The notes below the pieces were generated by a model. That model was not told the origin of the DNA. It saw nothing but the letters and a program-made list of their open reading frames with translations, and made no database searches. Below, one piece after another: positions 1 to 64,000 of a stretch of 64,000 bases of DNA. The first letter of the stretch is position 1, and each line of letters opens with the position of its first letter. The position numbers were made by a program, and so were the translations under genes. The DNA is from an uncultured Dehalococcoidia bacterium (GTDB lineage Bacteria > Chloroflexota > Dehalococcoidia > Lucifugimonadales > UBA3495): NCBI GenBank assembly GCA_950072105.1, contig CATMOE010000010.1, positions 14,387 to 78,386 on the forward strand. The letters are read 5' to 3'.

Positions 1-963
1 GGCATCGGAGCCAAGTCCATGCAGGACCTCACCCGTTGGGCCCGGGAGCAGGACATCACCCTCATGGGAGCCATGCAGCAGATCGCCGCCGCCCGATCCC
101 AAGGTCAACCCAGTCCGGTCCAGTTGGCTACCCGGGCGTCCAACGCCATCGCAAACTTCGCCGACATGATCGAGGTACTGGTCCAACGGGCCGACCAGGT
201 CCCAATCTTGGATCTGATCGACCAGGTGTTGGAGGACACCGGTCTCCGGAGTTTCATCCAGAACAGCGACGACCGGCCCGATGAGCGGTGGGACAACGTC
301 AAGGAGTTCCGGAACACCGCCCAGGAGTTCAACGCCGAGGATCCGGGAGACGGATTGGCCAGCTTGCTGGAAAAGGTCTCTCTGGTGGCCGACGTCGATA
401 ATTACGAAGATTCGGAAGAGTCATTAACGCTCATCACCTTGCACCAGGCAAAAGGGCTGGAATTCCCGGTAGTCTTCATCGTCGGTTTGGAGGAAGGCTT
501 ACTTCCTCACAGCCGTTCCATGGATAGCGAAGAACAATTGGAAGAGGAGCGGCGGCTATGCTACGTGGGCATCACCCGCGCCCAGCGGCGGCTCTACTTG
601 GTGAGAGCCTTTCGCCGCGGTTTTATGGGGAACAGCGGCCCTACTATGTCGTCCCGCTTCCTGCGGGAGATTCCCGCCAACCTGGTAGCCCCCGCTCATC
701 AAACTCAGACTAAACCTAAGCCGTCAACGCCCATCAACCGCAACAACTGGTCGACGCCCGTCAACGGAGATGTCACCCCCACTCCCGTTCGCGCGGTGCC
801 CGGTATCGGCGATCTCGTCCGTCACACCACCTTCGGAGAAGGAGTGGTCATGGAATGCCTGGCCGTCTCCGGCGACCACGAAGTAACCGTCCACTTCAAA
901 GGCCAAGTAGGAATCAAACGCCTCCTCCTCAGCTTCGCCCCCCTGGAAAAGATCGAAGGGTAG
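1..963 (+). CDS. pcrA: ATP-dependent DNA helicase PcrA/UvrD, C-terminal part (5' end lies outside the window)
   Basis: Motifs TLHQAKGLEFPVVF and EEERRLCYVGITRA, C-terminal Tudor-like VRHTTFGEG domain; frame 1 is open from base 1 (GIGAKSM). Confidence 0.93.
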   Translation, partial: GIGAKSMQDLTRWAREQDITLMGAMQQIAAARSQGQPSPVQLATRASNAIANFADMIEVLVQRADQVPILDLIDQVLEDTGLRSFIQNSDDRPDERWDNVKEFRNTAQEFNAEDPGDGLASLLEKVSLVADVDNYEDSEESLTLITLHQAKGLEFPVVFIVGLEEGLLPHSRSMDSEEQLEEERRLCYVGITRAQRRLYLVRAFRRGFMGNSGPTMSSRFLREIPANLVAPAHQTQTKPKPSTPINRNNWSTPVNGDVTPTPVRAVPGIGDLVRHTTFGEGVVMECLAVSGDHEVTVHFKGQVGIKRLLLSFAPLEKIEG

Positions 964-964
964 C

Positions 965-1097
965 TAGCGGTCAGCGGTCAGCGGTCTACCAATTTTTTGA
1001 AGGCCATACGCCTATCTTCCCCCTTTCGTAAGGGGGGACCGAGGGGGATTTCCCCGCCACACCAATCAACTTGCTGAAGGCTGACGGCTGATAGCTC
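965..1097. repeat. Inverted heptamer arrays enclosing a REP-like hairpin
   Basis: AGCGGTC x3 at about 967-987; GCTGAAG-GCTGACG-GCTGATAGC at 1073-1095; CCCCCTT-TCGT-AAGGGGG hairpin at 1019-1036. Confidence 0.65.
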
Positions 1098-1172
1098 ACG
1101 CCTCCCCGTCATTGACAGATGCCGCCACCAAGGCGATGATGGTCCAAAATCCCCCACGTCAGGAGCGACATA

Positions 1173-2267
1173 ATGAAAGCCGCCGTTTTCTACGAAGTCA
1201 ACCAACCTCTGGTCGTTGAGGAAGTCGAGTTGGACGACCCTAAAGCCGGTGAGGTGATGGTCAAGATCGGGGCCGCCGGCGTCTGCCGGTCAGACCGGCA
1301 CTTCATGCACGGGGACGCCCCCATCGCCCGGCCCGTGGTTTTGGGACACGAGGGAGCGGGCACCGTGGAAAAAGTGGGACCCGGCGTTACGTCGGTTCAC
1401 CCGGGTGACCAGGTCATCCTTTCATTCGTGCCGGCTTGCGGCCTCTGCAAGTCTTGCCTAGAAGGGCATTCCAATCTTTGCGACAGCCATGCGGCCACCG
1501 GTCCCTTCATGTACGACGGGACTACCCGGCTGCATAAGGGTGACCAAGCCATCCACCACATGGGTAAGGTTGCCTGCTTCGCCGAATACGCCGTAGTGCC
1601 CGAGACCGGTTGCGTGCCGGTTCCGTCGCCCATCCCCATGGATAAGGCCGCGATGATCGGCTGCTGCGTGCCCACCGGAGTCGGGGCCGTCCTGTTCAGC
1701 GCCAAGGTCACGCCGGGCAGCACCGTAGCGGTTGTAGGCTGCGGCGGAGTGGGTCTGAACGTCATCATGGGCGCCAAACTGGTGAATGCCGCCAAGATAA
1801 TCGCCGTGGACATTCGGGAGAGCCAGTTGGAGTTCGCGATGAAATTCGGCGCAACCCACTCGGTCAATGCCTCGGATCGGGACCCGGTGGCTCAGGTAAA
1901 GGAGCTGACCGGCGGCAAGGGCGCCGATTTTACGTTCGAAGTTTTCGGCTCGGCCGATACCACCAAAGCCGCCTACGACATGTGCGGCAAGCGCGGGACG
2001 GTGACCGTCGTGGGCATCGCGCCCATCGGCGCTGAGGCCTCCATCAACGCCGTCGACCTGGTACGCAACGAAAAAACCCTGCGGGGGACTTACTACGGTT
2101 CGGCCCGCTCCCGCACCGACATGCCCACCATGGTGGACATGTACCAATCGGGAAAACTGAACCTGGACGACTTGGTGGTCCGCCACTACTCCTTGGACCA
2201 GATCAACGAAGCCTACGACGACATGGACAAGGGCGAGGTTGGCCGGGGGGCGATCGTCTTCGACTAG
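1173..2267 (+). CDS. Zn-dependent alcohol dehydrogenase (MDR family)
   Basis: GVCRSD, GHEGAG, structural Zn motif CGLCKSCLEGHSNLC, GCGGVG Rossmann motif; SD AGGAG. Confidence 0.93.
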   Translation: MKAAVFYEVNQPLVVEEVELDDPKAGEVMVKIGAAGVCRSDRHFMHGDAPIARPVVLGHEGAGTVEKVGPGVTSVHPGDQVILSFVPACGLCKSCLEGHSNLCDSHAATGPFMYDGTTRLHKGDQAIHHMGKVACFAEYAVVPETGCVPVPSPIPMDKAAMIGCCVPTGVGAVLFSAKVTPGSTVAVVGCGGVGLNVIMGAKLVNAAKIIAVDIRESQLEFAMKFGATHSVNASDRDPVAQVKELTGGKGADFTFEVFGSADTTKAAYDMCGKRGTVTVVGIAPIGAEASINAVDLVRNEKTLRGTYYGSARSRTDMPTMVDMYQSGKLNLDDLVVRHYSLDQINEAYDDMDKGEVGRGAIVFD

Positions 2268-2271
2268 CTAA

Positions 2272-2465
2272 CAGCGGTCAGCGGTCAGCCGCCAGCCAAT
2301 AAATCCAGATGTGTTTTTGGGCAGAATAATGCCGCGTTATCGTAGTCCGGCGCAATTAGGATACCGGAGGCTTTACGCCTTTGGTGGAGATAGTACAGAG
2401 TTAATGGTTATGACACTCGGCTTGTGGCCCGCGGTCCTGAGCGCTGAAAGCTGATGGCTGATAGC
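2272..2465. repeat. Second inverted pair of heptamer arrays
   Basis: CAGCGGT-CAGCGGT-CAGCCGC-CAGCC at 2272-2297 and GCTGAAA-GCTGATG-GCTGATAGCT at 2442-2465; another half copy near 3259-3278. Confidence 0.6.
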
Positions 2466-2906
2466 TCAAATTCCGACCCAATCACCGTCAAGCTGGTTGA
2501 AACCAAGGCTGAGTTGGAATCGGCCATCAGCGTGCGCTTCCGTGTGTTCGTTGCGGAGCAAAACGTACCGCCAGAAGAGGAGTTGGACGAGGAAGACGCC
2601 GCCGCCACTCACGTCATCGCGTTGCATCACGGAAGCATCGTTGGCACCGGGCGTCTGCTGTCCGGAGAACCTGCCGTCGCCATCATCGGTCGGATGGCGG
2701 TGGATAAGAGTTGGCGCAGGCAAGGGGTAGGAGGCCTGATCCTAGAGTTCCTGGAGGACGAGGCCCGGACCCAAGGGATGCGCCAAAGCGTCCTTCACGC
2801 CCAAGAGTACGTCAAGAGTTTCTATGCCGCCCACGGCTACCGGGAACACGGGGACCCCTTCATGGAAGTGGACATTCTCCACATCGAGATGCGCAAAGAC
2901 CTCTAG
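2454..2906 (+). CDS. GNAT N-acetyltransferase (YjcF/ElaA-like)
   Basis: RFRVFVAEQNVP, IGRMAV..WRRQGVG, LHAQ..FY..GY, F.EVDI.HIEM. Confidence 0.88.
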   Translation: MADSSNSDPITVKLVETKAELESAISVRFRVFVAEQNVPPEEELDEEDAAATHVIALHHGSIVGTGRLLSGEPAVAIIGRMAVDKSWRRQGVGGLILEFLEDEARTQGMRQSVLHAQEYVKSFYAAHGYREHGDPFMEVDILHIEMRKDL

Positions 2907-2913
2907 TTGGGTC

Positions 2914-3219
2914 CTAGGCCGCTACAGGAACCTTTTCAATGACCCTAACTTCCATCTTGGCGATGTGGCTGGTAGGCAGGCCGCCGAGAGCGGAACGCCC
3001 CGGAGAGGCGAAGTAGGCGGCTTCCTTTTCCGGAATCTCTTCAACGCTGTTAAACGACCGGACCCAAAGAAATTCGGTACGGTCGGCGTTGATCCAACTG
3101 GCCTCGATCGGAATTCCCAATCCCTGATGTATGGGCCGGATGTGTTCCTCGAACAACTTGAGCCAGGAGTCCATCATCCCACTATTGATCGTGTAGATCC
3201 GCAACTGTGAAACCATCAC
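2914..3219 (-). CDS. NIPSNAP family protein
   Basis: QLRIYTI..G.MD.W...F pattern, about 100 aa. Confidence 0.75.
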   Translation of the reverse strand: MMVSQLRIYTINSGMMDSWLKLFEEHIRPIHQGLGIPIEASWINADRTEFLWVRSFNSVEEIPEKEAAYFASPGRSALGGLPTSHIAKMEVRVIEKVPVAA

Positions 3220-3275
3220 TCTTCTCCTACGTAGATTACGCGGTTAACATTTGGCTTAAAGCTGATCGCTGATAG

Positions 3276-4364
3276 CTAGGCCACTTGGTATTGCTTGATT
3301 GTCTCTTGGTTGAATGCCAGCCCCAACCCGGGTTTGTCCGGCACCACAAGCTCTCCGTTTTCCATCTTGGGTGTTTCTTCCCAAAGCCGCAGGGTCCAAG
3401 GCATGTACTCGACCGTCAATCCGTTGGGTATGGCCGAGATCAAATGAACGTGGATTTCGGGCACCAGGTGACTTACCACCGGGATGTTGAACGCCTCGGC
3501 CATGCCGGCCACCTTTTTCCACTGGGTGATTCCGCCTACCCGAAGCAGGTCGATCATTACGATGTCGATGGACCGGTTCTCCAACATCTGGCGGAAGGGC
3601 GTGATCCCATAGACGTACTCACCGGCCGCGATGGGCGTGGTCAAGGCGTCGGCCACCCGGGCCAGTCCTTGGTAGTCGTCTTGGGCCACCACGTCTTCCA
3701 GCCAAAAGAGGTTGTACTCTTCGACCCTCTTGCCGATCTGTATGGCCTGGTTTACGTTCCATAGCTGGTTGATGTCGCACATCAGGTCTATGTCCGGTCC
3801 GATGCCTTCACGCATCACCCGCATCCGCTCCACTTCCAGAGCGGCCGTGGGCTCGGCTCCCATCTGCGTCTTCATCTGCTTGAATCCCATCTCTACCAGG
3901 CGAGGCCCCGCCTCGGCCAAGTATTCCAGGTTCATCGGCCGCATCAGCGCGCCGCTGGCGTAGGTAGGCGCCCGGTCCCGGTAGCCGCCCAAGAGCGAGC
4001 TAACCGTTACGTTCAACGCCTTGCCTTTAATGTCCCATAGGGCCATGTCCACCGCCGAAAGGGCCAGGGTGAAGATGCCTCCCGGTCCGGAGCCGCTGCC
4101 GGCGGCGCGCAGGTCCGCCACGATGGACTCGACGGGCATGGGGTCTCGTCCGATGACCAATCCGCTGAGAGTGTCCACCGCCGCTCTAAGGGCGTTGGTT
4201 AACGCAGCTCCGAAAAAAGTTACGCCTACTCCCTGGATGCCCTCATCCGTTTCCAGTTCCAGTGTTACAAATTCCCGAGTAGCGTCCCCCACCGGCATAC
4301 CCACTACCAAAGGGTTATCCGCTGGGGTCTGGATGATACGAGTCGTCGCGCGTGTTACTTTCAT
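3276..4364 (-). CDS. Mandelate racemase/muconate lactonizing enzyme family protein
   Basis: AVDMALWDIKGK, K-x-Q variant of KxK, D-x-N, WLED, AAGE, GGIT motifs. Confidence 0.9.
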   Translation of the reverse strand: MKVTRATTRIIQTPADNPLVVGMPVGDATREFVTLELETDEGIQGVGVTFFGAALTNALRAAVDTLSGLVIGRDPMPVESIVADLRAAGSGSGPGGIFTLALSAVDMALWDIKGKALNVTVSSLLGGYRDRAPTYASGALMRPMNLEYLAEAGPRLVEMGFKQMKTQMGAEPTAALEVERMRVMREGIGPDIDLMCDINQLWNVNQAIQIGKRVEEYNLFWLEDVVAQDDYQGLARVADALTTPIAAGEYVYGITPFRQMLENRSIDIVMIDLLRVGGITQWKKVAGMAEAFNIPVVSHLVPEIHVHLISAIPNGLTVEYMPWTLRLWEETPKMENGELVVPDKPGLGLAFNQETIKQYQVA

Positions 4365-4556
4365 GTCCCTCTTTCTTCTTTAACAATGCATGTTGGGGTA
4401 TCCGATCCGAACGCAAGACTGGCAAGGTCCGAATTTGGAGCCTCATTCTATCACAGGCTCAGCGACCACCGTCGCGCCGAGCCTTTCGTCAGTCTGGCCC
4501 TTCCGCAGAAGGGGAATCCAGACCCAGGCGTGGATAAATCCGGATTTGTCCGGCGG

Positions 4557-4616
4557 TTGACATCGAGTCCTTAGCTGGTTATGATACTTAACGTGGTTTA
4601 GTAAACCCGGTTTAGT
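4557..4616 (+). promoter_or_regulatory. Sigma70-type promoter and putative operator of padR-arsM
   Basis: TTGACA (4557-62), 17 bp, TATGAT (4580-85); overlapping palindromes GGTTTA-G-TAAACC (4595-4607) and TAAACC-C-GGTTTA (4602-4614). Confidence 0.65.
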
Positions 4617-4634
4617 TACGTAGACGCAGGGAAG

Positions 4635-5039
4635 ATGACTATACAGTTAAACAAACAATCGATGCGGGACGAGGCGTACTGGGAGAACCTGGTTAAGCGC
4701 AGCCTTTGCCGGTTCCTCTTGCTGGGCCAACTGGCCAAGGGTCCAGTGCATGGATACCAGCTTAACCTGGCCATCCGGGACGCCTGTCAGGGTTGCTGCG
4801 AACCCACCGAGGCCATGGTTTACTCCACTATGAAGGAACTGGTGGAGGGGGGCTACGTGGTTTACCGGATGGAGGAGCACCTGGGGCGCAAACGTAGGGT
4901 CTGCTGGCTAACAGACGAGGGCAAGGAGGCGTTCCGGGCGGCCGGCCGGGTGTGGCAAAAGATGCTACCCACGGTAGAGGAAACGGTGGCACAAGCGCTT
5001 GGAACTCAAGACGATGTTCCAATAGGGCGACAAAACTAA
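4635..5039 (+). CDS. PadR family transcriptional regulator with CxxCC motif
   Basis: LL..L..GPVHGYQL, VY..MKELVEGGYV, R.R....LTDEG wHTH pattern; CQGCC insert. Confidence 0.85.
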   Translation: MTIQLNKQSMRDEAYWENLVKRSLCRFLLLGQLAKGPVHGYQLNLAIRDACQGCCEPTEAMVYSTMKELVEGGYVVYRMEEHLGRKRRVCWLTDEGKEAFRAAGRVWQKMLPTVEETVAQALGTQDDVPIGRQN

Positions 5040-5050
5040 AGATTAGGAGT

Positions 5051-5836
5051 ATGGCAATGACTACGAACTCAGAAGAGATCAAGCGGCTGGTGCGAGAGAG
5101 ATACGGGGCCCGGGCCAAGGGAGTCATCGAACTCACCGTGGTCCAGCCTGACTGTGGCAGCGATCCAGGGTGCTGCAGCCCGGCGGACACGGAGCGTGCG
5201 CTCCGCCTTTACACGGAGGGTCAGATCGCCGGACTACCCGCGGAATCCATCGCCGCCTCGGCGGGCTGCGGCAATCCCACCGCCCTGGCCGGTTTGAAAG
5301 TCGGTGAGAGGGTGCTTGACCTGGGCTCCGGAGGCGGAATCGACTGCTTTCTAGCGTCCCAGCAGGTGGGACCGGGAGGCCACGTCACCGGCCTGGACAT
5401 GACCGACGACATGCTGAATCTAGCCCGTAAGAACCAGGCCAACCTGGGCATCACCAACGTGGAGTTCGTCAAAGGCGAGATTGAAAATATGCCACTCCCC
5501 GACGCAAACGTGGACGTGGTCATATCCAACTGCGTAGTCTGCCTGTCCCCCGATAAGGACGCCGTCTTTCGTGAGTCCTTCCGGGTCTTATCCCCCGGCG
5601 GCCGCCTTCATCTCTCGGACATGATGTCCATGACCGACGAAGGCCCAACCCGCACCGACCCCGAAGCCTGGGCTTCATGTATCGCCGGGGCCGAGCACCG
5701 GGACATCTACCTGGGACGGCTAAGGGATGCAGGCTTCGTGGACATCGACATCTCCGAAGAGAACATCCGGTTCGACGACGAAGGCGTCCCCATGAACGTG
5801 GTCAGCGTCAAGGTCGTGGCCAGAAAACCCGCCTAG
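5051..5836 (+). CDS. arsM: Arsenite S-adenosylmethionine methyltransferase
   Basis: SAGCGNP, VLDLGSGGGIDC, GLDMT, DVVISNCV, WASCIAGA; start taken at ATG 5051 after SD AGGAG. Confidence 0.88.
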   Translation: MAMTTNSEEIKRLVRERYGARAKGVIELTVVQPDCGSDPGCCSPADTERALRLYTEGQIAGLPAESIAASAGCGNPTALAGLKVGERVLDLGSGGGIDCFLASQQVGPGGHVTGLDMTDDMLNLARKNQANLGITNVEFVKGEIENMPLPDANVDVVISNCVVCLSPDKDAVFRESFRVLSPGGRLHLSDMMSMTDEGPTRTDPEAWASCIAGAEHRDIYLGRLRDAGFVDIDISEENIRFDDEGVPMNVVSVKVVARKPA

Positions 5837-5862
5837 AACCCTACCGCTATCACAAGGGAAAA

Positions 5863-5892
5863 AGTAGGGGCGCACGGCCGTGCGCCCCTACT
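5863..5892. repeat. Perfect 30-bp palindrome (GTAG-type REP-like) between convergent genes
   Basis: AGTAGGGGCGCACGG|CCGTGCGCCCCTACT; followed at 5909-5943 by a degenerate copy of the 1019 hairpin family. Confidence 0.75.
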
Positions 5893-5965
5893 ACTTTGAG
5901 AGCCTGAACCTCCCTCCTTGCGAAGGGGGACTATAGGTGGGTCGTGTTCTGATTGGCGCCACCCA

Positions 5966-6679
5966 TTACTCCAGTTGAAAGACCTTGAACGCCTCGGCGA
6001 ATTCGAACCCCACTTTCTTCCCGGTGCTGTTGCGCCATTGCCTCATGTCGACCTCAGCGTCCTCTTCCGATACCTGGGTCTGATGTGCCTTCAAGGCGTC
6101 CACGGCGGTATCCATATAGGCGCTCACGTCCACGAACTTGTCGGCCGTGTCGCCGTGGAACATCATCCAGACTTCCTTCACCTTATGGGGTTCAAGCCCT
6201 TCCCGGAGTAACTCTGGGAAAGTTAGGCGGTCTCTGGAACTGGGGAACACGGCGGACAGGGCCGCTTCTCCCGAGGCGAAGTGGTCGGGATGGCCCAGAT
6301 AGCCTTCACCGTCCACGCTCCGCACCGGATTCATGCAGATCAGCACATCGGGCCGGTGTCGGCGGATCTCCCGGGCAATGTCCCGGCGCAGCTCTAACGT
6401 CGGCTCCAGCATGGAGTCCTCGTATCCCAAGAAGACGATGTCTTTCAACCCAAGCACCTTCCCAGCGTCCAGTTGCTCCTGTTTGCGAATCTCCACCAGC
6501 CGTCCGCTGGTCATCTCCGGGTCTTCGCTGCCTTTACTGCCGTCGGTGCACAGAACGTACACCACCTCCCAACCTTCGGCGCACCACTTGGCCACCGTTC
6601 CGGCGCATCCCCACTCGGCGTCGTCGGCATGGGCAACCACCACCATGGCACGCTGGTGATGCGCTCCATCGCTAGCCAT
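5966..6679 (-). CDS. PIG-L family deacetylase (LmbE/BshB/Mca-like)
   Basis: AHADD, TDGSKG, R..EQ..A..VLG, GHPDH, ALKAHQTQ; start at 6679 fits SD GGAGG (alternative 6688). Confidence 0.9.
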   Translation of the reverse strand: MASDGAHHQRAMVVVAHADDAEWGCAGTVAKWCAEGWEVVYVLCTDGSKGSEDPEMTSGRLVEIRKQEQLDAGKVLGLKDIVFLGYEDSMLEPTLELRRDIAREIRRHRPDVLICMNPVRSVDGEGYLGHPDHFASGEAALSAVFPSSRDRLTFPELLREGLEPHKVKEVWMMFHGDTADKFVDVSAYMDTAVDALKAHQTQVSEEDAEVDMRQWRNSTGKKVGFEFAEAFKVFQLE

Positions 6680-6698
6680 TGAATCCATCCTCCGTTGT

Positions 6699-6812
6699 GT
6701 CTGATGGTCTCGATCAAACCCAGAAAAACACCCTCAGGTGTTGGTTTGATCTACCAGACCTGAGGGTCCTTGGGCCGAGGTCATCTAATTTCATTCAGTG
6801 ATTCCCAGTTTA
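6699..6812 (-). promoter_or_regulatory. Structured 5' leader with two interleaved stems (candidate attenuator or riboswitch)
   Basis: ACCCTCAGGT/ACCTGAGGGT (6730-39/6758-67) interleaved with GATCAAACC/GGTTTGATC (6712-20/6743-51); U-run follows the first stem on the minus strand. Confidence 0.5.
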
Positions 6813-6930
6813 GCACAGGACTGGTGCGGTCTAGTCTCCCGATCCTTGCTATCGAAAGGCGCCGATGCTAGCCTTGAAATACCTCGACATTGCCACGTCC
6901 GGTTAACGAACTCAGGCGACTGGAGCAACC

Positions 6931-7356
6931 ATGCCCAGACTCTGGGCCAAAACGGTAACCTACGATTCCGTCTCCGTGGGCGACCAACTTCCCATCCTGG
7001 CCAAGTGGGAGACGGAGGAAACCATCGCCGGCTTCAACTCCCTTTTACATCCCGGCGACGAGCCAAAAAGTTCTACGCCCTCCGCCGCCGGACAAGCCTC
7101 TGTTCCCGCCCTGTCCGCCTACGTTTTGGAGTTGTTGGAGAAGGGCTTCCCCATCGCCAGCATCCTTGCGGCCGGCAGCAGCCTGGCGATCGAATCGATA
7201 CTTCCGGTACATGCTGAAGATGTAATTACATTAACTGGACGGGTGGTGGATAAACGGCAGGAAGGAGACCGGCGGGTGATAGCTTGCCAGGTGTTGGTGG
7301 AAAATCAGGACGGACAAACCGTGGCCGAAGCCTTAGCCGAAGTCTGCTTGCCGTAA
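6931..7356 (+). CDS. MaoC/hotdog-fold protein, degenerate dehydratase-like
   Basis: YDSVSVGDQLP N-terminus; PVHAEDVITLTGRVVDK...NQDGQTV C-terminus. Confidence 0.7.
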   Translation: MPRLWAKTVTYDSVSVGDQLPILAKWETEETIAGFNSLLHPGDEPKSSTPSAAGQASVPALSAYVLELLEKGFPIASILAAGSSLAIESILPVHAEDVITLTGRVVDKRQEGDRRVIACQVLVENQDGQTVAEALAEVCLP

Positions 7357-7395
7357 TACAAGTGCCAGATGGGTTACGCGTATGGGGTCCGGTAT

Positions 7396-7887
7396 CTAGA
7401 AAGGATGGCGGGAAGACCGGCCGGGCCGGGACCCTCTCCTCCGCTGCCGCCGGACCTGTCTCGGCGCCCGGATCCGGGGAGGCTTCTTGCCCTCGGCAAG
7501 GCCTGCCGCGTCTCTACTCCCGCCTGAGCCAAAGTTCCCCCGCTCACGAGACCAAAGAAATTGGGTGTATGCCGCCAACAACAATCCCGGCGCGACGATG
7601 ATCGCGGTGAGCCAGGGGTTGACAACAAGATCAGGCGAGAAGACCTGAAATATGACCAAGAACCCCCCGGACATAAGCATTGCCCAGGCCACGGTGCCAG
7701 TTATGAAATTTCGGTGCCAGGGAGACCGCAGTATCAAGATGGACCATGTCGGCCAAAGAAGCGGGACCGCCAATCCAATGCTGAATTGAATCACCGGCCA
7801 TCCGAGGATGAAAGTGAGCGCCAGGAACCAGGGGTTGTAGTACCAGGGGCGTTTTTGTTCCAGAGATACGGTCTGCTCTTGGGCCAT
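7396..7887 (-). CDS. Hypothetical membrane protein
   Basis: About 4 hydrophobic segments, KRPWYYNPWF start, Arg-rich tail. Confidence 0.65.
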   Translation of the reverse strand: MAQEQTVSLEQKRPWYYNPWFLALTFILGWPVIQFSIGLAVPLLWPTWSILILRSPWHRNFITGTVAWAMLMSGGFLVIFQVFSPDLVVNPWLTAIIVAPGLLLAAYTQFLWSRERGNFGSGGSRDAAGLAEGKKPPRIRAPRQVRRQRRRGSRPGRSSRHPF

Positions 7888-7952
7888 TGTGTCCGTCCGG
7901 GACGAGCGATGGAATTATTGACTGATATTCCGCAGATCAATCGCGCGCTTGG

Positions 7953-8216
7953 TCAGTTTCGGGCCAGCAATAGGTGGAATTCTAACATCTCTATGGGGCG
8001 CTGTTTTCTGATGGACTCCACCGCGTATTCCACGCACATTCGGGCGAACCCGGAGAACTCAAAAATGTTAGCGCCCAATACGACCAAGGGCACTTCCCGC
8101 TCAAACTCCACCCGAAGCTGGCTACCGTCCTCGTGATCGATCTCCAGATCGATCCGGCCTTCGGTTAGCTTTTCAATCTTCTCTTGAATGCGCTGGACGA
8201 ACACTTCGTCTTCCAT
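7953..8216 (-). CDS. Hypothetical protein
   Basis: Protein-like composition from MEDEVFVQRIQ; no family recognised. Confidence 0.6.
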   Translation of the reverse strand: MEDEVFVQRIQEKIEKLTEGRIDLEIDHEDGSQLRVEFEREVPLVVLGANIFEFSGFARMCVEYAVESIRKQRPIEMLEFHLLLARN

Positions 8217-8440
8217 ACCGGTAAACTCCGAGTCACAACCGTCTTCCCGCCCCGTGGATCTAAGTTGGAGACTGTCATGGGATACTAAGCCAATCTCAAT
8301 CCGAACCGGCCGTCCCATGCCTGAACAAGCTTACCAAGCGAGGCTAGATAAGTCTAACACATTGCGCCGCCCAACTCGATATCGTACGACCTAATGAGGC
8401 CCTATCAGCGTAAATATTAGTATGGTTTAAGTATCATGTC

Positions 8441-8469
8441 TTGACACCCTTTTGAGGCTTAACGATAAT
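8441..8469 (+). promoter_or_regulatory. Sigma70-type promoter of the thiol dioxygenase cluster
   Basis: TTGACA, 17 bp, GATAAT, with an AT-rich upstream tract. Confidence 0.55.
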
Positions 8470-8516
8470 TGACGAAACGTTCAGGCTGAGAAAGAAGGCC
8501 GCACAGGAGGACAATA

Positions 8517-9101
8517 ATGACCACGGTAAAGTACTCGCTGGACCAGTTCGTCAGCGACATGGAAGGATTGATCTCCGGTAAGCCGGACCAGCAGAAACTA
8601 TTCGACACAGGATCATCTTGGTTGGAGAAGCTCATCCAGGACCCCAACGCCCTTCCGGAGCAATACCGGTCGCCCGTGGGCAAGGGCTCAAGGCCCAACC
8701 ACGGCTCCTACGCCCTGTATCAGGGGGACAGCGGGCTGTTGGTGACCGCCGTGGTTTGGGGCCCAGGCGACCACGCGTCTCCCCACGATCACGGCACCTG
8801 GGGAATGATCGGCGTAATGGACAATGCCCTCACTGAGACCCGTTTTCGCCGGGTGGACGACCGCACCAAGGAAGGATTTGCGACGCTGGAGAAAGACCGC
8901 ACATCCCAGTTCAAACCCGGGGAAATAACTCTCCTGATCCCGGAAGTGGACGAGATTCACCAGATGGACAACTTCACCGACCGCCCCACCGTGGAGATTC
9001 ACGTCTATGGCGACGATCTTAGAGGGCTGAACCGGAGCCGGTACAACTTGGAGACGGGCAAGATCACCCCCTTCGCCACCGAGAAATACGACAACTGCTA
9101 G
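8517..9101 (+). CDS. Cysteine dioxygenase family thiol dioxygenase (MDO-like)
   Basis: W.PG...SPHDHGTWG, IHQMDN, IHVYG 3-His cupin motifs; SD AGGAGG. Confidence 0.85.
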   Translation: MTTVKYSLDQFVSDMEGLISGKPDQQKLFDTGSSWLEKLIQDPNALPEQYRSPVGKGSRPNHGSYALYQGDSGLLVTAVVWGPGDHASPHDHGTWGMIGVMDNALTETRFRRVDDRTKEGFATLEKDRTSQFKPGEITLLIPEVDEIHQMDNFTDRPTVEIHVYGDDLRGLNRSRYNLETGKITPFATEKYDNC

Positions 9102-9303
9102 TGGATTCCTGTTTGAGTAAATAATCGAGGGGGGACGCCGGAAACCGGCCTTCTGTTCACGTCAGCGCATGGGGACAATGCCGCAATCACAACCGCATGA
9201 AAAACGATAGATACACCAACGAGACAAGAATCGGCAACTGGCTGGAGTTGACATTTTCAGCCGGCGCCATTGTTTCCCAAGTTTCCCAAATCGCAGACCG
9301 CCC

Positions 9304-10647
9304 ATGGTGAAGCTGGACGAAACCCCGGCAGCGGGCCGCTTAAGTTCCCTCCATCATTACGGCTGGGCGATCGTGGGCATGGCCACCGTCCTCCAACTGA
9401 CCACCAACTTCATCAGCCAGGCTTTCTCCATCCTCATTGTTATCATGCAAGATGAGTTTGGCTGGACTCTGACCTCAATCATCTTTGCCTACTTCTTCCG
9501 AAGCATCGTCAGCGCGTTGTTGTCGCCGGTGGCTGGCTGGATGGCGGATCGATACGGCTCACGTCGGACCCTGGTTATAGCAGGCATATGCTATACCAGC
9601 GGTCTGCTCTTACTTAGCACCATCAGCACCCAGTGGCAACTATACCTCTACTACAGCTTGATTCTGGGCGTCGCTCAATCCCTGTTCCGGGTCAACATCC
9701 CCACCACCGTCGCCGCCTGGTTCAAGAAACGTCTTGGGGTGGCGGTTGGTATCCAGCAGTCGGCAGGGGGGATGGGCAGCTCCATCATGGCCCCAGCGCT
9801 GGCCCTGCTTCTGTCAAGAACCGATTGGGAGACCGCATTCTGGATCATCCCGGCGATCGGGGGAACTATCGTCTTTTCCCTGGTGGCCTTTTTCCACGGC
9901 GACCCCGCCGACCGGGGAAAGAGACCCTACGGCGCGACTGACAACGACCCACCGCCAGTTGATACTAGCAATCCAGCCATAACCAAGCTACGGAGCAAAG
10001 CATTCCTCAAGCAGGCCAAGCAAACTCGGGCATTCTGGAACCTCATTGGCATCCATTACCTGGGTTGCATGGGGCATTCCATCGTCATGGTGGGCGTCGT
10101 ATTCTTCGCTACCCGGCCAGAGCAGGGCGTCTCTCTGCAGGCCGCCGCCTTCATCATCTCGATCTACACCCTGACCGCCAGCGGGAGCCGGTTCGCCGTC
10201 CCAGTGCTGGCAGACATGTTCGGGGCCAAATGGGTCATGGCCGTTGCTTATACTATCCAGGGGATCTCGGTGGCGTTGCTCTTCTGGACCCATGACGCCT
10301 GGCAGTTCTACCTGTTCGCCACCGTGTTCGGTGTAGGATTGGGCGGCGAGATGTCGGCGTTCTTGGTGATAGACCGCCAGTATTTTGGGATGGGCCCCGT
10401 CCGCACGATCTTCGGCTTCCAAAACCTGGGGTCCGGAATCGGGATGGCCGTTGGCGGACTTCTGGGCGGCGTAATATTCGACATTTACGGCTCTTATGAC
10501 ATAGCTTGGGTCATTTCTATCGCTACTAGCTTGGGAGGCGCTGCCTTCATATTGCTCTTGGAGCCCACCTCCCGCGTGCTGATTCCCGATTGGGAAGACG
10601 CCTTGCCGCCGGAGGCCCGGACACCGTCCCCGGTAGCATCAGGGTGA
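9304..10647 (+). CDS. MFS transporter (OFA/MCT-like)
   Basis: 12 TM segments, GWMADRYGSRR motif A, WFKKRLG. Confidence 0.9.
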   Translation: MVKLDETPAAGRLSSLHHYGWAIVGMATVLQLTTNFISQAFSILIVIMQDEFGWTLTSIIFAYFFRSIVSALLSPVAGWMADRYGSRRTLVIAGICYTSGLLLLSTISTQWQLYLYYSLILGVAQSLFRVNIPTTVAAWFKKRLGVAVGIQQSAGGMGSSIMAPALALLLSRTDWETAFWIIPAIGGTIVFSLVAFFHGDPADRGKRPYGATDNDPPPVDTSNPAITKLRSKAFLKQAKQTRAFWNLIGIHYLGCMGHSIVMVGVVFFATRPEQGVSLQAAAFIISIYTLTASGSRFAVPVLADMFGAKWVMAVAYTIQGISVALLFWTHDAWQFYLFATVFGVGLGGEMSAFLVIDRQYFGMGPVRTIFGFQNLGSGIGMAVGGLLGGVIFDIYGSYDIAWVISIATSLGGAAFILLLEPTSRVLIPDWEDALPPEARTPSPVASG

Positions 10648-10650
10648 CGG

Positions 10651-10688
10651 CCCTCACCCCGGCCCCTCTCCTAGCGGGAGAGGGGTGA
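10651..10688. repeat. REP-like hairpin
   Basis: CCCTCACCCCGG followed by CCCCTCTCC-TAGCG-GGAGAGGGG directly after the MFS stop codon. Confidence 0.6.
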
Positions 10689-10746
10689 CTCAGATATATT
10701 CAGGCGTAAAATCCGAATAACCACTCTCGACGGAGGTGCATCAACC

Positions 10747-12324
10747 ATGGCTAAGAAGATCGCGGCAGAGGACCTGAGCTCGTTGCTAGAGGGTAACAGC
10801 CAGTTTGCGTTGATCGACGTGCGGGAGGCGGGTGAGTATAACAGCACCCACATCATCGACTCCAGCCTGATTCCTCGCAGGCAATTGGAATCCCAGATGT
10901 CCGCCGCAGTGCCGGTAAAGGGTTGCCAGGTAGTTATATGCGACGACGACGGCCGGCGGGCAGGTCTGGCCGCCGAAACTCTGGAGCGCATGGGCTACAG
11001 CGATGTTTCGGTATTGGACGGGGGCATCAACCAGTGGTCCACCCTGGACTTCCCCACCGAGTGGGGGAGCAACGTAATCAGCAAGGTGTTCGGCGAGAAG
11101 ATGGAAGTAGTCCACCACGTACCCGAGATCGACGCCACCGAGCTGCACGAGCGGATAGAGCGCGGGGACAAGCTGGTTATCCTGGACACCCGCACCCCGG
11201 AAGAGTACCAACGGTTCTGTATCCCCGGCGGCCGGAGCGTTCCCGGCGGTGAGTTGGCCCTGCGGGTCACCGACATCACCAAAGACCTGGACAAAGACAC
11301 CACGGTCATCGTCAACTGCGCCGGACGCACCCGCAGCATCATCGGGACCAGGGTGCTACAACGGATGGGATTGACCAACATCTTTGGATTGAAAAACGGC
11401 ACCTCGGGCTGGGTGTTGGCCGGCTACGAGCTAGAAACCGGAGCCGACCGGCTTGACCTGCCCGAGCCCTCTCCCGAAGGCTTAGCCGCCGCCGAAGCCT
11501 ACGCCGATACGCTTGCCGCCGAAGACGGCGTCCGCTACATGGATATTCCCAGACTTCAGGCCATGTTGGCTAATAGAGAGAAAGAACCCGCGTTTTTCGT
11601 CGACGTGCGCAGAGCCGAAGAGTACGAAGCCGGCCATATCCCCGGCTTCCGCTGGTTCCCCGGTGGCCAGGTAGTCCAACGGTCCGACGACGTGCTGGTG
11701 GTCAAGAATTGCCCGGTGGTCTTCGCTTGCGACCAGAAGGCCCGTTCCACTTTCATTGCCTCCTGGTACCGCCAATTTGGCTTTGACGAAGTTTACGCCG
11801 TGGAAGGCGGTACCTCAGCGTGGGCCGCCGCGGGGTTGGACCTGGAAAAGGGTGTGCCCGAAGAGGCCCCGTACGGCCTGGCCCAAGCCAAAGAGCGGGT
11901 CAGGCCCCTATCTCCTCAGGACCTCCAAGTTGCCTCACCCCAGGTCACATTATTTGTGGATACCAGCCAGGACTTCGCCAGAGGCCACGTTCCCGGAGCC
12001 CGATGGGCGCCACGGGGTTGGCTGGAGTTTCACATCGCAGGCCTGGCGCCGGATAAGAAGGCAAGCATCGCGGTCACCGGTAACGACGGGGCCAACGCCG
12101 CCTTGGCCGGAGCCACCCTGATGGACCTGGGATATGAGAATGTCTCGGTCCTGGAAGGCGGAATGGCCGCGTGGAACAGGGCTGGATTGGCTGTGGAATC
12201 CGGATTGTCCGGCGTGATGTCCCCGCCTACCGACATGGTGCCCTCCGGACCGGACCGGAACTACGCCGACATGATGACCTATCTCCGCTGGGAAACCGCC
12301 TTGGGAGAGAAATTCGCCGGTTAG
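10747..12324 (+). CDS. Four-domain rhodanese / thiosulfate sulfurtransferase
   Basis: Four D(V/T)R..EY...HIPG-type repeats with L.GG...W ends; active loop NCAGRTRS in domain 2. Confidence 0.88.
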   Translation: MAKKIAAEDLSSLLEGNSQFALIDVREAGEYNSTHIIDSSLIPRRQLESQMSAAVPVKGCQVVICDDDGRRAGLAAETLERMGYSDVSVLDGGINQWSTLDFPTEWGSNVISKVFGEKMEVVHHVPEIDATELHERIERGDKLVILDTRTPEEYQRFCIPGGRSVPGGELALRVTDITKDLDKDTTVIVNCAGRTRSIIGTRVLQRMGLTNIFGLKNGTSGWVLAGYELETGADRLDLPEPSPEGLAAAEAYADTLAAEDGVRYMDIPRLQAMLANREKEPAFFVDVRRAEEYEAGHIPGFRWFPGGQVVQRSDDVLVVKNCPVVFACDQKARSTFIASWYRQFGFDEVYAVEGGTSAWAAAGLDLEKGVPEEAPYGLAQAKERVRPLSPQDLQVASPQVTLFVDTSQDFARGHVPGARWAPRGWLEFHIAGLAPDKKASIAVTGNDGANAALAGATLMDLGYENVSVLEGGMAAWNRAGLAVESGLSGVMSPPTDMVPSGPDRNYADMMTYLRWETALGEKFAG

Positions 12325-12349
12325 GCTCAGTCAAAGTCTAGCAGGCTGG

Positions 12350-12423
12350 TCCTTCGACAGGCTCAGGACGAACGGAAAGCGATCCAACCAGCCCCACCGT
12401 TCGTGGTGAGCTTGTCGAACCAC
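12350..12423. repeat. Dispersed palindromic element, copy 1 of 3
   Basis: TTCGACAGGCTCAGGACGAACGG...CCGTTCGTGGTGAGCTTGTCGAA; also at 43507 and 51596. Confidence 0.85.
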
Positions 12424-12484
12424 CTTTTGGGTTCACTTCTCAAGATGTACGGCCAATCCCAATCAACACCGCAAGGAAAACAAG

Positions 12485-13645
12485 ATGACCTATTTCCCAT
12501 TGACCAAAGGGCAGGAAGAGTGGCGAGACCGGGCGGCGGATATTGCCGCCAAGGAGCTGGCTCCCCGGGCAGAAGAAACCGACCGGTTGGGACGCTATCC
12601 CCAAGAATCACTCGATGCCTTGAAGCGGGAAGGCCTTTTCGGCCTCCGCGTCTCCAAAGAGCACGGCGGAGTGGGCGCCGACATGGTCACCACTTCCTTG
12701 GTTATCGAGGAACTGGCCAAAAAATGCCCCTCGACATGCATGTGCTACAAGATGCACCTAGAGGCGGCGGAGATCATCTGCCAGATTCCCACCGACTACC
12801 AGATAGAAAAGTTCGTCAAGCCCATGGCCAAAGGAGAGGTGTTCACCAGCATCGCCGGCAGCGAGACCTGGGGCGAGGGTGACAACTGGACCGCTGCCCA
12901 GACCGCCTCCGCCGTCACCAAGGTGCCCGGCGGATACCAACTGGACGGCATCCGAAAGTCCTACGTCACCTCGGCGGGACACGCCACCCACTTCCAATTT
13001 CACTGCCGGGTCGGCGAAGACTCTCCGCAAAGCGCCGCCAGCCGTCTGATCGTCGCGGCGGACGAGATCGATTGGGAGATCCTGGAGCCGTGGAACGGTT
13101 TAGGCATGCGAGGCAATTCCAGCTCTCCGGTCAAGTTCAGCGGTTTCGTCCCGGAAGAGAATCGCCTTGGCGAGGAGCACACCGTTGCCGCAGCGACAAC
13201 CCACTTTGCCCGCCCGGTGGTCGCCCTCACTTACGCCGCCGCCTACCTAGGTATCGCCTCTGGCGCCTACGAGTTGGCGATGGAGGAGATGGTCCGCCGC
13301 CACCCCAGCGGTGCCAGGCGGCTGGACAGCGCCATCAACCAGCGGCGCATGGCCGAGATGGGAACCCAGATCGAAGCGGCGCGAGCCCTGCTTTTGTCGG
13401 CTTCGTCGTCCTTCGACCAAGACCGGGCGTCCTCCCATCTACTTTACATGCAGGCCAAGGTCGCCTGCTCCGAAGCAGGAGTAAGGGTGACCCAGGACTT
13501 GATGACGTCGTTCGGAGGCGCGGCTTTTGCCGGACGGATGCCCTTCGAGCGGTATTTCCGGGACGCCCGGGCCGGCATGGTCATGGGCATGGCCAACGAC
13601 CTGGCCTACCAAAACATGATTCCCCTCATGTTTCCGGAGAATTAA
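12485..13645 (+). CDS. Acyl-CoA dehydrogenase family flavoprotein, atypical
   Basis: ACAD fold motifs (SE, G.KSYVTS, W.GLGMRG..S, ERYFRDAR); no Glu in the C-terminal YEGT-equivalent segment (VMGMAND). Confidence 0.85.
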   Translation: MTYFPLTKGQEEWRDRAADIAAKELAPRAEETDRLGRYPQESLDALKREGLFGLRVSKEHGGVGADMVTTSLVIEELAKKCPSTCMCYKMHLEAAEIICQIPTDYQIEKFVKPMAKGEVFTSIAGSETWGEGDNWTAAQTASAVTKVPGGYQLDGIRKSYVTSAGHATHFQFHCRVGEDSPQSAASRLIVAADEIDWEILEPWNGLGMRGNSSSPVKFSGFVPEENRLGEEHTVAAATTHFARPVVALTYAAAYLGIASGAYELAMEEMVRRHPSGARRLDSAINQRRMAEMGTQIEAARALLLSASSSFDQDRASSHLLYMQAKVACSEAGVRVTQDLMTSFGGAAFAGRMPFERYFRDARAGMVMGMANDLAYQNMIPLMFPEN

Positions 13646-13721
13646 GCCCGGCCTTCACGTATAAGAAAACCGTAGTACAATGAGGCAAGAATAGTCGTGA
13701 CAATCCATCCTAGGAAGCACC

Positions 13722-14072
13722 ATGCCACTTATTGAGCACAGCGAGATACCGATGCCAGCGGCGGTGGACAACCGCCGGGAGCGGGAGATTGTCTCCCACA
13801 AACAAGGCGCGGTTTCGCTTACCATCAAAGAGATCGAGCTATACCCCGGCTGGGAAGGACGCCTGCACACGCACCCGACGGACATCGCCATCATGGTAAT
13901 GGCCGGTGCCGTGCAACTTGTTCTCGGAGACGAAGTCTCCACCATTCGAGCGGGCACGACCGTGCTGGCCCCGCCCGGCGTGCCTCACAAGCTGGTTAAC
14001 CAACTATGGATCCCGGTTCGGTTGCTGGTGACCTATCCAGCCGCCGACCTGGACACTAACTATCTCGAGTAA
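13722..14072 (+). CDS. Cupin domain protein
   Basis: LHTHP..., G.TVLAPPGVPHKLVN. Confidence 0.8.
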   Translation: MPLIEHSEIPMPAAVDNRREREIVSHKQGAVSLTIKEIELYPGWEGRLHTHPTDIAIMVMAGAVQLVLGDEVSTIRAGTTVLAPPGVPHKLVNQLWIPVRLLVTYPAADLDTNYLE

Positions 14073-14094
14073 AACTAAGCCCAGGAGTCTAAAC

Positions 14095-15201
14095 ATGGCC
14101 ACCCAAATCACCCAGACCGCGTTAAAGCCTCAAATCATTCCCACCAACGCCGGATTGCGCACCTTCGCCGCGCCCCCAACGGCGTTACAAGAAGATATCG
14201 TGCCCAATGATTTGTTCTACATCCGCAATCATTGGAAGGACTGCCCGGAGATCGACCAGGCCACCTACCGGCTGGCGGTTGACGGCCAAGTAAGCACCCC
14301 CTTAAGTTTGAGCTATGAAGACTTGAAACAACTGCCTCAGAAAAGGTTCCAAGTCACCTTCGAGTGCTGCGGAAACAGCCCCGTGCCCGACTACTGGTCC
14401 AAGGCCCTGCGCATCAGCACGGTGATGGAAGGTATCAAGGGACACGGAATCATGGGCAACGCCGAGTGGGCTGGGGTTTCTTTACGGGACGTGCTGGAGA
14501 AAGCCGGGGTGAAGGATTCCGCGGTAGAGGTCATGTTCGAGGGCGCCGACCACGGTCCAGACGAAACCGTGGGGGATCCGCCGGAAGTTACCTACGAGCG
14601 CAGCCTGCCCATCGCCAAAGCGATGCACCCCGATACCCTCCTGGCTTACGAGATGAACGGTGAGCCGTTGCCCCTGAACCACGGCTTCCCTCTGCGTCTG
14701 CTGGTTTCGGGCTGGTACGGCATGAACTCGGTCAAGTGGCTGGTGGGCATCCACGTGCTGGACCACGAGTTCAAAGGCTTCTACATGACCGATAGGTACA
14801 TCACCACCAATGAACCGGGTTCGGCGGCGCCATATACCTTCTACACCAAGATGAAGGTCAAGTCCATCATCACCAACCCCGCCCCTGGTGAGATTGTCCC
14901 CGCAACTGGATACACCCTAGCCGGGGCGGCATGGTCCGGTGAAGACCAGATCACCAAAGTCGAGATCAGCACCGATGCCGGCGCAACTTGGAACCTGGTA
15001 GACACAGTCCGGCCTCGCAGCGACTATTCATGGAACCGGTGGGAGCACCAGTGGACCCCACCAGGTCCCGGTAAATATACCCTGATGTGCCGGGCCACTA
15101 ACGACCAAGGCGACACCCAGCCCATGGAATTCCCCAACAAGTGGGACGGCCGGGGTTACGGCAACAACATGGTGTTCCCCCACGAGGTTGAGGTTCGCTA
15201 G
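14095..15201 (+). CDS. Sulfite oxidase family molybdoenzyme (Moco plus dimerisation domain)
   Basis: FYIRNH, ECCGN (Mo-ligating Cys), W.GV.L, LAYEMNGEPLP..HGFPLRL..GWYG..SVKWL, G.AWSG. Confidence 0.9.
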   Translation: MATQITQTALKPQIIPTNAGLRTFAAPPTALQEDIVPNDLFYIRNHWKDCPEIDQATYRLAVDGQVSTPLSLSYEDLKQLPQKRFQVTFECCGNSPVPDYWSKALRISTVMEGIKGHGIMGNAEWAGVSLRDVLEKAGVKDSAVEVMFEGADHGPDETVGDPPEVTYERSLPIAKAMHPDTLLAYEMNGEPLPLNHGFPLRLLVSGWYGMNSVKWLVGIHVLDHEFKGFYMTDRYITTNEPGSAAPYTFYTKMKVKSIITNPAPGEIVPATGYTLAGAAWSGEDQITKVEISTDAGATWNLVDTVRPRSDYSWNRWEHQWTPPGPGKYTLMCRATNDQGDTQPMEFPNKWDGRGYGNNMVFPHEVEVR

Positions 15202-15202
15202 C

Positions 15203-15481
15203 ATGAAGGCTGTTCCCCTTCCCGTTTCGTTTATTCTGGTGCTTTGCCTGACCATCGCCCTGATGATTTTCTTCGGGGCATGGGCGGTTTCGGCCGACGT
15301 AGGCGAACGGGATAGGGTATTTGCCTTCGCCGTACCCGGCGGTACAGCTGCCCTGACCTCACATGCCAACGCCACCGGACCACTGGCACTGGGAGAAAGT
15401 AGCGCCATTGAAGACGGTCGCACCGCCGCCTCGGAGACATGGTGGGGCAGCGGCCTGCTCAGAGCGTGCCCGCTGCACTAG
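15203..15481 (+). CDS. Small hypothetical protein with N-terminal hydrophobic segment, ends CPLH
   Basis: ATG 1 nt after the sulfite oxidase stop codon; signal or anchor-like N-terminus. Confidence 0.55.
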   Translation: MKAVPLPVSFILVLCLTIALMIFFGAWAVSADVGERDRVFAFAVPGGTAALTSHANATGPLALGESSAIEDGRTAASETWWGSGLLRACPLH

Positions 15482-15566
15482 GCGCCGAGGCCAACTCCTC
15501 CCGATGCTCACTCTCCATGAAGAGATATTTCATTAGACCATCCCCGTGGCTGAGTATTATTGATTC

Positions 15567-16955
15567 ATGCTTAACCTAAGCGCTTCCAGGCTACCCTGGG
15601 GGCTGCATTACTGTTGGATAATCGTGGCCGTCTTGGCCACGGTGCAGATTCTCGCTACCTCCATCAGCATGGCCGCCGGTATTCTTTTGCCGCCCTTGAC
15701 CGACCCAGATGGCCGCTTCGGCTGGAGTGTCGGTACTATCGTCATGGGGCTGGCGGCCTATTACATGGTCGGAGCTATTTTCGCCCCAGTCAGCGGTTGG
15801 CTAGGCGACCGGTACGGCGCCCGGCGCATGATGTTCGCCGGCGCCATTCTGTACGGCGTCAGCATGGTGTTGCTGGGATTTGTCCGCGAGTTATGGCAGT
15901 TCTTCATCGTCTTCGGTTTTTTGCTATCACTGACCCAATCCATCGCCATGGTGCCTTTGATGGCGTCGGTCAGCGGCTGGTTTCGGCGGCGGTTGGGATT
16001 GGGAACCGGGATCCTGTGGGCCGCGGGCGGCTTAGGCACGGCCATCGTAGCACCGCTTACCGGCTACTTATTGGAGAATTACGGTTGGCAGATGACGTTC
16101 TGGAGCATCGGCGTCATCGGCTGCGGGATCTTGATTCTCCTAAACCTCCTGCTCCGCAATAAGCCGGAGGATATCGGCGTCAAGCCCTATGGGGCAGCCG
16201 ACGACGACCCACCTCCTACTGTCCGTAGCGCCACAGCGGAAAAACTGCGTCTAAAAGTGTTCAACCAGCATGTCCGGCGGACCAGAGCATTCTGGAACCT
16301 TCCGGCCATTCACGGACTGGGGTGCGCCGGACATGGCATAGTCCTGATCTTCTCAATTCCATTCGCCGTTGAGCAGGGTGTCGGCCTGACCCAGGCGGCG
16401 GTGATCCTTACGATAATTTCTCTGGTCAGCATCTCCAGCAGACTTCTGACCCCGGTTCTGGCGGAACGGTACGGCTCCAAACGTATCATGGCCAGTTGCC
16501 TGTTCGTTCAGGGCATTACCGTGCTTATCCTTTTTGGGGCCCATGACCTGTGGACTTTTTATCTGTTCGCCGCCCTGTTCGGCATAGGATTCGGCGGCGA
16601 GTGGACCGGATATCTGGTGATAAACCGGCAATACTTCGGCAACGGACCCATGGGGACCCTCTACGGATCACAGATGACCGGAGCGCTGATGGGACACGCG
16701 ATAACCACGGCCCTTGGCGGCGTGGTGTTCGAGATATTCAGATCTTCCGGCATCTTAGACCCCTACGATGTCATATTCGCCTTGTCCGTCGCCTTCAGCC
16801 TGGCGGGAGCGGCAGTTATCTTGACTTTGGAACCCACCTCCAAAACGCTCATTCCCGATTGGGAGATGTCGTTACCCGAAGAGGCCCGCTCCGGAGGCGC
16901 TGGGATTCCCGGTGCTCGAACCACGCCGCTCGAGCCCGCCGCCGGGGACGGATAA
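15567..16955 (+). CDS. MFS transporter, paralog of 9304-10647
   Basis: GWLGDRYGARR; shared tail LEPTS..LIPDWE..LP.EAR. Confidence 0.9.
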   Translation: MLNLSASRLPWGLHYCWIIVAVLATVQILATSISMAAGILLPPLTDPDGRFGWSVGTIVMGLAAYYMVGAIFAPVSGWLGDRYGARRMMFAGAILYGVSMVLLGFVRELWQFFIVFGFLLSLTQSIAMVPLMASVSGWFRRRLGLGTGILWAAGGLGTAIVAPLTGYLLENYGWQMTFWSIGVIGCGILILLNLLLRNKPEDIGVKPYGAADDDPPPTVRSATAEKLRLKVFNQHVRRTRAFWNLPAIHGLGCAGHGIVLIFSIPFAVEQGVGLTQAAVILTIISLVSISSRLLTPVLAERYGSKRIMASCLFVQGITVLILFGAHDLWTFYLFAALFGIGFGGEWTGYLVINRQYFGNGPMGTLYGSQMTGALMGHAITTALGGVVFEIFRSSGILDPYDVIFALSVAFSLAGAAVILTLEPTSKTLIPDWEMSLPEEARSGGAGIPGARTTPLEPAAGDG

Positions 16956-16986
16956 AGCCGGCAAAGCTGTAGAGAGGAACGCAAGC

Positions 16987-17661
16987 ATGCCCAAACTTAT
17001 CGACCTCACCCTAACCCTGGGAAGCCCGCGGGTTTCCGCCGTTCCGGGCCTGATCGGCGTGACCATGTCGCCGTTGCAGACCCACGAGTCCCACACGCGT
17101 TCCAACACCAAACTGACCCTGGCCACCCACATCGGCACCCACGTCGACGCTCCCTACCACTTTCATCCCGATGGGACCACTGTTGACGATATGCCTTTGG
17201 AGCGCTACATGGGACCGGCGCTCCTCTTGGACCTGCGCCAGTCGGCCCAGAGCAAGACGCCGATCTCCGTAGCGGACTTAGAGCAGGCCGGGGCCGCGCC
17301 CGGCACGATAAAGGACAACATCGTAGTTCTGTTCACGGGCTGGGCGCACAACGAGTCGGGAAAAGAGGGATTCTACTCCGACGGGCCTTACCTCAGCACG
17401 GAGGGGGCGGGTTACCTGGCAAGGCATGAAGTCAACGCCGTAGCTGTCGACTTTCCCATCGACAAACATCCGCCGACTCCGCAATCCACAATGAGCGATT
17501 TCCCGGTGCACCGGCTTCTGTTGGGCCTGGGCATACCGCTCATCGAAAACCTGATTAACCTGGACCAACTGGTAGGCTTCAATTTCGAGCTTTGGGCGTT
17601 GCCTTTGAAGCTGAAAGGCGGTGACGGGGCCGCCGCTCGCGCCGTCGCCCGCATTCTCTAA
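16987..17661 (+). CDS. Cyclase family protein (kynurenine formamidase-like)
   Basis: HIGTHVDAPYHF, VH..LL, IENL, LPLKL..GDGA.ARAVA. Confidence 0.9.
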   Translation: MPKLIDLTLTLGSPRVSAVPGLIGVTMSPLQTHESHTRSNTKLTLATHIGTHVDAPYHFHPDGTTVDDMPLERYMGPALLLDLRQSAQSKTPISVADLEQAGAAPGTIKDNIVVLFTGWAHNESGKEGFYSDGPYLSTEGAGYLARHEVNAVAVDFPIDKHPPTPQSTMSDFPVHRLLLGLGIPLIENLINLDQLVGFNFELWALPLKLKGGDGAAARAVARIL

Positions 17662-17682
17662 ACTCAATCCGGAAGTACTCCC

Positions 17683-18336
17683 ATGACCGGCAAATCCACC
17701 GGCAAGAGCGCCACCTCCATACTCCTGGCCACCGGAAATCCGGCCAAGCAGCAGAAACTCGCCTGGCTGGTTGAAGCCCTTAACTTGTCTCCCACGACTC
17801 CCCAACAGTTAGGCCTATCCGGAGTCCCCGAAGAGAAAGGCGGCACCCACCACGAGATTGCCCGGGCCAAAGCGCGAGAGTGGTCGCTGGCGGGGTCAAC
17901 ATTGGCCATCGCCTCCGACGGCGGCTTGGTCCTTCCGGCGCTGGGCGATAGCTGGGAAAGCCTCTACACCCACCGATTCGCCGGACCGGCGGCCGACGAC
18001 CAAGAGAGAACGCGCCGGTTATTGGAGTTGATGGAACCCTACCAAGGCGGCGAACGCGAGGCTTCTTGGGTGGAAGGCTTATGCGTTGCCGACCGGGGCC
18101 GGGTATTGGCCTCCTGGGAACTTCGGGGAGGCACTGGGGTTATCGCCGAAACGCCGGACGACGGCCCCGCGATTCCCGGATTCTGGGCCTTTTCAGTCTG
18201 GTATTTCCCTCAATTTGGCCGGACTTACAATCAACTCACCCCGGTCGAGCTTGAGTCTCTTGATGACCATTGGACCAGCCTGCGCCGGTTGGTAAGACGG
18301 TACTTCCAATCTCACTTCGTGTCCACCGGACATTGA
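17683..18336 (+). CDS. Ham1/ITPase-like NTP pyrophosphatase, divergent
   Basis: LATGNPAK, PEE.G.T..E.A..KA, SDGGL; SHR signature replaced by DHW. Confidence 0.65.
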   Translation: MTGKSTGKSATSILLATGNPAKQQKLAWLVEALNLSPTTPQQLGLSGVPEEKGGTHHEIARAKAREWSLAGSTLAIASDGGLVLPALGDSWESLYTHRFAGPAADDQERTRRLLELMEPYQGGEREASWVEGLCVADRGRVLASWELRGGTGVIAETPDDGPAIPGFWAFSVWYFPQFGRTYNQLTPVELESLDDHWTSLRRLVRRYFQSHFVSTGH

Positions 18337-18415
18337 TTACCCACCTGTGGTACCCAAGCTCCCGGATACGCTACAATGGTTTCACCCGTTACCACCCTGA
18401 CTACATTATTGGAGT

Positions 18416-19372
18416 TTGCCATTGACTTCCGCCATTAAGATGCCCGCCTCCATCGACGAGGTCCAGAAGATTCTCCGCGAGCAGCATTACATCAGCGACC
18501 GCAGCTTGGCGGTGCCCATATTCTTGAGCTTAAAGCTGCAACGGCCCCTGTTCCTAGAGGGTGAGGCCGGTGTCGGCAAAACGGAGATTGCCCGGGCCCT
18601 GGCTGCCGCGCTGGATACTGAGTTGATCCACCTTCAGTGCTACGAAGGCCTGGACATCAACCACGCCGTCTACGAATGGAATCACGCCCGCCAGATCCTG
18701 GAAATACGCCTGATGGAATCGTCCGGCCAGGTCGACCGGGAGAGCGCCACCGCCGACCTGTTCAGCGAGCGGTTCTTGATCAAACGCCCCCTTCTGCAGG
18801 CCATCGACGAAAGCCGGGAGAAGTCTCCAGTCCTGCTCATCGACGAGTTGGACCGGGCCGATGAGGAGTTCGAGGGATTCCTGCTGGAGATGCTGGGTAA
18901 CTTCCAGATCACGATTCCAGAATTGGGTACTTACAAGGCAGTCCATCCACCCATCGTTATAATCACCTCCAACCGGACTCGGGAAGTCCACGACGCGCTG
19001 AAGCGCCGCTGCCTGTACTACTGGATAGAATATCCAGACTTCCAGAAAGAGCTCCAAATCATCACCGACAAGATCCCCGAAGCTCCCCGCCAGTTGGCGC
19101 AACAGGTGACTGGATTCATTCAGGAATTGCGGGAGACCGAACTTTATAAGATTCCGGGGGTGTCGGAAACCCTGGACTGGACGTCGGCCCTCCTGGCTTT
19201 AAATCAGTCCGAGTTGGACCCCCAGGTTATCGACGACACCATGGGTATCGTGCTCAAGTACCAGGACGACATCGAAATGGTGCGAGGCGAGCCGGTGCGG
19301 GCCATGTTGGAGCGGTCCAAAAACCGAGGCCCCCGACGGGGAAGACGGGGTGGCGGCGGTGGCGGTCCGTGA
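18416..19372 (+). CDS. MoxR AAA+ ATPase (CoxD-like)
   Basis: LEGEAGVGKT, LQCYEGLD, LLIDELDR, TSNRTREVHDALKRRC. Confidence 0.92.
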   Translation: MPLTSAIKMPASIDEVQKILREQHYISDRSLAVPIFLSLKLQRPLFLEGEAGVGKTEIARALAAALDTELIHLQCYEGLDINHAVYEWNHARQILEIRLMESSGQVDRESATADLFSERFLIKRPLLQAIDESREKSPVLLIDELDRADEEFEGFLLEMLGNFQITIPELGTYKAVHPPIVIITSNRTREVHDALKRRCLYYWIEYPDFQKELQIITDKIPEAPRQLAQQVTGFIQELRETELYKIPGVSETLDWTSALLALNQSELDPQVIDDTMGIVLKYQDDIEMVRGEPVRAMLERSKNRGPRRGRRGGGGGGP

Positions 19373-20682
19373 CCTCGCCTGCCAACGGCGCCCATCAGGA
19401 CGACGGCCACATCCTACACAACCTGATGATGTTCGGCGAGACGTTGCGCAAGATTGGGTTGGACGTGGGTTCAGGCAACATGCTGGACCTGGTTCGTGCG
19501 TTGGAGTACACCCCCATCAGCCTTAAACAGGAATTCCAGCAAGCGGCGCGCTCAATACTGGTCCACCGGAAACAGGACATTGCCCTGTTCGACGAAGCCT
19601 TCCAGGTGTTCTGGCGGCGTCCGGCCAGCGGCCAAACCACCCTCGACCTGCGGTCAATGGGAGAGCAACGCCGTTACCGGAACCCTCAAGTCGCTCCACC
19701 TAAGGGCGGCGACGAGGGTAACAGCACAGCCACCGAGGGAGATGACGATGATGCCGGCGACCGGGTGGACCTGACCAGGACCTACAGCGCCAGGGAAGTG
19801 CTGCGGCAGAAAGACTTTTCAGACTTCAATGGCTTGGAGATCTCCGAAGCCAAACGAATGATGTCGGACCTGTCTTGGGACCTAGGAAACCGGCGAACCC
19901 GCCGGACCGCGCCGGGAAATGGCTCTTGGATAGACCTGCGCCGCACCCTAAGGCAGAACCTCAAGTACGGCGGCGAACTCTTGGAGTTGCCGCGACGGGA
20001 GCGCAAAGACAAGCCCCGGCACCTGATCTTGATATGCGACGTCAGCGGCTCCATGGAACGGTACACCCGGATGCTGCTACACTTCATCCACTCTGTAGCA
20101 AAGGGCCAGCGGCAGGTGGAGGCATTTTTATTCGCCACCCAGTTAACCCGGATCACCCGGTATCTGAACTACCGCAGCATCGATCAGGCGGTCACTGAAG
20201 TGTCCCGGGCCGTCCCTGACTGGGCCGGGGGCACTCGCATCGGGCAAGCGCTCAAGACGTTCAATTTCCAGTGGTTGCGGCGAGTCCGGGGCAGTGGGGC
20301 CGTGGTGCTGGTGATTTCCGACGGATGGGACCGGGGCGAGCCGGAGTTGCTATCTCAAGAGATTTCACGGCTGCAACGCAGTTGCCACCGGCTGATCTGG
20401 CTCAACCCACTGCTGGGGTCCGCCGATTACCAACCGTTGACCCGGGGAATCCAAGCCGCTCGACCCTACATAGACGACTTTTTACCGGTCAACAACCTAA
20501 ATAGCCTGGATGCCCTTGCTCAACACTTGAGCAACCTGAATCCTCAACGCAGTCTCGGACCCCGTTACCGTCCTCCACTGCCCGACGAGCCGGCCCCCGA
20601 GGCATCGACAACCGAACGCCAGGAGATCAATCCGGCCCTCGGGCCCACATTCCGGCATCCGCTGTGGGGCCGCAATCCATAA
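19369..20682 (+). CDS. VWA domain protein (CoxE-like)
   Basis: MIDAS DVSGSM, W.GGTRIG, ISDGWD, WLNPL; GTGA overlap with the ATPase gene. Confidence 0.92.
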   Translation: MTSPANGAHQDDGHILHNLMMFGETLRKIGLDVGSGNMLDLVRALEYTPISLKQEFQQAARSILVHRKQDIALFDEAFQVFWRRPASGQTTLDLRSMGEQRRYRNPQVAPPKGGDEGNSTATEGDDDDAGDRVDLTRTYSAREVLRQKDFSDFNGLEISEAKRMMSDLSWDLGNRRTRRTAPGNGSWIDLRRTLRQNLKYGGELLELPRRERKDKPRHLILICDVSGSMERYTRMLLHFIHSVAKGQRQVEAFLFATQLTRITRYLNYRSIDQAVTEVSRAVPDWAGGTRIGQALKTFNFQWLRRVRGSGAVVLVISDGWDRGEPELLSQEISRLQRSCHRLIWLNPLLGSADYQPLTRGIQAARPYIDDFLPVNNLNSLDALAQHLSNLNPQRSLGPRYRPPLPDEPAPEASTTERQEINPALGPTFRHPLWGRNP

Positions 20683-20715
20683 CCTATGCCCTGCTATATG
20701 AATCAAGAGGTTTAG

Positions 20716-21417
20716 ATGCCCTCCTGTCCTTACTGCGCTCATCAGGTCGAATCGAATCACATTTTCTGCGGCGGTTGCGGCAAGGCCCTCCCCGCGGAAT
20801 CCACCGCAGACCCCGAAGAGGCGCTGACCGGGCAGCCACCGCGCACTTTGGCCTACCGGATCTCGCCAACCCGTATCCTGGTGATGACGTTCCTGTCCGA
20901 CGGGCTCTATCTGTTCTATTGGTTCTACATCACGTGGCAACAATATCGAGACCACACCGGAAACCAAGTGTTCCCCATGTGGCACACTTTGAGCCTAATG
21001 ATTCCAATCTACGGGCTATTCCGTACTCACGCCCACATGCGCTCTTTCAAGGAACTGATGCAAGACGCCGGCGTTTTTTGCTCCATCGCAGTAGGATGGG
21101 CAGTAGTTCTCGTTTTGATCTCCACCGCGTTGGATAATGCATCACTCAGGGTAAATGGGGGCTTTTTCAATTTCGGTGAAGTCTCGTTTGGGGCTGCCTT
21201 GATCAGCGCCTTGCTGGACCTGGCATCCATCGCTGTTGTTTTGGGGCTTCTTTTACACGTTCAGCAGAACTTGAACCGGTACTGGGCCAGCCTGGACAAC
21301 GTGACTCTGGTTGACCTGAACGTTGGTGCGGGAGAGGTTATCCTAGCCGTCGTCGGGGTCCTAACCTGGATAATTAGCTTGATTAGCATCATCAGCCCGG
21401 CATTTCGGACGCTTTAA
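20716..21417 (+). CDS. Zinc-ribbon membrane protein (DUF4234-like)
   Basis: CPYC..FCGGCG N-terminus, GLYLFYWFY, several TM segments, QQNLNRYW. Confidence 0.75.
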   Translation: MPSCPYCAHQVESNHIFCGGCGKALPAESTADPEEALTGQPPRTLAYRISPTRILVMTFLSDGLYLFYWFYITWQQYRDHTGNQVFPMWHTLSLMIPIYGLFRTHAHMRSFKELMQDAGVFCSIAVGWAVVLVLISTALDNASLRVNGGFFNFGEVSFGAALISALLDLASIAVVLGLLLHVQQNLNRYWASLDNVTLVDLNVGAGEVILAVVGVLTWIISLISIISPAFRTL

Positions 21418-21467
21418 CCGGCGGGCAAACCGCCCTTGGCGATCACGACCCGCCAGGGACATCTCGG

Positions 21468-22250
21468 TCAGCGGCTCAAGCTGAATCGCTCCCGCAGACC
21501 GAGCTCCACGATGACAAAGGCCGCCCCCGCCAACAGACCTCCGGCAACTGCGTCCAGGATGAAATGATTGCCGGTGATGGTGATCGCCAAGAAGGTAACT
21601 CCCGGATACAAAATCCCCAAATATTTCGCCCACCCCGGTAGACTCCGCAGGCACAGAACACCCAGGATAACCGTCCAGCAGAAGTGGAGGCTGGGCATGG
21701 CGGCGTCGAGATTGTAGGTGGGAGCCATCGCTGGCCCCCCGTATAAGGAAGGTCCCAGAACTTGGATGGTATTTACAAAATGGGCGGTCATACCGAAAGG
21801 CGGAGAAACCGGGAAAATAGCGAAAACCAACAATGCGAGTACCAGGCTGACCGCGACAACCGTCCGGTAGTAGTAAAACCGGGACCGGCTCCGAATGAAA
21901 AGGACTAGGCCCACTCCCAAGACAACAGGCCAGTAAGTAATGATGTAAACCCAGTTCAGAACTACCACCAGGATTTCGGCGTTTCCCAGCATCCAGGCTT
22001 GCCACGCCGGTTCCCAGAACATCCCGACCTTTCTTTCCAAGGAGACGACTCGGAGGGCGTTTTGCAGTCCGGCTTCGTCCGGTTGGGAATAGAACAACCC
22101 CCGGGTAATCAGGTAAATAAGATAGAACCCAATTATCAGTCCCAAGTCGGCGGCATGGGGCTTCCATATCCGCAAATGCTTCACCCCAATCGTTCCAGCG
22201 CATCGGCCATTTTGGAAATCTCTATTCCTCGACCATGCTACTCTGCGCAT
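21468..22250 (-). CDS. PAP2 superfamily membrane protein (AUR1/IPC synthase-like); start uncertain
   Basis: FPVSPP, AAMPSLH, TGNHFILDAVAG. Confidence 0.85.
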   Translation of the reverse strand: MRRVAWSRNRDFQNGRCAGTIGVKHLRIWKPHAADLGLIIGFYLIYLITRGLFYSQPDEAGLQNALRVVSLERKVGMFWEPAWQAWMLGNAEILVVVLNWVYIITYWPVVLGVGLVLFIRSRSRFYYYRTVVAVSLVLALLVFAIFPVSPPFGMTAHFVNTIQVLGPSLYGGPAMAPTYNLDAAMPSLHFCWTVILGVLCLRSLPGWAKYLGILYPGVTFLAITITGNHFILDAVAGGLLAGAAFVIVELGLRERFSLSR

Positions 22251-22406
22251 CTGGCTGCTTCAACTGCCAGCCTTGGGGATTACTTCTCATGCCGCCAACC
22301 TTTCCGGATAGCGTTTGACTGGCTACGGAACGGATAGTATCCTTGGGCCTGCTCCATCAAATGGGGCTAGTCGCCTGCCTCAATCAGTTTGGAGGGACCG
22401 GGCCAC

Positions 22407-22871
22407 ATGGCTTCCAGAAACCGCGTGTTCACCGATGATCAGAGAGACTTGCTGTCCAACGTCCTAAACCGGCTCATCCCGCCGGAAGGCGAGCTACCCG
22501 GCGCGGGCGATCTGGGTTTAGCCGCCTTTCTGGAGGGAGTGGTCGAAGGGGAAGCCCGAAAAAATAGAATGTTCAATGAGGGGCTGGCACAGATAGAGAT
22601 CGCCGCCGTGATCAGGGAACCGTCCGGCTTTCAAGCCCTCAACGACGAAGGAAAAGACGCGGCTCTGAAAGAGGTTGAGGCATCACATCCGGAGTTCTTT
22701 GACGAATTGGTGCGGCAGACCTACAACGGGTATTATACCAATCCCAACATCTTCCAGCTCATCGGTTACCCGGAACGACTCGCTCAGGGGACCAGCGGCA
22801 GCCTAGACTTACTGGACGAGAGCCTTCTGGAACAACAGCGAAAGCGAGCGCCTTTTTGGAGAAAATCCTAA
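22407..22871 (+). CDS. Gluconate 2-dehydrogenase subunit 3 family protein
   Basis: LIP....PGA.D, F..L....DA.L, FF......GYYTNP...IGYP; no GMC partner adjacent. Confidence 0.75.
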   Translation: MASRNRVFTDDQRDLLSNVLNRLIPPEGELPGAGDLGLAAFLEGVVEGEARKNRMFNEGLAQIEIAAVIREPSGFQALNDEGKDAALKEVEASHPEFFDELVRQTYNGYYTNPNIFQLIGYPERLAQGTSGSLDLLDESLLEQQRKRAPFWRKS

Positions 22872-22989
22872 CCGTAGCCGTATATCGTCCGGAAATCCAC
22901 ATTCGATTGGCAAGCAGCAACTAACGGGGATATCCCCACCGTTGCAAGCCTGATTCCCATTCTGCGATCATCCGGTTTCTAAGCCAACA

Positions 22990-23895
22990 TCAGGCCGTTA
23001 GAGCCAACTCTAGCTGGCGCTGCTGTCCCCGGAGATTTTTCGTGGGCTCCATCACCTGTAGACCCCATTCCCATCGGGCCTTGTCCACCGCTTTGAGCAC
23101 CATGCTGGTGTAGTCCTTTGGAGCGTAGGTCTTACGATACATCTTGTCGTACGCCGTGGTCAGGTGCGGGTAGGTTTCTCGAAGCATCGGCATGAACCAC
23201 TCTTTAGAGCCGGGCTTCAAGAACAATACGTTGGCTCCCAAGAATTGAGCCTTATGCTCGGCAGCGGCGGCAGCCACTTCGTTGATGCTTTCTTCGCTGT
23301 CCGAGATACCGGGAAGCAGGGGAGCCATCATAACCCCGGCGGTTATCCCGTTCTCCACCAGGAACTGCATGGCCTCCATGCGGGCCATGGGTCCGGGGGC
23401 CCCTGGCTCATTAGTCTTCCAGACCTGCTCGTCCATGCTGCCGATACTGAAGTTGATCCTCACGTCAGCCACTTCGCTCAGTTCTTGCAAAACGTCCAGG
23501 TCCCGGCGCACCAGAACCCCTTTGGTGGTCAAGGATGCCGGGTTGCCGAACTCGGTGAGCACTTGCAGGATTCGCCTGGTCAACCCGTACTCTGCTTCGG
23601 CGGGTTCGTAGGGGTCCGACGCAGTGCCTATGGCAATAGCCTCTCCCATCCACCTGGGCCGCCTTAGCTCCTCCCGAAGAACCTCCGGGGCGTTAACCTT
23701 GGCGAAAACCCTCTGCTCGAACTCCAATCCGGAGTCCATTCCCCAGTATTCGTGGGTAGGCCGGGCGTAACAGTAAGTGCAGGCGTGGCGGCAGCCGCGG
23801 TAGGGATTCAACGTCCACCGGAAGGGAAACCCCGGGACGTCCAAACGGTTGAGCATAGACTTGCAGTGGATTTCCTGTACGTCAGCGCCTGCCAT
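22990..23895 (-). CDS. Radical SAM protein, Rv2578c/SplB-like DNA repair family
   Basis: LNPYRGCRHACTYCYAR, GTASDPY.P.E, TTKG, APLLPGISD. Confidence 0.88.
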   Translation of the reverse strand: MAGADVQEIHCKSMLNRLDVPGFPFRWTLNPYRGCRHACTYCYARPTHEYWGMDSGLEFEQRVFAKVNAPEVLREELRRPRWMGEAIAIGTASDPYEPAEAEYGLTRRILQVLTEFGNPASLTTKGVLVRRDLDVLQELSEVADVRINFSIGSMDEQVWKTNEPGAPGPMARMEAMQFLVENGITAGVMMAPLLPGISDSEESINEVAAAAAEHKAQFLGANVLFLKPGSKEWFMPMLRETYPHLTTAYDKMYRKTYAPKDYTSMVLKAVDKARWEWGLQVMEPTKNLRGQQRQLELALTA

Positions 23896-23915
23896 GGAGA
23901 CTCCTTAAGTAGGGC

Positions 23916-23967
23916 AACAAATTAACTCATTTGTTCTAATACTAAGGGCGGCCACACTCAAGGTCAA
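23916..23967 (-). promoter_or_regulatory. Promoter with downstream inverted repeat
   Basis: Minus strand TTGACC, 17 bp, TAGTAT; palindrome AACAAAT-N6-ATTTGTT at 23916-23935. Confidence 0.5.
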
Positions 23968-24087
23968 GGGAAGGATGTCATATTTGTCGTGGTACGATCG
24001 GCCCGGCTCTCACAAGCCGGCCGTCTTAGAGGCACGGTTAAGTGCGGGTGAAAACCCGGTATCAAGGTTTACGGGATCAGAGGAACC

Positions 24088-25491
24088 CTACCGCCGATAG
24101 AGGTTTCCAGCGGAGGTTCGTTCGCAGTTCAGACGGCGGTTCAGGTGCAAGCCTTCCAGGATAAAGTCCACCGCTGAGGCTACAACCTCGGCTCTCTCGT
24201 CGCTGGTCAATTGCTTCACGGCGTCGGCCAATCCGTCAACCTCCGTCAGCAATGCCATATATTCGGCGGCCGGCTTTTCGCTACTCGTCTCCGCCGTGTG
24301 GCCCATATCGAATGCCGTAACGATCCGCTCCAACTGGTCCACGTCAAACCGTGAGCCGAAGATACGCAGCACGGCGCGGCGCGTAAGATCGTCGGTAACC
24401 CGGCTTTCCCGGCCTTCCTCAAAGGTTTCCAGTTCTATCTTGCCGGAAAACGAAGCCACGATATACGGCAGGTCGGTGGTCCTGGGACAGACCCATTGAT
24501 CACCGTGGATGATTGAGCGGCGCAGCGCGTTTCCCAACAGCGTTTCGTAGTTGGAGATGGATACTCGAACACTCACTCCGGAGCGCTGATTGATCTCGCT
24601 ACTCTCCCTTGCCTGACTGGTGATCTCCGCCAGAATCTCTTTTATGTAGTCCGGAATCACCATGCTGTCCTCGTCGGGGAACCGGGTCCGCTCCTGATCC
24701 ATGATGGTGATTTCGTCTTCAGTGGTCTTGGGGTAGTGGGTATGGATCTGAGACCCGTAGCGGTCTTTCAGCGGCGTCACGATGCGTCCGCGGTTGGTGT
24801 AGTCCTCTGGGTTAGCGGTGGAAACCACGTAAACGTCCAAGGGCAACCGGATGCGGTAACCCTTGATCTGCACGTCACGCTCTTCCATGAGATTGAACAA
24901 CCCCACCTGGATGCGCTCGGCTAGATCGGGCAGCTCATTGATACAAAAGATTCCCCGGTTGGTGCGCGGCACCAGACCGTAGTGGATAACCAACTCATCC
25001 GAAAGGTAATGCCCTTCGGCGACCTTGATCGGGTCGATCTCACCGATAAGGTCGGCGATGGAGATGTCCGGAGTGGCTAGTTTCTCCGAATAACGCTCGT
25101 CTCTGGAAAGCCATTGGATCCCGGTTTCGTCTCCGTCGGCGGCGATTTTATCCCGGCAGACCCGGCAGACCGGGGCGTAGGGGTTATCGTTTATCTCGCA
25201 GTCCGCGATCTTAGGAATCGATTCGTCCAACAGTGTGACCAGACTGCGGATCACCCGGGACTTGGCCTGGCCTCGCTCTCCAAGAAGAATCACGTCCTGG
25301 CCTGCCAAGATGGCGTTCTCCAGTTGAGGAATGACTGTATGCTCAAAGCCAATTATGCCGGGGAAAACGATCTCTTCCGCTTTGATCTTGGCTATAAGAT
25401 TCTTGCGCATCTCTTCGCGTACCGGTATCACCTGATAACCGCTGGCACGCAGTTCTCCGATGGTTCCTGGCAAGGTCGTTGAGGTCATCAT
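24088..25491 (-). CDS. Magnesium chelatase-like AAA ATPase (Rv0958 type)
   Basis: GERGQAKS, EKLATPD, NELPDL.ERIQVGL, ANPEDYTNRGRI.TPLKDR. Confidence 0.88.
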   Translation of the reverse strand: MMTSTTLPGTIGELRASGYQVIPVREEMRKNLIAKIKAEEIVFPGIIGFEHTVIPQLENAILAGQDVILLGERGQAKSRVIRSLVTLLDESIPKIADCEINDNPYAPVCRVCRDKIAADGDETGIQWLSRDERYSEKLATPDISIADLIGEIDPIKVAEGHYLSDELVIHYGLVPRTNRGIFCINELPDLAERIQVGLFNLMEERDVQIKGYRIRLPLDVYVVSTANPEDYTNRGRIVTPLKDRYGSQIHTHYPKTTEDEITIMDQERTRFPDEDSMVIPDYIKEILAEITSQARESSEINQRSGVSVRVSISNYETLLGNALRRSIIHGDQWVCPRTTDLPYIVASFSGKIELETFEEGRESRVTDDLTRRAVLRIFGSRFDVDQLERIVTAFDMGHTAETSSEKPAAEYMALLTEVDGLADAVKQLTSDERAEVVASAVDFILEGLHLNRRLNCERTSAGNLYRR

Positions 25492-25759
25492 TAAAGCTCC
25501 GCTTCAGAATCGTATCAGTATAGCCCATGCAGGCTGGAGGCGATAGAGAATGCCATAACCATCGGTCGATCTGTTCAGATGCCCCAGCTGTATTGCAAAT
25601 GTTACGTTTGGGAGGAAGTAATAAGTTTCGCGAACCAAGCTTCCAGCCTCACAGGGTGGCCCAGCAAGGTAGGATTGGCTAGAGATAATTTCCAAGCAGC
25701 GGCGCCTTAGTCTATAATTACTATTAAGAAACCATCAAGAACCGTCCTTTCGGAGCAGC

Positions 25760-26134
25760 GTGATGTTCCATCGACTCGCCCTTCCATTAATATTCTTCCT
25801 GTTCCCCCGCGTGGGGCCGCCTCTTTTCCGGTTCATCAGGCTCATTTGGCGGCTGAACTTCGACAAGCGCGTGCCCCTGGTTTTGCGGGCATTGGTTCCG
25901 CTGGCCATCGTTTACTTTCTGCTTCCCATTGATTTGATACCGGACACCCTTGGCTATCTGGGCAAATTCGACGACCTTATTATCTTGGCGATGGCGGCGT
26001 TGCTGTTGACGAAGCTGGCGCCGCGGCACGTGGTAGACGAGCACAGTGGCAACAAGCCGAAAGATGACCGTCCCCAAGAAAAGGACCCTGACAAGATTGT
26101 GGAGGGGTCCTCCCACATCGTCGACGATGAGTAA
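25760..26134 (+). CDS. DUF1232/YkvA family membrane protein
   Basis: YFLLPIDLIPD...LGKFDD. Confidence 0.85.
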   Translation: MMFHRLALPLIFFLFPRVGPPLFRFIRLIWRLNFDKRVPLVLRALVPLAIVYFLLPIDLIPDTLGYLGKFDDLIILAMAALLLTKLAPRHVVDEHSGNKPKDDRPQEKDPDKIVEGSSHIVDDE

Positions 26135-26203
26135 TCCTCGAGAATCCCGGCGAACAGCCGGAATTTAATCCCATTTTCAAGCCGCTTGAATACACGCCGA
26201 TAA

Positions 26204-27433
26204 ATGCTAGCTGATCCCACTTCCCCGACGTCCATCGTCCCGCCATCTGGGATGGCCCTCTACATCCATGTCCCCTTCTGCAAGACGAAGTGCCCCTACT
26301 GCGACTTCAATACCTACCAAGGTATCGAACGGATGATGGATCCTTATATGGGCGCCGTGACTCAAGAAATCACCCAGTGGGGGCGGGTGCTGGAAGGGGC
26401 GTCCATAAACTCGGTGTTTTTCGGTGGGGGTACGCCATCTTATCTCAAAGAAGGTTCCATCGACCGCATATTGGAGTCGGCTCGCTCCTCTTTCCAGCTT
26501 AAGGACGGCGCGGAAATCACGATAGAAGCCAACCCCGGCGACCTGGACCTGCCAGCCTGTCAGCGGCTGATTAACGCCGGGGTTAACCGTCTCAGCATTG
26601 GTGTGCAGAGTCTGGACAACGAATTATTGAGTCTCCTGGGCCGCCGTCACGACGCCGATCAAGCCATGGCGGCTCTGGCAATCGCCCGGAGCGGCGGGTT
26701 TTCCAACATCAACCTGGATTTTATGTACGGACTGCCTCACCAGACGATGCTCCAGTGGCAGGACACCATGCAGCGTATGGTGTCCCAGCATCCCGACCAC
26801 ATTTCCCTATATTGCCTCACCCTTGAAGAAGGCACGCCGCTGCATCGATGGGTTGAAACGGGAAAGCTTCCCCAGGCTGACGAGGACCTGGCCGCCGACA
26901 TGTATCACTACGCCGCCGATCTGATGGAACAAGAAGGCTACCAACATTACGAGATCTCCAACTGGTGCCTGCCAGGCTCTGAGTGCCGGCACAATCTGTG
27001 CTACTGGCTCAATCAACCGTATCTTGGCGTTGGTCCCGGAGCTCACTCCAGCCTAGGCGCGTACCGTTTCTGGGACATTTCTTCCCCCGGAACCTACATC
27101 GCTTCGGTCAACGACTGGGCAACCAAGAACCCCCAGCCGGCCATCGGACTAACCGAAGAGGTCTTGAATAGCGTATTGCCCGTGGACCACCACGAACACA
27201 TCGATGAGAACACTTTCTTGGCGGAGACCATGTTTTTGGGACTACGGCTGCTTGAAGGCATGGATCTAGCCGAAGTCTCAGCCCGCATAGGAATAGACCT
27301 GGGCGAGCGTTACCGGTCGGAGATCCAGGACCTCACCGAATTGGGGCTGCTGGAGCAAGAAGGACCTCTGCTACGCCTAACCAAACCAGCCCACCTGATC
27401 GCCAACCAGGTTTTCACCCGGTTCGTTGGGTGA
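26204..27433 (+). CDS. hemW: Radical SAM heme chaperone HemW
   Basis: YIHVPFCKTKCPYCDFN, GGGTPS, NRLSIGVQS, YEISN, HN..YW. Confidence 0.92.
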   Translation: MLADPTSPTSIVPPSGMALYIHVPFCKTKCPYCDFNTYQGIERMMDPYMGAVTQEITQWGRVLEGASINSVFFGGGTPSYLKEGSIDRILESARSSFQLKDGAEITIEANPGDLDLPACQRLINAGVNRLSIGVQSLDNELLSLLGRRHDADQAMAALAIARSGGFSNINLDFMYGLPHQTMLQWQDTMQRMVSQHPDHISLYCLTLEEGTPLHRWVETGKLPQADEDLAADMYHYAADLMEQEGYQHYEISNWCLPGSECRHNLCYWLNQPYLGVGPGAHSSLGAYRFWDISSPGTYIASVNDWATKNPQPAIGLTEEVLNSVLPVDHHEHIDENTFLAETMFLGLRLLEGMDLAEVSARIGIDLGERYRSEIQDLTELGLLEQEGPLLRLTKPAHLIANQVFTRFVG

Positions 27434-27442
27434 GTTTGGGGC

Positions 27443-27775
27443 ATGCTGCTTCCCCGTCGCGAGAGCGCGTACATTCCACCCGCAAAATTAACCGGGTATC
27501 TCCTATCTGAAACACACCCTGTTGGCAGATTTAAGGCTCGATTTTTTTATGCCGTCGGATACGATTCCACTAATGCCCAATCACTTGAGCGGGCGTTGAT
27601 CAACATCGCCCATGAACAGGAAGTCACTGATACTATTTCCACGTCCTACGGTACAATATATGTCATAGACGGTACTCTCCAAACACCGAGGGGAACCGAT
27701 TTACAAATTAGAACAGTGTGGATCATAGTGCCAGGTGAATCTAGTTCGCGATTGGTAACCGCCTATCCAGGTTGA
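27443..27775 (+). CDS. DUF6883-like protein (putative toxin)
   Basis: IPPAKLTGYLL...HPVG..KARFF...GY, YG..Y, TVW, RLVTAYP. Confidence 0.75.
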   Translation: MLLPRRESAYIPPAKLTGYLLSETHPVGRFKARFFYAVGYDSTNAQSLERALINIAHEQEVTDTISTSYGTIYVIDGTLQTPRGTDLQIRTVWIIVPGESSSRLVTAYPG

Positions 27776-27797
27776 GCGTTCATCGGGGAGAGTTTTT

Positions 27798-28028
27798 ATG
27801 GTTAAAGAGCTAGACACCGTCGTCCTGACCCACGCCATAAAAGAACACGGACTGGAAGGTGGCGATATCGGAGCGGTAGTTCATTGCTATCCCGAGGGAA
27901 CTGCTTTTGAAGTCGAGTTCCTCACCGCCGAGGGCAAAACCATAGCTTTGCTTACCCTAGACGAGACTGACGTCCGGCCCATGGGCGGCAGCGAGATCCT
28001 CCACGTTCGAGAATTCACGCCGGTGTAG
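27798..28028 (+). CDS. DUF4926 protein (putative immunity/antitoxin)
   Basis: ELDTVVL.....GL..GDIGAVV....AFEVEF....G.TIALLTL. Confidence 0.8.
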   Translation: MVKELDTVVLTHAIKEHGLEGGDIGAVVHCYPEGTAFEVEFLTAEGKTIALLTLDETDVRPMGGSEILHVREFTPV

Positions 28029-28182
28029 CAGAATTCCGGAAATCGCATATGGTGCGACCCTACGTTTCTCACTACCAGTTAGGGATTCCTTCAATTGATA
28101 GCTCAGGCGTATGGGTTTGGCTACCCCATTCTCGCCGCCGATGCTATTCTTTAGGGACACCGCCCTCAAGGACTAACCGCCC

Positions 28183-28311
28183 ATGTACGTAATCGGCACC
28201 GCGGGCCACGTGGACCACGGCAAGTCTACCTTGGTCAAAGCCCTGACCAACATTGATCCCGACCGGCTCAAAGAGGAAAAAGAGCAGGTAGTGACAGTTC
28301 TTCCGAGATAA
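28183..28311 (+). pseudogene. selB: Truncated duplicate of the selB 5' end (34 identical residues plus 8 unrelated)
   Basis: 28175-28285 matches 29209-29319 with 4 mismatches; translates [42 protein letters not shown]. Confidence 0.9.
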
Positions 28312-28333
28312 TCATCGCTTAGAAAGATTCAAT

Positions 28334-29074
28334 ATGATTCGTGAGTTACAAACAGTTGTGCTTACGCACGATATCAAAGAGTTTGACTTAAAGATGGGCG
28401 ACATTGGCACCGTAGTCCATCGGCACGGCGGCGACGAGTTCGAAGTTGAATTTCGTATGACCGGAGGTAGGTCGAAAGCCGTAATTACTCTAACCGGGAA
28501 TGATTTACTCTCCGAAAATCTTGGATCTGAAGAGGTGCCTTCTGGAAAATCAACTGAACACCCCTATGACCAGCAGATCCAAGAGGAGATATTGCCGTTT
28601 CTTCAAGACACGGCGTTTAATCATCTTGGGCATCTGAAGCGTGGCCTTCTGAGCACATTCTCGGTGATGTTGGATCAACATTGCTCTATCGATTGCGATG
28701 CCACGACACTATCTCTGGCGCTTCATGGCCATGGTCTAGGATTTGCCAGATTATTCAAGGACCCGAACTTCAGAACCTTGACGACCGTATACTTCAATCT
28801 CGCAAACGATAATGATTACCTGGAAGCATGTTCGTTCCTCCGATTGTCGCTTCCTTCCGCGGAGCGTTTACAGGCGTTTAGAGAATTGAGCCAAAAAATA
28901 CCGGAATTAGTATCTTCCAGGTATCCGGGTGGGCGGACACCACCTTTGAACATGGAATCGATGTTGTTCAGTAAGCTCTTTGAGATGTTGCTGTGCTACT
29001 CTCATGCAATCGCTGGCTTCAGTAACGCTATATACCGGTCCAACTTGATACTTGAAGAGGAACTACTTTCTTAA
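28334..29074 (+). CDS. DUF4926 domain fused to an unknown helical domain
   Basis: First ~58 aa align by eye with the 27798 protein; DNA is visibly AT-richer than its neighbours. Confidence 0.7.
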   Translation: MIRELQTVVLTHDIKEFDLKMGDIGTVVHRHGGDEFEVEFRMTGGRSKAVITLTGNDLLSENLGSEEVPSGKSTEHPYDQQIQEEILPFLQDTAFNHLGHLKRGLLSTFSVMLDQHCSIDCDATTLSLALHGHGLGFARLFKDPNFRTLTTVYFNLANDNDYLEACSFLRLSLPSAERLQAFRELSQKIPELVSSRYPGGRTPPLNMESMLFSKLFEMLLCYSHAIAGFSNAIYRSNLILEEELLS

Positions 29075-29216
29075 AGTGCGGCACTACATAATGGGCGGTT
29101 CGGTGTACCACCCTAAGTACGCGATATTCCAATCAACACACGTAATGTCAGGCGTCTCTAGTGGCTAAAATGAGAAACTTTAAATCCGTCCATGTGCTAA
29201 ATCGAGGAAACCGCCC

Positions 29217-31082
29217 ATGTACGTAATCGGTACCGCGGGCCACGTGGACCACGGCAAGTCCACCTTGGTCAAAGCCCTGACCAACATAGACCCCGACCGG
29301 CTCAAAGAGGAAAAAGAGCGGGAGATGACCATTGACCTGGGCTTTGCCTGGCTGACCTTGCCCAGCGGACGGGAAATCTCCATCGTCGATGTGCCCGGAC
29401 ACGAGCGGTTCATCAAGAACATGCTGGCCGGCGTCGGCGGAGTTGACCTAGCCATGCTGATCGTCGCGGCCGACGAAAGCGTCATGCCCCAGACCCGGGA
29501 ACACCTGGCTATCCTCGATATCCTCCAGATCCGCAAAGGGATAGTCGTCATCACCAAGACGGACACGGTTGACGAGGAACTGGTGGAGTTGGTCAAGGCC
29601 GAAGTGGAAGATTTCCTGGAAGGGACGTCCTTCCAGGGATGCCCCACGGTGGGCGTTTCCGCCTACACCGGCGACGGCCTTGACGAGCTCAAGTCCGTCC
29701 TAGATCAGGTGCTAGATAACACAGAGTCTCGGCGGGACCTGGGACGGCCCAGGCTGCCCGTGGACCGTAGTTTTACCATCTCTGGGTTCGGGACCGTGGT
29801 CACCGGAACGCTTATCGACGGTGCTCTTACCGTGGGCCAGGAGGTGGAGCTGGCCAATTCGGGCCGCCACGCCCGGATCCGCGGTCTCCAAAGCCACCAA
29901 TCCAAAGTGGACCAAGCCCAACCCGGCGTTCGTTTAGCGGTAAATCTATCGGGCCTGTCCCGCAACGACGTGCCGCGGGGCGAAGTGCTTACTTCCGCCG
30001 GTTGGCTGCGCCGGACCAATCGATTGGACGCCAGGGTCAGGATGGTCAAAGGCGCGCCCCACTCCCTTCGTCACAACGAGGGCGTCACATTCCATCTATT
30101 TACCAGCGAGACCACCGCTCGCGTCAGGCTTCTGGACGCCGACCGCTTGGCCGCTGGGGAAGACGGCTGGGTCCAGATACTCCTCACCGAACCCCTGCCC
30201 ATGGTCAAGGGCGACTTCTTCGTTCTGCGCTCGTCCGAAGACACACTGGGCGGCGGACAAGTGGTGGACCCCAACCCACGCCGCAGGCATCGCCGCTTCG
30301 TCGCTGAAGTCGTGGACCGGTTGATGACGCTGGACCAGGGTTCCGGCGAAGACGTTCTCCTTAGTGTGGCCGACCAGTGGGGCCCCTGCGACACTTCGGT
30401 TCTGTCCCAGCGCTCCAATCTTCCCGTTTCCGAAGTTCTAGAGCGCATCGAAGCGCTGGAGTCTCAGGGCGACGTGGTAGTCCTGGGCGAATTGGGAACC
30501 GACAGCGGCGCCGTCGTTTACTCCACTCAAGGATGGAGCGCCATGACCGGCAAGCTTTTCCAGGCATTGCGCGCGTACCACGACCAATATCCTCTGCGCC
30601 GGGGGGCTCCCTCCCAAGAGATCCGCAGCCGGTTGGGTCTCTCTCAGCCCATTTTCCTTAGGGCGCAAGCCCGGTTGACTGACCAAGAGTACTTAGTAGA
30701 AGAGGGGACGCATCTACGCCTTCCCGACCATCAAGTTGCCATGACTCCGGAGATGGAGGAAAAGGTTTCGGCATACATCAAAGCGTTGGAGCAAGACCCC
30801 TACTCTCCGCCCAGCGACCGGCCTTTGGACCCCGAGTTGCTGGGCGTTCTGGCGGAAGAGGGCAAGGTTGTACGGGTGAACGATACGATAGTGTTCGCCG
30901 CTTCTGCTTACCAAGAAATGACCGATCGCATCACCGAACACCTGAAGTCCAACGGCAGCATTACGGTGGCCGAAGCCAGGACCATGTTCGACACCAGCCG
31001 CAAGTACATTCTTCCCCTTTTAGAGTATTTGGATCAACAGCGCGTTACTCGCCGGGTTGGCGACGAACGGGTGCTGCGGTAA
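29217..31082 (+). CDS. selB: Selenocysteine-specific translation elongation factor SelB
   Basis: [32 protein letters not shown]-terminal winged helix SRKY..PLLEYLD....TRRVGD.R. Confidence 0.97.
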
Positions 31083-31088
31083 CCGGCC

Positions 31089-32297
31089 ATGCCCCTAGAC
31101 CTGGGACAAACAATGCTCCAGTTGGACCTGGTGAGCCGGGGTCTGGTTGCCGATAGCGGCCAACGGGAAGCCCGCCTGACGGCCTTTGTCGACGCCGCAT
31201 CCAAGGTCGACGCCGCGACGGCCATCGCCAAGACTGGATATGACCCAGAGCGCCCCTTTCTCGCCGCCCAGGTGCTGGACAGTTTGCTGGGCGCCTACGC
31301 CCCGGTAGAACCGCCCATGGACTGGTGCACGGTGGCCGTGGACGGGTCACACATCGACGTGGACCGCCACCTACCCGTGGGCTGCTACCTGATCAACATG
31401 GGCGGCTGTTCATTGACCTACGGCTCTCAGCCTGACGCCAGTTTCTTCAGTCAGCCTAGCCTTTACCACCGGCCGGAAGACTTGTATCTAACCGATCCGT
31501 CAAACCCAAACTATGAAGAACCGGTGGCCGGTCCCCTGCTAGGTTTGATCCGTACTGTTCAGGAGTTGGAGCGCCTAGCCCAAGCGGTAGCAGACGTCCC
31601 AGCCGGTCTGCCCACTCTGGCGTTGGTCGACGGCTCCTTGGTCATGTGGGGACTGTCGGGCCGGGGCTATCCTCCGTTCGTCAAAGAAGCCATCATCCAA
31701 GAGCGGCTGTTGCCGGCCCTGAACCAACTGCGGGAAGAGTCCCAACATCGCCCGCTTTGCCTGGCAGCCTACGTTTCCCTGCCCCGCAGCGCCGAGGTAG
31801 TAAACGCGGCCCGGACCAGTCTGTGCCCTACGGAACTTTCCCAGTGCCGGAGCCGTTGCAACAATCGCCGCAGCATCCAGGCGCCCTGCGACCTATCGAA
31901 CGATTTCATCGACCGGGACTTGTTTCAACGAACGCTAGACCCGGGCTGGCGGTCGGCAACCTATTTGACCAACTCCTCGGTACCCAGGGAGAGCTACGGC
32001 GAACACCAGATCTGCTTCTTTTACCTGAACTGCGGCGAGGAGATCGGACGGATCGAGCTGCCCCAGTGGGTCGCCCAAGACGAGAGGTTGCTATCCCTGT
32101 GCCACAGCCTGGTGCTAGACCAGTGCCGGCGCGGCCAGGGCTACCCGGTGGCCATCTCCGAGGCCCATGAGCAAGCGGTAATCAACGGCGCCGACCGCCA
32201 ATTTTTCAAGCAGATGCTAGCGGAAGCCCTGGAACGAGAAGGCTTGCCGGTGTACACATCGGAAAAAGACCGCTCCAAACGCACGCCCTGGCTGTGA
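31089..32297 (+). CDS. nurA: NurA family nuclease
   Basis: AVDGS, LVDGSL, GRIELP.W, GYP....EAHEQAVI. Confidence 0.85.
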   Translation: MPLDLGQTMLQLDLVSRGLVADSGQREARLTAFVDAASKVDAATAIAKTGYDPERPFLAAQVLDSLLGAYAPVEPPMDWCTVAVDGSHIDVDRHLPVGCYLINMGGCSLTYGSQPDASFFSQPSLYHRPEDLYLTDPSNPNYEEPVAGPLLGLIRTVQELERLAQAVADVPAGLPTLALVDGSLVMWGLSGRGYPPFVKEAIIQERLLPALNQLREESQHRPLCLAAYVSLPRSAEVVNAARTSLCPTELSQCRSRCNNRRSIQAPCDLSNDFIDRDLFQRTLDPGWRSATYLTNSSVPRESYGEHQICFFYLNCGEEIGRIELPQWVAQDERLLSLCHSLVLDQCRRGQGYPVAISEAHEQAVINGADRQFFKQMLAEALEREGLPVYTSEKDRSKRTPWL

Positions 32298-32375
32298 CGC
32301 CACGGACTCAAATCGTTGGCCCTCCAAAGATCAAGCTAATCTTGAATCAACTAAAAATCCCCGGGGAGGCGTTAC

Positions 32376-33350
32376 ATGTTGCGTACCCGTATCTGTGACC
32401 TGCTGGGAATAGAGCACCCCATCATCAGCGCTCCCATGGCGGGCACGGCGACAGCCGAGCTGGCGGCCGCTGTCTCCAACGCCGGTGGCTTTGGGATGAT
32501 CGGATCGCGCGGGCAGCCAGACCCCGAGTGGCTGCGAGAGCAGATCTATACCACCAGAGAGCTTACCGACCGGCCTTTTGGCGTGGGGTTCATCTCCTCT
32601 GCGCCGGGAATGGAGAGAGCAGTTGAGGTGGCCATCGAGGAGAAGGTTGCGGCCATCAGCCATTCCTTCGCCGACGTGACTCCCTATGTCGCCGCCGCCC
32701 AGGCGGCCGGGATAAAGGTCCTGGCTCAAGTACAAACGGTGGCCCTCGCGGAAAGCGCAGCCCTCGCCGGGGTTGACGTGATCACGGCCCAGGGCACCGA
32801 AGCCGGGGGTCATACCGGACACAACAGTACGCTACCCCTGGTCGCGGCAGTTGTCGATATCGCCGGCGGCATCCCAGTACTGGCCTCGGGAGGTATCGGC
32901 GATGGTCGCGGCCTGGCCGCGGTATTGATGTTGGGGGCAGAGGGAGCCTGGATCGGGACCCGGTTCGTCGCCAGCCTTGAGTGGGGCGGTCCCGATTGGG
33001 CTCGGCAAAAGGTCGCTGAAGCATCTACCGACGACACCTTGCTGACCAGGGTCTACGACCTGGCAGGGGCGGCGCCCTTCCCGCCGGAAATTGGTCACCG
33101 CGTGCTGCGCAACGACTTCACCGATACATGGCACGGGCGCGATCAGGAAATAATCGCCCGTCGGCAAGAGTTACAAGACCAAATTGACGCTGCCGGACGG
33201 GCGGGAGATACCCGCATCGCCTCGGTGAACGCCGGTGGCGCTACCGGACTGATTGACCGGGTTGAGCCGGCAGGAGACATTGTCCGGAGAATCGTGGCCG
33301 AGACCGAGGCGATCTTACGGAGTCGACCCGGACAGGTGCTGGGCGGATAA
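32376..33350 (+). CDS. Nitronate monooxygenase family flavoprotein
   Basis: PII.APM, LAAAVSNAGG.G, QGTEAGGH, ASGGIGDGRG, GTRF. Confidence 0.9.
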   Translation: MLRTRICDLLGIEHPIISAPMAGTATAELAAAVSNAGGFGMIGSRGQPDPEWLREQIYTTRELTDRPFGVGFISSAPGMERAVEVAIEEKVAAISHSFADVTPYVAAAQAAGIKVLAQVQTVALAESAALAGVDVITAQGTEAGGHTGHNSTLPLVAAVVDIAGGIPVLASGGIGDGRGLAAVLMLGAEGAWIGTRFVASLEWGGPDWARQKVAEASTDDTLLTRVYDLAGAAPFPPEIGHRVLRNDFTDTWHGRDQEIIARRQELQDQIDAAGRAGDTRIASVNAGGATGLIDRVEPAGDIVRRIVAETEAILRSRPGQVLGG

Positions 33351-33369
33351 GACTGCGCAACTCCAAATC

Positions 33370-34641
33370 TCAACGCATGGCACCGGCCTTCTGCGGTTCG
33401 CTTTTCGGTAAACTTTGTTCCGCCGCCAAGTAATCCGTAAACTCCTGGATACTGCCGAAGCTGGCGACCAACTTCAGGAAATCCTCCAATGAATCGCTGC
33501 GCCGCCGCAACTCTTTCAACTGTTCGTTGATGGGGCTTACCGACGCCGGACTGGCGGCGTAGGAGCCGTGAAAAGCGAAGAAGGCTTGGTTGATTTTCCT
33601 GATCAATCTGCCATTGGCTGCTAGGAACTGGCGGCGTTCCTCCATGTACGCCTCGGCCTCCTCAATCTTGCCTTGGGCCAAAAGCTCCTCGGCCTCCATC
33701 CGGGTCTCCCGCAACGCCTCGTTGAAATCGAATACCTCTGGTGCCGCTCCCGCCGCTGGACCCGAGTTCCGGTTAACGACTTCACCGGTCATGGCGGTGT
33801 AGGCCAGATCGCCGATCTCCTCTCCACCCATGGTGGCTGCTGTTTCGTTCAGCGTGGTCATTTCCGAGCTGTCCCAGAAGTGCTGACCCAAAGGTTGGAA
33901 GAAAAACCAATGGTGCAGCCATTCATGGGCGGTGATCACCACGGCGTGGTGGAGACTGCTTGTATCGGACACTACGCTGGGGTAAGTGGCAACCCCTCCC
34001 GTGTCCTCCACCAACGCCGCCAAGTTTTCTTCCCGCAAAACCAACCCCTCGATTCTGTCCCTCACCTCGTCGCTGATACCGGGCTCTAAAAGGATTGTCT
34101 GTTGGCGGTGGATCCGGTCCCGGGGAGATAGCACTAGAACGGTGGGAGAACTGGAATACACCGTGTCCACCGGAGGAAAAAGAAAGCCGATGCGAGACTT
34201 GAAATTTGCCTCGCCGAGAATGGTGCTTATCTCGGCCTCCACGGCCTCTTCCACTTGGGGCCGCAGGGCCCGGCGCCGTTCTTCAATCTGCTCAATCTCG
34301 GCCCTCAGTGACAGAGTTTCCGCGTCAGAAAGGGGTTCACCGGTAGTGGTTGACGACAACAATCGACGCTCTGCGTCTCTTTGTTGCCGTCCCAACTTAA
34401 AAAATTCTTGGGCAAGCTGGTTCTTAATGCTCCGGCCATTTTCAGACGCCCACGGGAGGAGGAGACCGGCTTGGCGCACCCATTTATCCAGGAAGTTGGA
34501 CAGTTCCCATTGCAGCAGGCTGTAATGGTAGGGCGACACCGCCAGGTCCAATGGGGAGGGCCGGAAGTCGCCTCCACCGGCGGCCAGCACCGCCACGGAC
34601 AAGAAAACAAACAAGGCAGCGGTGCGGAGGACCTTGGGCAT
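33370..34641 (-). CDS. Exported putative zinc metallopeptidase
   Basis: N-terminal hydrophobic signal; GG.ATYP, AHEWLHH (HExxH) with downstream NETAA. Confidence 0.65.
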   Translation of the reverse strand: MPKVLRTAALFVFLSVAVLAAGGGDFRPSPLDLAVSPYHYSLLQWELSNFLDKWVRQAGLLLPWASENGRSIKNQLAQEFFKLGRQQRDAERRLLSSTTTGEPLSDAETLSLRAEIEQIEERRRALRPQVEEAVEAEISTILGEANFKSRIGFLFPPVDTVYSSSPTVLVLSPRDRIHRQQTILLEPGISDEVRDRIEGLVLREENLAALVEDTGGVATYPSVVSDTSSLHHAVVITAHEWLHHWFFFQPLGQHFWDSSEMTTLNETAATMGGEEIGDLAYTAMTGEVVNRNSGPAAGAAPEVFDFNEALRETRMEAEELLAQGKIEEAEAYMEERRQFLAANGRLIRKINQAFFAFHGSYAASPASVSPINEQLKELRRRSDSLEDFLKLVASFGSIQEFTDYLAAEQSLPKSEPQKAGAMR

Positions 34642-34649
34642 GCGAACGA

Positions 34650-35813
34650 TCAGGCGAGGACGCGGTACCGGTAGCTGGAGGTCAGCAGGTCTCCCTCTTC
34701 AAAGCGGCTGAACCTTAAGGGGTTAATGTCGATGGAAGAGGCCCTGCCCTGGGTGATCAACTCGGCCATGGTCAATCCAATCATCGGCGAAAGCTTGAAC
34801 CCGTGGCCGCTGAACCCCACGGCGCAATACAGACCCTCGATACCCGGCACCCGGTCCAAGATGGGGTGCCAGTCCGGCGTCACCGTAAAGAGACCCGACC
34901 AGCCACCGCGGAAATAGGAGTCGGCCATGGCCGGCATCCGGCGGGCCAGCTTGCCCAACGCCTCGGTCACCTCCGGCATGTCCACGCCTTCGTTGTAGCT
35001 GTCCACCTCGACTTCTTCCTCGCCAAACCCAATAAATGTCATGTTGGAACCGTCAGGACGGAAGGAGAAGGACTGGGCGATGTCTCCGACGATGGGATGA
35101 TCCGGTATCCGGTCCAGGGGCCTGGTAAGCGTGGCTACTTGGTGCCGCACGGCGGATAGCGGCAGATCGATCCCCACTTTGGCCATTACCTGACGCGACC
35201 AAGGACCGGAAGCCACCACCGCCACGTTGGTCTCTCGCCTGCCTTCAGCCGTCAAAACCGCTTGTACCCGGCCGCCGGAAATCTCGATCCTCACGGCGGG
35301 GTTGCGCAGTTCGATCCGCGCCCCCATGTCTTTGGCTCTGTTGGCGTAAGAGGTGGTTAGCTGGTAGGGGTCGGCGTAACCTGACTCCGGCTCCCAGGCC
35401 AGGGCCTCGGACTCGTCGATCTCCACCATGGGAGCCAGTTCCCGCACCTGGGCGGCATCGACCAAGCCGGTGCTGATGCCCAAGTCTTGCTGCATGGCGA
35501 TGTTCTTTTCCAACCCCGGACGGTCAACGTCCTCGACGATTACCAGGTACCCGGTTTTGACGAAGCCAGAGGTCCCGCCAACCATCTCGCCGAAATTCCT
35601 GAAGTACTTCAGGCTCTCCCAGGCCATGGAGGCGGTCACCGGATTGGAGTAATGCATCCGGCAGATGGCCTGGGAACGGCCCGTGGAACCGGAACCCAGC
35701 ACGTCTTGTTCCACCAGGACGGAGTTGGTTACTCCCAGTTTGGCCAGGTTGTACAGCATGCTGCACCCCATCACCCCGCCGCCGATGATTACTACGTCTG
35801 CTGATTGTTGCAT
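34650..35813 (-). CDS. FAD-dependent amine/amino-acid oxidoreductase (DAO / sarcosine oxidase beta-like)
   Basis: IIGGGVMG, GSTGRS, TPDWHPI, GFSGHGFKLSP. Confidence 0.9.
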   Translation of the reverse strand: MQQSADVVIIGGGVMGCSMLYNLAKLGVTNSVLVEQDVLGSGSTGRSQAICRMHYSNPVTASMAWESLKYFRNFGEMVGGTSGFVKTGYLVIVEDVDRPGLEKNIAMQQDLGISTGLVDAAQVRELAPMVEIDESEALAWEPESGYADPYQLTTSYANRAKDMGARIELRNPAVRIEISGGRVQAVLTAEGRRETNVAVVASGPWSRQVMAKVGIDLPLSAVRHQVATLTRPLDRIPDHPIVGDIAQSFSFRPDGSNMTFIGFGEEEVEVDSYNEGVDMPEVTEALGKLARRMPAMADSYFRGGWSGLFTVTPDWHPILDRVPGIEGLYCAVGFSGHGFKLSPMIGLTMAELITQGRASSIDINPLRFSRFEEGDLLTSSYRYRVLA

Positions 35814-35866
35814 TTCTCGCTGTCTCCAACGGGTGCCTTAAAAGTAAACTGGGAATCTTCCTTCTT

Positions 35867-36967
35867 TCAGTCTACCAACAAGGGCAATTGTTCGTCGGGC
35901 GGACCGCTGGTGTTCGCAGCGTCCAAGTCCAATGGATAATATACTCTCGAACGGGTTTTGCCTTCCAGCCTAAATACACCCACATTCACCATCTCGTTCA
36001 GATCCCGTGAGGCCGTAGCCGGGGAAACGCCGGTGATTTCCATGTAATCCGACCGGGTCATCTGCCCGGTCTGGAGTGCGAAGACGTAGGCGTCTACGTG
36101 GCGCTGGGGCCAACCGCTGGCGGCCCAAGTGTCACGAACTAGCTGCATCATCCGGTGCCATCCCGTCGTCCTTGCCACTAGATCGTCGGAAGCAGTCTTC
36201 AGTACCATGATGGAGAACTCCAGCCAGGGCGTGGCATCATACCCCACGGAGAACTCTTGCCCCAATGACCTACCGATGGCAGAAAAGTAATCGTCTTTGA
36301 GGTTCAAGAAAACCGACTCGGTGGAGATCAACTTCCTGAACCCGTAGGGCGACCGCTGCAGCAGCAGGGTTTCCAGCCCTCGAGCCGTCCTTCCGTTTCC
36401 GTCCCAAAAGGGGTGGATGGCAACCAGATGCAGGTGGGCGATCCCAGCTTTCAGAACAGGGTGCACTCCGTCATCCTCCTTCAGCCATAGGGCGAAGGAA
36501 CGCATCAACCCGGGAACGTCCCTCTGGTTCGGTGTTCGGAAATCGCCGACGGAGTTAGGTCCCTTCCGGTACACACCCGGTGTGAGCATTTCCGAGGCAG
36601 TCGATATGAAATATCGGTTGAGCTGCCGCATCACAAGTTCGTCTACCGGAATATCTCCTTGATCGCTGATGAAGTCGATGAAGTCGTAGGCCTGAATAGC
36701 GTTGATGTTGGCCTGCTCATCCTCGGTAAATTTGCCCGTGAACCCCCCGCCGGCCAGATTCCTTACGGCTGTTTCGTCAAGGGTAGCTCCCTCGATCCTG
36801 GTCGTACCGGAGGACCGTCGAACTTGGACATCCCGATGAAACCAGGCTTCGTGCTTGGGCATCAACAGCATATTCTCGATCAACCATTGGTTCCGTTCGA
36901 TTCCATCCAGGCAAACCTCGATATTGGGTGTAATGGTATAATTCGGCTGGAAGATACTATCATTCAT
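35867..36967 (-). CDS. Fic family protein with C-terminal wHTH
   Basis: Canonical HPFWDGNGRTAR; GTTRIEG inhibitory-motif-like segment; VSPATASRDL HTH. Confidence 0.9.
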   Translation of the reverse strand: MNDSIFQPNYTITPNIEVCLDGIERNQWLIENMLLMPKHEAWFHRDVQVRRSSGTTRIEGATLDETAVRNLAGGGFTGKFTEDEQANINAIQAYDFIDFISDQGDIPVDELVMRQLNRYFISTASEMLTPGVYRKGPNSVGDFRTPNQRDVPGLMRSFALWLKEDDGVHPVLKAGIAHLHLVAIHPFWDGNGRTARGLETLLLQRSPYGFRKLISTESVFLNLKDDYFSAIGRSLGQEFSVGYDATPWLEFSIMVLKTASDDLVARTTGWHRMMQLVRDTWAASGWPQRHVDAYVFALQTGQMTRSDYMEITGVSPATASRDLNEMVNVGVFRLEGKTRSRVYYPLDLDAANTSGPPDEQLPLLVD

Positions 36968-37094
36968 GGCATAGCAACCTAAGTAATACTCTCTGTTTGA
37001 TAGATATGATAGTATCATTATATAACATTCGGGTCAACCTGCCCTACACAGAACCAACTCCAGCCGTCCCACACGCAGTGACCGGCCACGCCTG

Positions 37095-37124
37095 TTGACA
37101 GTTGTTGACGTTCTCAGGTAGACT
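37095..37124 (+). promoter_or_regulatory. Promoter for the leader peptide and reductase operon
   Basis: TTGACA (37095-100), 18 bp, TAGACT (37119-24); the same hexamer pair occurs at 47060-47088. Confidence 0.6.
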
Positions 37125-37132
37125 TCATTCCA

Positions 37133-37195
37133 ATGAGTCTCGTATCGATTAACTGCTGCATCTGTACCTGTCCCCCCACAGAGGGGGCAGGCTAG
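37133..37195 (+). CDS. Cys-rich leader peptide MSLVSINCCICTCPPTEGAG
   Basis: ATG..TAG, 20 aa, 4 Cys codons within 6 positions; below the ORF track size cutoff. Confidence 0.85.
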   Translation: MSLVSINCCICTCPPTEGAG

Positions 37196-37232
37196 TCGTT
37201 CGTCCAACGACATCGTCTTAATCGACACCTGC

Positions 37233-37269
37233 GCCCACCAAGCACGCCGTTTGGTGGGTTTTTTATTTT
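37233..37269 (+). terminator. Attenuator (intrinsic terminator) hairpin
   Basis: GCCCACCAAGC-ACGCC-GTTTGGTGGGT then TTTTTATTTT, about 20 nt before the reductase start. Confidence 0.85.
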
Positions 37270-37290
37270 GCCAAATCGTAGGAGGCCACG

Positions 37291-39165
37291 TTGACAAGTC
37301 CGACCGGAGGAACCCAGGTAATAAACCAGGAAAAGATTCACCAAGAGAGCATGGCGCTGGCCCCGTCTGCTACGGGGATCATCCCCTTCATGGACGAAGA
37401 GATCGTCCGCCTGGAAGAGGAGTCCCAAAAGTTCCAGAACGGTGAACTGGAAAACGCCGAATTCACCCCTTTCCGGCTACGCCAGGGAGTGTATGGCCAG
37501 CGCCAAGCCGACGTTCAGATGATACGAGTCAAACTGCCCGGTGGGATCATCACCGCCGACGGTTTGCAAATGTTTGGGAAGATCACCGAACGGTATGCGC
37601 CTCTGCAAAAAGGTCACATCACCACACGGGAGAACATCCAGATCCACCACATTCCCTTGGACGAGTGCCCAGAAGTTTTGCGTTTGCTGGCAGAGGTGGG
37701 GTTGAGCACCAGAGAAGCGTGCGGCAACACCGTCAGAAACGTGATCAGCTCGCCTGGCGCGGGGATATGCCCCGACGAAGTTTTCGACCCGACACCCCAC
37801 CTGACAGCCTACGTGCGGTTCGGCATTCGCCATCCCATCACGCAGAACTTCCCTCGCAAGTTCAAGACGGCCTTCACCGGATGCGACTCCCATGACACCG
37901 TGGCCGCCGCCATCCAGGACCTGACCTTCGTCTCTCAGATCAGAGAGACTGACGGCGTTACCCAACGGGGGTTCAGAATATTCGTGGGCGGCGGCACATC
38001 CATCATGCCCCGGCTAGCCAAACCTTTGTACGACTTCCTGCCTGAGGACGACTACTTGCGGCTGAGTTTGGCCATCTGGACGGTCTTCAACAACGCCCAG
38101 ATGTTGCGCAAGAACCGTATGATGGCCCGGCTCAAGGTTCTCATCGACCGGATCGGGCTGGATGATTTTCGCGCGCAAGTTGAGGAAGAACTGGAGAAGA
38201 TAGGCCCCATAGACCCCAAGCCTTTGATGGAAGCCGAAGAGATCCATAGAGAAACCGCGCCGGCTGTGGAGCATCTCTCCTTCCCGGCCCTCAAACTCAA
38301 CGGATCCTCTAACAACGGTCACCACGGAGACGATGAGTTCGATCACTGGACGGAAACAAACGTTTCCGCTCAGAAGCAAGAAGGCTATTACCTGGTCTAC
38401 GTCAAAATGACCCGTGGCGACATCACCGCAGCCCAGTTCCACGGTCTGGCAGACATTGTCCGCCGCTACACCGGCGGCCGCGCCCGAACCAACCAGGAGC
38501 AGAACCTGGCCCTCCGCTGGGTCCCTGGCCAGTCATTGAAAGAAGTATGGCAAGCATTGAAAGCCATTGGTTTGGCCGATGCCGACGTCCACACCATCGC
38601 TGACGTCGTTTCCTGCCCCGGAACCGACAGCTGCAAGCTGGGCATCACCTCGTCGATGGGCCTGTCCAAGGCCGTGACGGATGATATGGCGGGCTGGAAC
38701 GGTTTGATGGAGGACGAAGGGGTCCGTAAGATCCGCATCAAGATAAGCGGCTGCCCCAACGGATGCGGGCTGCACCACATCGCCAACATAGGCTTCCACG
38801 GCGCGGCCGTTAAAGGCCCCGACGGCGATCAGATCCCGGCCTACGAGCTGTTCCTAGGCGGCAACTACGGCGATAACCGAGTGGAGGACTCCAGCATCGG
38901 CACGCGGATTCCCAAGGTGAAAGTCCCCGCCAAGGCCGTTCCGGGCGTCATCAAACAGATCACCACCTACTACAAAGAGAACCGCCAGAACCAGGAGAGC
39001 TTCAACAAGTTCCTGGAAAGGGTCGGTATCGCCCAACTAACCGCCGTCGCCGCCCAAGCCCAGAGTATCACCGAGTCCACCGAAGCGGGTTCCGACCTTT
39101 ACTTCGATTGGGAGCGGACCAACATATACAAGCTGGAACGCGGTGAAGGTGAGTGCATGGTCTAG
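37291..39165 (+). CDS. Siroheme-[4Fe-4S] nitrite/sulfite reductase, probably assimilatory sulfite reductase
   Basis: GVYGQRQ, HITTRENIQ, CGNTVRNV, PRKFK, CPGTDSC, SGCPNGC; TTG start after GGAGG. Confidence 0.9.
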   Translation: MTSPTGGTQVINQEKIHQESMALAPSATGIIPFMDEEIVRLEEESQKFQNGELENAEFTPFRLRQGVYGQRQADVQMIRVKLPGGIITADGLQMFGKITERYAPLQKGHITTRENIQIHHIPLDECPEVLRLLAEVGLSTREACGNTVRNVISSPGAGICPDEVFDPTPHLTAYVRFGIRHPITQNFPRKFKTAFTGCDSHDTVAAAIQDLTFVSQIRETDGVTQRGFRIFVGGGTSIMPRLAKPLYDFLPEDDYLRLSLAIWTVFNNAQMLRKNRMMARLKVLIDRIGLDDFRAQVEEELEKIGPIDPKPLMEAEEIHRETAPAVEHLSFPALKLNGSSNNGHHGDDEFDHWTETNVSAQKQEGYYLVYVKMTRGDITAAQFHGLADIVRRYTGGRARTNQEQNLALRWVPGQSLKEVWQALKAIGLADADVHTIADVVSCPGTDSCKLGITSSMGLSKAVTDDMAGWNGLMEDEGVRKIRIKISGCPNGCGLHHIANIGFHGAAVKGPDGDQIPAYELFLGGNYGDNRVEDSSIGTRIPKVKVPAKAVPGVIKQITTYYKENRQNQESFNKFLERVGIAQLTAVAAQAQSITESTEAGSDLYFDWERTNIYKLERGEGECMV

Positions 39166-39174
39166 GGTACGGGA

Positions 39175-39999
39175 GTGGCAGCCTCGCTAAGCGGCAAAGT
39201 CGTCGCCTTTTTGGAATCCCGCATGCAATCGGAGATGGCGGGGCTGATTGAACGCCATGGAGGCACACCCTACCCTGCTCCGGTCCTTCAGGAGGTCTAT
39301 CTGAAGGACAGCCCTGAAGTGCGGCGATTGATTCAGGATATCTGCGCCGAACAGGTCGATATAGTCGTCCTGCTCACCGGCGTGGGCACCCAAGCCCTCG
39401 TCGAGACCGCCGCGTCCATGGGCCTGGAGCAAGATTTTCTCCGGAGCCTGAACACCCGGACCATCATCGCCCGCAGCCCCAAGCCCGCCAGGGTGCTGCG
39501 CCGGCACAAGATTCACATCGACGTCATGCCGCCGGAACCCTACACCTCACAGGACTTGATCCAGGCCATACAGGATATGGACTTGTCCGGAAAAGAAGTG
39601 GCGGTGCAGGCATACGGCGGGCCCAACAGCTTCCTCAAACGCAGTTTGCAAGAAAGCGGCGCTAATGTTCGAGAAGTCACGCTGTATACCTGGGGGCTTC
39701 CCGAGGATACGGCGCCGGTGGTGCGGCTGATCGACGATCTGGCCCTGGGCGCGATCGATGCCATGGCATTCACCAGCCAACCCCAGGTTGAAAACCTGCT
39801 GACCGTCGCCGCTCAGATGGGAAGGGACGAATCCTTGAGGAAAAGTCTTGACCAACCGTCGCTGGCGATCGCTTCCATAGGACCGGTTTGCAGCCGGAAG
39901 CTGAGGGAGAAGCACATCAAGATCGACGTGGAACCGGAGCACGTTCACATGGGCAACCTGATAGTCGCCCTAGCCGAACACTTGGGTCCGGACGTTTAA
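39175..39999 (+). CDS. hemD: Uroporphyrinogen-III synthase
   Basis: ESR...L.ER.GG, LTGVG, ARSPKP, AFTSQPQV, SIGPVC. Confidence 0.85.
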   Translation: MAASLSGKVVAFLESRMQSEMAGLIERHGGTPYPAPVLQEVYLKDSPEVRRLIQDICAEQVDIVVLLTGVGTQALVETAASMGLEQDFLRSLNTRTIIARSPKPARVLRRHKIHIDVMPPEPYTSQDLIQAIQDMDLSGKEVAVQAYGGPNSFLKRSLQESGANVREVTLYTWGLPEDTAPVVRLIDDLALGAIDAMAFTSQPQVENLLTVAAQMGRDESLRKSLDQPSLAIASIGPVCSRKLREKHIKIDVEPEHVHMGNLIVALAEHLGPDV

Positions 40000-40013
40000 A
40001 GGGCGGCCAAACT

Positions 40014-40415
40014 CTAGCCGCTTTTCAGCCAGTTCTTGATCCGGTCCCACGGGGACTGGACCTCATCCACGGATCTTCCCCGCCACTTCTTCTCATAGGA
40101 AATGGATCTGGGCGTGACAAAAAACAGAAGGTAGGACACGGCGAGTAAACCAAGGCCTACCCAGATCAATGGCCAAAACCAGATTCCCGCTATCAAAACG
40201 ACCGCGCCGGTCAGCATTGCCTTTCCGGGTGAGACTCTTGGCAACCGCCAACGATAATTTGGACCTGCCGCAGGGGCCTCCCGGCTGGCGCGAATCGGCC
40301 TGGGACCTCGATCGACAACGCTTCTCCGTTCCCCTTCCTGCGGCTGTTCGCTGGGAGGCGCCTCGCCGACCCTCTTCAAGATTTCCTCTATCTCGTCTTG
40401 GTACTTCTCAGGCAT
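40014..40415 (-). CDS. Hypothetical membrane protein
   Basis: KYQDEIEEIL start, two TM segments, KKWRGR tail; SD GGAGG. Confidence 0.7.
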   Translation of the reverse strand: MPEKYQDEIEEILKRVGEAPPSEQPQEGERRSVVDRGPRPIRASREAPAAGPNYRWRLPRVSPGKAMLTGAVVLIAGIWFWPLIWVGLGLLAVSYLLFFVTPRSISYEKKWRGRSVDEVQSPWDRIKNWLKSG

Positions 40416-40807
40416 ACCGCCTCCAGTCAGGTAACTCTCGGTTGTGCCAGTAATTCTCTCTGGACCAGGCTGAAGGTTGGCTCCGATCGGTTCCGGCCCG
40501 ATACCACCGTTAGGCTATCGATTCCCAGGCTGCATCTGAGCCTAAATAGATACAGGGGTGAATTATACCGTACCCTGACAGTCGCCGGGAAGAGGAGAAT
40601 CCACTGAATTTCCCGTCCGTTCTCGATTCCGTCCCAGGACTAGTTGCGAAATCACAACGGCCTGGCCTTCTTGGAGCACCTTTCTAGTCATTGGAGCCTT
40701 ATTCTTCACTCTTGTGAATTGGCTCTTCATTGGGGTAGGATGCCGGAAGCAGGTACAATTCTCAACCGGTCCCCATGGAACCCCCGTGGTGGGAAAAGGA
40801 TTATCAC

Positions 40808-41845
40808 GTGGTTGAACAACTGATGTTGAGTGTGGTCGACCAGTCTCCTGTGAGGGACGGCGACTCCGCCGGAGACGCTCTCCGAGATACCATCGAATTG
40901 GCGGCGGTGGTGGAAAAACTAGGATACCAACGGTATTGGCTGGCTGAGCACCACAGCATCGCCAACTTCGCCGGGACCAGCCCGGAAATACTGATCGGAC
41001 AGGTGGCCGCCCGCACCAAGACCATCCGGGTGGGCAGCGGCGGCGTGATGCTTTCCCATTACAGCGCGTTCAAGGTGGCGGAAAACTTCCGAATGTTGGA
41101 GGCGCTCTATCCCGGGCGCATCGACCTGGGCATCGGACGCGCCCCAGGAAGCGACCAACTGACCAACGCGGCCCTGTCCTACCCCAAACGCCCCGCTGAC
41201 ATCAGCCATTTCCCCCAACAGGTAACCGACGTGCTGGGCCACCTCGGGGGCAGTCTTGACGCCGAGCACATCTTTGCCGGCATCCGCGCCGGCCCCGTCC
41301 CCACAGGAATGCCCCATGTCTGGCTTCTGGGTTCCCGTTACGAAAGCGCATATATGGCGGCAAGCCTGGGCCTGCCCTTCGCCTACGCCCACTTTTTCGG
41401 CCTAGGAGTCGAAGAAGGTCCGCAAATAGTGGATGGATACCGTAAAAGCTTCAAACCGTCGGAATACCTGTCCGAGCCCAAGGTCAACATCGGCGTTCAG
41501 GTACTTTGCGCTGACACCGAAGAAGCGGCCCTACGCATAGCCTCGAGCCGCAACCTGGCCCGCCTCAAGTCGGTCACCGGACGGGCGAGGGGCGTACCCA
41601 CCATCGAAGAAGCGCTGGCCTACGAGTACGCGCCCAACGAGGTAGCCTATACCCAGCAATATACCAGGCTCTGCGTCGATGGCACGCCGGAGCAGGTGAA
41701 AGAACGGCTGGACGAACTGGCCGAGATGTACCAGACCCAAGATCTGAGCATCGTTACGATCTGCTACGCCTTTGCCGACCGGGTCCGCTCCTACGAGTTG
41801 GTGGCTCAGGTCTGCGGGCTGGAGCAAGGGCCGGGTAGCTGCTAG
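40808..41845 (+). CDS. Luciferase-like (LLM) flavin-dependent oxidoreductase, YhbW-like
   Basis: RYWLAEHH, IRVGSGGVML.HYS, GRIDLGIGRAPG, WLLGS. Confidence 0.92.
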   Translation: MVEQLMLSVVDQSPVRDGDSAGDALRDTIELAAVVEKLGYQRYWLAEHHSIANFAGTSPEILIGQVAARTKTIRVGSGGVMLSHYSAFKVAENFRMLEALYPGRIDLGIGRAPGSDQLTNAALSYPKRPADISHFPQQVTDVLGHLGGSLDAEHIFAGIRAGPVPTGMPHVWLLGSRYESAYMAASLGLPFAYAHFFGLGVEEGPQIVDGYRKSFKPSEYLSEPKVNIGVQVLCADTEEAALRIASSRNLARLKSVTGRARGVPTIEEALAYEYAPNEVAYTQQYTRLCVDGTPEQVKERLDELAEMYQTQDLSIVTICYAFADRVRSYELVAQVCGLEQGPGSC

Positions 41846-42697
41846 ATCCCCTTGAACCACTGGCCAAAATCGGCGGCCAATCCGCTATCCCCCTCCACCG
41901 CCAACCGGCCGGCGGCGATGGCCGGAGACGGGGCTAAGCGTCCGTTGAGCAGCAGCAGGAAGGTTTCCGTGTCGCATCGAAACGTCACGTCGGCGCGACC
42001 CTCCCCGGCATCTTCCAAACGGAACTGATCGCCAGCCATGGCAATCTCCACGCTGATCGGGACTGGTTTACTCACGTCGAAGCGATAGCGTACCGGAGCC
42101 GGCAAGCTGGGGGCCCGGCCAAAATGCCCAGGGAAGAGACCCGGACGCAATAGAGTTGGCGAGCAGAATCATGATTGAGGGCAGACACTCCCGGGATAGA
42201 CCGGCATCCGGCTCCAGCGCGGAGCGGATGTCCCACTCGTGCAGAGCCAGTTCTTTTAACCTCAAGTCGATGAAATTACCTGCCGGGACGATACCGCCCG
42301 GGTGATAGCAGGGCGTTTCCAGCCGTTCCGGCCCCAACCCCGCCAGCACATCGGCCAACTGACCGTCCCGCTGTTTGAGGGTCGCAAGCAATTGGTCGCC
42401 AAGCATCTCGGCGTTTGCGATGGCCCCTTGGGCGATGCGCTCACCGGAGGACGCTCCGGTGGCGGTACCGGGATCAGGCCGGCCTTCGGGAGCGGTCGTA
42501 TCTCCCTACAACCCGCACTCCACGGTTGTCGCATATAACTCCGATACTCCGCTCAAATGGGCTACAACGTGGCGCACCTCCCAACGGTCGCAGGCGCTTT
42601 GATGGGTCCACGCCGTTTCCGCCAGACCGGCCAGGTACCCTTGCACACGCTCCATCTCCGATCGGAGCACCTTCACCCGGTTCTCATGCATGGTCAT
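41842..42697 (-). pseudogene. Maleylpyruvate isomerase/DinB-type (MDMPI) protein with SCP2 domain, broken by a TAG and a frameshift
   Basis: S.C..W.VRHVVAHL, E...HEWDI, SCP2 tail; in-frame TAG at 42506-08; extra base in the G5 run at 42109-42113. Confidence 0.85.
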
Positions 42698-42752
42698 GCT
42701 GATTTCCTTCTCGCCGGTGGTTGCTTGCGGTCACCCCGTTGAATCCCGTCTC

Positions 42753-43466
42753 CTACGACTCCAGTTGGTCGGCGAGATCCACAAAGTTGCTGGCAACGAA
42801 GTCGAAAGACGGGTCGGGAGTGGGGTCCGGTTTGTTGTTGGGGCCGCGCTCCATGGGACGGGGGACGAAGGCCGACTTGAGGCCAACCTTCTGCGCAGAC
42901 AATAGATCGCCCTGGTGGGCCGCCACCATCATTACCTGGTGGGGTTTCAAGCCCAACAGGTCCACCGCCGTTTGGTAGCTCTCCGGGTCCGGTTTGTAAT
43001 GTCTGGCCAACTCCGCGCCAAGGATGCAATCCCAGGGCAGGCCGGCGTATTTTCCCATGTTAGTCATTAAAGCAACGTTGCCGTTGGACATGGGCGCCAG
43101 GATGAAACGGCGTTTTAGCCGCCACAGTCCCGGCGCCGAATCGGGCCAGCCGTCCAGACGATGCCAGGCCAGGTTGAACTCGGCTTTAGTCTCCTCGCTG
43201 AGGCCATGGATCTCGAACTCGCCCAGCACGTCCTCCAGAGCCATCCTGTGCAGCGCGTCCAAGTTGGTCCAAGGCAACTCCCCGCTGCGTACTTTATCCA
43301 TGTAGGGCCGGTATTTGGACCGCCAGGAATCTGCGAATGCCTCCCAGTCGGCCTTCAGACCGTTGGCTTTGCCGAATTCCTGGCCTTGCCTGGTAATGGA
43401 AGTCCGCCAATCAACCACCGTGCCAAAGACATCAAATATCAGGGCCTTCACGCCGGAAGAGTCCAT
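42753..43466 (-). CDS. Haloacid dehalogenase type II
   Basis: FDVFGTVVDW, WPDS, SNGN, YKPDP..Y, VAAH..DL. Confidence 0.92.
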   Translation of the reverse strand: MDSSGVKALIFDVFGTVVDWRTSITRQGQEFGKANGLKADWEAFADSWRSKYRPYMDKVRSGELPWTNLDALHRMALEDVLGEFEIHGLSEETKAEFNLAWHRLDGWPDSAPGLWRLKRRFILAPMSNGNVALMTNMGKYAGLPWDCILGAELARHYKPDPESYQTAVDLLGLKPHQVMMVAAHQGDLLSAQKVGLKSAFVPRPMERGPNNKPDPTPDPSFDFVASNFVDLADQLES

Positions 43467-43506
43467 CTTCTTTTCCTCCCCAAATCCGTATAGCCAAAGT
43501 GGACGA

Positions 43507-43575
43507 TCCTTCGACAGGCTCAGGACGAACGGGGGAAATCAACCCCCTCCGTTCGTGGTGAGCTTGTCGAACCAC
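43507..43575. repeat. Dispersed palindromic element, copy 2 of 3
   Basis: Arms identical to 12350-12423, different loop. Confidence 0.85.
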
Positions 43576-43714
43576 ATTTCTAGGCAGTTACTAGATGCTC
43601 GTGGCCGAGGCTCATAGCCGCCCAGCATTGGCAAGATACCCACCGGTGGACGGCTTGTCAAATGGCCGGTGATATAATCCTGGGCATCTTCCCGGTAAAG
43701 CTTAAAGAGGCAAA

Positions 43715-44677
43715 TTGAAACGAATTATTATCGACACCGACCCGGGCATCGACGACGCAGCCGCCATCCTGCTGGCCTTGGCCAGCCCCGAACTGTCGGT
43801 GGACGCCGTCACTACCGTATTCGGTAACGGCCCGGTGGACAGATGCACCGCCAACGCTAGCCGGGTACTGCTGGCCGCCGGACGCACCGATATACCGGTT
43901 TATCAGGGAGCAGCCAAACCCTTGGTACGCCCGCCCAATGCCGGATGGGCCCTCCACATTCACGGCGACGATGCCCTGGGGAACACCGGCTTTCCCCTAC
44001 CCGCCGAAACACCTCAACCCGGCGAAACCCGGCATGCGGCGCTGGAATTAGTCGACAGGGTTATGGCTTCCCCGGGGGAGATCACCATTGTGGCGCTGGG
44101 GCGATTGACCAACGTAGCGCTAGCCTTGAGCCTTGAGTCTCGGTTTGCCCAAAGCGTGGCTCGTATCGTCGTTATGGGGGGAGCGGTATACGTGCCGGGT
44201 AACGTCTCCCCAGTGGCGTCGGCCAACTTATACGAAGACCCGGAGGCGGCGTCCATCGTGTACTCCTCCGGAGCTCCCCTGGCCCAGGTCGGGCTGGACG
44301 TTTGCAACATGGTAAACATCAGCCGGGATCAGTTGGAACAGATCCAGCGAGCGGGAAAGGCCACCACGAGATTGCTGGCGGCCGCTACACCCTCGCTACA
44401 CGATTCCTACGTGGCGCGCGGGCTTCTGAAAGAAGAGGAGGGGGTGCGTTACAACGACATGCCGGCCATCGCCTTCATGGTAGACCCGGACCTGTTTGGC
44501 TGCTCGGACATGTTCGTGGAAATCGAAACCCAAAGCCCCACCTCCCGAGGCCAGACAGTGGCCCAACGTGCCGGCCCCGGCGTACCCCCGCCCAACGTCA
44601 CCGTCTGCCTGGAGGTAGACGGTGACAGAGTTGCCCGGCTGTTCACGGAGCGTATCGTTGGCTACGGCGCACCGTGA
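43715..44677 (+). CDS. Inosine-uridine preferring nucleoside hydrolase
   Basis: IIDTDPGIDD, HG.D.LG, LTNVA, MGG, N...DPEAA. Confidence 0.9.
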   Translation: MKRIIIDTDPGIDDAAAILLALASPELSVDAVTTVFGNGPVDRCTANASRVLLAAGRTDIPVYQGAAKPLVRPPNAGWALHIHGDDALGNTGFPLPAETPQPGETRHAALELVDRVMASPGEITIVALGRLTNVALALSLESRFAQSVARIVVMGGAVYVPGNVSPVASANLYEDPEAASIVYSSGAPLAQVGLDVCNMVNISRDQLEQIQRAGKATTRLLAAATPSLHDSYVARGLLKEEEGVRYNDMPAIAFMVDPDLFGCSDMFVEIETQSPTSRGQTVAQRAGPGVPPPNVTVCLEVDGDRVARLFTERIVGYGAP

Positions 44678-44725
44678 ACACCAGTCAACTAGAACTACGT
44701 CTCAGACAAGTCGTACCGATGCCGA

Positions 44726-45196
44726 TTAAAGGCCGTCTACCGCCGCTTGGACCTCGTCGTAATCAGGCTCGACTCCGGGATTGGGGCCGATCCATGTGTA
44801 TCGGATCACGCCTTCCTTGTCTACGACAAAGACGGCTCTCTTGGCCGCCACGTAGCCGTCCATGCCGGCGAAATTCTCCAGAGCCACGTCGTACTGGTTG
44901 ACCACCTGACGGGTGAAATCGCTCAGCAGCGGGAAATTCAGGTTATTCTGGTCGCTGAAAACCTTCTGGGCGAACGCCCCATCTACGCTGATGCCGAGTA
45001 CCTGACTGTTCAGGGAATTAAACCGTTCCATCCGGTCCCTGAAAGTGCACATCTCAGTAGTGCAAACCCCGGTAAACGCTCCTGGGTAGAAGGCCAAGAC
45101 CACGCTTTTGCCTCGAAACTCTGCCAAAGACCGCTGTTGCCGGTCAGCATCGTAAAGGGTGAAATCCGGCGCCGGTTGTCCCACTTCCACTGCCAT
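44726..45196 (-). CDS. Peroxiredoxin (BCP/AhpE-like)
   Basis: FYPGAFTGVCTTEMC, GISVD, PLLSD, RAVFV.D. Confidence 0.92.
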   Translation of the reverse strand: MAVEVGQPAPDFTLYDADRQQRSLAEFRGKSVVLAFYPGAFTGVCTTEMCTFRDRMERFNSLNSQVLGISVDGAFAQKVFSDQNNLNFPLLSDFTRQVVNQYDVALENFAGMDGYVAAKRAVFVVDKEGVIRYTWIGPNPGVEPDYDEVQAAVDGL

Positions 45197-45418
45197 AAAT
45201 ATCCTCCTGCACAGCCGCCAGCCAATCGCCGGCCGCTGGAAATCAATTATTCTAGCCGTATCTGTTCGGCTTTGGCCTATGTTAACACAGGCTCGGCGAT
45301 CGGAAGCACCGGAGGCTACCTTTCAGCTTGGAAACAGCTACATCGTGGTACAATTGCCCGGCTCCGTCTAGAAGGGCGGCAGATCAATCACTAGAGCGAT
45401 CACGGGAGCAAGCAAGCT

Positions 45419-47020
45419 ATGTATTTTGATTCACGGCGTTCCACGGTCCTGGCAACCCACGGTATGGTCGCGACCAGCCAGCCCCTAGCGGCAATGGCCG
45501 GTGTACGCGTCTTGATGGACGGGGGCAACGCCGTGGACGCCGCCATCGCCAGCGCCGCGGTGCTCAACGTGGTGGAGCCGGTATCCACCGGCGTGGGCGG
45601 CGACATGTTCGCTCTGATATGGAACAACAAGGAAAAGAGTGTCCGGTCGATAAACGGCAGCGGCCGCGCCCCCATGGGAGCGACGATCGATGCGCTGAAA
45701 GCCGAAGGACACAGCATGATGCCGCAAAAAGGCGTCCACTCTGTTACCGTGCCAGGAGCCGTCCATGGATGGGAAACCCTGCTGGAAAGCTGCGGGACCA
45801 TGCCACTGTCCCATCTCCTGCAACCCGCGATAAAGTACGCCGAGGAAGGTTTTCCCGTATCCGACATCATCTCCTTCCAATGGTCCAAAATGGTGGAGAC
45901 GCTATCCCGGCTCCCCTCCGGTCAGGAGATGTTGCTAAATGGAAAGGCCCCCAAGCACGGCGAGATGATGCGCATCCCCACGTTGGGCCGTACCCTGAGG
46001 GCCGTGGCCGAGGGAGGGTCGGAAGCCTTCTATAAAGGCGATATCGCGGCGAAGTTGGCGGAGTTCATACAGGAGCAGGGCGGGTGTATGACCACCGCCG
46101 ACATGGCCAATCACACTTCCGATTGGCAGGACCCCATCTCCACCGACTACCGGGGCGTGACCTGCTGGGAATGCCCGCCCAGCGACCAGGGTGTGGCCGC
46201 TCTGGAAGCGTTGAACATCATCGAAGGTTACGACATCGCGGCGATGGGTTCCCAGACCGCCGACACGTATCACCATCTGATCGAGGCGATGCGTCTGGCT
46301 TTTGCCGACGCCTTCCAATACGTCGCCGACCCCGACTTCGCCCAGGTGCCGACCGCCGAAATGCTGTCCAAAGACTTTGCCAAAAAGCGCCGCGCGCTGA
46401 TAGATCCCAGGCGGGCTTTGGAAACCGTCCCTTACGGCAAGATCCAAGGCGGCAGCGACACCGTCTACATCAGCGCGGTGGACGGTGAAGGCAACGCTTG
46501 CTCCTTCATCTACAGCATCTATTCCAACTTTGGGTCCGGCATGGTGGTGCCAGGAACCGGCATAGTGCTGCACAATAGGGGCGCCCTCTTCTCGCTGGAA
46601 CCCGGCCACGTCAACGCTCTGGAGGGAGGCAAACGACCCTACCACACCATAATCCCCGGGCTGGCGACCAAGGACAACGAACTGTACCTTTGCTACGGCG
46701 TGATGGGCGCATTCATGCAACCCCAGGGGCACCTCCAAGTGATCAGCAACCTGGTGGACCACGGCATGGACGCTCAGGCTGCCCTTAATGCCCTGCGGTT
46801 CATCGTCACGGAAGCCGACGTTTCCTTGGAAGAAGGCATCTCTCCCCAGGTGTTAGCCGATCTGGATAACCGGGGACATAACACCAAGATGATCAGCAGC
46901 TACTACCGGGGCATGTCCGGCGGGATGGGCGGCGCCCAGTTGATCCAACGAGACCCCGGCACCGGCGTCCTACACGGCGCGTCCGAACCCCGTAAAGACG
47001 GCTGCGCCATCGGCTGGTAA
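45419..47020 (+). CDS. ggt: Gamma-glutamyltransferase
   Basis: GGNAVDAA, DTVY nucleophile Thr, NRG, KRPYHTI, GVMG..MQPQ. Confidence 0.92.
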   Translation: MYFDSRRSTVLATHGMVATSQPLAAMAGVRVLMDGGNAVDAAIASAAVLNVVEPVSTGVGGDMFALIWNNKEKSVRSINGSGRAPMGATIDALKAEGHSMMPQKGVHSVTVPGAVHGWETLLESCGTMPLSHLLQPAIKYAEEGFPVSDIISFQWSKMVETLSRLPSGQEMLLNGKAPKHGEMMRIPTLGRTLRAVAEGGSEAFYKGDIAAKLAEFIQEQGGCMTTADMANHTSDWQDPISTDYRGVTCWECPPSDQGVAALEALNIIEGYDIAAMGSQTADTYHHLIEAMRLAFADAFQYVADPDFAQVPTAEMLSKDFAKKRRALIDPRRALETVPYGKIQGGSDTVYISAVDGEGNACSFIYSIYSNFGSGMVVPGTGIVLHNRGALFSLEPGHVNALEGGKRPYHTIIPGLATKDNELYLCYGVMGAFMQPQGHLQVISNLVDHGMDAQAALNALRFIVTEADVSLEEGISPQVLADLDNRGHNTKMISSYYRGMSGGMGGAQLIQRDPGTGVLHGASEPRKDGCAIGW

Positions 47021-47149
47021 GGATTGTAGAGGCCGGATCAGCTTGTAAGTCTTCCTGCGTTGACACTAACCGAACCCGCAGGTAGACTCCGAAATGTATC
47101 GCAAGTTCACACCGTCCTTAAAAGTTGGTTTGCATCGATAGGAGTTCCC

Positions 47150-48115
47150 ATGGCACAGCCAGATAAGAACCGGTCCTTTTACTCCAAATATTTTCGGGAA
47201 GGCGAAGTTCTGCACGGATTGCAGGTCCAGCCGGACGACCGCGAGTGGGTTCTATCCGTGCCTAAAGACGACGTTAAACCACATGATGTAGTCCTGTATC
47301 TGGGATGCAACGTGTTGAAAACCAGCAATCTAGTTCAGACGGTGGTGGATATATTCAAGTTGATGGATGTGGACTTCGTCGCGGTGGGCGGCGCCTCTTA
47401 TTGCTGCGGGATCCAGCATTTCCAGCGAGGGGACGAGTCAGCGGCTCGCTCGATGTCGCGCACAACCATGGATAATTTCAAAAAGTTCCAGCCCGAGCAG
47501 GTGGTGATGTGGTGTCCTTCCTGCATCTACTTCTACGATGACATCATGGACCTAAAGGAAGAGATGCCCTTCCAGCACGTGACCGAATTCCTGATGCAGA
47601 ACCTGGACAAGCTGGACTTCAAGCCCCAGCCGGAAGCGAAAGTGAGCCTGCACTACCATACGGGAAGGGAACAATCGGACATTGAGGCCCGCTCCGCTTT
47701 TCAACTTCTGTCCTTATTACCGGGCATCGAAGTGGCCGACTTGGGTAGCGATGCCCGGCTCAGCCGCCACTGCACGGCCGCGGCAAGGGAAAAAACCGGC
47801 GCCGAGATATGGGACGGCATCATCAAGGGATCATTCGACCGGGCCGTGGAAGAAAACGTGGACATCTACTCCACCCTATACCACGGTTGCCAGCGTGACC
47901 TTTGCCGCCACGAAAAAGACTACCCCCTAAGGGTTGACCACTACCTGACGTTGGTGGGACGGGCGCTGGGCATCGAACATGAGGACCTGTACAAGAAATA
48001 CATGATGATGGGCGACCTGGAAGGCATCCTAGCTGAAACCAGCCCCTGTTCCGTTGCCAGCGGCATCAAGCCGGAAGAGGCCCGAGAGATCATACAGAAG
48101 ACTTTCGTGAGCTAG
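47150..48115 (+). CDS. CCG-domain (HdrB/GlpC-like) Fe-S protein
   Basis: YLGC, YCCG, WCPSC, degenerate second repeat HC...HGC; promoter TTGACA-17-TAGACT at 47060-47088. Confidence 0.75.
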   Translation: MAQPDKNRSFYSKYFREGEVLHGLQVQPDDREWVLSVPKDDVKPHDVVLYLGCNVLKTSNLVQTVVDIFKLMDVDFVAVGGASYCCGIQHFQRGDESAARSMSRTTMDNFKKFQPEQVVMWCPSCIYFYDDIMDLKEEMPFQHVTEFLMQNLDKLDFKPQPEAKVSLHYHTGREQSDIEARSAFQLLSLLPGIEVADLGSDARLSRHCTAAAREKTGAEIWDGIIKGSFDRAVEENVDIYSTLYHGCQRDLCRHEKDYPLRVDHYLTLVGRALGIEHEDLYKKYMMMGDLEGILAETSPCSVASGIKPEEAREIIQKTFVS

Positions 48116-48183
48116 GGCGGCCCTGACTTCTCGGAACCGGCTTCGTCCGGCGGCAGATGTCTGCTGCCGGCGGTTAGCCAGTT

Positions 48184-48258
48184 AGATCGCGTCATCACCT
48201 CTTTGGCAAACAACTCCATGAACCGCATCACCTTGTCTTGCTCCAATTTCTGATGTGC
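48184..48258 (-). pseudogene. Remnant of an LLM monooxygenase C-terminus
   Basis: LEQDKVMRFMELFAKEVM resembles the typical LLM ending; no intact upstream frame. Confidence 0.5.
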
Positions 48259-48401
48259 GTGTTGGCCCCGAACCACTGAACGTCGTGCCGGCGCTCCAGA
48301 CCGGTTGACCCTCCCCCACGGTTCCCATACAATTGGCTTCCGAATCGTTCCTAGCATATTGAACGCAACGCCCTCGCGTATATCGGGAGGCAGGAGGAAC
48401 C

Positions 48402-49229
48402 ATGGCGCAAGAAGGATATTCGCATCCGGAGTTCTTGGTGGATGCCGAGTGGGTGGACGCCCATAAGGACGATGCCAACGTTGTTATCGTTGATTGCGAC
48501 GTCGAGGTAGGCTTTGTCCGGGGCCACATCCCCGAGTCCGTGTTGGTGCCCGACAACTACGAGAAGAACCCGGACACGGGCCGGGTCCTTCTGATGGAAC
48601 CGGACCAGTTCAAGGCCATGTGTCAGGGACTGGGTATCGGTGACGACACTCTAGTCATCGCATACGACAACTCCCAGAGCCTCACTGCCGCCCGGCTGTG
48701 GTGGGCGCTTAACACCTATGGCCACGGCAACGTCAAGGTGCTGGACGGCGGGTGGCGCCGCTGGGTGTCCGAGGGCCACAAGATCAGCTTCGACCGTGCC
48801 CACCCCAACACCAACGTGACCTTCACTCCCAAGCGCGATGAGTCGCTGCTAGTCAAGGTCGACGAACTCAAAGCCGCCTGTAATCTGGACAGCGCGGTTA
48901 TCTGGGACGTGCGGAGCAACGGAGAGTGGGACGGCAGCGCTGGCCGGGGCAACAAGCGAGTCGGCCACGTACCGGGAGCGGTGCATCTGGAATGGTTCAA
49001 CCTGATGGACCGGGACACGCACCAGTTCAAGTCCGCCGGAGACATACGGCGCATCTTGTCTGAGAATGGCATCACGCCGGACAAGAACGTTTACACGTAT
49101 TGACAGGGTGGCATCCGAGCGGCGAACAGTGTGTTCGTCATGCAGTTGGTGGGATACAACAACACTAAGAACTACGATGGCTCCATGGGCGAATGGGCCA
49201 ACATGGAGGACACTCCGCTGGAGGTCTAA
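48402..49229 (+). CDS. Two-domain sulfurtransferase (rhodanese) with selenocysteine at the active site
   Basis: In-frame TGA 49101-03 in TY*QGGIRAA at the catalytic Cys position; frame continues to NYDGSMGEW and TAA 49227-29. Confidence 0.9.
49111..49143 (+). promoter_or_regulatory. SECIS-like hairpin
   Basis: GGCGAAC-AGTGT-GTTCGTC stem-loop (49121-39) with lower GCAT/ATGC pair; G-containing loop about 25 nt after UGA. Confidence 0.7.
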
Positions 49230-49276
49230 GCGGCAACCAAGCAATGAAATGATATGAGGAGCTTCGGACGGACGAC

Positions 49277-49567
49277 ATAGCAACATACGTTATTGGCGCA
49301 GTGCTAAGTGTGAAAGACCCAGAGAAGTTCGCCGCCTACCAACAGGCCGCCGGACCCACCGTGGCCCTATACGGCGGCAAGATCTTGGGTGGCGGTACCA
49401 ACATTGAAGTTGCCGACGGAACCTGGTCACCCATCGGCATGGTGGTGATCGAGTTCGAAACCATGGCCAAGGCCAAGGAGTGGTACACATCGCCGGAATA
49501 CACCGCGGTAAAATCCGGGCGGTTGGACAGCACCGACGGCGGCTTGGTATTCCTGGACGCGGGTTAA
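49277..49567 (+). CDS. DUF1330 family protein; apparent start codon is ATA
   Basis: (I)ATYVIG..V.DPE.F..Y, YGG, VVIEF....AKEWY.SPEY. Confidence 0.75.
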   Translation: MATYVIGAVLSVKDPEKFAAYQQAAGPTVALYGGKILGGGTNIEVADGTWSPIGMVVIEFETMAKAKEWYTSPEYTAVKSGRLDSTDGGLVFLDAG

Positions 49568-49627
49568 TCCACTGGTCCAGGACCATCCGCGACGACTGCT
49601 GTATCACTTGATTGACAGTTTCGAGAC

Positions 49628-50131
49628 GTGACTGTGGCCGAAGCCGAAGACCACTCGGATATGACCCCCATATCGCGTCCCGCGGCGCGGGTGGTGTTGA
49701 TCGACGCCAAGGACCGGTGCCTGTTGTTTAGGTGGAAACCTCCCAACGTATGGATCACGCTGGGCGGTGGATTGGAGGCGAGCGAGACTTACGAACAGGC
49801 TGCGCTACGGGAGCTATGGGAGGAAACCGGGCTAACCGGTGTCGAATTGGGACCTTGGGTTTGGAGCCGTACCACCGTTTTCAAATGGCGGGGCGTGCTA
49901 TACGAGGCACACGAGCAGTTTTATCTCATCCGTGTCCAGGAGCATACCGTATCCTTGGACGGTCTTGACTCCGTAGAAGTCGAGGAAATGACCGAGTATA
50001 AGTGGTGGTCCACCGAAGAAATCCTGGCCGCCAAGGATGTGGAGACGTTCGCCTCAAGAAGGCTGGGCGAGCTTTTACCGCCATTGATCGCCGGGAAAAT
50101 CCCACCAGTCCCCATAGAAACCGGCACGTAA
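49628..50131 (+). CDS. NUDIX hydrolase
   Basis: GGGLEASETYEQAALRELWEETG Nudix box. Confidence 0.9.
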   Translation: MTVAEAEDHSDMTPISRPAARVVLIDAKDRCLLFRWKPPNVWITLGGGLEASETYEQAALRELWEETGLTGVELGPWVWSRTTVFKWRGVLYEAHEQFYLIRVQEHTVSLDGLDSVEVEEMTEYKWWSTEEILAAKDVETFASRRLGELLPPLIAGKIPPVPIETGT

Positions 50132-50211
50132 ATCAACGGATCTTCACTGCGTAGCTCATCCTTTTCTGTCCGCCCCATCACAACCACGCCCCGGTGTCCC
50201 TCGCCCTCTCC

Positions 50212-50997
50212 CTACAACCCCAACCGCCGCACCAGTTCCTCGGCCGTGACCGTGGTTCCGCTTAGGCCCTTAGCGTCCTGGGCGGCTAGGTACTTGGCGG
50301 CTTTGACCATGTCGGCGGGGGTGGCCCAGGTCGATATGTCGGCGTCGGGGCGCTGGGCTAGGAAGCCCTCGGTGACCACCGGACGCAGGGGCTTTAATAC
50401 GTTGACCGAGATGTTGTAGGGTCCCAACTCGGCCGCCAGACCCCAGGTGAATCGCTCCAGCCCTACTTTGGCGGCGCCGTAATTCTGGCCGATCAGGGCG
50501 ATGTCCGTGCTGTCGGCCGACAGGGTGGAAGAAAATATGTTGGTGGCCGCGTGAGAAGAGATGTTGATGATGCTGCCGCCGCCCTGTTCAATCATAATAG
50601 GGACCACCGACTTGCAGGCGATGAATGGCGCGCGCAGGTCGATGTCCATGACCAAGTCCCACTCCTTAACCGTCATCTCCAGGAAAGGTGTGTAGCTGGC
50701 GATGGCGGCGTTGTTGATCAGCACATCCACCGCCCCGAATTCGTCAAGAGTACGGTTCACCATGTGGCGGATGCTGTCCACTTCCCGCACGTTGGTGGGT
50801 ATCGCCAGGGCTTTACCGCCGGCGTCTTCAATTTCTCCCACGGTGGAATGGATGGTGCCCGGCAACATGGGGCGCGATTCCTCGGACCGGGCAGCCACCA
50901 CCACGTAGGCGCCTTCTTCCGCCAAGCCTAACGCCATCGCCTTGCCGATACCCCGGCTGGAACCAGTAACGATGACAACTTTTTCCGCTAAAGACAT
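50212..50997 (-). CDS. Short-chain dehydrogenase/reductase
   Basis: TGSSRGIG, NNAA, YGAAK. Confidence 0.92.
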   Translation of the reverse strand: MSLAEKVVIVTGSSRGIGKAMALGLAEEGAYVVVAARSEESRPMLPGTIHSTVGEIEDAGGKALAIPTNVREVDSIRHMVNRTLDEFGAVDVLINNAAIASYTPFLEMTVKEWDLVMDIDLRAPFIACKSVVPIMIEQGGGSIINISSHAATNIFSSTLSADSTDIALIGQNYGAAKVGLERFTWGLAAELGPYNISVNVLKPLRPVVTEGFLAQRPDADISTWATPADMVKAAKYLAAQDAKGLSGTTVTAEELVRRLGL

Positions 50998-51099
50998 CCT
51001 GCCGTCCTGTGGCCAAGACCCAACCGCACGACTCCTGCCCTGACCGTACTAAGGTTGTTTCCACTAAAGATCAGAACTGTAACCCGGCTTTGCTACCCT

Positions 51100-51411
51100 C
51101 TACTTTTCAGCCTGGTATGCAAGACGGATCTGGTAGCTGCTGAACTCGCCATGACCCATGATGTAATCCGTGGGAGGCCCCGAGTGGGCTTGCTTGAAGC
51201 TATCGCTACGAAGCCACTGGTTATGATGCTCCTCCGACTCCCAACGGCTGACCACTAGATATTCCTCGTGCTCTGAGTCGCCTTCTTGCCGCCACAACTC
51301 GAAATCCACGAATCCAGGCTCCCGAGCGACTTCACCCCGGCTACGAAACAACTCTTCCAGTTCCTTGCCGTATCCCTTTTTAATCTTGATACGGTTGGTC
51401 CCTACGAACAT
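51100..51411 (-). CDS. Antibiotic biosynthesis monooxygenase family protein (IsdG-like)
   Basis: MF..TNR, PGF..F, V.S.WES, W..SDSF..AH. Confidence 0.85.
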   Translation of the reverse strand: MFVGTNRIKIKKGYGKELEELFRSRGEVAREPGFVDFELWRQEGDSEHEEYLVVSRWESEEHHNQWLRSDSFKQAHSGPPTDYIMGHGEFSSYQIRLAYQAEK

Positions 51412-51595
51412 ATCTTCAACTCCTCTTCCAGAAACCTGTACCAACGAAGCGGCCCTATGACATTCGGACGTTGACCGCCGCCGGCCACAATGGCTAATAT
51501 AGTAATCCCAATCCCCTTAGAAACAGGCCGTTGGTCCATTGACTCGAGACTGTGGACACCGGCCTGTTTCTTTTTCACCTCGTCCTGGATCCGAG

Positions 51596-51662
51596 TCCTT
51601 CGACGAGCTCAGGACGAACAGAGGGGAACCCCGCACCGTTCGGGGTGAGCTCGTCGAACCAC
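51596..51662. repeat. Dispersed palindromic element, copy 3 of 3
   Basis: TTCGACGAGCTCA...TGAGCTCGTCGAA with changes in both arms. Confidence 0.8.
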
Positions 51663-51689
51663 GTCCCATGGCTTGCGCCAACAAGGCCT

Positions 51690-53696
51690 CTAGTTGTCAG
51701 CGGCCTGGACCGCGGCAGCCCGCCCCACGAAAACGTCGTACAGATCCCCGGCGAGCTCCATCACCGTAGCCAGGTCTTCTTGCAGCAGATACGCTTCATC
51801 CAACAACGATCGAGCCGCTTCATCAATCTTGTTCAAGTAACCCTCTTTGGATGCGTAGCGCTCCTCGATAGAAAGGCGGGGGTCTCCCGAAGCCTCCCGG
51901 TCTTCAGCCTTGGCCGGGAAGGGGATGGTAGACCCCTTCAGAGTGCCGCCCGAGGCCCCGCCTGTCGACATGATTTCGCCGTTGCCTCCGATATCGGCGT
52001 GGCGCAGGTTCCAACCGGTGTACGTCGCCAGAGGGACCGTGATGAAAGGCATCAATATGCCGGAGGTCTCGTTGCCGTCCCCGTCGACGGCGGACACCAG
52101 GTTCGGGTAGAGATTGCCTACCACCGGGGGGACCTTGGTTGGTACACCGGGGTCCGTGCCGAAGTCCAAGCGGGTAAACCGGCGTAGATGGACCGGCGGT
52201 TCAACACCTGGGATCGATGTCAATGTTTTCAACGCGGTTTCCGGGGAAACGGCGGTGCCATCGGAAATCTTAGGGTATCGGCTGGGGGGCGCGGGGTGTC
52301 CTGACGTGACCCAACGGTCTAGATTGACCAAGGCCGCCCGGAGCAGCGACCGATAGTCCAGGCAGTGATACAGCCGCTGGGTTCGTACGCCTTCAGCGTC
52401 TGTGTCGGTCAGTGGAAGGCCTCCTAAAGAGTGCTGCATTCCCCCCAAGATGTAGATCCGCACGGCCTCGGGCGGATCCATATCATGGCTACCGGTCAGG
52501 TCGGTGTGCACCAACGCGCCGTGGCCGCCCCAGTACTCGGATGGAGTGCTCACGTACATAATCTTGGGCAGCGGCCCTTGGACGGTCAACCGGGACAACA
52601 GGCCGTCGGTGATCCCGGTCTCCGGGTCGGTCTGTTCCGCGTCGCTGAAAGGGAACAAGCTATTTGTGCTTCGGCTGGCCTGGCTGGAGGGTTGGGCGAA
52701 TCGCTGGTTGAACTCGCCCCGCTTGCCCCCGGCCACGTGGGGAATAAAACCGTCGAATACCGTGCGGCCTTCCTGGTCCCGGTTCACTGCCAGATGGAGA
52801 AACTGGCGCAGCCACCGGCCGGTCTGGGACACACCGAATGCATAGGCATGCTCCACGTCTCCGGCGCACGGGTTCCCGCTGTCCGCGGAACCCTGTTTCA
52901 GAAAGGACACGATGTCCCGGGTGGCCAGATGGCCTAGCCCAACCACGGGGGCGCCGGTGGTGGTGTACCTTACCTGGTAAACCTTGCCTGGAATAAACCC
53001 GGATTCCATGTAGATGTGCGAGGCGTTGGGCGCGCGGCGCCCGTCTTCCAACCGGGCGAAGGCCCATTCTTCACGGGGAATGACCCGTTCCTCCCCATCC
53101 TCATGGTCTTGGACGGTGAGCACCGAGTCCCAGCTCTCAAGATTATTGGCCGGATAGGGCCGGTGTGCTCTATCGGAAAGATACTGAACCTGAGCCGGGG
53201 CGTTGATCTGGAAGGTGACCACTATCTCGCCGGAAACCGGACCGTCGGCAGTCCTGGCTTCGGGAAGCCGGGCCCGCAGCACTCCCGGCACGTCGGGAAC
53301 ATCGTGCTGCCAGCCGCACCAAACCACCGTATATCCCTGCCGCATCAGAAACCCATTACCGGGGTTCGGCGGAGCGTCTGGGGCAACCTCTGGGGCGCTG
53401 TTGATGTTTCTCAAGGCCGTCGCTTTGCCCCGGTTGGGCACGTCCAACAGCACACGGTGATTCCCTTTGGCCGGGTCCACCGGCACGAGGATGCGAAAGT
53501 CGGAGGAGAAAATCACCTGTCCCTGGGCGTCTACCGACGCCAGCTCCAAGTCGGCGATCCCCTGGTTAGCCGGATGGGCAGGGTCGATGGCGAAGTCAAC
53601 AACTCCTTCCAATTGCTCGTAGGCCCCGGTGTTTCCAAACACCTGTCCTTCGGCAAACGGCTTCCGGTTATTAATCTCAAATCTGGTCACTGGCAT
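51690..53696 (-). CDS. Alpha/beta hydrolase domain protein
   Basis: DVPNRG, GWQ.D, GVSQTG nucleophile elbow, VD.DGNE..GI, P.ATYTGWN, SIEERY. Confidence 0.85.
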   Translation of the reverse strand: MPVTRFEINNRKPFAEGQVFGNTGAYEQLEGVVDFAIDPAHPANQGIADLELASVDAQGQVIFSSDFRILVPVDPAKGNHRVLLDVPNRGKATALRNINSAPEVAPDAPPNPGNGFLMRQGYTVVWCGWQHDVPDVPGVLRARLPEARTADGPVSGEIVVTFQINAPAQVQYLSDRAHRPYPANNLESWDSVLTVQDHEDGEERVIPREEWAFARLEDGRRAPNASHIYMESGFIPGKVYQVRYTTTGAPVVGLGHLATRDIVSFLKQGSADSGNPCAGDVEHAYAFGVSQTGRWLRQFLHLAVNRDQEGRTVFDGFIPHVAGGKRGEFNQRFAQPSSQASRSTNSLFPFSDAEQTDPETGITDGLLSRLTVQGPLPKIMYVSTPSEYWGGHGALVHTDLTGSHDMDPPEAVRIYILGGMQHSLGGLPLTDTDAEGVRTQRLYHCLDYRSLLRAALVNLDRWVTSGHPAPPSRYPKISDGTAVSPETALKTLTSIPGVEPPVHLRRFTRLDFGTDPGVPTKVPPVVGNLYPNLVSAVDGDGNETSGILMPFITVPLATYTGWNLRHADIGGNGEIMSTGGASGGTLKGSTIPFPAKAEDREASGDPRLSIEERYASKEGYLNKIDEAARSLLDEAYLLQEDLATVMELAGDLYDVFVGRAAAVQAADN

Positions 53697-53891
53697 CGCT
53701 TACCTCCAGGTGGACCGTATATTTCTTCTAGCTTTATTTTTTCGGGGGTTATTATCGCACTCATTTGGGCACTGACCGCATGATACCGACAGCCATTAAC
53801 CCTGGCAAGCTTCATCGCCCTGGCCCGGACGATCCCGCCGATCCAGTCTGCTACAATTCCTGGGTCCGAAATTCTGGGGGAGGTAGCGGAA

Positions 53892-54278
53892 ATGCCACTG
53901 GAACGTTTTAACCCTGAGGGATTAGCCCAACCGGGTGGTTACCACCACGTTGTTAAGGACGGCAACACGATCTACGTTGCGGGTCAGGTGAGCCGGGACA
54001 AGGAAGGCAAAACCGTCGGCGTGGGTGACGCCGCCGCCCAGGCCGAACAGATATTCAGCAATGTTCAAGAGGCGCTTGAAGCGGCGGGCAGCGACATGAA
54101 CCACATCAAGAAGCTCAACGTTTTCATGACACATCGGGAGGACATTCCAGCCTACCGGGTGGCCAGGGGGAAGTTCATTTCCGACGATGCCCTTCCGGTG
54201 AGCACACTTATATTGTGCGCGGGGTTGGCCGACCCAGACTTTCGCATGGAGATTGAAGTGATCGCCTCGGTCAGCTAG
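53892..54278 (+). CDS. RidA/YjgF family protein
   Basis: IYVAGQV, R..F, PVSTL...GLA.P...EIE. Confidence 0.9.
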   Translation: MPLERFNPEGLAQPGGYHHVVKDGNTIYVAGQVSRDKEGKTVGVGDAAAQAEQIFSNVQEALEAAGSDMNHIKKLNVFMTHREDIPAYRVARGKFISDDALPVSTLILCAGLADPDFRMEIEVIASVS

Positions 54279-54394
54279 ATCAACGCGCTAGGTCCGCGGT
54301 CATGCCGACCCGTGCGCCGCGCCAATCCGGCGGTCAAGTACATAAATTTAGCATCCATCATTGCGGCTTGGCCGACAGTAAAGGGAGGTTTTTA

Positions 54395-54967
54395 ATGGTT
54401 ACCAAAACCGACCCCAACGAGATCCTTCTCACCGGCGAAAATAACTATATGCGCCTTCACGATGAGGAAGGCGGGCCCATGACAACCCGTGCCGGCCACT
54501 GGCGCGTCCTCCTATCCCCAAGTGGGGCGGGGCACGTGTTGTTTCTTCGAAGCGACCTAACCGGAGACGAGAAGCGCATCTATTCCGACAACATAGCCAT
54601 GGCCCGCTGGTTGCAACGGGAGATATCCAACACCGGGGAATTCGCCGACCTGACCATTCCGGTGATCGACGCCGTATTCAGCAGGACCGGGGACACGACC
54701 TACTTCTGGACCGAGCATATCGACACCGACGAAGAGACCATCACCATGACCTGGTTCGACTTTGGCGAGCCATTCGGAATCGGTGTGCCACCGGGCAGCA
54801 ACCCGGACCGTCCCCTGGGCTGGACCGCCGTGTTCGTTCCCGCCCGGCAAGCCCAGTTGACCCTGAACGGTGTCGTGGCGTCGGGACGTCCATTCCCAGA
54901 GGTACGGGACCAGCGAACCAGCAGCACGGCCGGGCTCGCATTGTCGGAGACCTGGGTACGTCCCTAA
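54395..54967 (+). CDS. Hypothetical protein
   Basis: Strong SD GGGAGG before ATG 54395; protein-like composition. Confidence 0.7.
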   Translation: MVTKTDPNEILLTGENNYMRLHDEEGGPMTTRAGHWRVLLSPSGAGHVLFLRSDLTGDEKRIYSDNIAMARWLQREISNTGEFADLTIPVIDAVFSRTGDTTYFWTEHIDTDEETITMTWFDFGEPFGIGVPPGSNPDRPLGWTAVFVPARQAQLTLNGVVASGRPFPEVRDQRTSSTAGLALSETWVRP

Positions 54968-55113
54968 GCCCGGATATCCCTACAATCGCCTCGGATAGGG
55001 CATTATGCGCACGCTCGCAGACATGCCGGTAAACGGAGTCGTGCTAACATTAAGTGGAGACTGCCGCGGTTCACAGGTATCATCGCGGAAAAACCGGTTT
55101 CGTGTAGGAAATA

Positions 55114-55611
55114 ATGGGAAGCACCATAGCCGCCATGCTGATCCTGGTCCTATTGTTAACCGTTATCACGTTGATAGGCCGGACCACCATCGTCACCAGC
55201 GAGGTCATGGAGCGCACCAGAACAGCTGCTCTCAACCGGGCTACGGAACGCGCCAAGACCAACTTTAGCATCGAAAGCGTAACGGCCAACGGTACCGCTA
55301 TAAGACTGGTGCTCAAAAACACCGGATCTACTTCGGCAACCGACTTTGCTCACATGGACTTCATCGCCGATTATGTCGGCGGAGGATCGACCATTAGCAA
55401 ACGGCTAACTTACACGGAAGGCCTGCTGGGAGCCGATCAATGGAGGAAGACTTTTATCTCGCCAGACAATCTTGAAAAGGACGTCTGGAATGAAACGGAG
55501 ACTTTAACGCTGGATGCCAGGTTGACAACGTCCACGGACGTATCTACCACTGCGACGGTTGCCGTGGGGACTCCGGATGGCCAGTCTCTGTCATCACGGC
55601 TGATCCTATAA
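55114..55611 (+). CDS. Archaellum accessory ArlF/ArlG (FlaF/FlaG)-like protein
   Basis: N-terminal hydrophobic helix, then LKNTGS, D....Y, W.....WN.TETLTL, V.TPDG pattern of the archaellin-fold domain. Confidence 0.6.
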   Translation: MGSTIAAMLILVLLLTVITLIGRTTIVTSEVMERTRTAALNRATERAKTNFSIESVTANGTAIRLVLKNTGSTSATDFAHMDFIADYVGGGSTISKRLTYTEGLLGADQWRKTFISPDNLEKDVWNETETLTLDARLTTSTDVSTTATVAVGTPDGQSLSSRLIL

Positions 55612-56561
55612 ACGACACTCTTGAGTTCGATGTCGTCAAAGGCAAAACCGCAAAAATAATTTCTATCGCAGCTGACGTGTACGTCATAGCCTATACGGGG
55701 GATACCGACGACGGATTCCTGAAGACGGTTCAGATCGCCGGCAGCGGCGAGATCGGGAATGAAGAAATCGACTCCTTTGAGTTCGATGTTGTCAAAGGCA
55801 AGACCCCCGATATTATTCCTATCTCAGGTGATGTCTATGCCATCGCTTATGCGGAGGACGGCGACGATGGACGATTGATCACGGTGACGATCGCCAACGA
55901 CGGTCAGATTACGGAAGCCATAATCGACTCCGTCGAGTTCGATAATGCCAAAGGCAAGACTCCCAACATTATTCATATCTCAGGTAACGTGTACGCCATA
56001 GCCTATGCGGGGGACGGCGACGATGGGTGGCTGATAACTGGTACCATCACCGCCGCCGGTCAGATTACGGATACGCTGATTGACTCTCTGGAGTTCGATC
56101 CCGTGAAAGGCAAAACTCCCAACATTATTCCTATCTCAGGTAATGTTTATGCGATAGCCTATGCGGGAGATCTCGACGATGGGTTCCTGATAACCGTTAC
56201 CATTGCTACCGACGGTCAGATAACAGATACAGTGATCGACACCCTGGAGTTCGATACGTCACAAGGCAAGACTCCCAACATAATTCCCATCTCAGGTGAT
56301 GTGTATGCCATCGCCTATGCCGGAAATGCCGACGCTGGGTCACTGAAAACGGTTACGATAGCAACTGACGGCCAAATCACGGATCCAGTGATCGACACCC
56401 TGGAATTCGATTCTGCCAAAGGGAAGACCCCCAATATAATTCCGGTCTCGGGTGATGTGTACGCCATAGCCTATGCGGGGAATGGCGACGATGGATTCCT
56501 GAAAACGCTTACGATAGCCACCGACGGTCAGATCACGGATCCAGTGATCGACACCTTGGAG
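55590..56561 (+). repeat. Coding tandem repeat, 6 x 156 bp (52 aa), truncated; includes ORF 55677-56666
   Basis: EFD codons at 55623, 55779, 55935, 56091, 56247, 56403 and a broken seventh at 56559; unit EFD..KGKTPNIIPISGDVYAIAYAGD.DDG.L.TVTIA.DGQITD..IDTL. Confidence 0.9.
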
Positions 56562-56766
56562 TGCCATCTGCTGTTTTCGCATCGGTTGGATAGATCGGGT
56601 TTGCGGCATGCCGGGATGTGGCCGGGTAACCCGTGTGGACCACCTCGTCGTTCATCCCGAACATAGGGACCGGCCGAACGAGAAATCTTCTGGCGCTATG
56701 TCCTCCAATACCCGGATTGGAAAAAGGAGGAGTATCTGATGGGGGAGAGCGTATACATTCTGCTGT

Positions 56767-57108
56767 TTGAATCTGGCTGGATGGGTGCGAAGCCAGAATC
56801 AATCGGAATGGGTGGTCCGCTTTTTCATCGGCTCCGACCACCTAGAGGGAGCCCGGCTGCTTACCCGGAAGGGCATAAGCGGACTCCGGGCGGAACTGCA
56901 CTGTCAGCGGCCCATAAAGAAACAACCCGATCTTCCGTCTAACTTGGTGATCGCGTTCCACTGCAACTGCGGGCATGAATGGGTTCCCGTCTTCGGTGCT
57001 CAGAAAGTCGTGTCCAGGGTGATGCGCGTCCAGCGCCCGGCCATCTGCCCAAGTTGCAAGAGCCCGGACTGGGATAAGCCTCCCCGAGAGAAAAAGGGCA
57101 AGTACTAA
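56767..57108 (+). CDS. Hypothetical protein or remnant with C-terminal zinc ribbon
   Basis: CNCGHEWVP...CPSCKSPDWDKP; start uncertain. Confidence 0.45.
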   Translation: MNLAGWVRSQNQSEWVVRFFIGSDHLEGARLLTRKGISGLRAELHCQRPIKKQPDLPSNLVIAFHCNCGHEWVPVFGAQKVVSRVMRVQRPAICPSCKSPDWDKPPREKKGKY

Positions 57109-57170
57109 AAAGCGGTACCGCCACTCCTAGCTCCGCAAAATCCCCCACGATCTGGCTCCCTGCCCAGCAC

Positions 57171-57968
57171 TCAGTAGTGGATGGCCCGTCCTGACCCCCC
57201 AGCGACGGCTATGGCGTCCCCATTGATAGCGATCGACTTTGGGGATGCTAGGAAAGCAACCACATGGGCGATCTCCCGGGCGTCGATGATCCGGCGCACC
57301 GAAATCCCTTGGGCCATACGCTCCTCCGCCTCAGCTTCAGTGATTCCCTGTTGCCTAGCGGCTTCGGCCACCATACCGGCGGTCCGCTCCGTACGGGTTA
57401 ACCCAGGGTGCACCACGGTGACATTGATGCCAAGAGGCCCCAGTTCGTCGGCCAGGTTCTTGGTCATTGCCGCCACGGCCACGTTCCTCATACTGCCCAC
57501 CACGTTGCCCGACTGCCGCGCCGCCAGACCGCTGATGTTGATAATGCGCCCCCAACCCTGCTGTTGCATGTAGGGCGCTACTTCCTTGGCGCACCGCAAA
57601 TAACCCAGGACCTTGGTGTTCATGTCCTCGAAAAAATACTCTTCGGTAATCTCGGCAAGCTTGGGCGCGGGTCCTCCGCCCACGCGAGCGGCCCCGTTCA
57701 CCAGGATGTCCAGGTGTCCCAACTCAGCCACTGCTTTCTTAACCATGGCTTGGATAGACTCCTCACTACTCGTGTCAACGGAGATTGGGACGAAGCGCCG
57801 GCCCGTTTCCGCGGCCAACTCCTTAGCCGTTTCCTCCAACGCCTCCATGCCCCGGGAGGCGATGGCCACGTCGACGCCCTCCCGGCCTAGCTCACGGGCA
57901 ACGGCCTTGCCAATGCCCCGGCTCCCCCCGGTGATCAGTGCGGTTTTCCCAGCTAATTCCAAGTCCAT
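57171..57968 (-). CDS. Short-chain dehydrogenase/reductase, atypical (no YxxxK)
   Basis: TGGSRGIG, GRIINISG, SMRN in place of the catalytic Tyr motif, HPG.T.T. Confidence 0.88.
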   Translation of the reverse strand: MDLELAGKTALITGGSRGIGKAVARELGREGVDVAIASRGMEALEETAKELAAETGRRFVPISVDTSSEESIQAMVKKAVAELGHLDILVNGAARVGGGPAPKLAEITEEYFFEDMNTKVLGYLRCAKEVAPYMQQQGWGRIINISGLAARQSGNVVGSMRNVAVAAMTKNLADELGPLGINVTVVHPGLTRTERTAGMVAEAARQQGITEAEAEERMAQGISVRRIIDAREIAHVVAFLASPKSIAINGDAIAVAGGSGRAIHY

Positions 57969-58103
57969 AGTCTCACTCCTATGCGTTGTTTTTGCTGTTA
58001 GTCGCAACCGTGCCTACGGCGACAGAAGCCAATTTGAAAGTGTATGCACCGTCCGGCTCCTTGGCAAGCGCCGGCGGAATTTGGACAACGTGTCAGTTAG
58101 ACT

Positions 58104-58340
58104 CCCGTCATTCCAGCACAGTCCGGAATCCAGAAACTTTCCCAAGAGCGGCGTACCTGGACCCCGGCCTACGCCGGGGTGATGGGCTTTTCTGAAGGAG
58201 GAGATCAAGCTAAGGCCGTGCTTGGCTGGGGGGAGACGCCCCCGTGTATTCCCCTGCGCCCGTCATTCCGGCGCAGGCTGGAAACCACGGTCGGTTGGCA
58301 ACCTTTTGCTACCTGGACACTGGTTTTCCCCGGTGTGACG
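58104..58340. repeat. Two degenerate REP-like inverted pairs
   Basis: CGTCATTCC...GGAATCCAG / CTGGACCCCGG...CCGGGGTGA at 58104-58186 and 58261-58340. Confidence 0.7.
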
Positions 58341-58380
58341 TTTGAGGTCCTCCTTCCTTGGCAGTAGTCGGTAACGCTGC

Positions 58381-59517
58381 CTATTCCTGGACCACGTCAC
58401 GACTGTTGTTGTCTAGCACGTTGTCTTCTATGGAAATCTGTTGACCCTTCCCAACAACAACCGCGCATTCCCGTGAACCCTTGATATCGTTCCGGACAAC
58501 ACTAGTGATTTGGCCAAGCTCTCCCGGCCGGTCGCTCCATAACCGGACGCCGTTCCGGTTTCCCTCAATGTTGTTGCCCTGAATGTTATTTCGGTTGCCG
58601 GAGTCTACAGCGATCCCATCAAGTCGATTGCCCCTTATCCGGTTATCTCTCACGACGGTGTCGCTGGAGAAGCCAAACCAGAAACCATAGTTCGAGAAGT
58701 CGGCAACGTTTTCCTCGAAGACGTTGTGCTGGGAGAAACCCGCTTCAAAGGCATTGTTAGGCGAAAAACTGGCGTAGTTGCGGGCGATATAGTTGTGGTC
58801 GCAGCTGTGCCCGTTGTTAGCCCTGATGAAAAAGCCGTCGCCGCTGTAGCGCAAGCTGTTGCCGGTGATCCGGTTGTGGTGAGAATGCTCTTCCAACAGA
58901 ATCCCGGCCGAGTCGGCAGTGTCGCACCAGAACCGTCCGGTGTAGCGGATGCAATGATTGGCCTGGTTGTCCTCCACCACATTGTGGCCGGACCCAAGCA
59001 AGTGGATGCCCAGGTTGCCGCTGTAGGACGCGTTGTTCCCGGCGATCCGGTTACGCTCGGACCGCACCAGGCTCAGTCCGTTGAAATTGTTGTTCAATAG
59101 GTTTCCCTGGATGACGCTGTCAAACACCCGGAGAAGGTAGATCCCGGCGCCGAAACCCTCTTCCATGGGATCGTCGGCATCGGGCAGCCACTCTACATCA
59201 GTGGGGTTATGGTTGTCCGAGACCACACAGTTTTCGATATTCAGATTTTCAACGTTGACCGCCCGGATGCCCACGTAAAATCCCTTCACCATTCCGTTTT
59301 TGATGGTGACATCCCGGCAGTCATGCACGTAGATCCCGGCGTTGATCATGTTCTCACCGTCTAGGACCGAGCCGTTGAGGTTCACCATGACGCCGTCTGT
59401 CGATACTTCCAACAGGCAGGAATCAGATGGATGATAGTCTCCGCTAGGCCTCCCGTGCAGCACCGGGTTGGCCGCGGTATACCGGTCCGGGTTTAGGATG
59501 ATCTCCGGCATGCTCAA
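58381..59517 (-). CDS. Right-handed parallel beta-helix protein (NosD/pectin lyase-like)
   Basis: Repeated GI.L....N.I.GN....N turns. Confidence 0.85.
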   Translation of the reverse strand: MSMPEIILNPDRYTAANPVLHGRPSGDYHPSDSCLLEVSTDGVMVNLNGSVLDGENMINAGIYVHDCRDVTIKNGMVKGFYVGIRAVNVENLNIENCVVSDNHNPTDVEWLPDADDPMEEGFGAGIYLLRVFDSVIQGNLLNNNFNGLSLVRSERNRIAGNNASYSGNLGIHLLGSGHNVVEDNQANHCIRYTGRFWCDTADSAGILLEEHSHHNRITGNSLRYSGDGFFIRANNGHSCDHNYIARNYASFSPNNAFEAGFSQHNVFEENVADFSNYGFWFGFSSDTVVRDNRIRGNRLDGIAVDSGNRNNIQGNNIEGNRNGVRLWSDRPGELGQITSVVRNDIKGSRECAVVVGKGQQISIEDNVLDNNSRDVVQE

Positions 59518-59704
59518 CCCACTCTATCAGGCCGGTTTGCCAGGGTTTCCAAGGCATTTCCCCGACGGGAACTCTTGGCCGAGACGTCGATTCTAACATG
59601 GCATACACGTTCTGGTTTGACCCGCCTCCGAGACTACGAATACAATAAACACCGTTACGGATCACGGTCTACAGGTTCTTCCAGCGAACTGGGTTGAAAA
59701 TACA

Positions 59705-61012
59705 TTGACGCTCTTACATCGTGCCCTTGATTGGCGTCCCGCCACGCCCTTTTACTATGGCTGGCTCATCCTCTTCACCGGAGCCTTGGGCACCTTCGTC
59801 GCTACCACCTTGGCTGGAGTCGTGTTTGGCGGGATCCAGGGTTTAATCTCCGAAGAGATGAACTGGAGCCGCAGCGCCATCGGGATAACCGCCGCCGCCG
59901 GAGTTTGGGGGTCGGGGCTCATCGCGCCATTCATCGGGAAGCTGGCCGACCGTCACGGTCCTCGATGGCTCATGCCCATCGGGACAGTCGTTTTGGGCGG
60001 TTGCCTATACGCCTTGGGCGGGGTCACCACCATCTGGCAATTCTTCCTCTTTGCGGTGATCGGCCGGGCCATCAGCCAACCCCTCCTCATTGGATTGGTG
60101 CCGCGCACCGTGGCGGTGAATTTTTTCGACCGTAGGCGCAACCTGGCGCTGGCATTTTCCGGGTTGTTCCGCCCGTTCACCAGCGCTATAAACATCCAGA
60201 TCATCTCCAACGTCGCCGTGGCCCGGGGTTGGCGGACATCGTTTCGCTACCTGGGAATCGTCAGCCTGATCCTAACAATTCCGTTGGTAATAGTGGTTCG
60301 CCGCCGTCCCGAAGACATTGGATTATTACCCGATGGGGCAGCCCCGATCGATTCCTCTACGATGGAAAACCGCGCAGGCGAGAGCAGAATTTCTCCCCGG
60401 CCGGCGGCAACGCAGGTGGATTGGACGGCCAAAGAAGTGATGAAAACCCGGGCGTTTTGGTTGATCGCCCTTACTTCCCTGGTGAGCGTTACCGCCGGCT
60501 CCGGCATCGGATTCAACATGGTGCCTTATTTCCACGAAAGCGCCAACCTGTCAACGCCTCAAGCCGCCGGTATATTAAGCGTCAGCACCTTTCTTTCCTT
60601 GGCAAGTCTGGGATGGGGAGCCTTGGCCGACAAGTTCACCCCCCGGCTTTGCATCATAGCGGCCATGGCCGGCGCGACGATGGCGACTATGTACTTGTTG
60701 ACGGTAAGTAACCTGGCCACCGCCTACATTTTCGGCGTGGGCTGGGGGTTGGTGAGCGCGGGGTCGGATATTCTGATATACATGGTTCTGGCCCAATACT
60801 TCGGCCGCAACGCCTACGGGACCATATCCGGGATGCTACGGCCTTTTGAAGCCGGGGGACTGGGGTTAGGGATGACTCTGGGGACCCTGTGTTACGACCT
60901 CACCGGGAGCTATAAATTGCTGATCTTGGGCAGCGTAGCCGCCCACGCCGTGGCGGCAGTTCTGGTATTTTTGGCAAAACAACCGGCGGAACCAAGGAGA
61001 GCGACGACGTAG
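59705..61012 (+). CDS. MFS transporter
   Basis: GKLADRHGPR, 12 TM segments, YFGR. Confidence 0.9.
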   Translation: MTLLHRALDWRPATPFYYGWLILFTGALGTFVATTLAGVVFGGIQGLISEEMNWSRSAIGITAAAGVWGSGLIAPFIGKLADRHGPRWLMPIGTVVLGGCLYALGGVTTIWQFFLFAVIGRAISQPLLIGLVPRTVAVNFFDRRRNLALAFSGLFRPFTSAINIQIISNVAVARGWRTSFRYLGIVSLILTIPLVIVVRRRPEDIGLLPDGAAPIDSSTMENRAGESRISPRPAATQVDWTAKEVMKTRAFWLIALTSLVSVTAGSGIGFNMVPYFHESANLSTPQAAGILSVSTFLSLASLGWGALADKFTPRLCIIAAMAGATMATMYLLTVSNLATAYIFGVGWGLVSAGSDILIYMVLAQYFGRNAYGTISGMLRPFEAGGLGLGMTLGTLCYDLTGSYKLLILGSVAAHAVAAVLVFLAKQPAEPRRATT

Positions 61013-61081
61013 CTATAAGCTCTCAGCCATCAACCATCGTTTCCTAATAAGGAGTCTTACACGACACCACTAGAACGAATC

Positions 61082-62401
61082 TTGGCGTGGCGGCCTCGGC
61101 CACCTTTCTATTATGGCTGGCTCATCTTGGCCGCCACCGGTTTAGGCAATTTCGTCGCGGCCAGCTTGGCTGGAGTCGTCCTCGGTGGGATCCAGGGTCT
61201 CATCGTCCAGGACACACGTTGGAGCCGTACCACCATAGGGTTCAGCGCGTCGGTGGGAGTCTGGATGTCCGGAGTCGTAGCTCCCATCGCCGGACGCTTA
61301 GCCGACCGCTACGGCCCGCGCTGGCTGATGCCCATAGGTACCATTCTCCTCGGTCTTTGCCTCTACTCTCTAGGTGGAGTCACAACGGTTTGGCAGTTTT
61401 TCGTGTTGGCTGTCTTGGGGCGGGCGATCAGCCAACCGCTGCTGATCGGGATCGTCCCCCGCACCCTGGCCGTAAATTTCTTTCTGGAAAGACGGAATCT
61501 CGCCCTCGCTTTTATCGGGATATTTAGGCCGGTTAACGCCGCCATCAACATTCAAGCGATCTCAATCATCGCGGTAAACCAGGGTTGGCGGACGGCGTTC
61601 CGCTACTTGGGCATCCTCAGCTTCATCTTGACCATCCCTTTAGCCCTGGTGATACGGCGGCGCCCCGAAGAAATCGGCCTATTGCCCGATGGAGCGCGGC
61701 AACGGGAAGAACCGGCGGCGCTTCCCGGCCAACCTCAACCCGGTGACGGTGTGGCCTCGACTACCCAGCCCAGCAACCTTGGCAATAAACCCCAAGAGCA
61801 CCCTTGGACCGCAAAGGAGGCGCTGCGTACTCGGGCATATTGGTTGGTTGCGACGACGGCATTCTTAGGGACCACGGCCAACACAACCATCGGGTTCAAC
61901 ATCGTGCCCTACTTGGTTGAGGAGGCAGGCCTGACCACTACGCAAGCGGCCGGTGTTTTAAGCCTGGGCACGGTACTGTCGTTAGGGAATCTCGGTTGGG
62001 GATATCTGGCGGATAGGATCACTCCCCGGTGGTGCGTTCTAGCCGCCATGGTCATGTCCGCGGCTTCGGTGCTCTTCCTGTTCCAAGTAAACTCGGTGCT
62101 TTCCGCCTACATCTTCGCAATCGTTTGGGGCCTGTCCAGCGGCACGTCCGGCGTCCTGATCTCCATGATTATCGCCCAATACTTTGGGCGGACAAACTAC
62201 GGTTCCATAGGAGGTGCGTTGCGGCCTTTCGAAGCGGGCGGGTTGGGACTTGGCCAAAGCCTGGGAGCGGTTATCTACGACATCGCCGGCAGCTACAGAT
62301 TGTTGGTGTGGACCGCGCTCTGTGCCCACATTCTGGGAGGAATCTTCATTATCTTGGCCCGCGCCCCAGCTCCGCCCCATTGCGATTCCCGGCAGTCTTA
62401 G
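61082..62401 (+). CDS. MFS transporter, tandem paralog of 59705-61012
   Basis: Shared GRAISQPLLIG.VPRT.AVNFF and LRPFEAGGLGLG. Confidence 0.9.
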   Translation: MAWRPRPPFYYGWLILAATGLGNFVAASLAGVVLGGIQGLIVQDTRWSRTTIGFSASVGVWMSGVVAPIAGRLADRYGPRWLMPIGTILLGLCLYSLGGVTTVWQFFVLAVLGRAISQPLLIGIVPRTLAVNFFLERRNLALAFIGIFRPVNAAINIQAISIIAVNQGWRTAFRYLGILSFILTIPLALVIRRRPEEIGLLPDGARQREEPAALPGQPQPGDGVASTTQPSNLGNKPQEHPWTAKEALRTRAYWLVATTAFLGTTANTTIGFNIVPYLVEEAGLTTTQAAGVLSLGTVLSLGNLGWGYLADRITPRWCVLAAMVMSAASVLFLFQVNSVLSAYIFAIVWGLSSGTSGVLISMIIAQYFGRTNYGSIGGALRPFEAGGLGLGQSLGAVIYDIAGSYRLLVWTALCAHILGGIFIILARAPAPPHCDSRQS

Positions 62402-62418
62402 GTCAACATTTGCATCCG

Positions 62419-63330
62419 CTAATGCGATTCCAGACCTTCACGGAAGGCCGCCGACGATACGCCAAAGTGGTCTTTGAAGGCCCGCGAAAAATGACTGCGG
62501 CTGTTGAATCCCACCAGGTGGGCGACCTGCTTTATCGATGTCGACCCCTTTTGGCGCAACTGCTCGGCGGCCTTCCGTAGCCTCATATCGTGCAGGAAGC
62601 TTATCGGCGTGGACCCAAAGGTTTCTCGAAATCGCTCGGCAAACACGGACCGGCTCATGATCGCCTCATCGGCAAGGGAGTCGACCGTATGCGGCGCTTC
62701 GGGATGCTCGAATATCACGTCAACCGCCCGCGAAAGATTCGGGTCCTCCAATCCCGGCAACCAGGGCAACCGGCCGTCGGACTGTTCGGTCAAGTAACGC
62801 AATAGATACACGATGCATTGGGTCATAAGCGCCTTGGTTAACGTCGCGCTCCCCTCAGTGGCGCCACCCTGCTCGGCGAGGATCCCCTCGAAGGCAAGCC
62901 GTACCTGGGGATAGCCGGAAAGGTCGGCAACGATTATTTCACGCAGGCGATGAAACAGGCCCAGTGAATCACCATAGGTTACGTTTACCGCCCCACAGGC
63001 TACTCGCAGCTCAGCGGACACCTGATTTCCAGCGACCAAGCGGACGACGCCCTCACCGGTTGGGGGCGCTTCAATGACCCGTTCCGACTGCACGTTTATG
63101 CCACACTCCAAAGTGTGACCAACGCCGCTGGGCACCACGGCCAGAGAAAAGCGCTCCAGCGGGTATTCTTCCCCTTCCGGCCCCCGCAGAATACCGCTTC
63201 CCTGCATGACGAAATGAAACATGACGCCGGGTGGTCCGGACAGCCGCAACCGCCAGCCCGAGCTCAGCAGGCACGTAGCAAAGGGCTCGGAGTGAACGGT
63301 CACGTAATCGAGGAGTTTGTCCAGTAACAT
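62419..63330 (-). CDS. AraC family regulator with N-terminal cupin domain
   Basis: FHFV..G, MSRSVFAERF, VGFNSRSHFSRAFK; divergent from the hydrolase gene. Confidence 0.9.
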   Translation of the reverse strand: MLLDKLLDYVTVHSEPFATCLLSSGWRLRLSGPPGVMFHFVMQGSGILRGPEGEEYPLERFSLAVVPSGVGHTLECGINVQSERVIEAPPTGEGVVRLVAGNQVSAELRVACGAVNVTYGDSLGLFHRLREIIVADLSGYPQVRLAFEGILAEQGGATEGSATLTKALMTQCIVYLLRYLTEQSDGRLPWLPGLEDPNLSRAVDVIFEHPEAPHTVDSLADEAIMSRSVFAERFRETFGSTPISFLHDMRLRKAAEQLRQKGSTSIKQVAHLVGFNSRSHFSRAFKDHFGVSSAAFREGLESH

Positions 63331-63483
63331 CGCCGCAGTTCTCCCATAATTCGTGCAACAATGAAAACCCGGACGGCGCGGCACGTTTCGCGGACCTATC
63401 CGCACATGGGTGGCCTTATTATCCTTGCAGACCGCATCGGCGGCAGGATTTTCAAATCAATCACACGAAGGGAGAAGAACATC

Positions 63484-63810
63484 ATGGCTTACAGCGCGCA
63501 AGACACGGCAATCGTCATCACGGACCCTCAGAACGACTTCCTCAGCCCCGATGGGTTAACCTGGGGATTGGTGGGCGCCAGCGTCGAAGCAAACGTCACC
63601 GTGGGGCACATCGAACAGCTCTTCCGGGCCGCCAAGGGAAAGGGTTACGACGTATTCATCTCGCCCCATTACTACTACCCGACCGACCGAGAGTGGAAGT
63701 TTGGCGGCACCTTGGAAAACATGATGCATGAGATCAGCATGTTCGACCGCAAGGGCGCGCTCACCGTCGAAGGCTTCACGGGATCCGGGGCGGACTGGCT
63801 GGAGCAATGA
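63484..63810 (+). pseudogene. Isochorismatase family cysteine hydrolase truncated by IS insertion
   Basis: DPQNDFL, GSGADW; stop TGA supplied by the IS terminus; catalytic C-terminal half absent. Confidence 0.85.
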
Positions 63811-64000
63811 GGTGGTCCCGGTTATTTGAACAATAACGGGGCTAGATTAAGAGAGTCTTCCGCTGCCAGAGGAGTTGTGTTGACTCCGGGAATTAAAACC
63901 ACTTCTTGCCCTGCTGGTCGTTCCCTTGGCTGTTCCCGTTGGAACATCTCCTGGGGTGTCCGGTAGCCTAAAGCCTGGTGGGGGCGCACCCGGTTGTAGA
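63808..64000 (-). mobile_element. IS3 family element, right end (transposase C-terminus 63822 to beyond 64000)
   Basis: Minus frame YNRVRPHQALGYRTP integrase-core tail; element ends ...GGACCACCTCA (TG...CA terminus). Confidence 0.88.

Follow-up and report, generated by a model that had tools for sequence, protein, structure and literature searches.

The window, a 64,000-nt stretch of DNA from an uncultured marine Dehalococcoidia bacterium of the SAR202 group, carries a siroheme-dependent reductase gene that is preceded by a promoter, a short Cys-rich open reading frame (ORF) and a predicted terminator (Table 1). The start codon of the short ORF lies 8 nt downstream of the -10 element and has no Shine-Dalgarno (SD) sequence upstream of it. 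Transcription usually begins about 7 nt downstream of the -10 element, which in this leader and its relatives would mean a 5' untranslated region of 0-3 nt. The ORF contains four Cys codons (37154, 37157, 37163 and 37169) and reads GAG where most relatives have TAG just before segment 2, so that it extends four codons further. No Rfam riboswitch, T-box or leader family matched the window at the gathering score. Divergent from the leader lies a gene with a Fic domain and an HTH-like C-terminus (35867-37018, minus strand). In genome G002 this place directly upstream of the promoter is taken by a FAD oxidoreductase gene, and the Fic-domain gene therefore looks like a recent insertion. Contigs from RNA libraries, which as contigs give no starts or ends, span the promoter (X3) or run across the terminator into the reductase (X1, X2); among the RNA contigs listed, X1, X2 and X4 show a gap upstream of 37146, which was not counted as evidence.

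Table 1. Features of the leader and of the genes behind it (window positions).
Feature	Position	Strand	Basis or remark
Sigma-70-type promoter, TTGACA-18-TAGACT	37095..37124	+	-35 at 37095-37100, -10 at 37119-37124, spacer 18 nt
Near-leaderless leader ORF, 20 aa, MSLVSINCCICTCPPTEGAG	37133..37195	+	stop codon at 37193-37195
Two predicted control Cys codons, TGT 37163 and TGT 37169	37163..37171	+	register to segment 2; mask model
Segment 1, 5' arm of the 1:2 protector hairpin	37167..37175	+	folding
Segment 2, partner of segment 1 or segment 3	37183..37191	+	folding
Small spacer hairpin, GTCGTT/AACGAC	37195..37211	+	folding
Segment 3, 3' arm of the antiterminator, overlapping the terminator base	37228..37236	+	2:3 pairing counts
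Predicted intrinsic terminator, 3:4 stem (37233-59) and U-rich tract TTTTTATTTT	37233..37269	+	folding z -3.8; covariation
SD of the reductase, AGGAGG	37280..37285	+	sequence
Siroheme/4Fe-4S reductase, NIR_SIR family, 624 aa	37291..39165	+	likely ferredoxin-type sulfite reductase
Uroporphyrinogen-III synthase (HemD family)	39175..39999	+	9 nt downstream of the reductase; likely siroheme supply

The reductase possesses NIR_SIR domains, and the four-Cys cluster pattern is present in 117 of 118 orthologues. Its best PDB match is NirA of Mycobacterium tuberculosis (1zj8, E 1e-48), and none of the curated NCBIfam models was passed at cut-off. The PRKFK motif of the reductase aligns with PRKYK of 1zj8 and with PRKWN of plant nitrite reductase, and the second Lys of PRKxK is found in all 118 orthologues. 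In sulfite reductases this second active-site Lys occupies the position of an Asn in plant nitrite reductases. The M. tuberculosis enzyme is called a sulfite reductase in the title of a reference cited in PMC8092218, and the related NirA of Pseudomonas aeruginosa is a nitrite reductase (PMC8092218). Because of the latter homologue, homology alone cannot decide the substrate, and the case for sulfite leans more on the Cys leader. The enzyme in the window is likely a sulfite reductase.

Conservation of the leader was followed within SAR202 Dehalococcoidia at 113 closely related orthologous loci, some of which represent the same genome twice, yielding 99 unique leaders. The initial annotation, made from the window alone, had proposed the promoter, the near-leaderless ATG at 37133 and the Cys peptide. 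All three are present in the window, and a promoter followed by a short Cys ORF was recovered by script in 112 of the 113 loci; the single miss contains Ns, and its leader is visible by eye. The guess of a Chloroflexota lineage was also borne out, as the record titles of the relatives name Dehalococcoidia, SAR202 or Chloroflexota. Among the unique leaders, 91 of 99 have the -35 hexamer TTGACA (spacer of 17 nt in 75), and in 94 of 99 the start codon lies 6-9 nt downstream of the -10 element. At least one Cys is encoded in all 99, at least two in 93 and at least three in 85, and Cys makes up 20% of the leader residues; these counts are not independent, because the genomes are kin. In other families of the order, a Cys ORF with a hairpin was seen by eye at 11 of 17 reductase loci. 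Beyond the order, a credible Cys leader within 300 nt was found at none of 23 reductase loci at the class or phylum level.

What is conserved within these peptides is the placement of Cys codons relative to the RNA. N-terminal residues vary freely and the number of Cys ranges from 2 to 6, and yet segment 2 is preceded by a Cys codon at a distance of 20 nt in 70/90 leaders and of 14 nt in 69/90. The distance from stop codon to terminator stem is 21-88 nt in the reductase leaders. Codon choice is skewed as well: TGT accounts for 216 of 343 leader Cys codons (63%), against 75 of 736 (10%) in the reductase body and 22% genome-wide. UGU is decoded by wobble and is more prone to starvation. Pairing of segment 1 may also drive part of this TGT bias.

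The whole leader folds into the 1:2 and 3:4 hairpins at -49.3 kcal/mol (z -4.0, 0/200 shuffles), and removal of segment 1 changes the fold to 2:3 (z -2.25, 4/200 shuffles). In the window, the 2:3 pairing contains one G-G mismatch and takes up no more than the lowest 3 bp of the terminator. Modelling across relatives used 88 leaders. Nine rows (8 unique) without the terminator motif were left out, although hairpins are visible in them, and L061, L014 and L019 were dropped because their anchors failed; 39 of the 88 leaders entered the covariation alignment. In that alignment, the terminator stem 3:4 shows 34 compensatory cells in 5 pairs (0/500 shuffles). The 2:3 helix is paired in 92.9% of cells, a value reached by 0/500 shuffles and compared with 33-60% in slid controls, but it has just 3 compensatory cells, and its count of covarying pairs was equalled in 128/500 shuffles. 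For 1:2, 83.9% of cells are paired, above slid controls but not above column shuffles, and the 39 leaders contain no compensatory change in it. Cognate duplexes of segments 2 and 3 average -14.4 kcal/mol, against -13.9 +/- 0.18 for permuted pairs. Among orthologues, Cys codons are conserved and the terminator covaries, while compensatory changes are few in 2:3 and absent from 1:2. The initial annotation had also described segments 1, 2 and 3, the terminator and the small hairpin. All are present in the window, but the sequence of the spacer hairpin is not conserved among relatives; spacers fold better than their shuffles in 65/88 leaders.

A ribosome-mask model links the Cys codons to these alternative structures. 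Averaged over the 88 leaders, P(2:3) amounts to 0.18 without a ribosome, 0.29 with a stall at early Cys codons, 0.66 and 0.93 with stalls at the key Cys groups, and 0.01 with a ribosome placed on the stop, an outcome stable for footprints of 3-12 nt. For the window, the model releases segment 2 only with stalls at the codons at 37163 and 37169. When the full terminator is included at equilibrium, 3:4 prevails and P(2:3) falls to 0.05, so that antitermination must be kinetic and co-transcriptional.

Taken together, sequence comparison and modelling indicate that the leader very probably acts on a siroheme sulfite reductase operon as a trp-style attenuator responsive to cysteine, and would switch the operon on when charged tRNA-Cys is scarce. 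The trp-style geometry suggested at the outset is carried by the Cys register, the pairing counts of 2:3 and 3:4, the mask model, and further copies of the leader before other sulfur genes. In the proposed mechanism, transcription would begin 0-2 nt upstream of the AUG and the ribosome would load without an SD. With plentiful cysteine, the ribosome would reach the stop codon and cover segment 2, 3:4 would form, and transcription would end near 37264-37267. If the leader stayed untranslated, 1:2 would form, followed again by 3:4 and termination. Under cysteine scarcity, a ribosome stalled at TGT 37163 or 37169 would mask segment 1, and the freed segment 2 would capture segment 3 before segment 4 is synthesized. 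The base of the terminator could then not close, and the reductase and hemD would be transcribed.

The same data bear on two other readings. First, the terminator might be a fixed, leaky brake and the Cys peptide a small metal- or redox-binding protein without any sensing in cis. The prevalence of the terminator at equilibrium would suit this, and CxC motifs can bind metals. However, the Cys register follows segment 2 rather than the start of the peptide, the rest of the peptide is unconserved, and segment 3 has conserved bases beyond the terminator stem that pair with segment 2; we consider this reading extremely unlikely. Second, control might be translational or Rho-dependent, similar to that of mycobacterial polycysteine leaders, with the hairpin and U tract being incidental. 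The reductase SD is mostly paired by prediction, and the mycobacterial Cys leader that was tested acts by SD occlusion and not by termination, according to an excerpt of bioRxiv 10.1101/834739. However, in each of the three ribosome states SD pairing stays at 0.6-1.0 for most positions and thus offers no switch, and the terminator covaries and shows a conserved overlap with segment 3, which makes such control very unlikely.

The leader is not confined to the reductase. A paralogous promoter, Cys leader and terminator occur elsewhere in this genome (G000; L132:2044-2225, G000:C59 13043-13224), directly after a gene for an Rrf2-family regulator and ahead of a MoeB/MoeZ-like gene and a cysteine synthase gene. 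A covariance model found only these two copies, reductase and moeZ/cysM, in the genome. A script recovered the moeZ/cysM copy in 22 of 30 relatives, and inspection by eye added 4. The mask model backs 2:3 in 9-10 of 17-18 moeZ leaders, and in the moeZ leader of this genome at the penultimate Cys only. As the Cys leader heads both operons, sulfide production and the fixation of sulfide into cysteine likely belong to a single regulon gauged by the ribosome. Across 81 genomes of the order, the covariance model gave matches in 19. Twenty matches were read, 3 of which look like noise, and the genes that come next include those for CysH, TauE, rhodanese, DsrE, cysteine synthase and a further NIR_SIR protein. 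This genome has six sulfite-oxidase-like genes of family PF00174, and no Cys leader was seen at any of them; one of the six lies in the window from 14096 onward (plus strand, L323), behind a cupin-like gene.

Some relatives carry a leader subtype with the fixed peptide DDLFHLC. In the 301 genomes of the order that were scanned, the motif was matched 52 times, in 39 genomes (reversed control, 1), all 30 examined matches are short leader ORFs, and a FastTree phylogeny requires 3-4 changes for this type. These leaders (L008, L009, L014, L033, L292-L321) often encode one Cys, occur in up to four copies per genome, and precede reductase, CysH-like, moeZ, rhodanese and cysteine-dioxygenase-like genes. 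They bear on a third reading, in which the leader is an arrest peptide whose nascent chain stalls on a small molecule such as cysteine, sulfide or sulfite and operates the same RNA switch. Such a peptide could explain a fixed sequence with synonymous variation and often a single Cys, and also the position of some DDLFHLC leaders before a cysteine-dioxygenase-like gene (a weak Pfam match). However, DDLFHLC is missing from the window leader and most relatives, whose N-terminal residues are unconserved and whose Cys number ranges widely, and the Cys codon is TGT in 52/52 matches, which points to sensing at the codon level. An arrest peptide is therefore very unlikely, and DDLFHLC is possibly a stall-enhancing peptide.

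A different arrangement of Cys codons and terminator was found at the sat-aprB-aprA operon of this genome (L131:2379-2475, G000:C35 10878-10974). Here the end of sat encodes a Cys tail rich in TGT, and 16 nt further on comes a strong terminator that lies ahead of aprB-aprA. A separate classical Cys leader before aprBA, which would have pointed to an assimilatory role, was considered and rejected: the supposed short ORF is the C-terminus of Sat, and there is no segment 2. Among 60 unique sat ends, all of one family, 53 have aprB in the locus, and of these 51 have the Cys tail and 50 the terminator. Six of the seven without aprB in the locus have neither feature, and the seventh has aprB 2.9 kb further on. 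The stop codon lies 5-16 nt before the stem in 51/51, and the last Cys codon a median of 27 nt before it. Tails differ in length and in Cys number (1-5), and their last Cys is TGT in 51/52, against 20% TGT in the Sat body. No RNA antiterminator is predicted in the Sat tails. The terminator remains folded in 50/51 cases when free and in 49/51 when the ribosome is stalled, and a 9-nt ribosome mask at the Sat stop codon alone leaves the stem folded in 44/51. Among the RNA contigs listed, none crosses the sat-aprB terminator, which was not counted as evidence.

A terminator this close to a stop codon is unusual in the genome. Among 125 predicted terminators after 3085 codon-scored genes, the median distance from the stop is 39 nt; 3 of the 125, including that of sat, lie at 3-16 nt, and 3 overlap the stop. 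Predicted terminators of this genome thus tend to keep clear of the 16 nt that follow a stop codon, which suggests that transcription and translation are coupled in SAR202. A genome-wide scan for the inverse geometry gave 31 rows, in which by eye sat alone combines a Cys tail, a clean terminator and a following operon. In Escherichia coli, a ribosome represses a terminator near the stop codon and slower translation raises termination, with a fitted limit of 27 nt for the reach of the ribosome, as described in an excerpt of PMC4824070. By these E. coli data (PMC4824070, in excerpt), a ribosome at the Sat stop may suppress termination. Under cysteine scarcity, a ribosome stalled in the Sat tail would no longer block the terminator 5-16 nt past the stop, and aprBA would be shut for that reason. 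From the geometry and modelling, we see an even chance that the tail exerts such inverse control and that aprBA is on when cysteine is plentiful.

Almost as credible, though somewhat short of even, is the alternative that the tail is a feature of the protein (a metal, redox or persulfide site) or acts classically through a structure that was not found, or that the terminator merely lowers the aprBA-to-sat ratio. The median position of the last Cys, 27 nt from the stem, equals the fitted limit given in the PMC4824070 excerpt, and a ribosome stalled there might thus interfere with the stem as well. CysH was not found in this genome (92% complete), and AprBA could therefore be its sole APS reductase. 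G016 has the Cys without the terminator. In G085 (L231/L353), the Sat stop precedes a Cys codon, leaving a Cys-free end 37 nt before the terminator; this early stop would silence aprBA if control were inverse, or it is an assembly error. A Cys ORF was not seen at five sat-less aprB loci of family f1 or at most aprB loci of other families, and the terminator leader of family f12 is of another kind and lacks a Cys ORF. The f12 leader (L331, L333-L338), conserved over about 200 nt and with a strong terminator before aprB, may be a regulatory RNA of an unknown type; no Rfam match at E up to 1 was obtained for six aprB loci from families f12 (four loci), f14 and f61.

Other observations speak against a protein feature and for inverse control. 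The tail varies in length and Cys number, and TGT is far commoner at its last Cys than in the Sat body. In G021 (L235, G021:C8) the Sat body upstream of aprB is lost and no Sat homology is left at the locus, yet a short ORF remains that has a Sat-like start, contains 3 Cys and reaches its stop 3 nt ahead of the retained terminator. G069 has lost both Cys and terminator. In five genomes of family f14 (L340-L344, L350), an unrelated Cys-ending ORF lies 5-14 nt upstream of a terminator ahead of aprBA. One f14 genome, G048, has two HdrA-like genes after aprBA.

The two arrangements could work as opposite gauges of cysteine: under scarcity, the attenuator would open the reductase and cysteine synthase operons, and the Sat tail would shut aprBA. 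AprBA would then oxidize surplus sulfite. We hold this combined picture with half confidence. DsrA was not found in this genome (92% complete). Sulfite reductase has been reported absent from the aprBA-bearing SAR202 group in passages of PMC5864207 and PMC9416657, the latter not being consistent on this point; one of the two lists a transcribed nirA in the group. A 'NirA' gauged by cysteine is better read as a sulfite reductase, and if the two-gauge reading is true, the 'nirA' of SAR202 group III would be the sulfite reductase reported missing. Arguments on the direction of SAR202 AprBA have so far drawn on phylogeny and on the lack of dsr, and the direction would become testable if the Sat tail works as predicted. 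In that case, the end of an ordinary enzyme gene would serve as an amino-acid sensor for the genes that follow, an arrangement missed by searches for leaders.

How do these elements compare with known systems? A 2010 survey of attenuation reportedly covers Chloroflexi. In the literature searched, which mostly omits subscription papers, we found neither a Chloroflexota Cys attenuator nor a description of an amino-acid sensor in an enzyme tail, and the excerpts of PMC11109978 and PMC2965389 contain no Cys case. The reductase leader resembles the E. coli trp and Salmonella his attenuators (scheme in an excerpt of bioRxiv 10.1101/834739) in its late control codons within a short ORF, its 1:2, 2:3 and 3:4 alternatives, and an intrinsic terminator that follows the stop at more than 20 nt, the distance given for classical attenuators in the PMC4824070 excerpt. 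Every trp/his feature tested was found in the SAR202 leader except covariation of 1:2. In contrast to trp and his, the SAR202 leader senses cysteine by this reading, is near-leaderless without an SD, belongs to Chloroflexota, precedes a siroheme reductase, and is unrelated in sequence.

Actinobacterial Cys leaders had been named in the initial annotation as known attenuators, and the likeness holds for the leaderless, Cys-rich short ORFs but not for the mechanism. The mycobacterial Ms5788A-type short ORFs (bioRxiv 10.1101/834739, in excerpt) are likewise leaderless, rich in Cys, located before sulfur genes and present several times per genome. However, the tested case acts on SD access without termination and has long Cys runs rather than the CxC of SAR202; pairing of a Cys tract with the SD in place of termination was not found in the SAR202 leader. 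The actinobacterial cys leaders in an excerpt of PMC1262725 lack a conserved terminator, which the SAR202 leader has. Since actinobacterial leaders show SD occlusion or no terminator, the closest precedent is instead uORFC-8-2 before Rhodobacterales cysS, a Cys uORF with an intrinsic terminator that is predicted only, according to the passage in PMC8632094. Both have Cys codons in the uORF and a terminator, with stalling presumed to permit read-through. They differ in phylum, in the target gene (a tRNA synthetase) and in codons, with tandem Cys and dominant UGC in Rhodobacterales versus CxC and UGU in SAR202; an antiterminator and a multi-operon regulon are not described in the PMC8632094 passage. 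Cysteine attenuation by a Cys uORF and terminator is thus already predicted, and the SAR202 leader is not categorically new; it would carry classical attenuation over to cysteine sensing in Chloroflexota, including a full antiterminator and a regulon of several operons. The nearest counterpart of the Sat tail is pyrBI-type occlusion (PMC4824070, in excerpt), which shares a terminator within reach of the ribosome, no RNA antiterminator, and termination raised by slowed translation. In pyrBI a nucleotide pauses the polymerase, whereas in the Sat tail an amino acid would slow the ribosome, and the sensor would be the end of a full-length enzyme gene.
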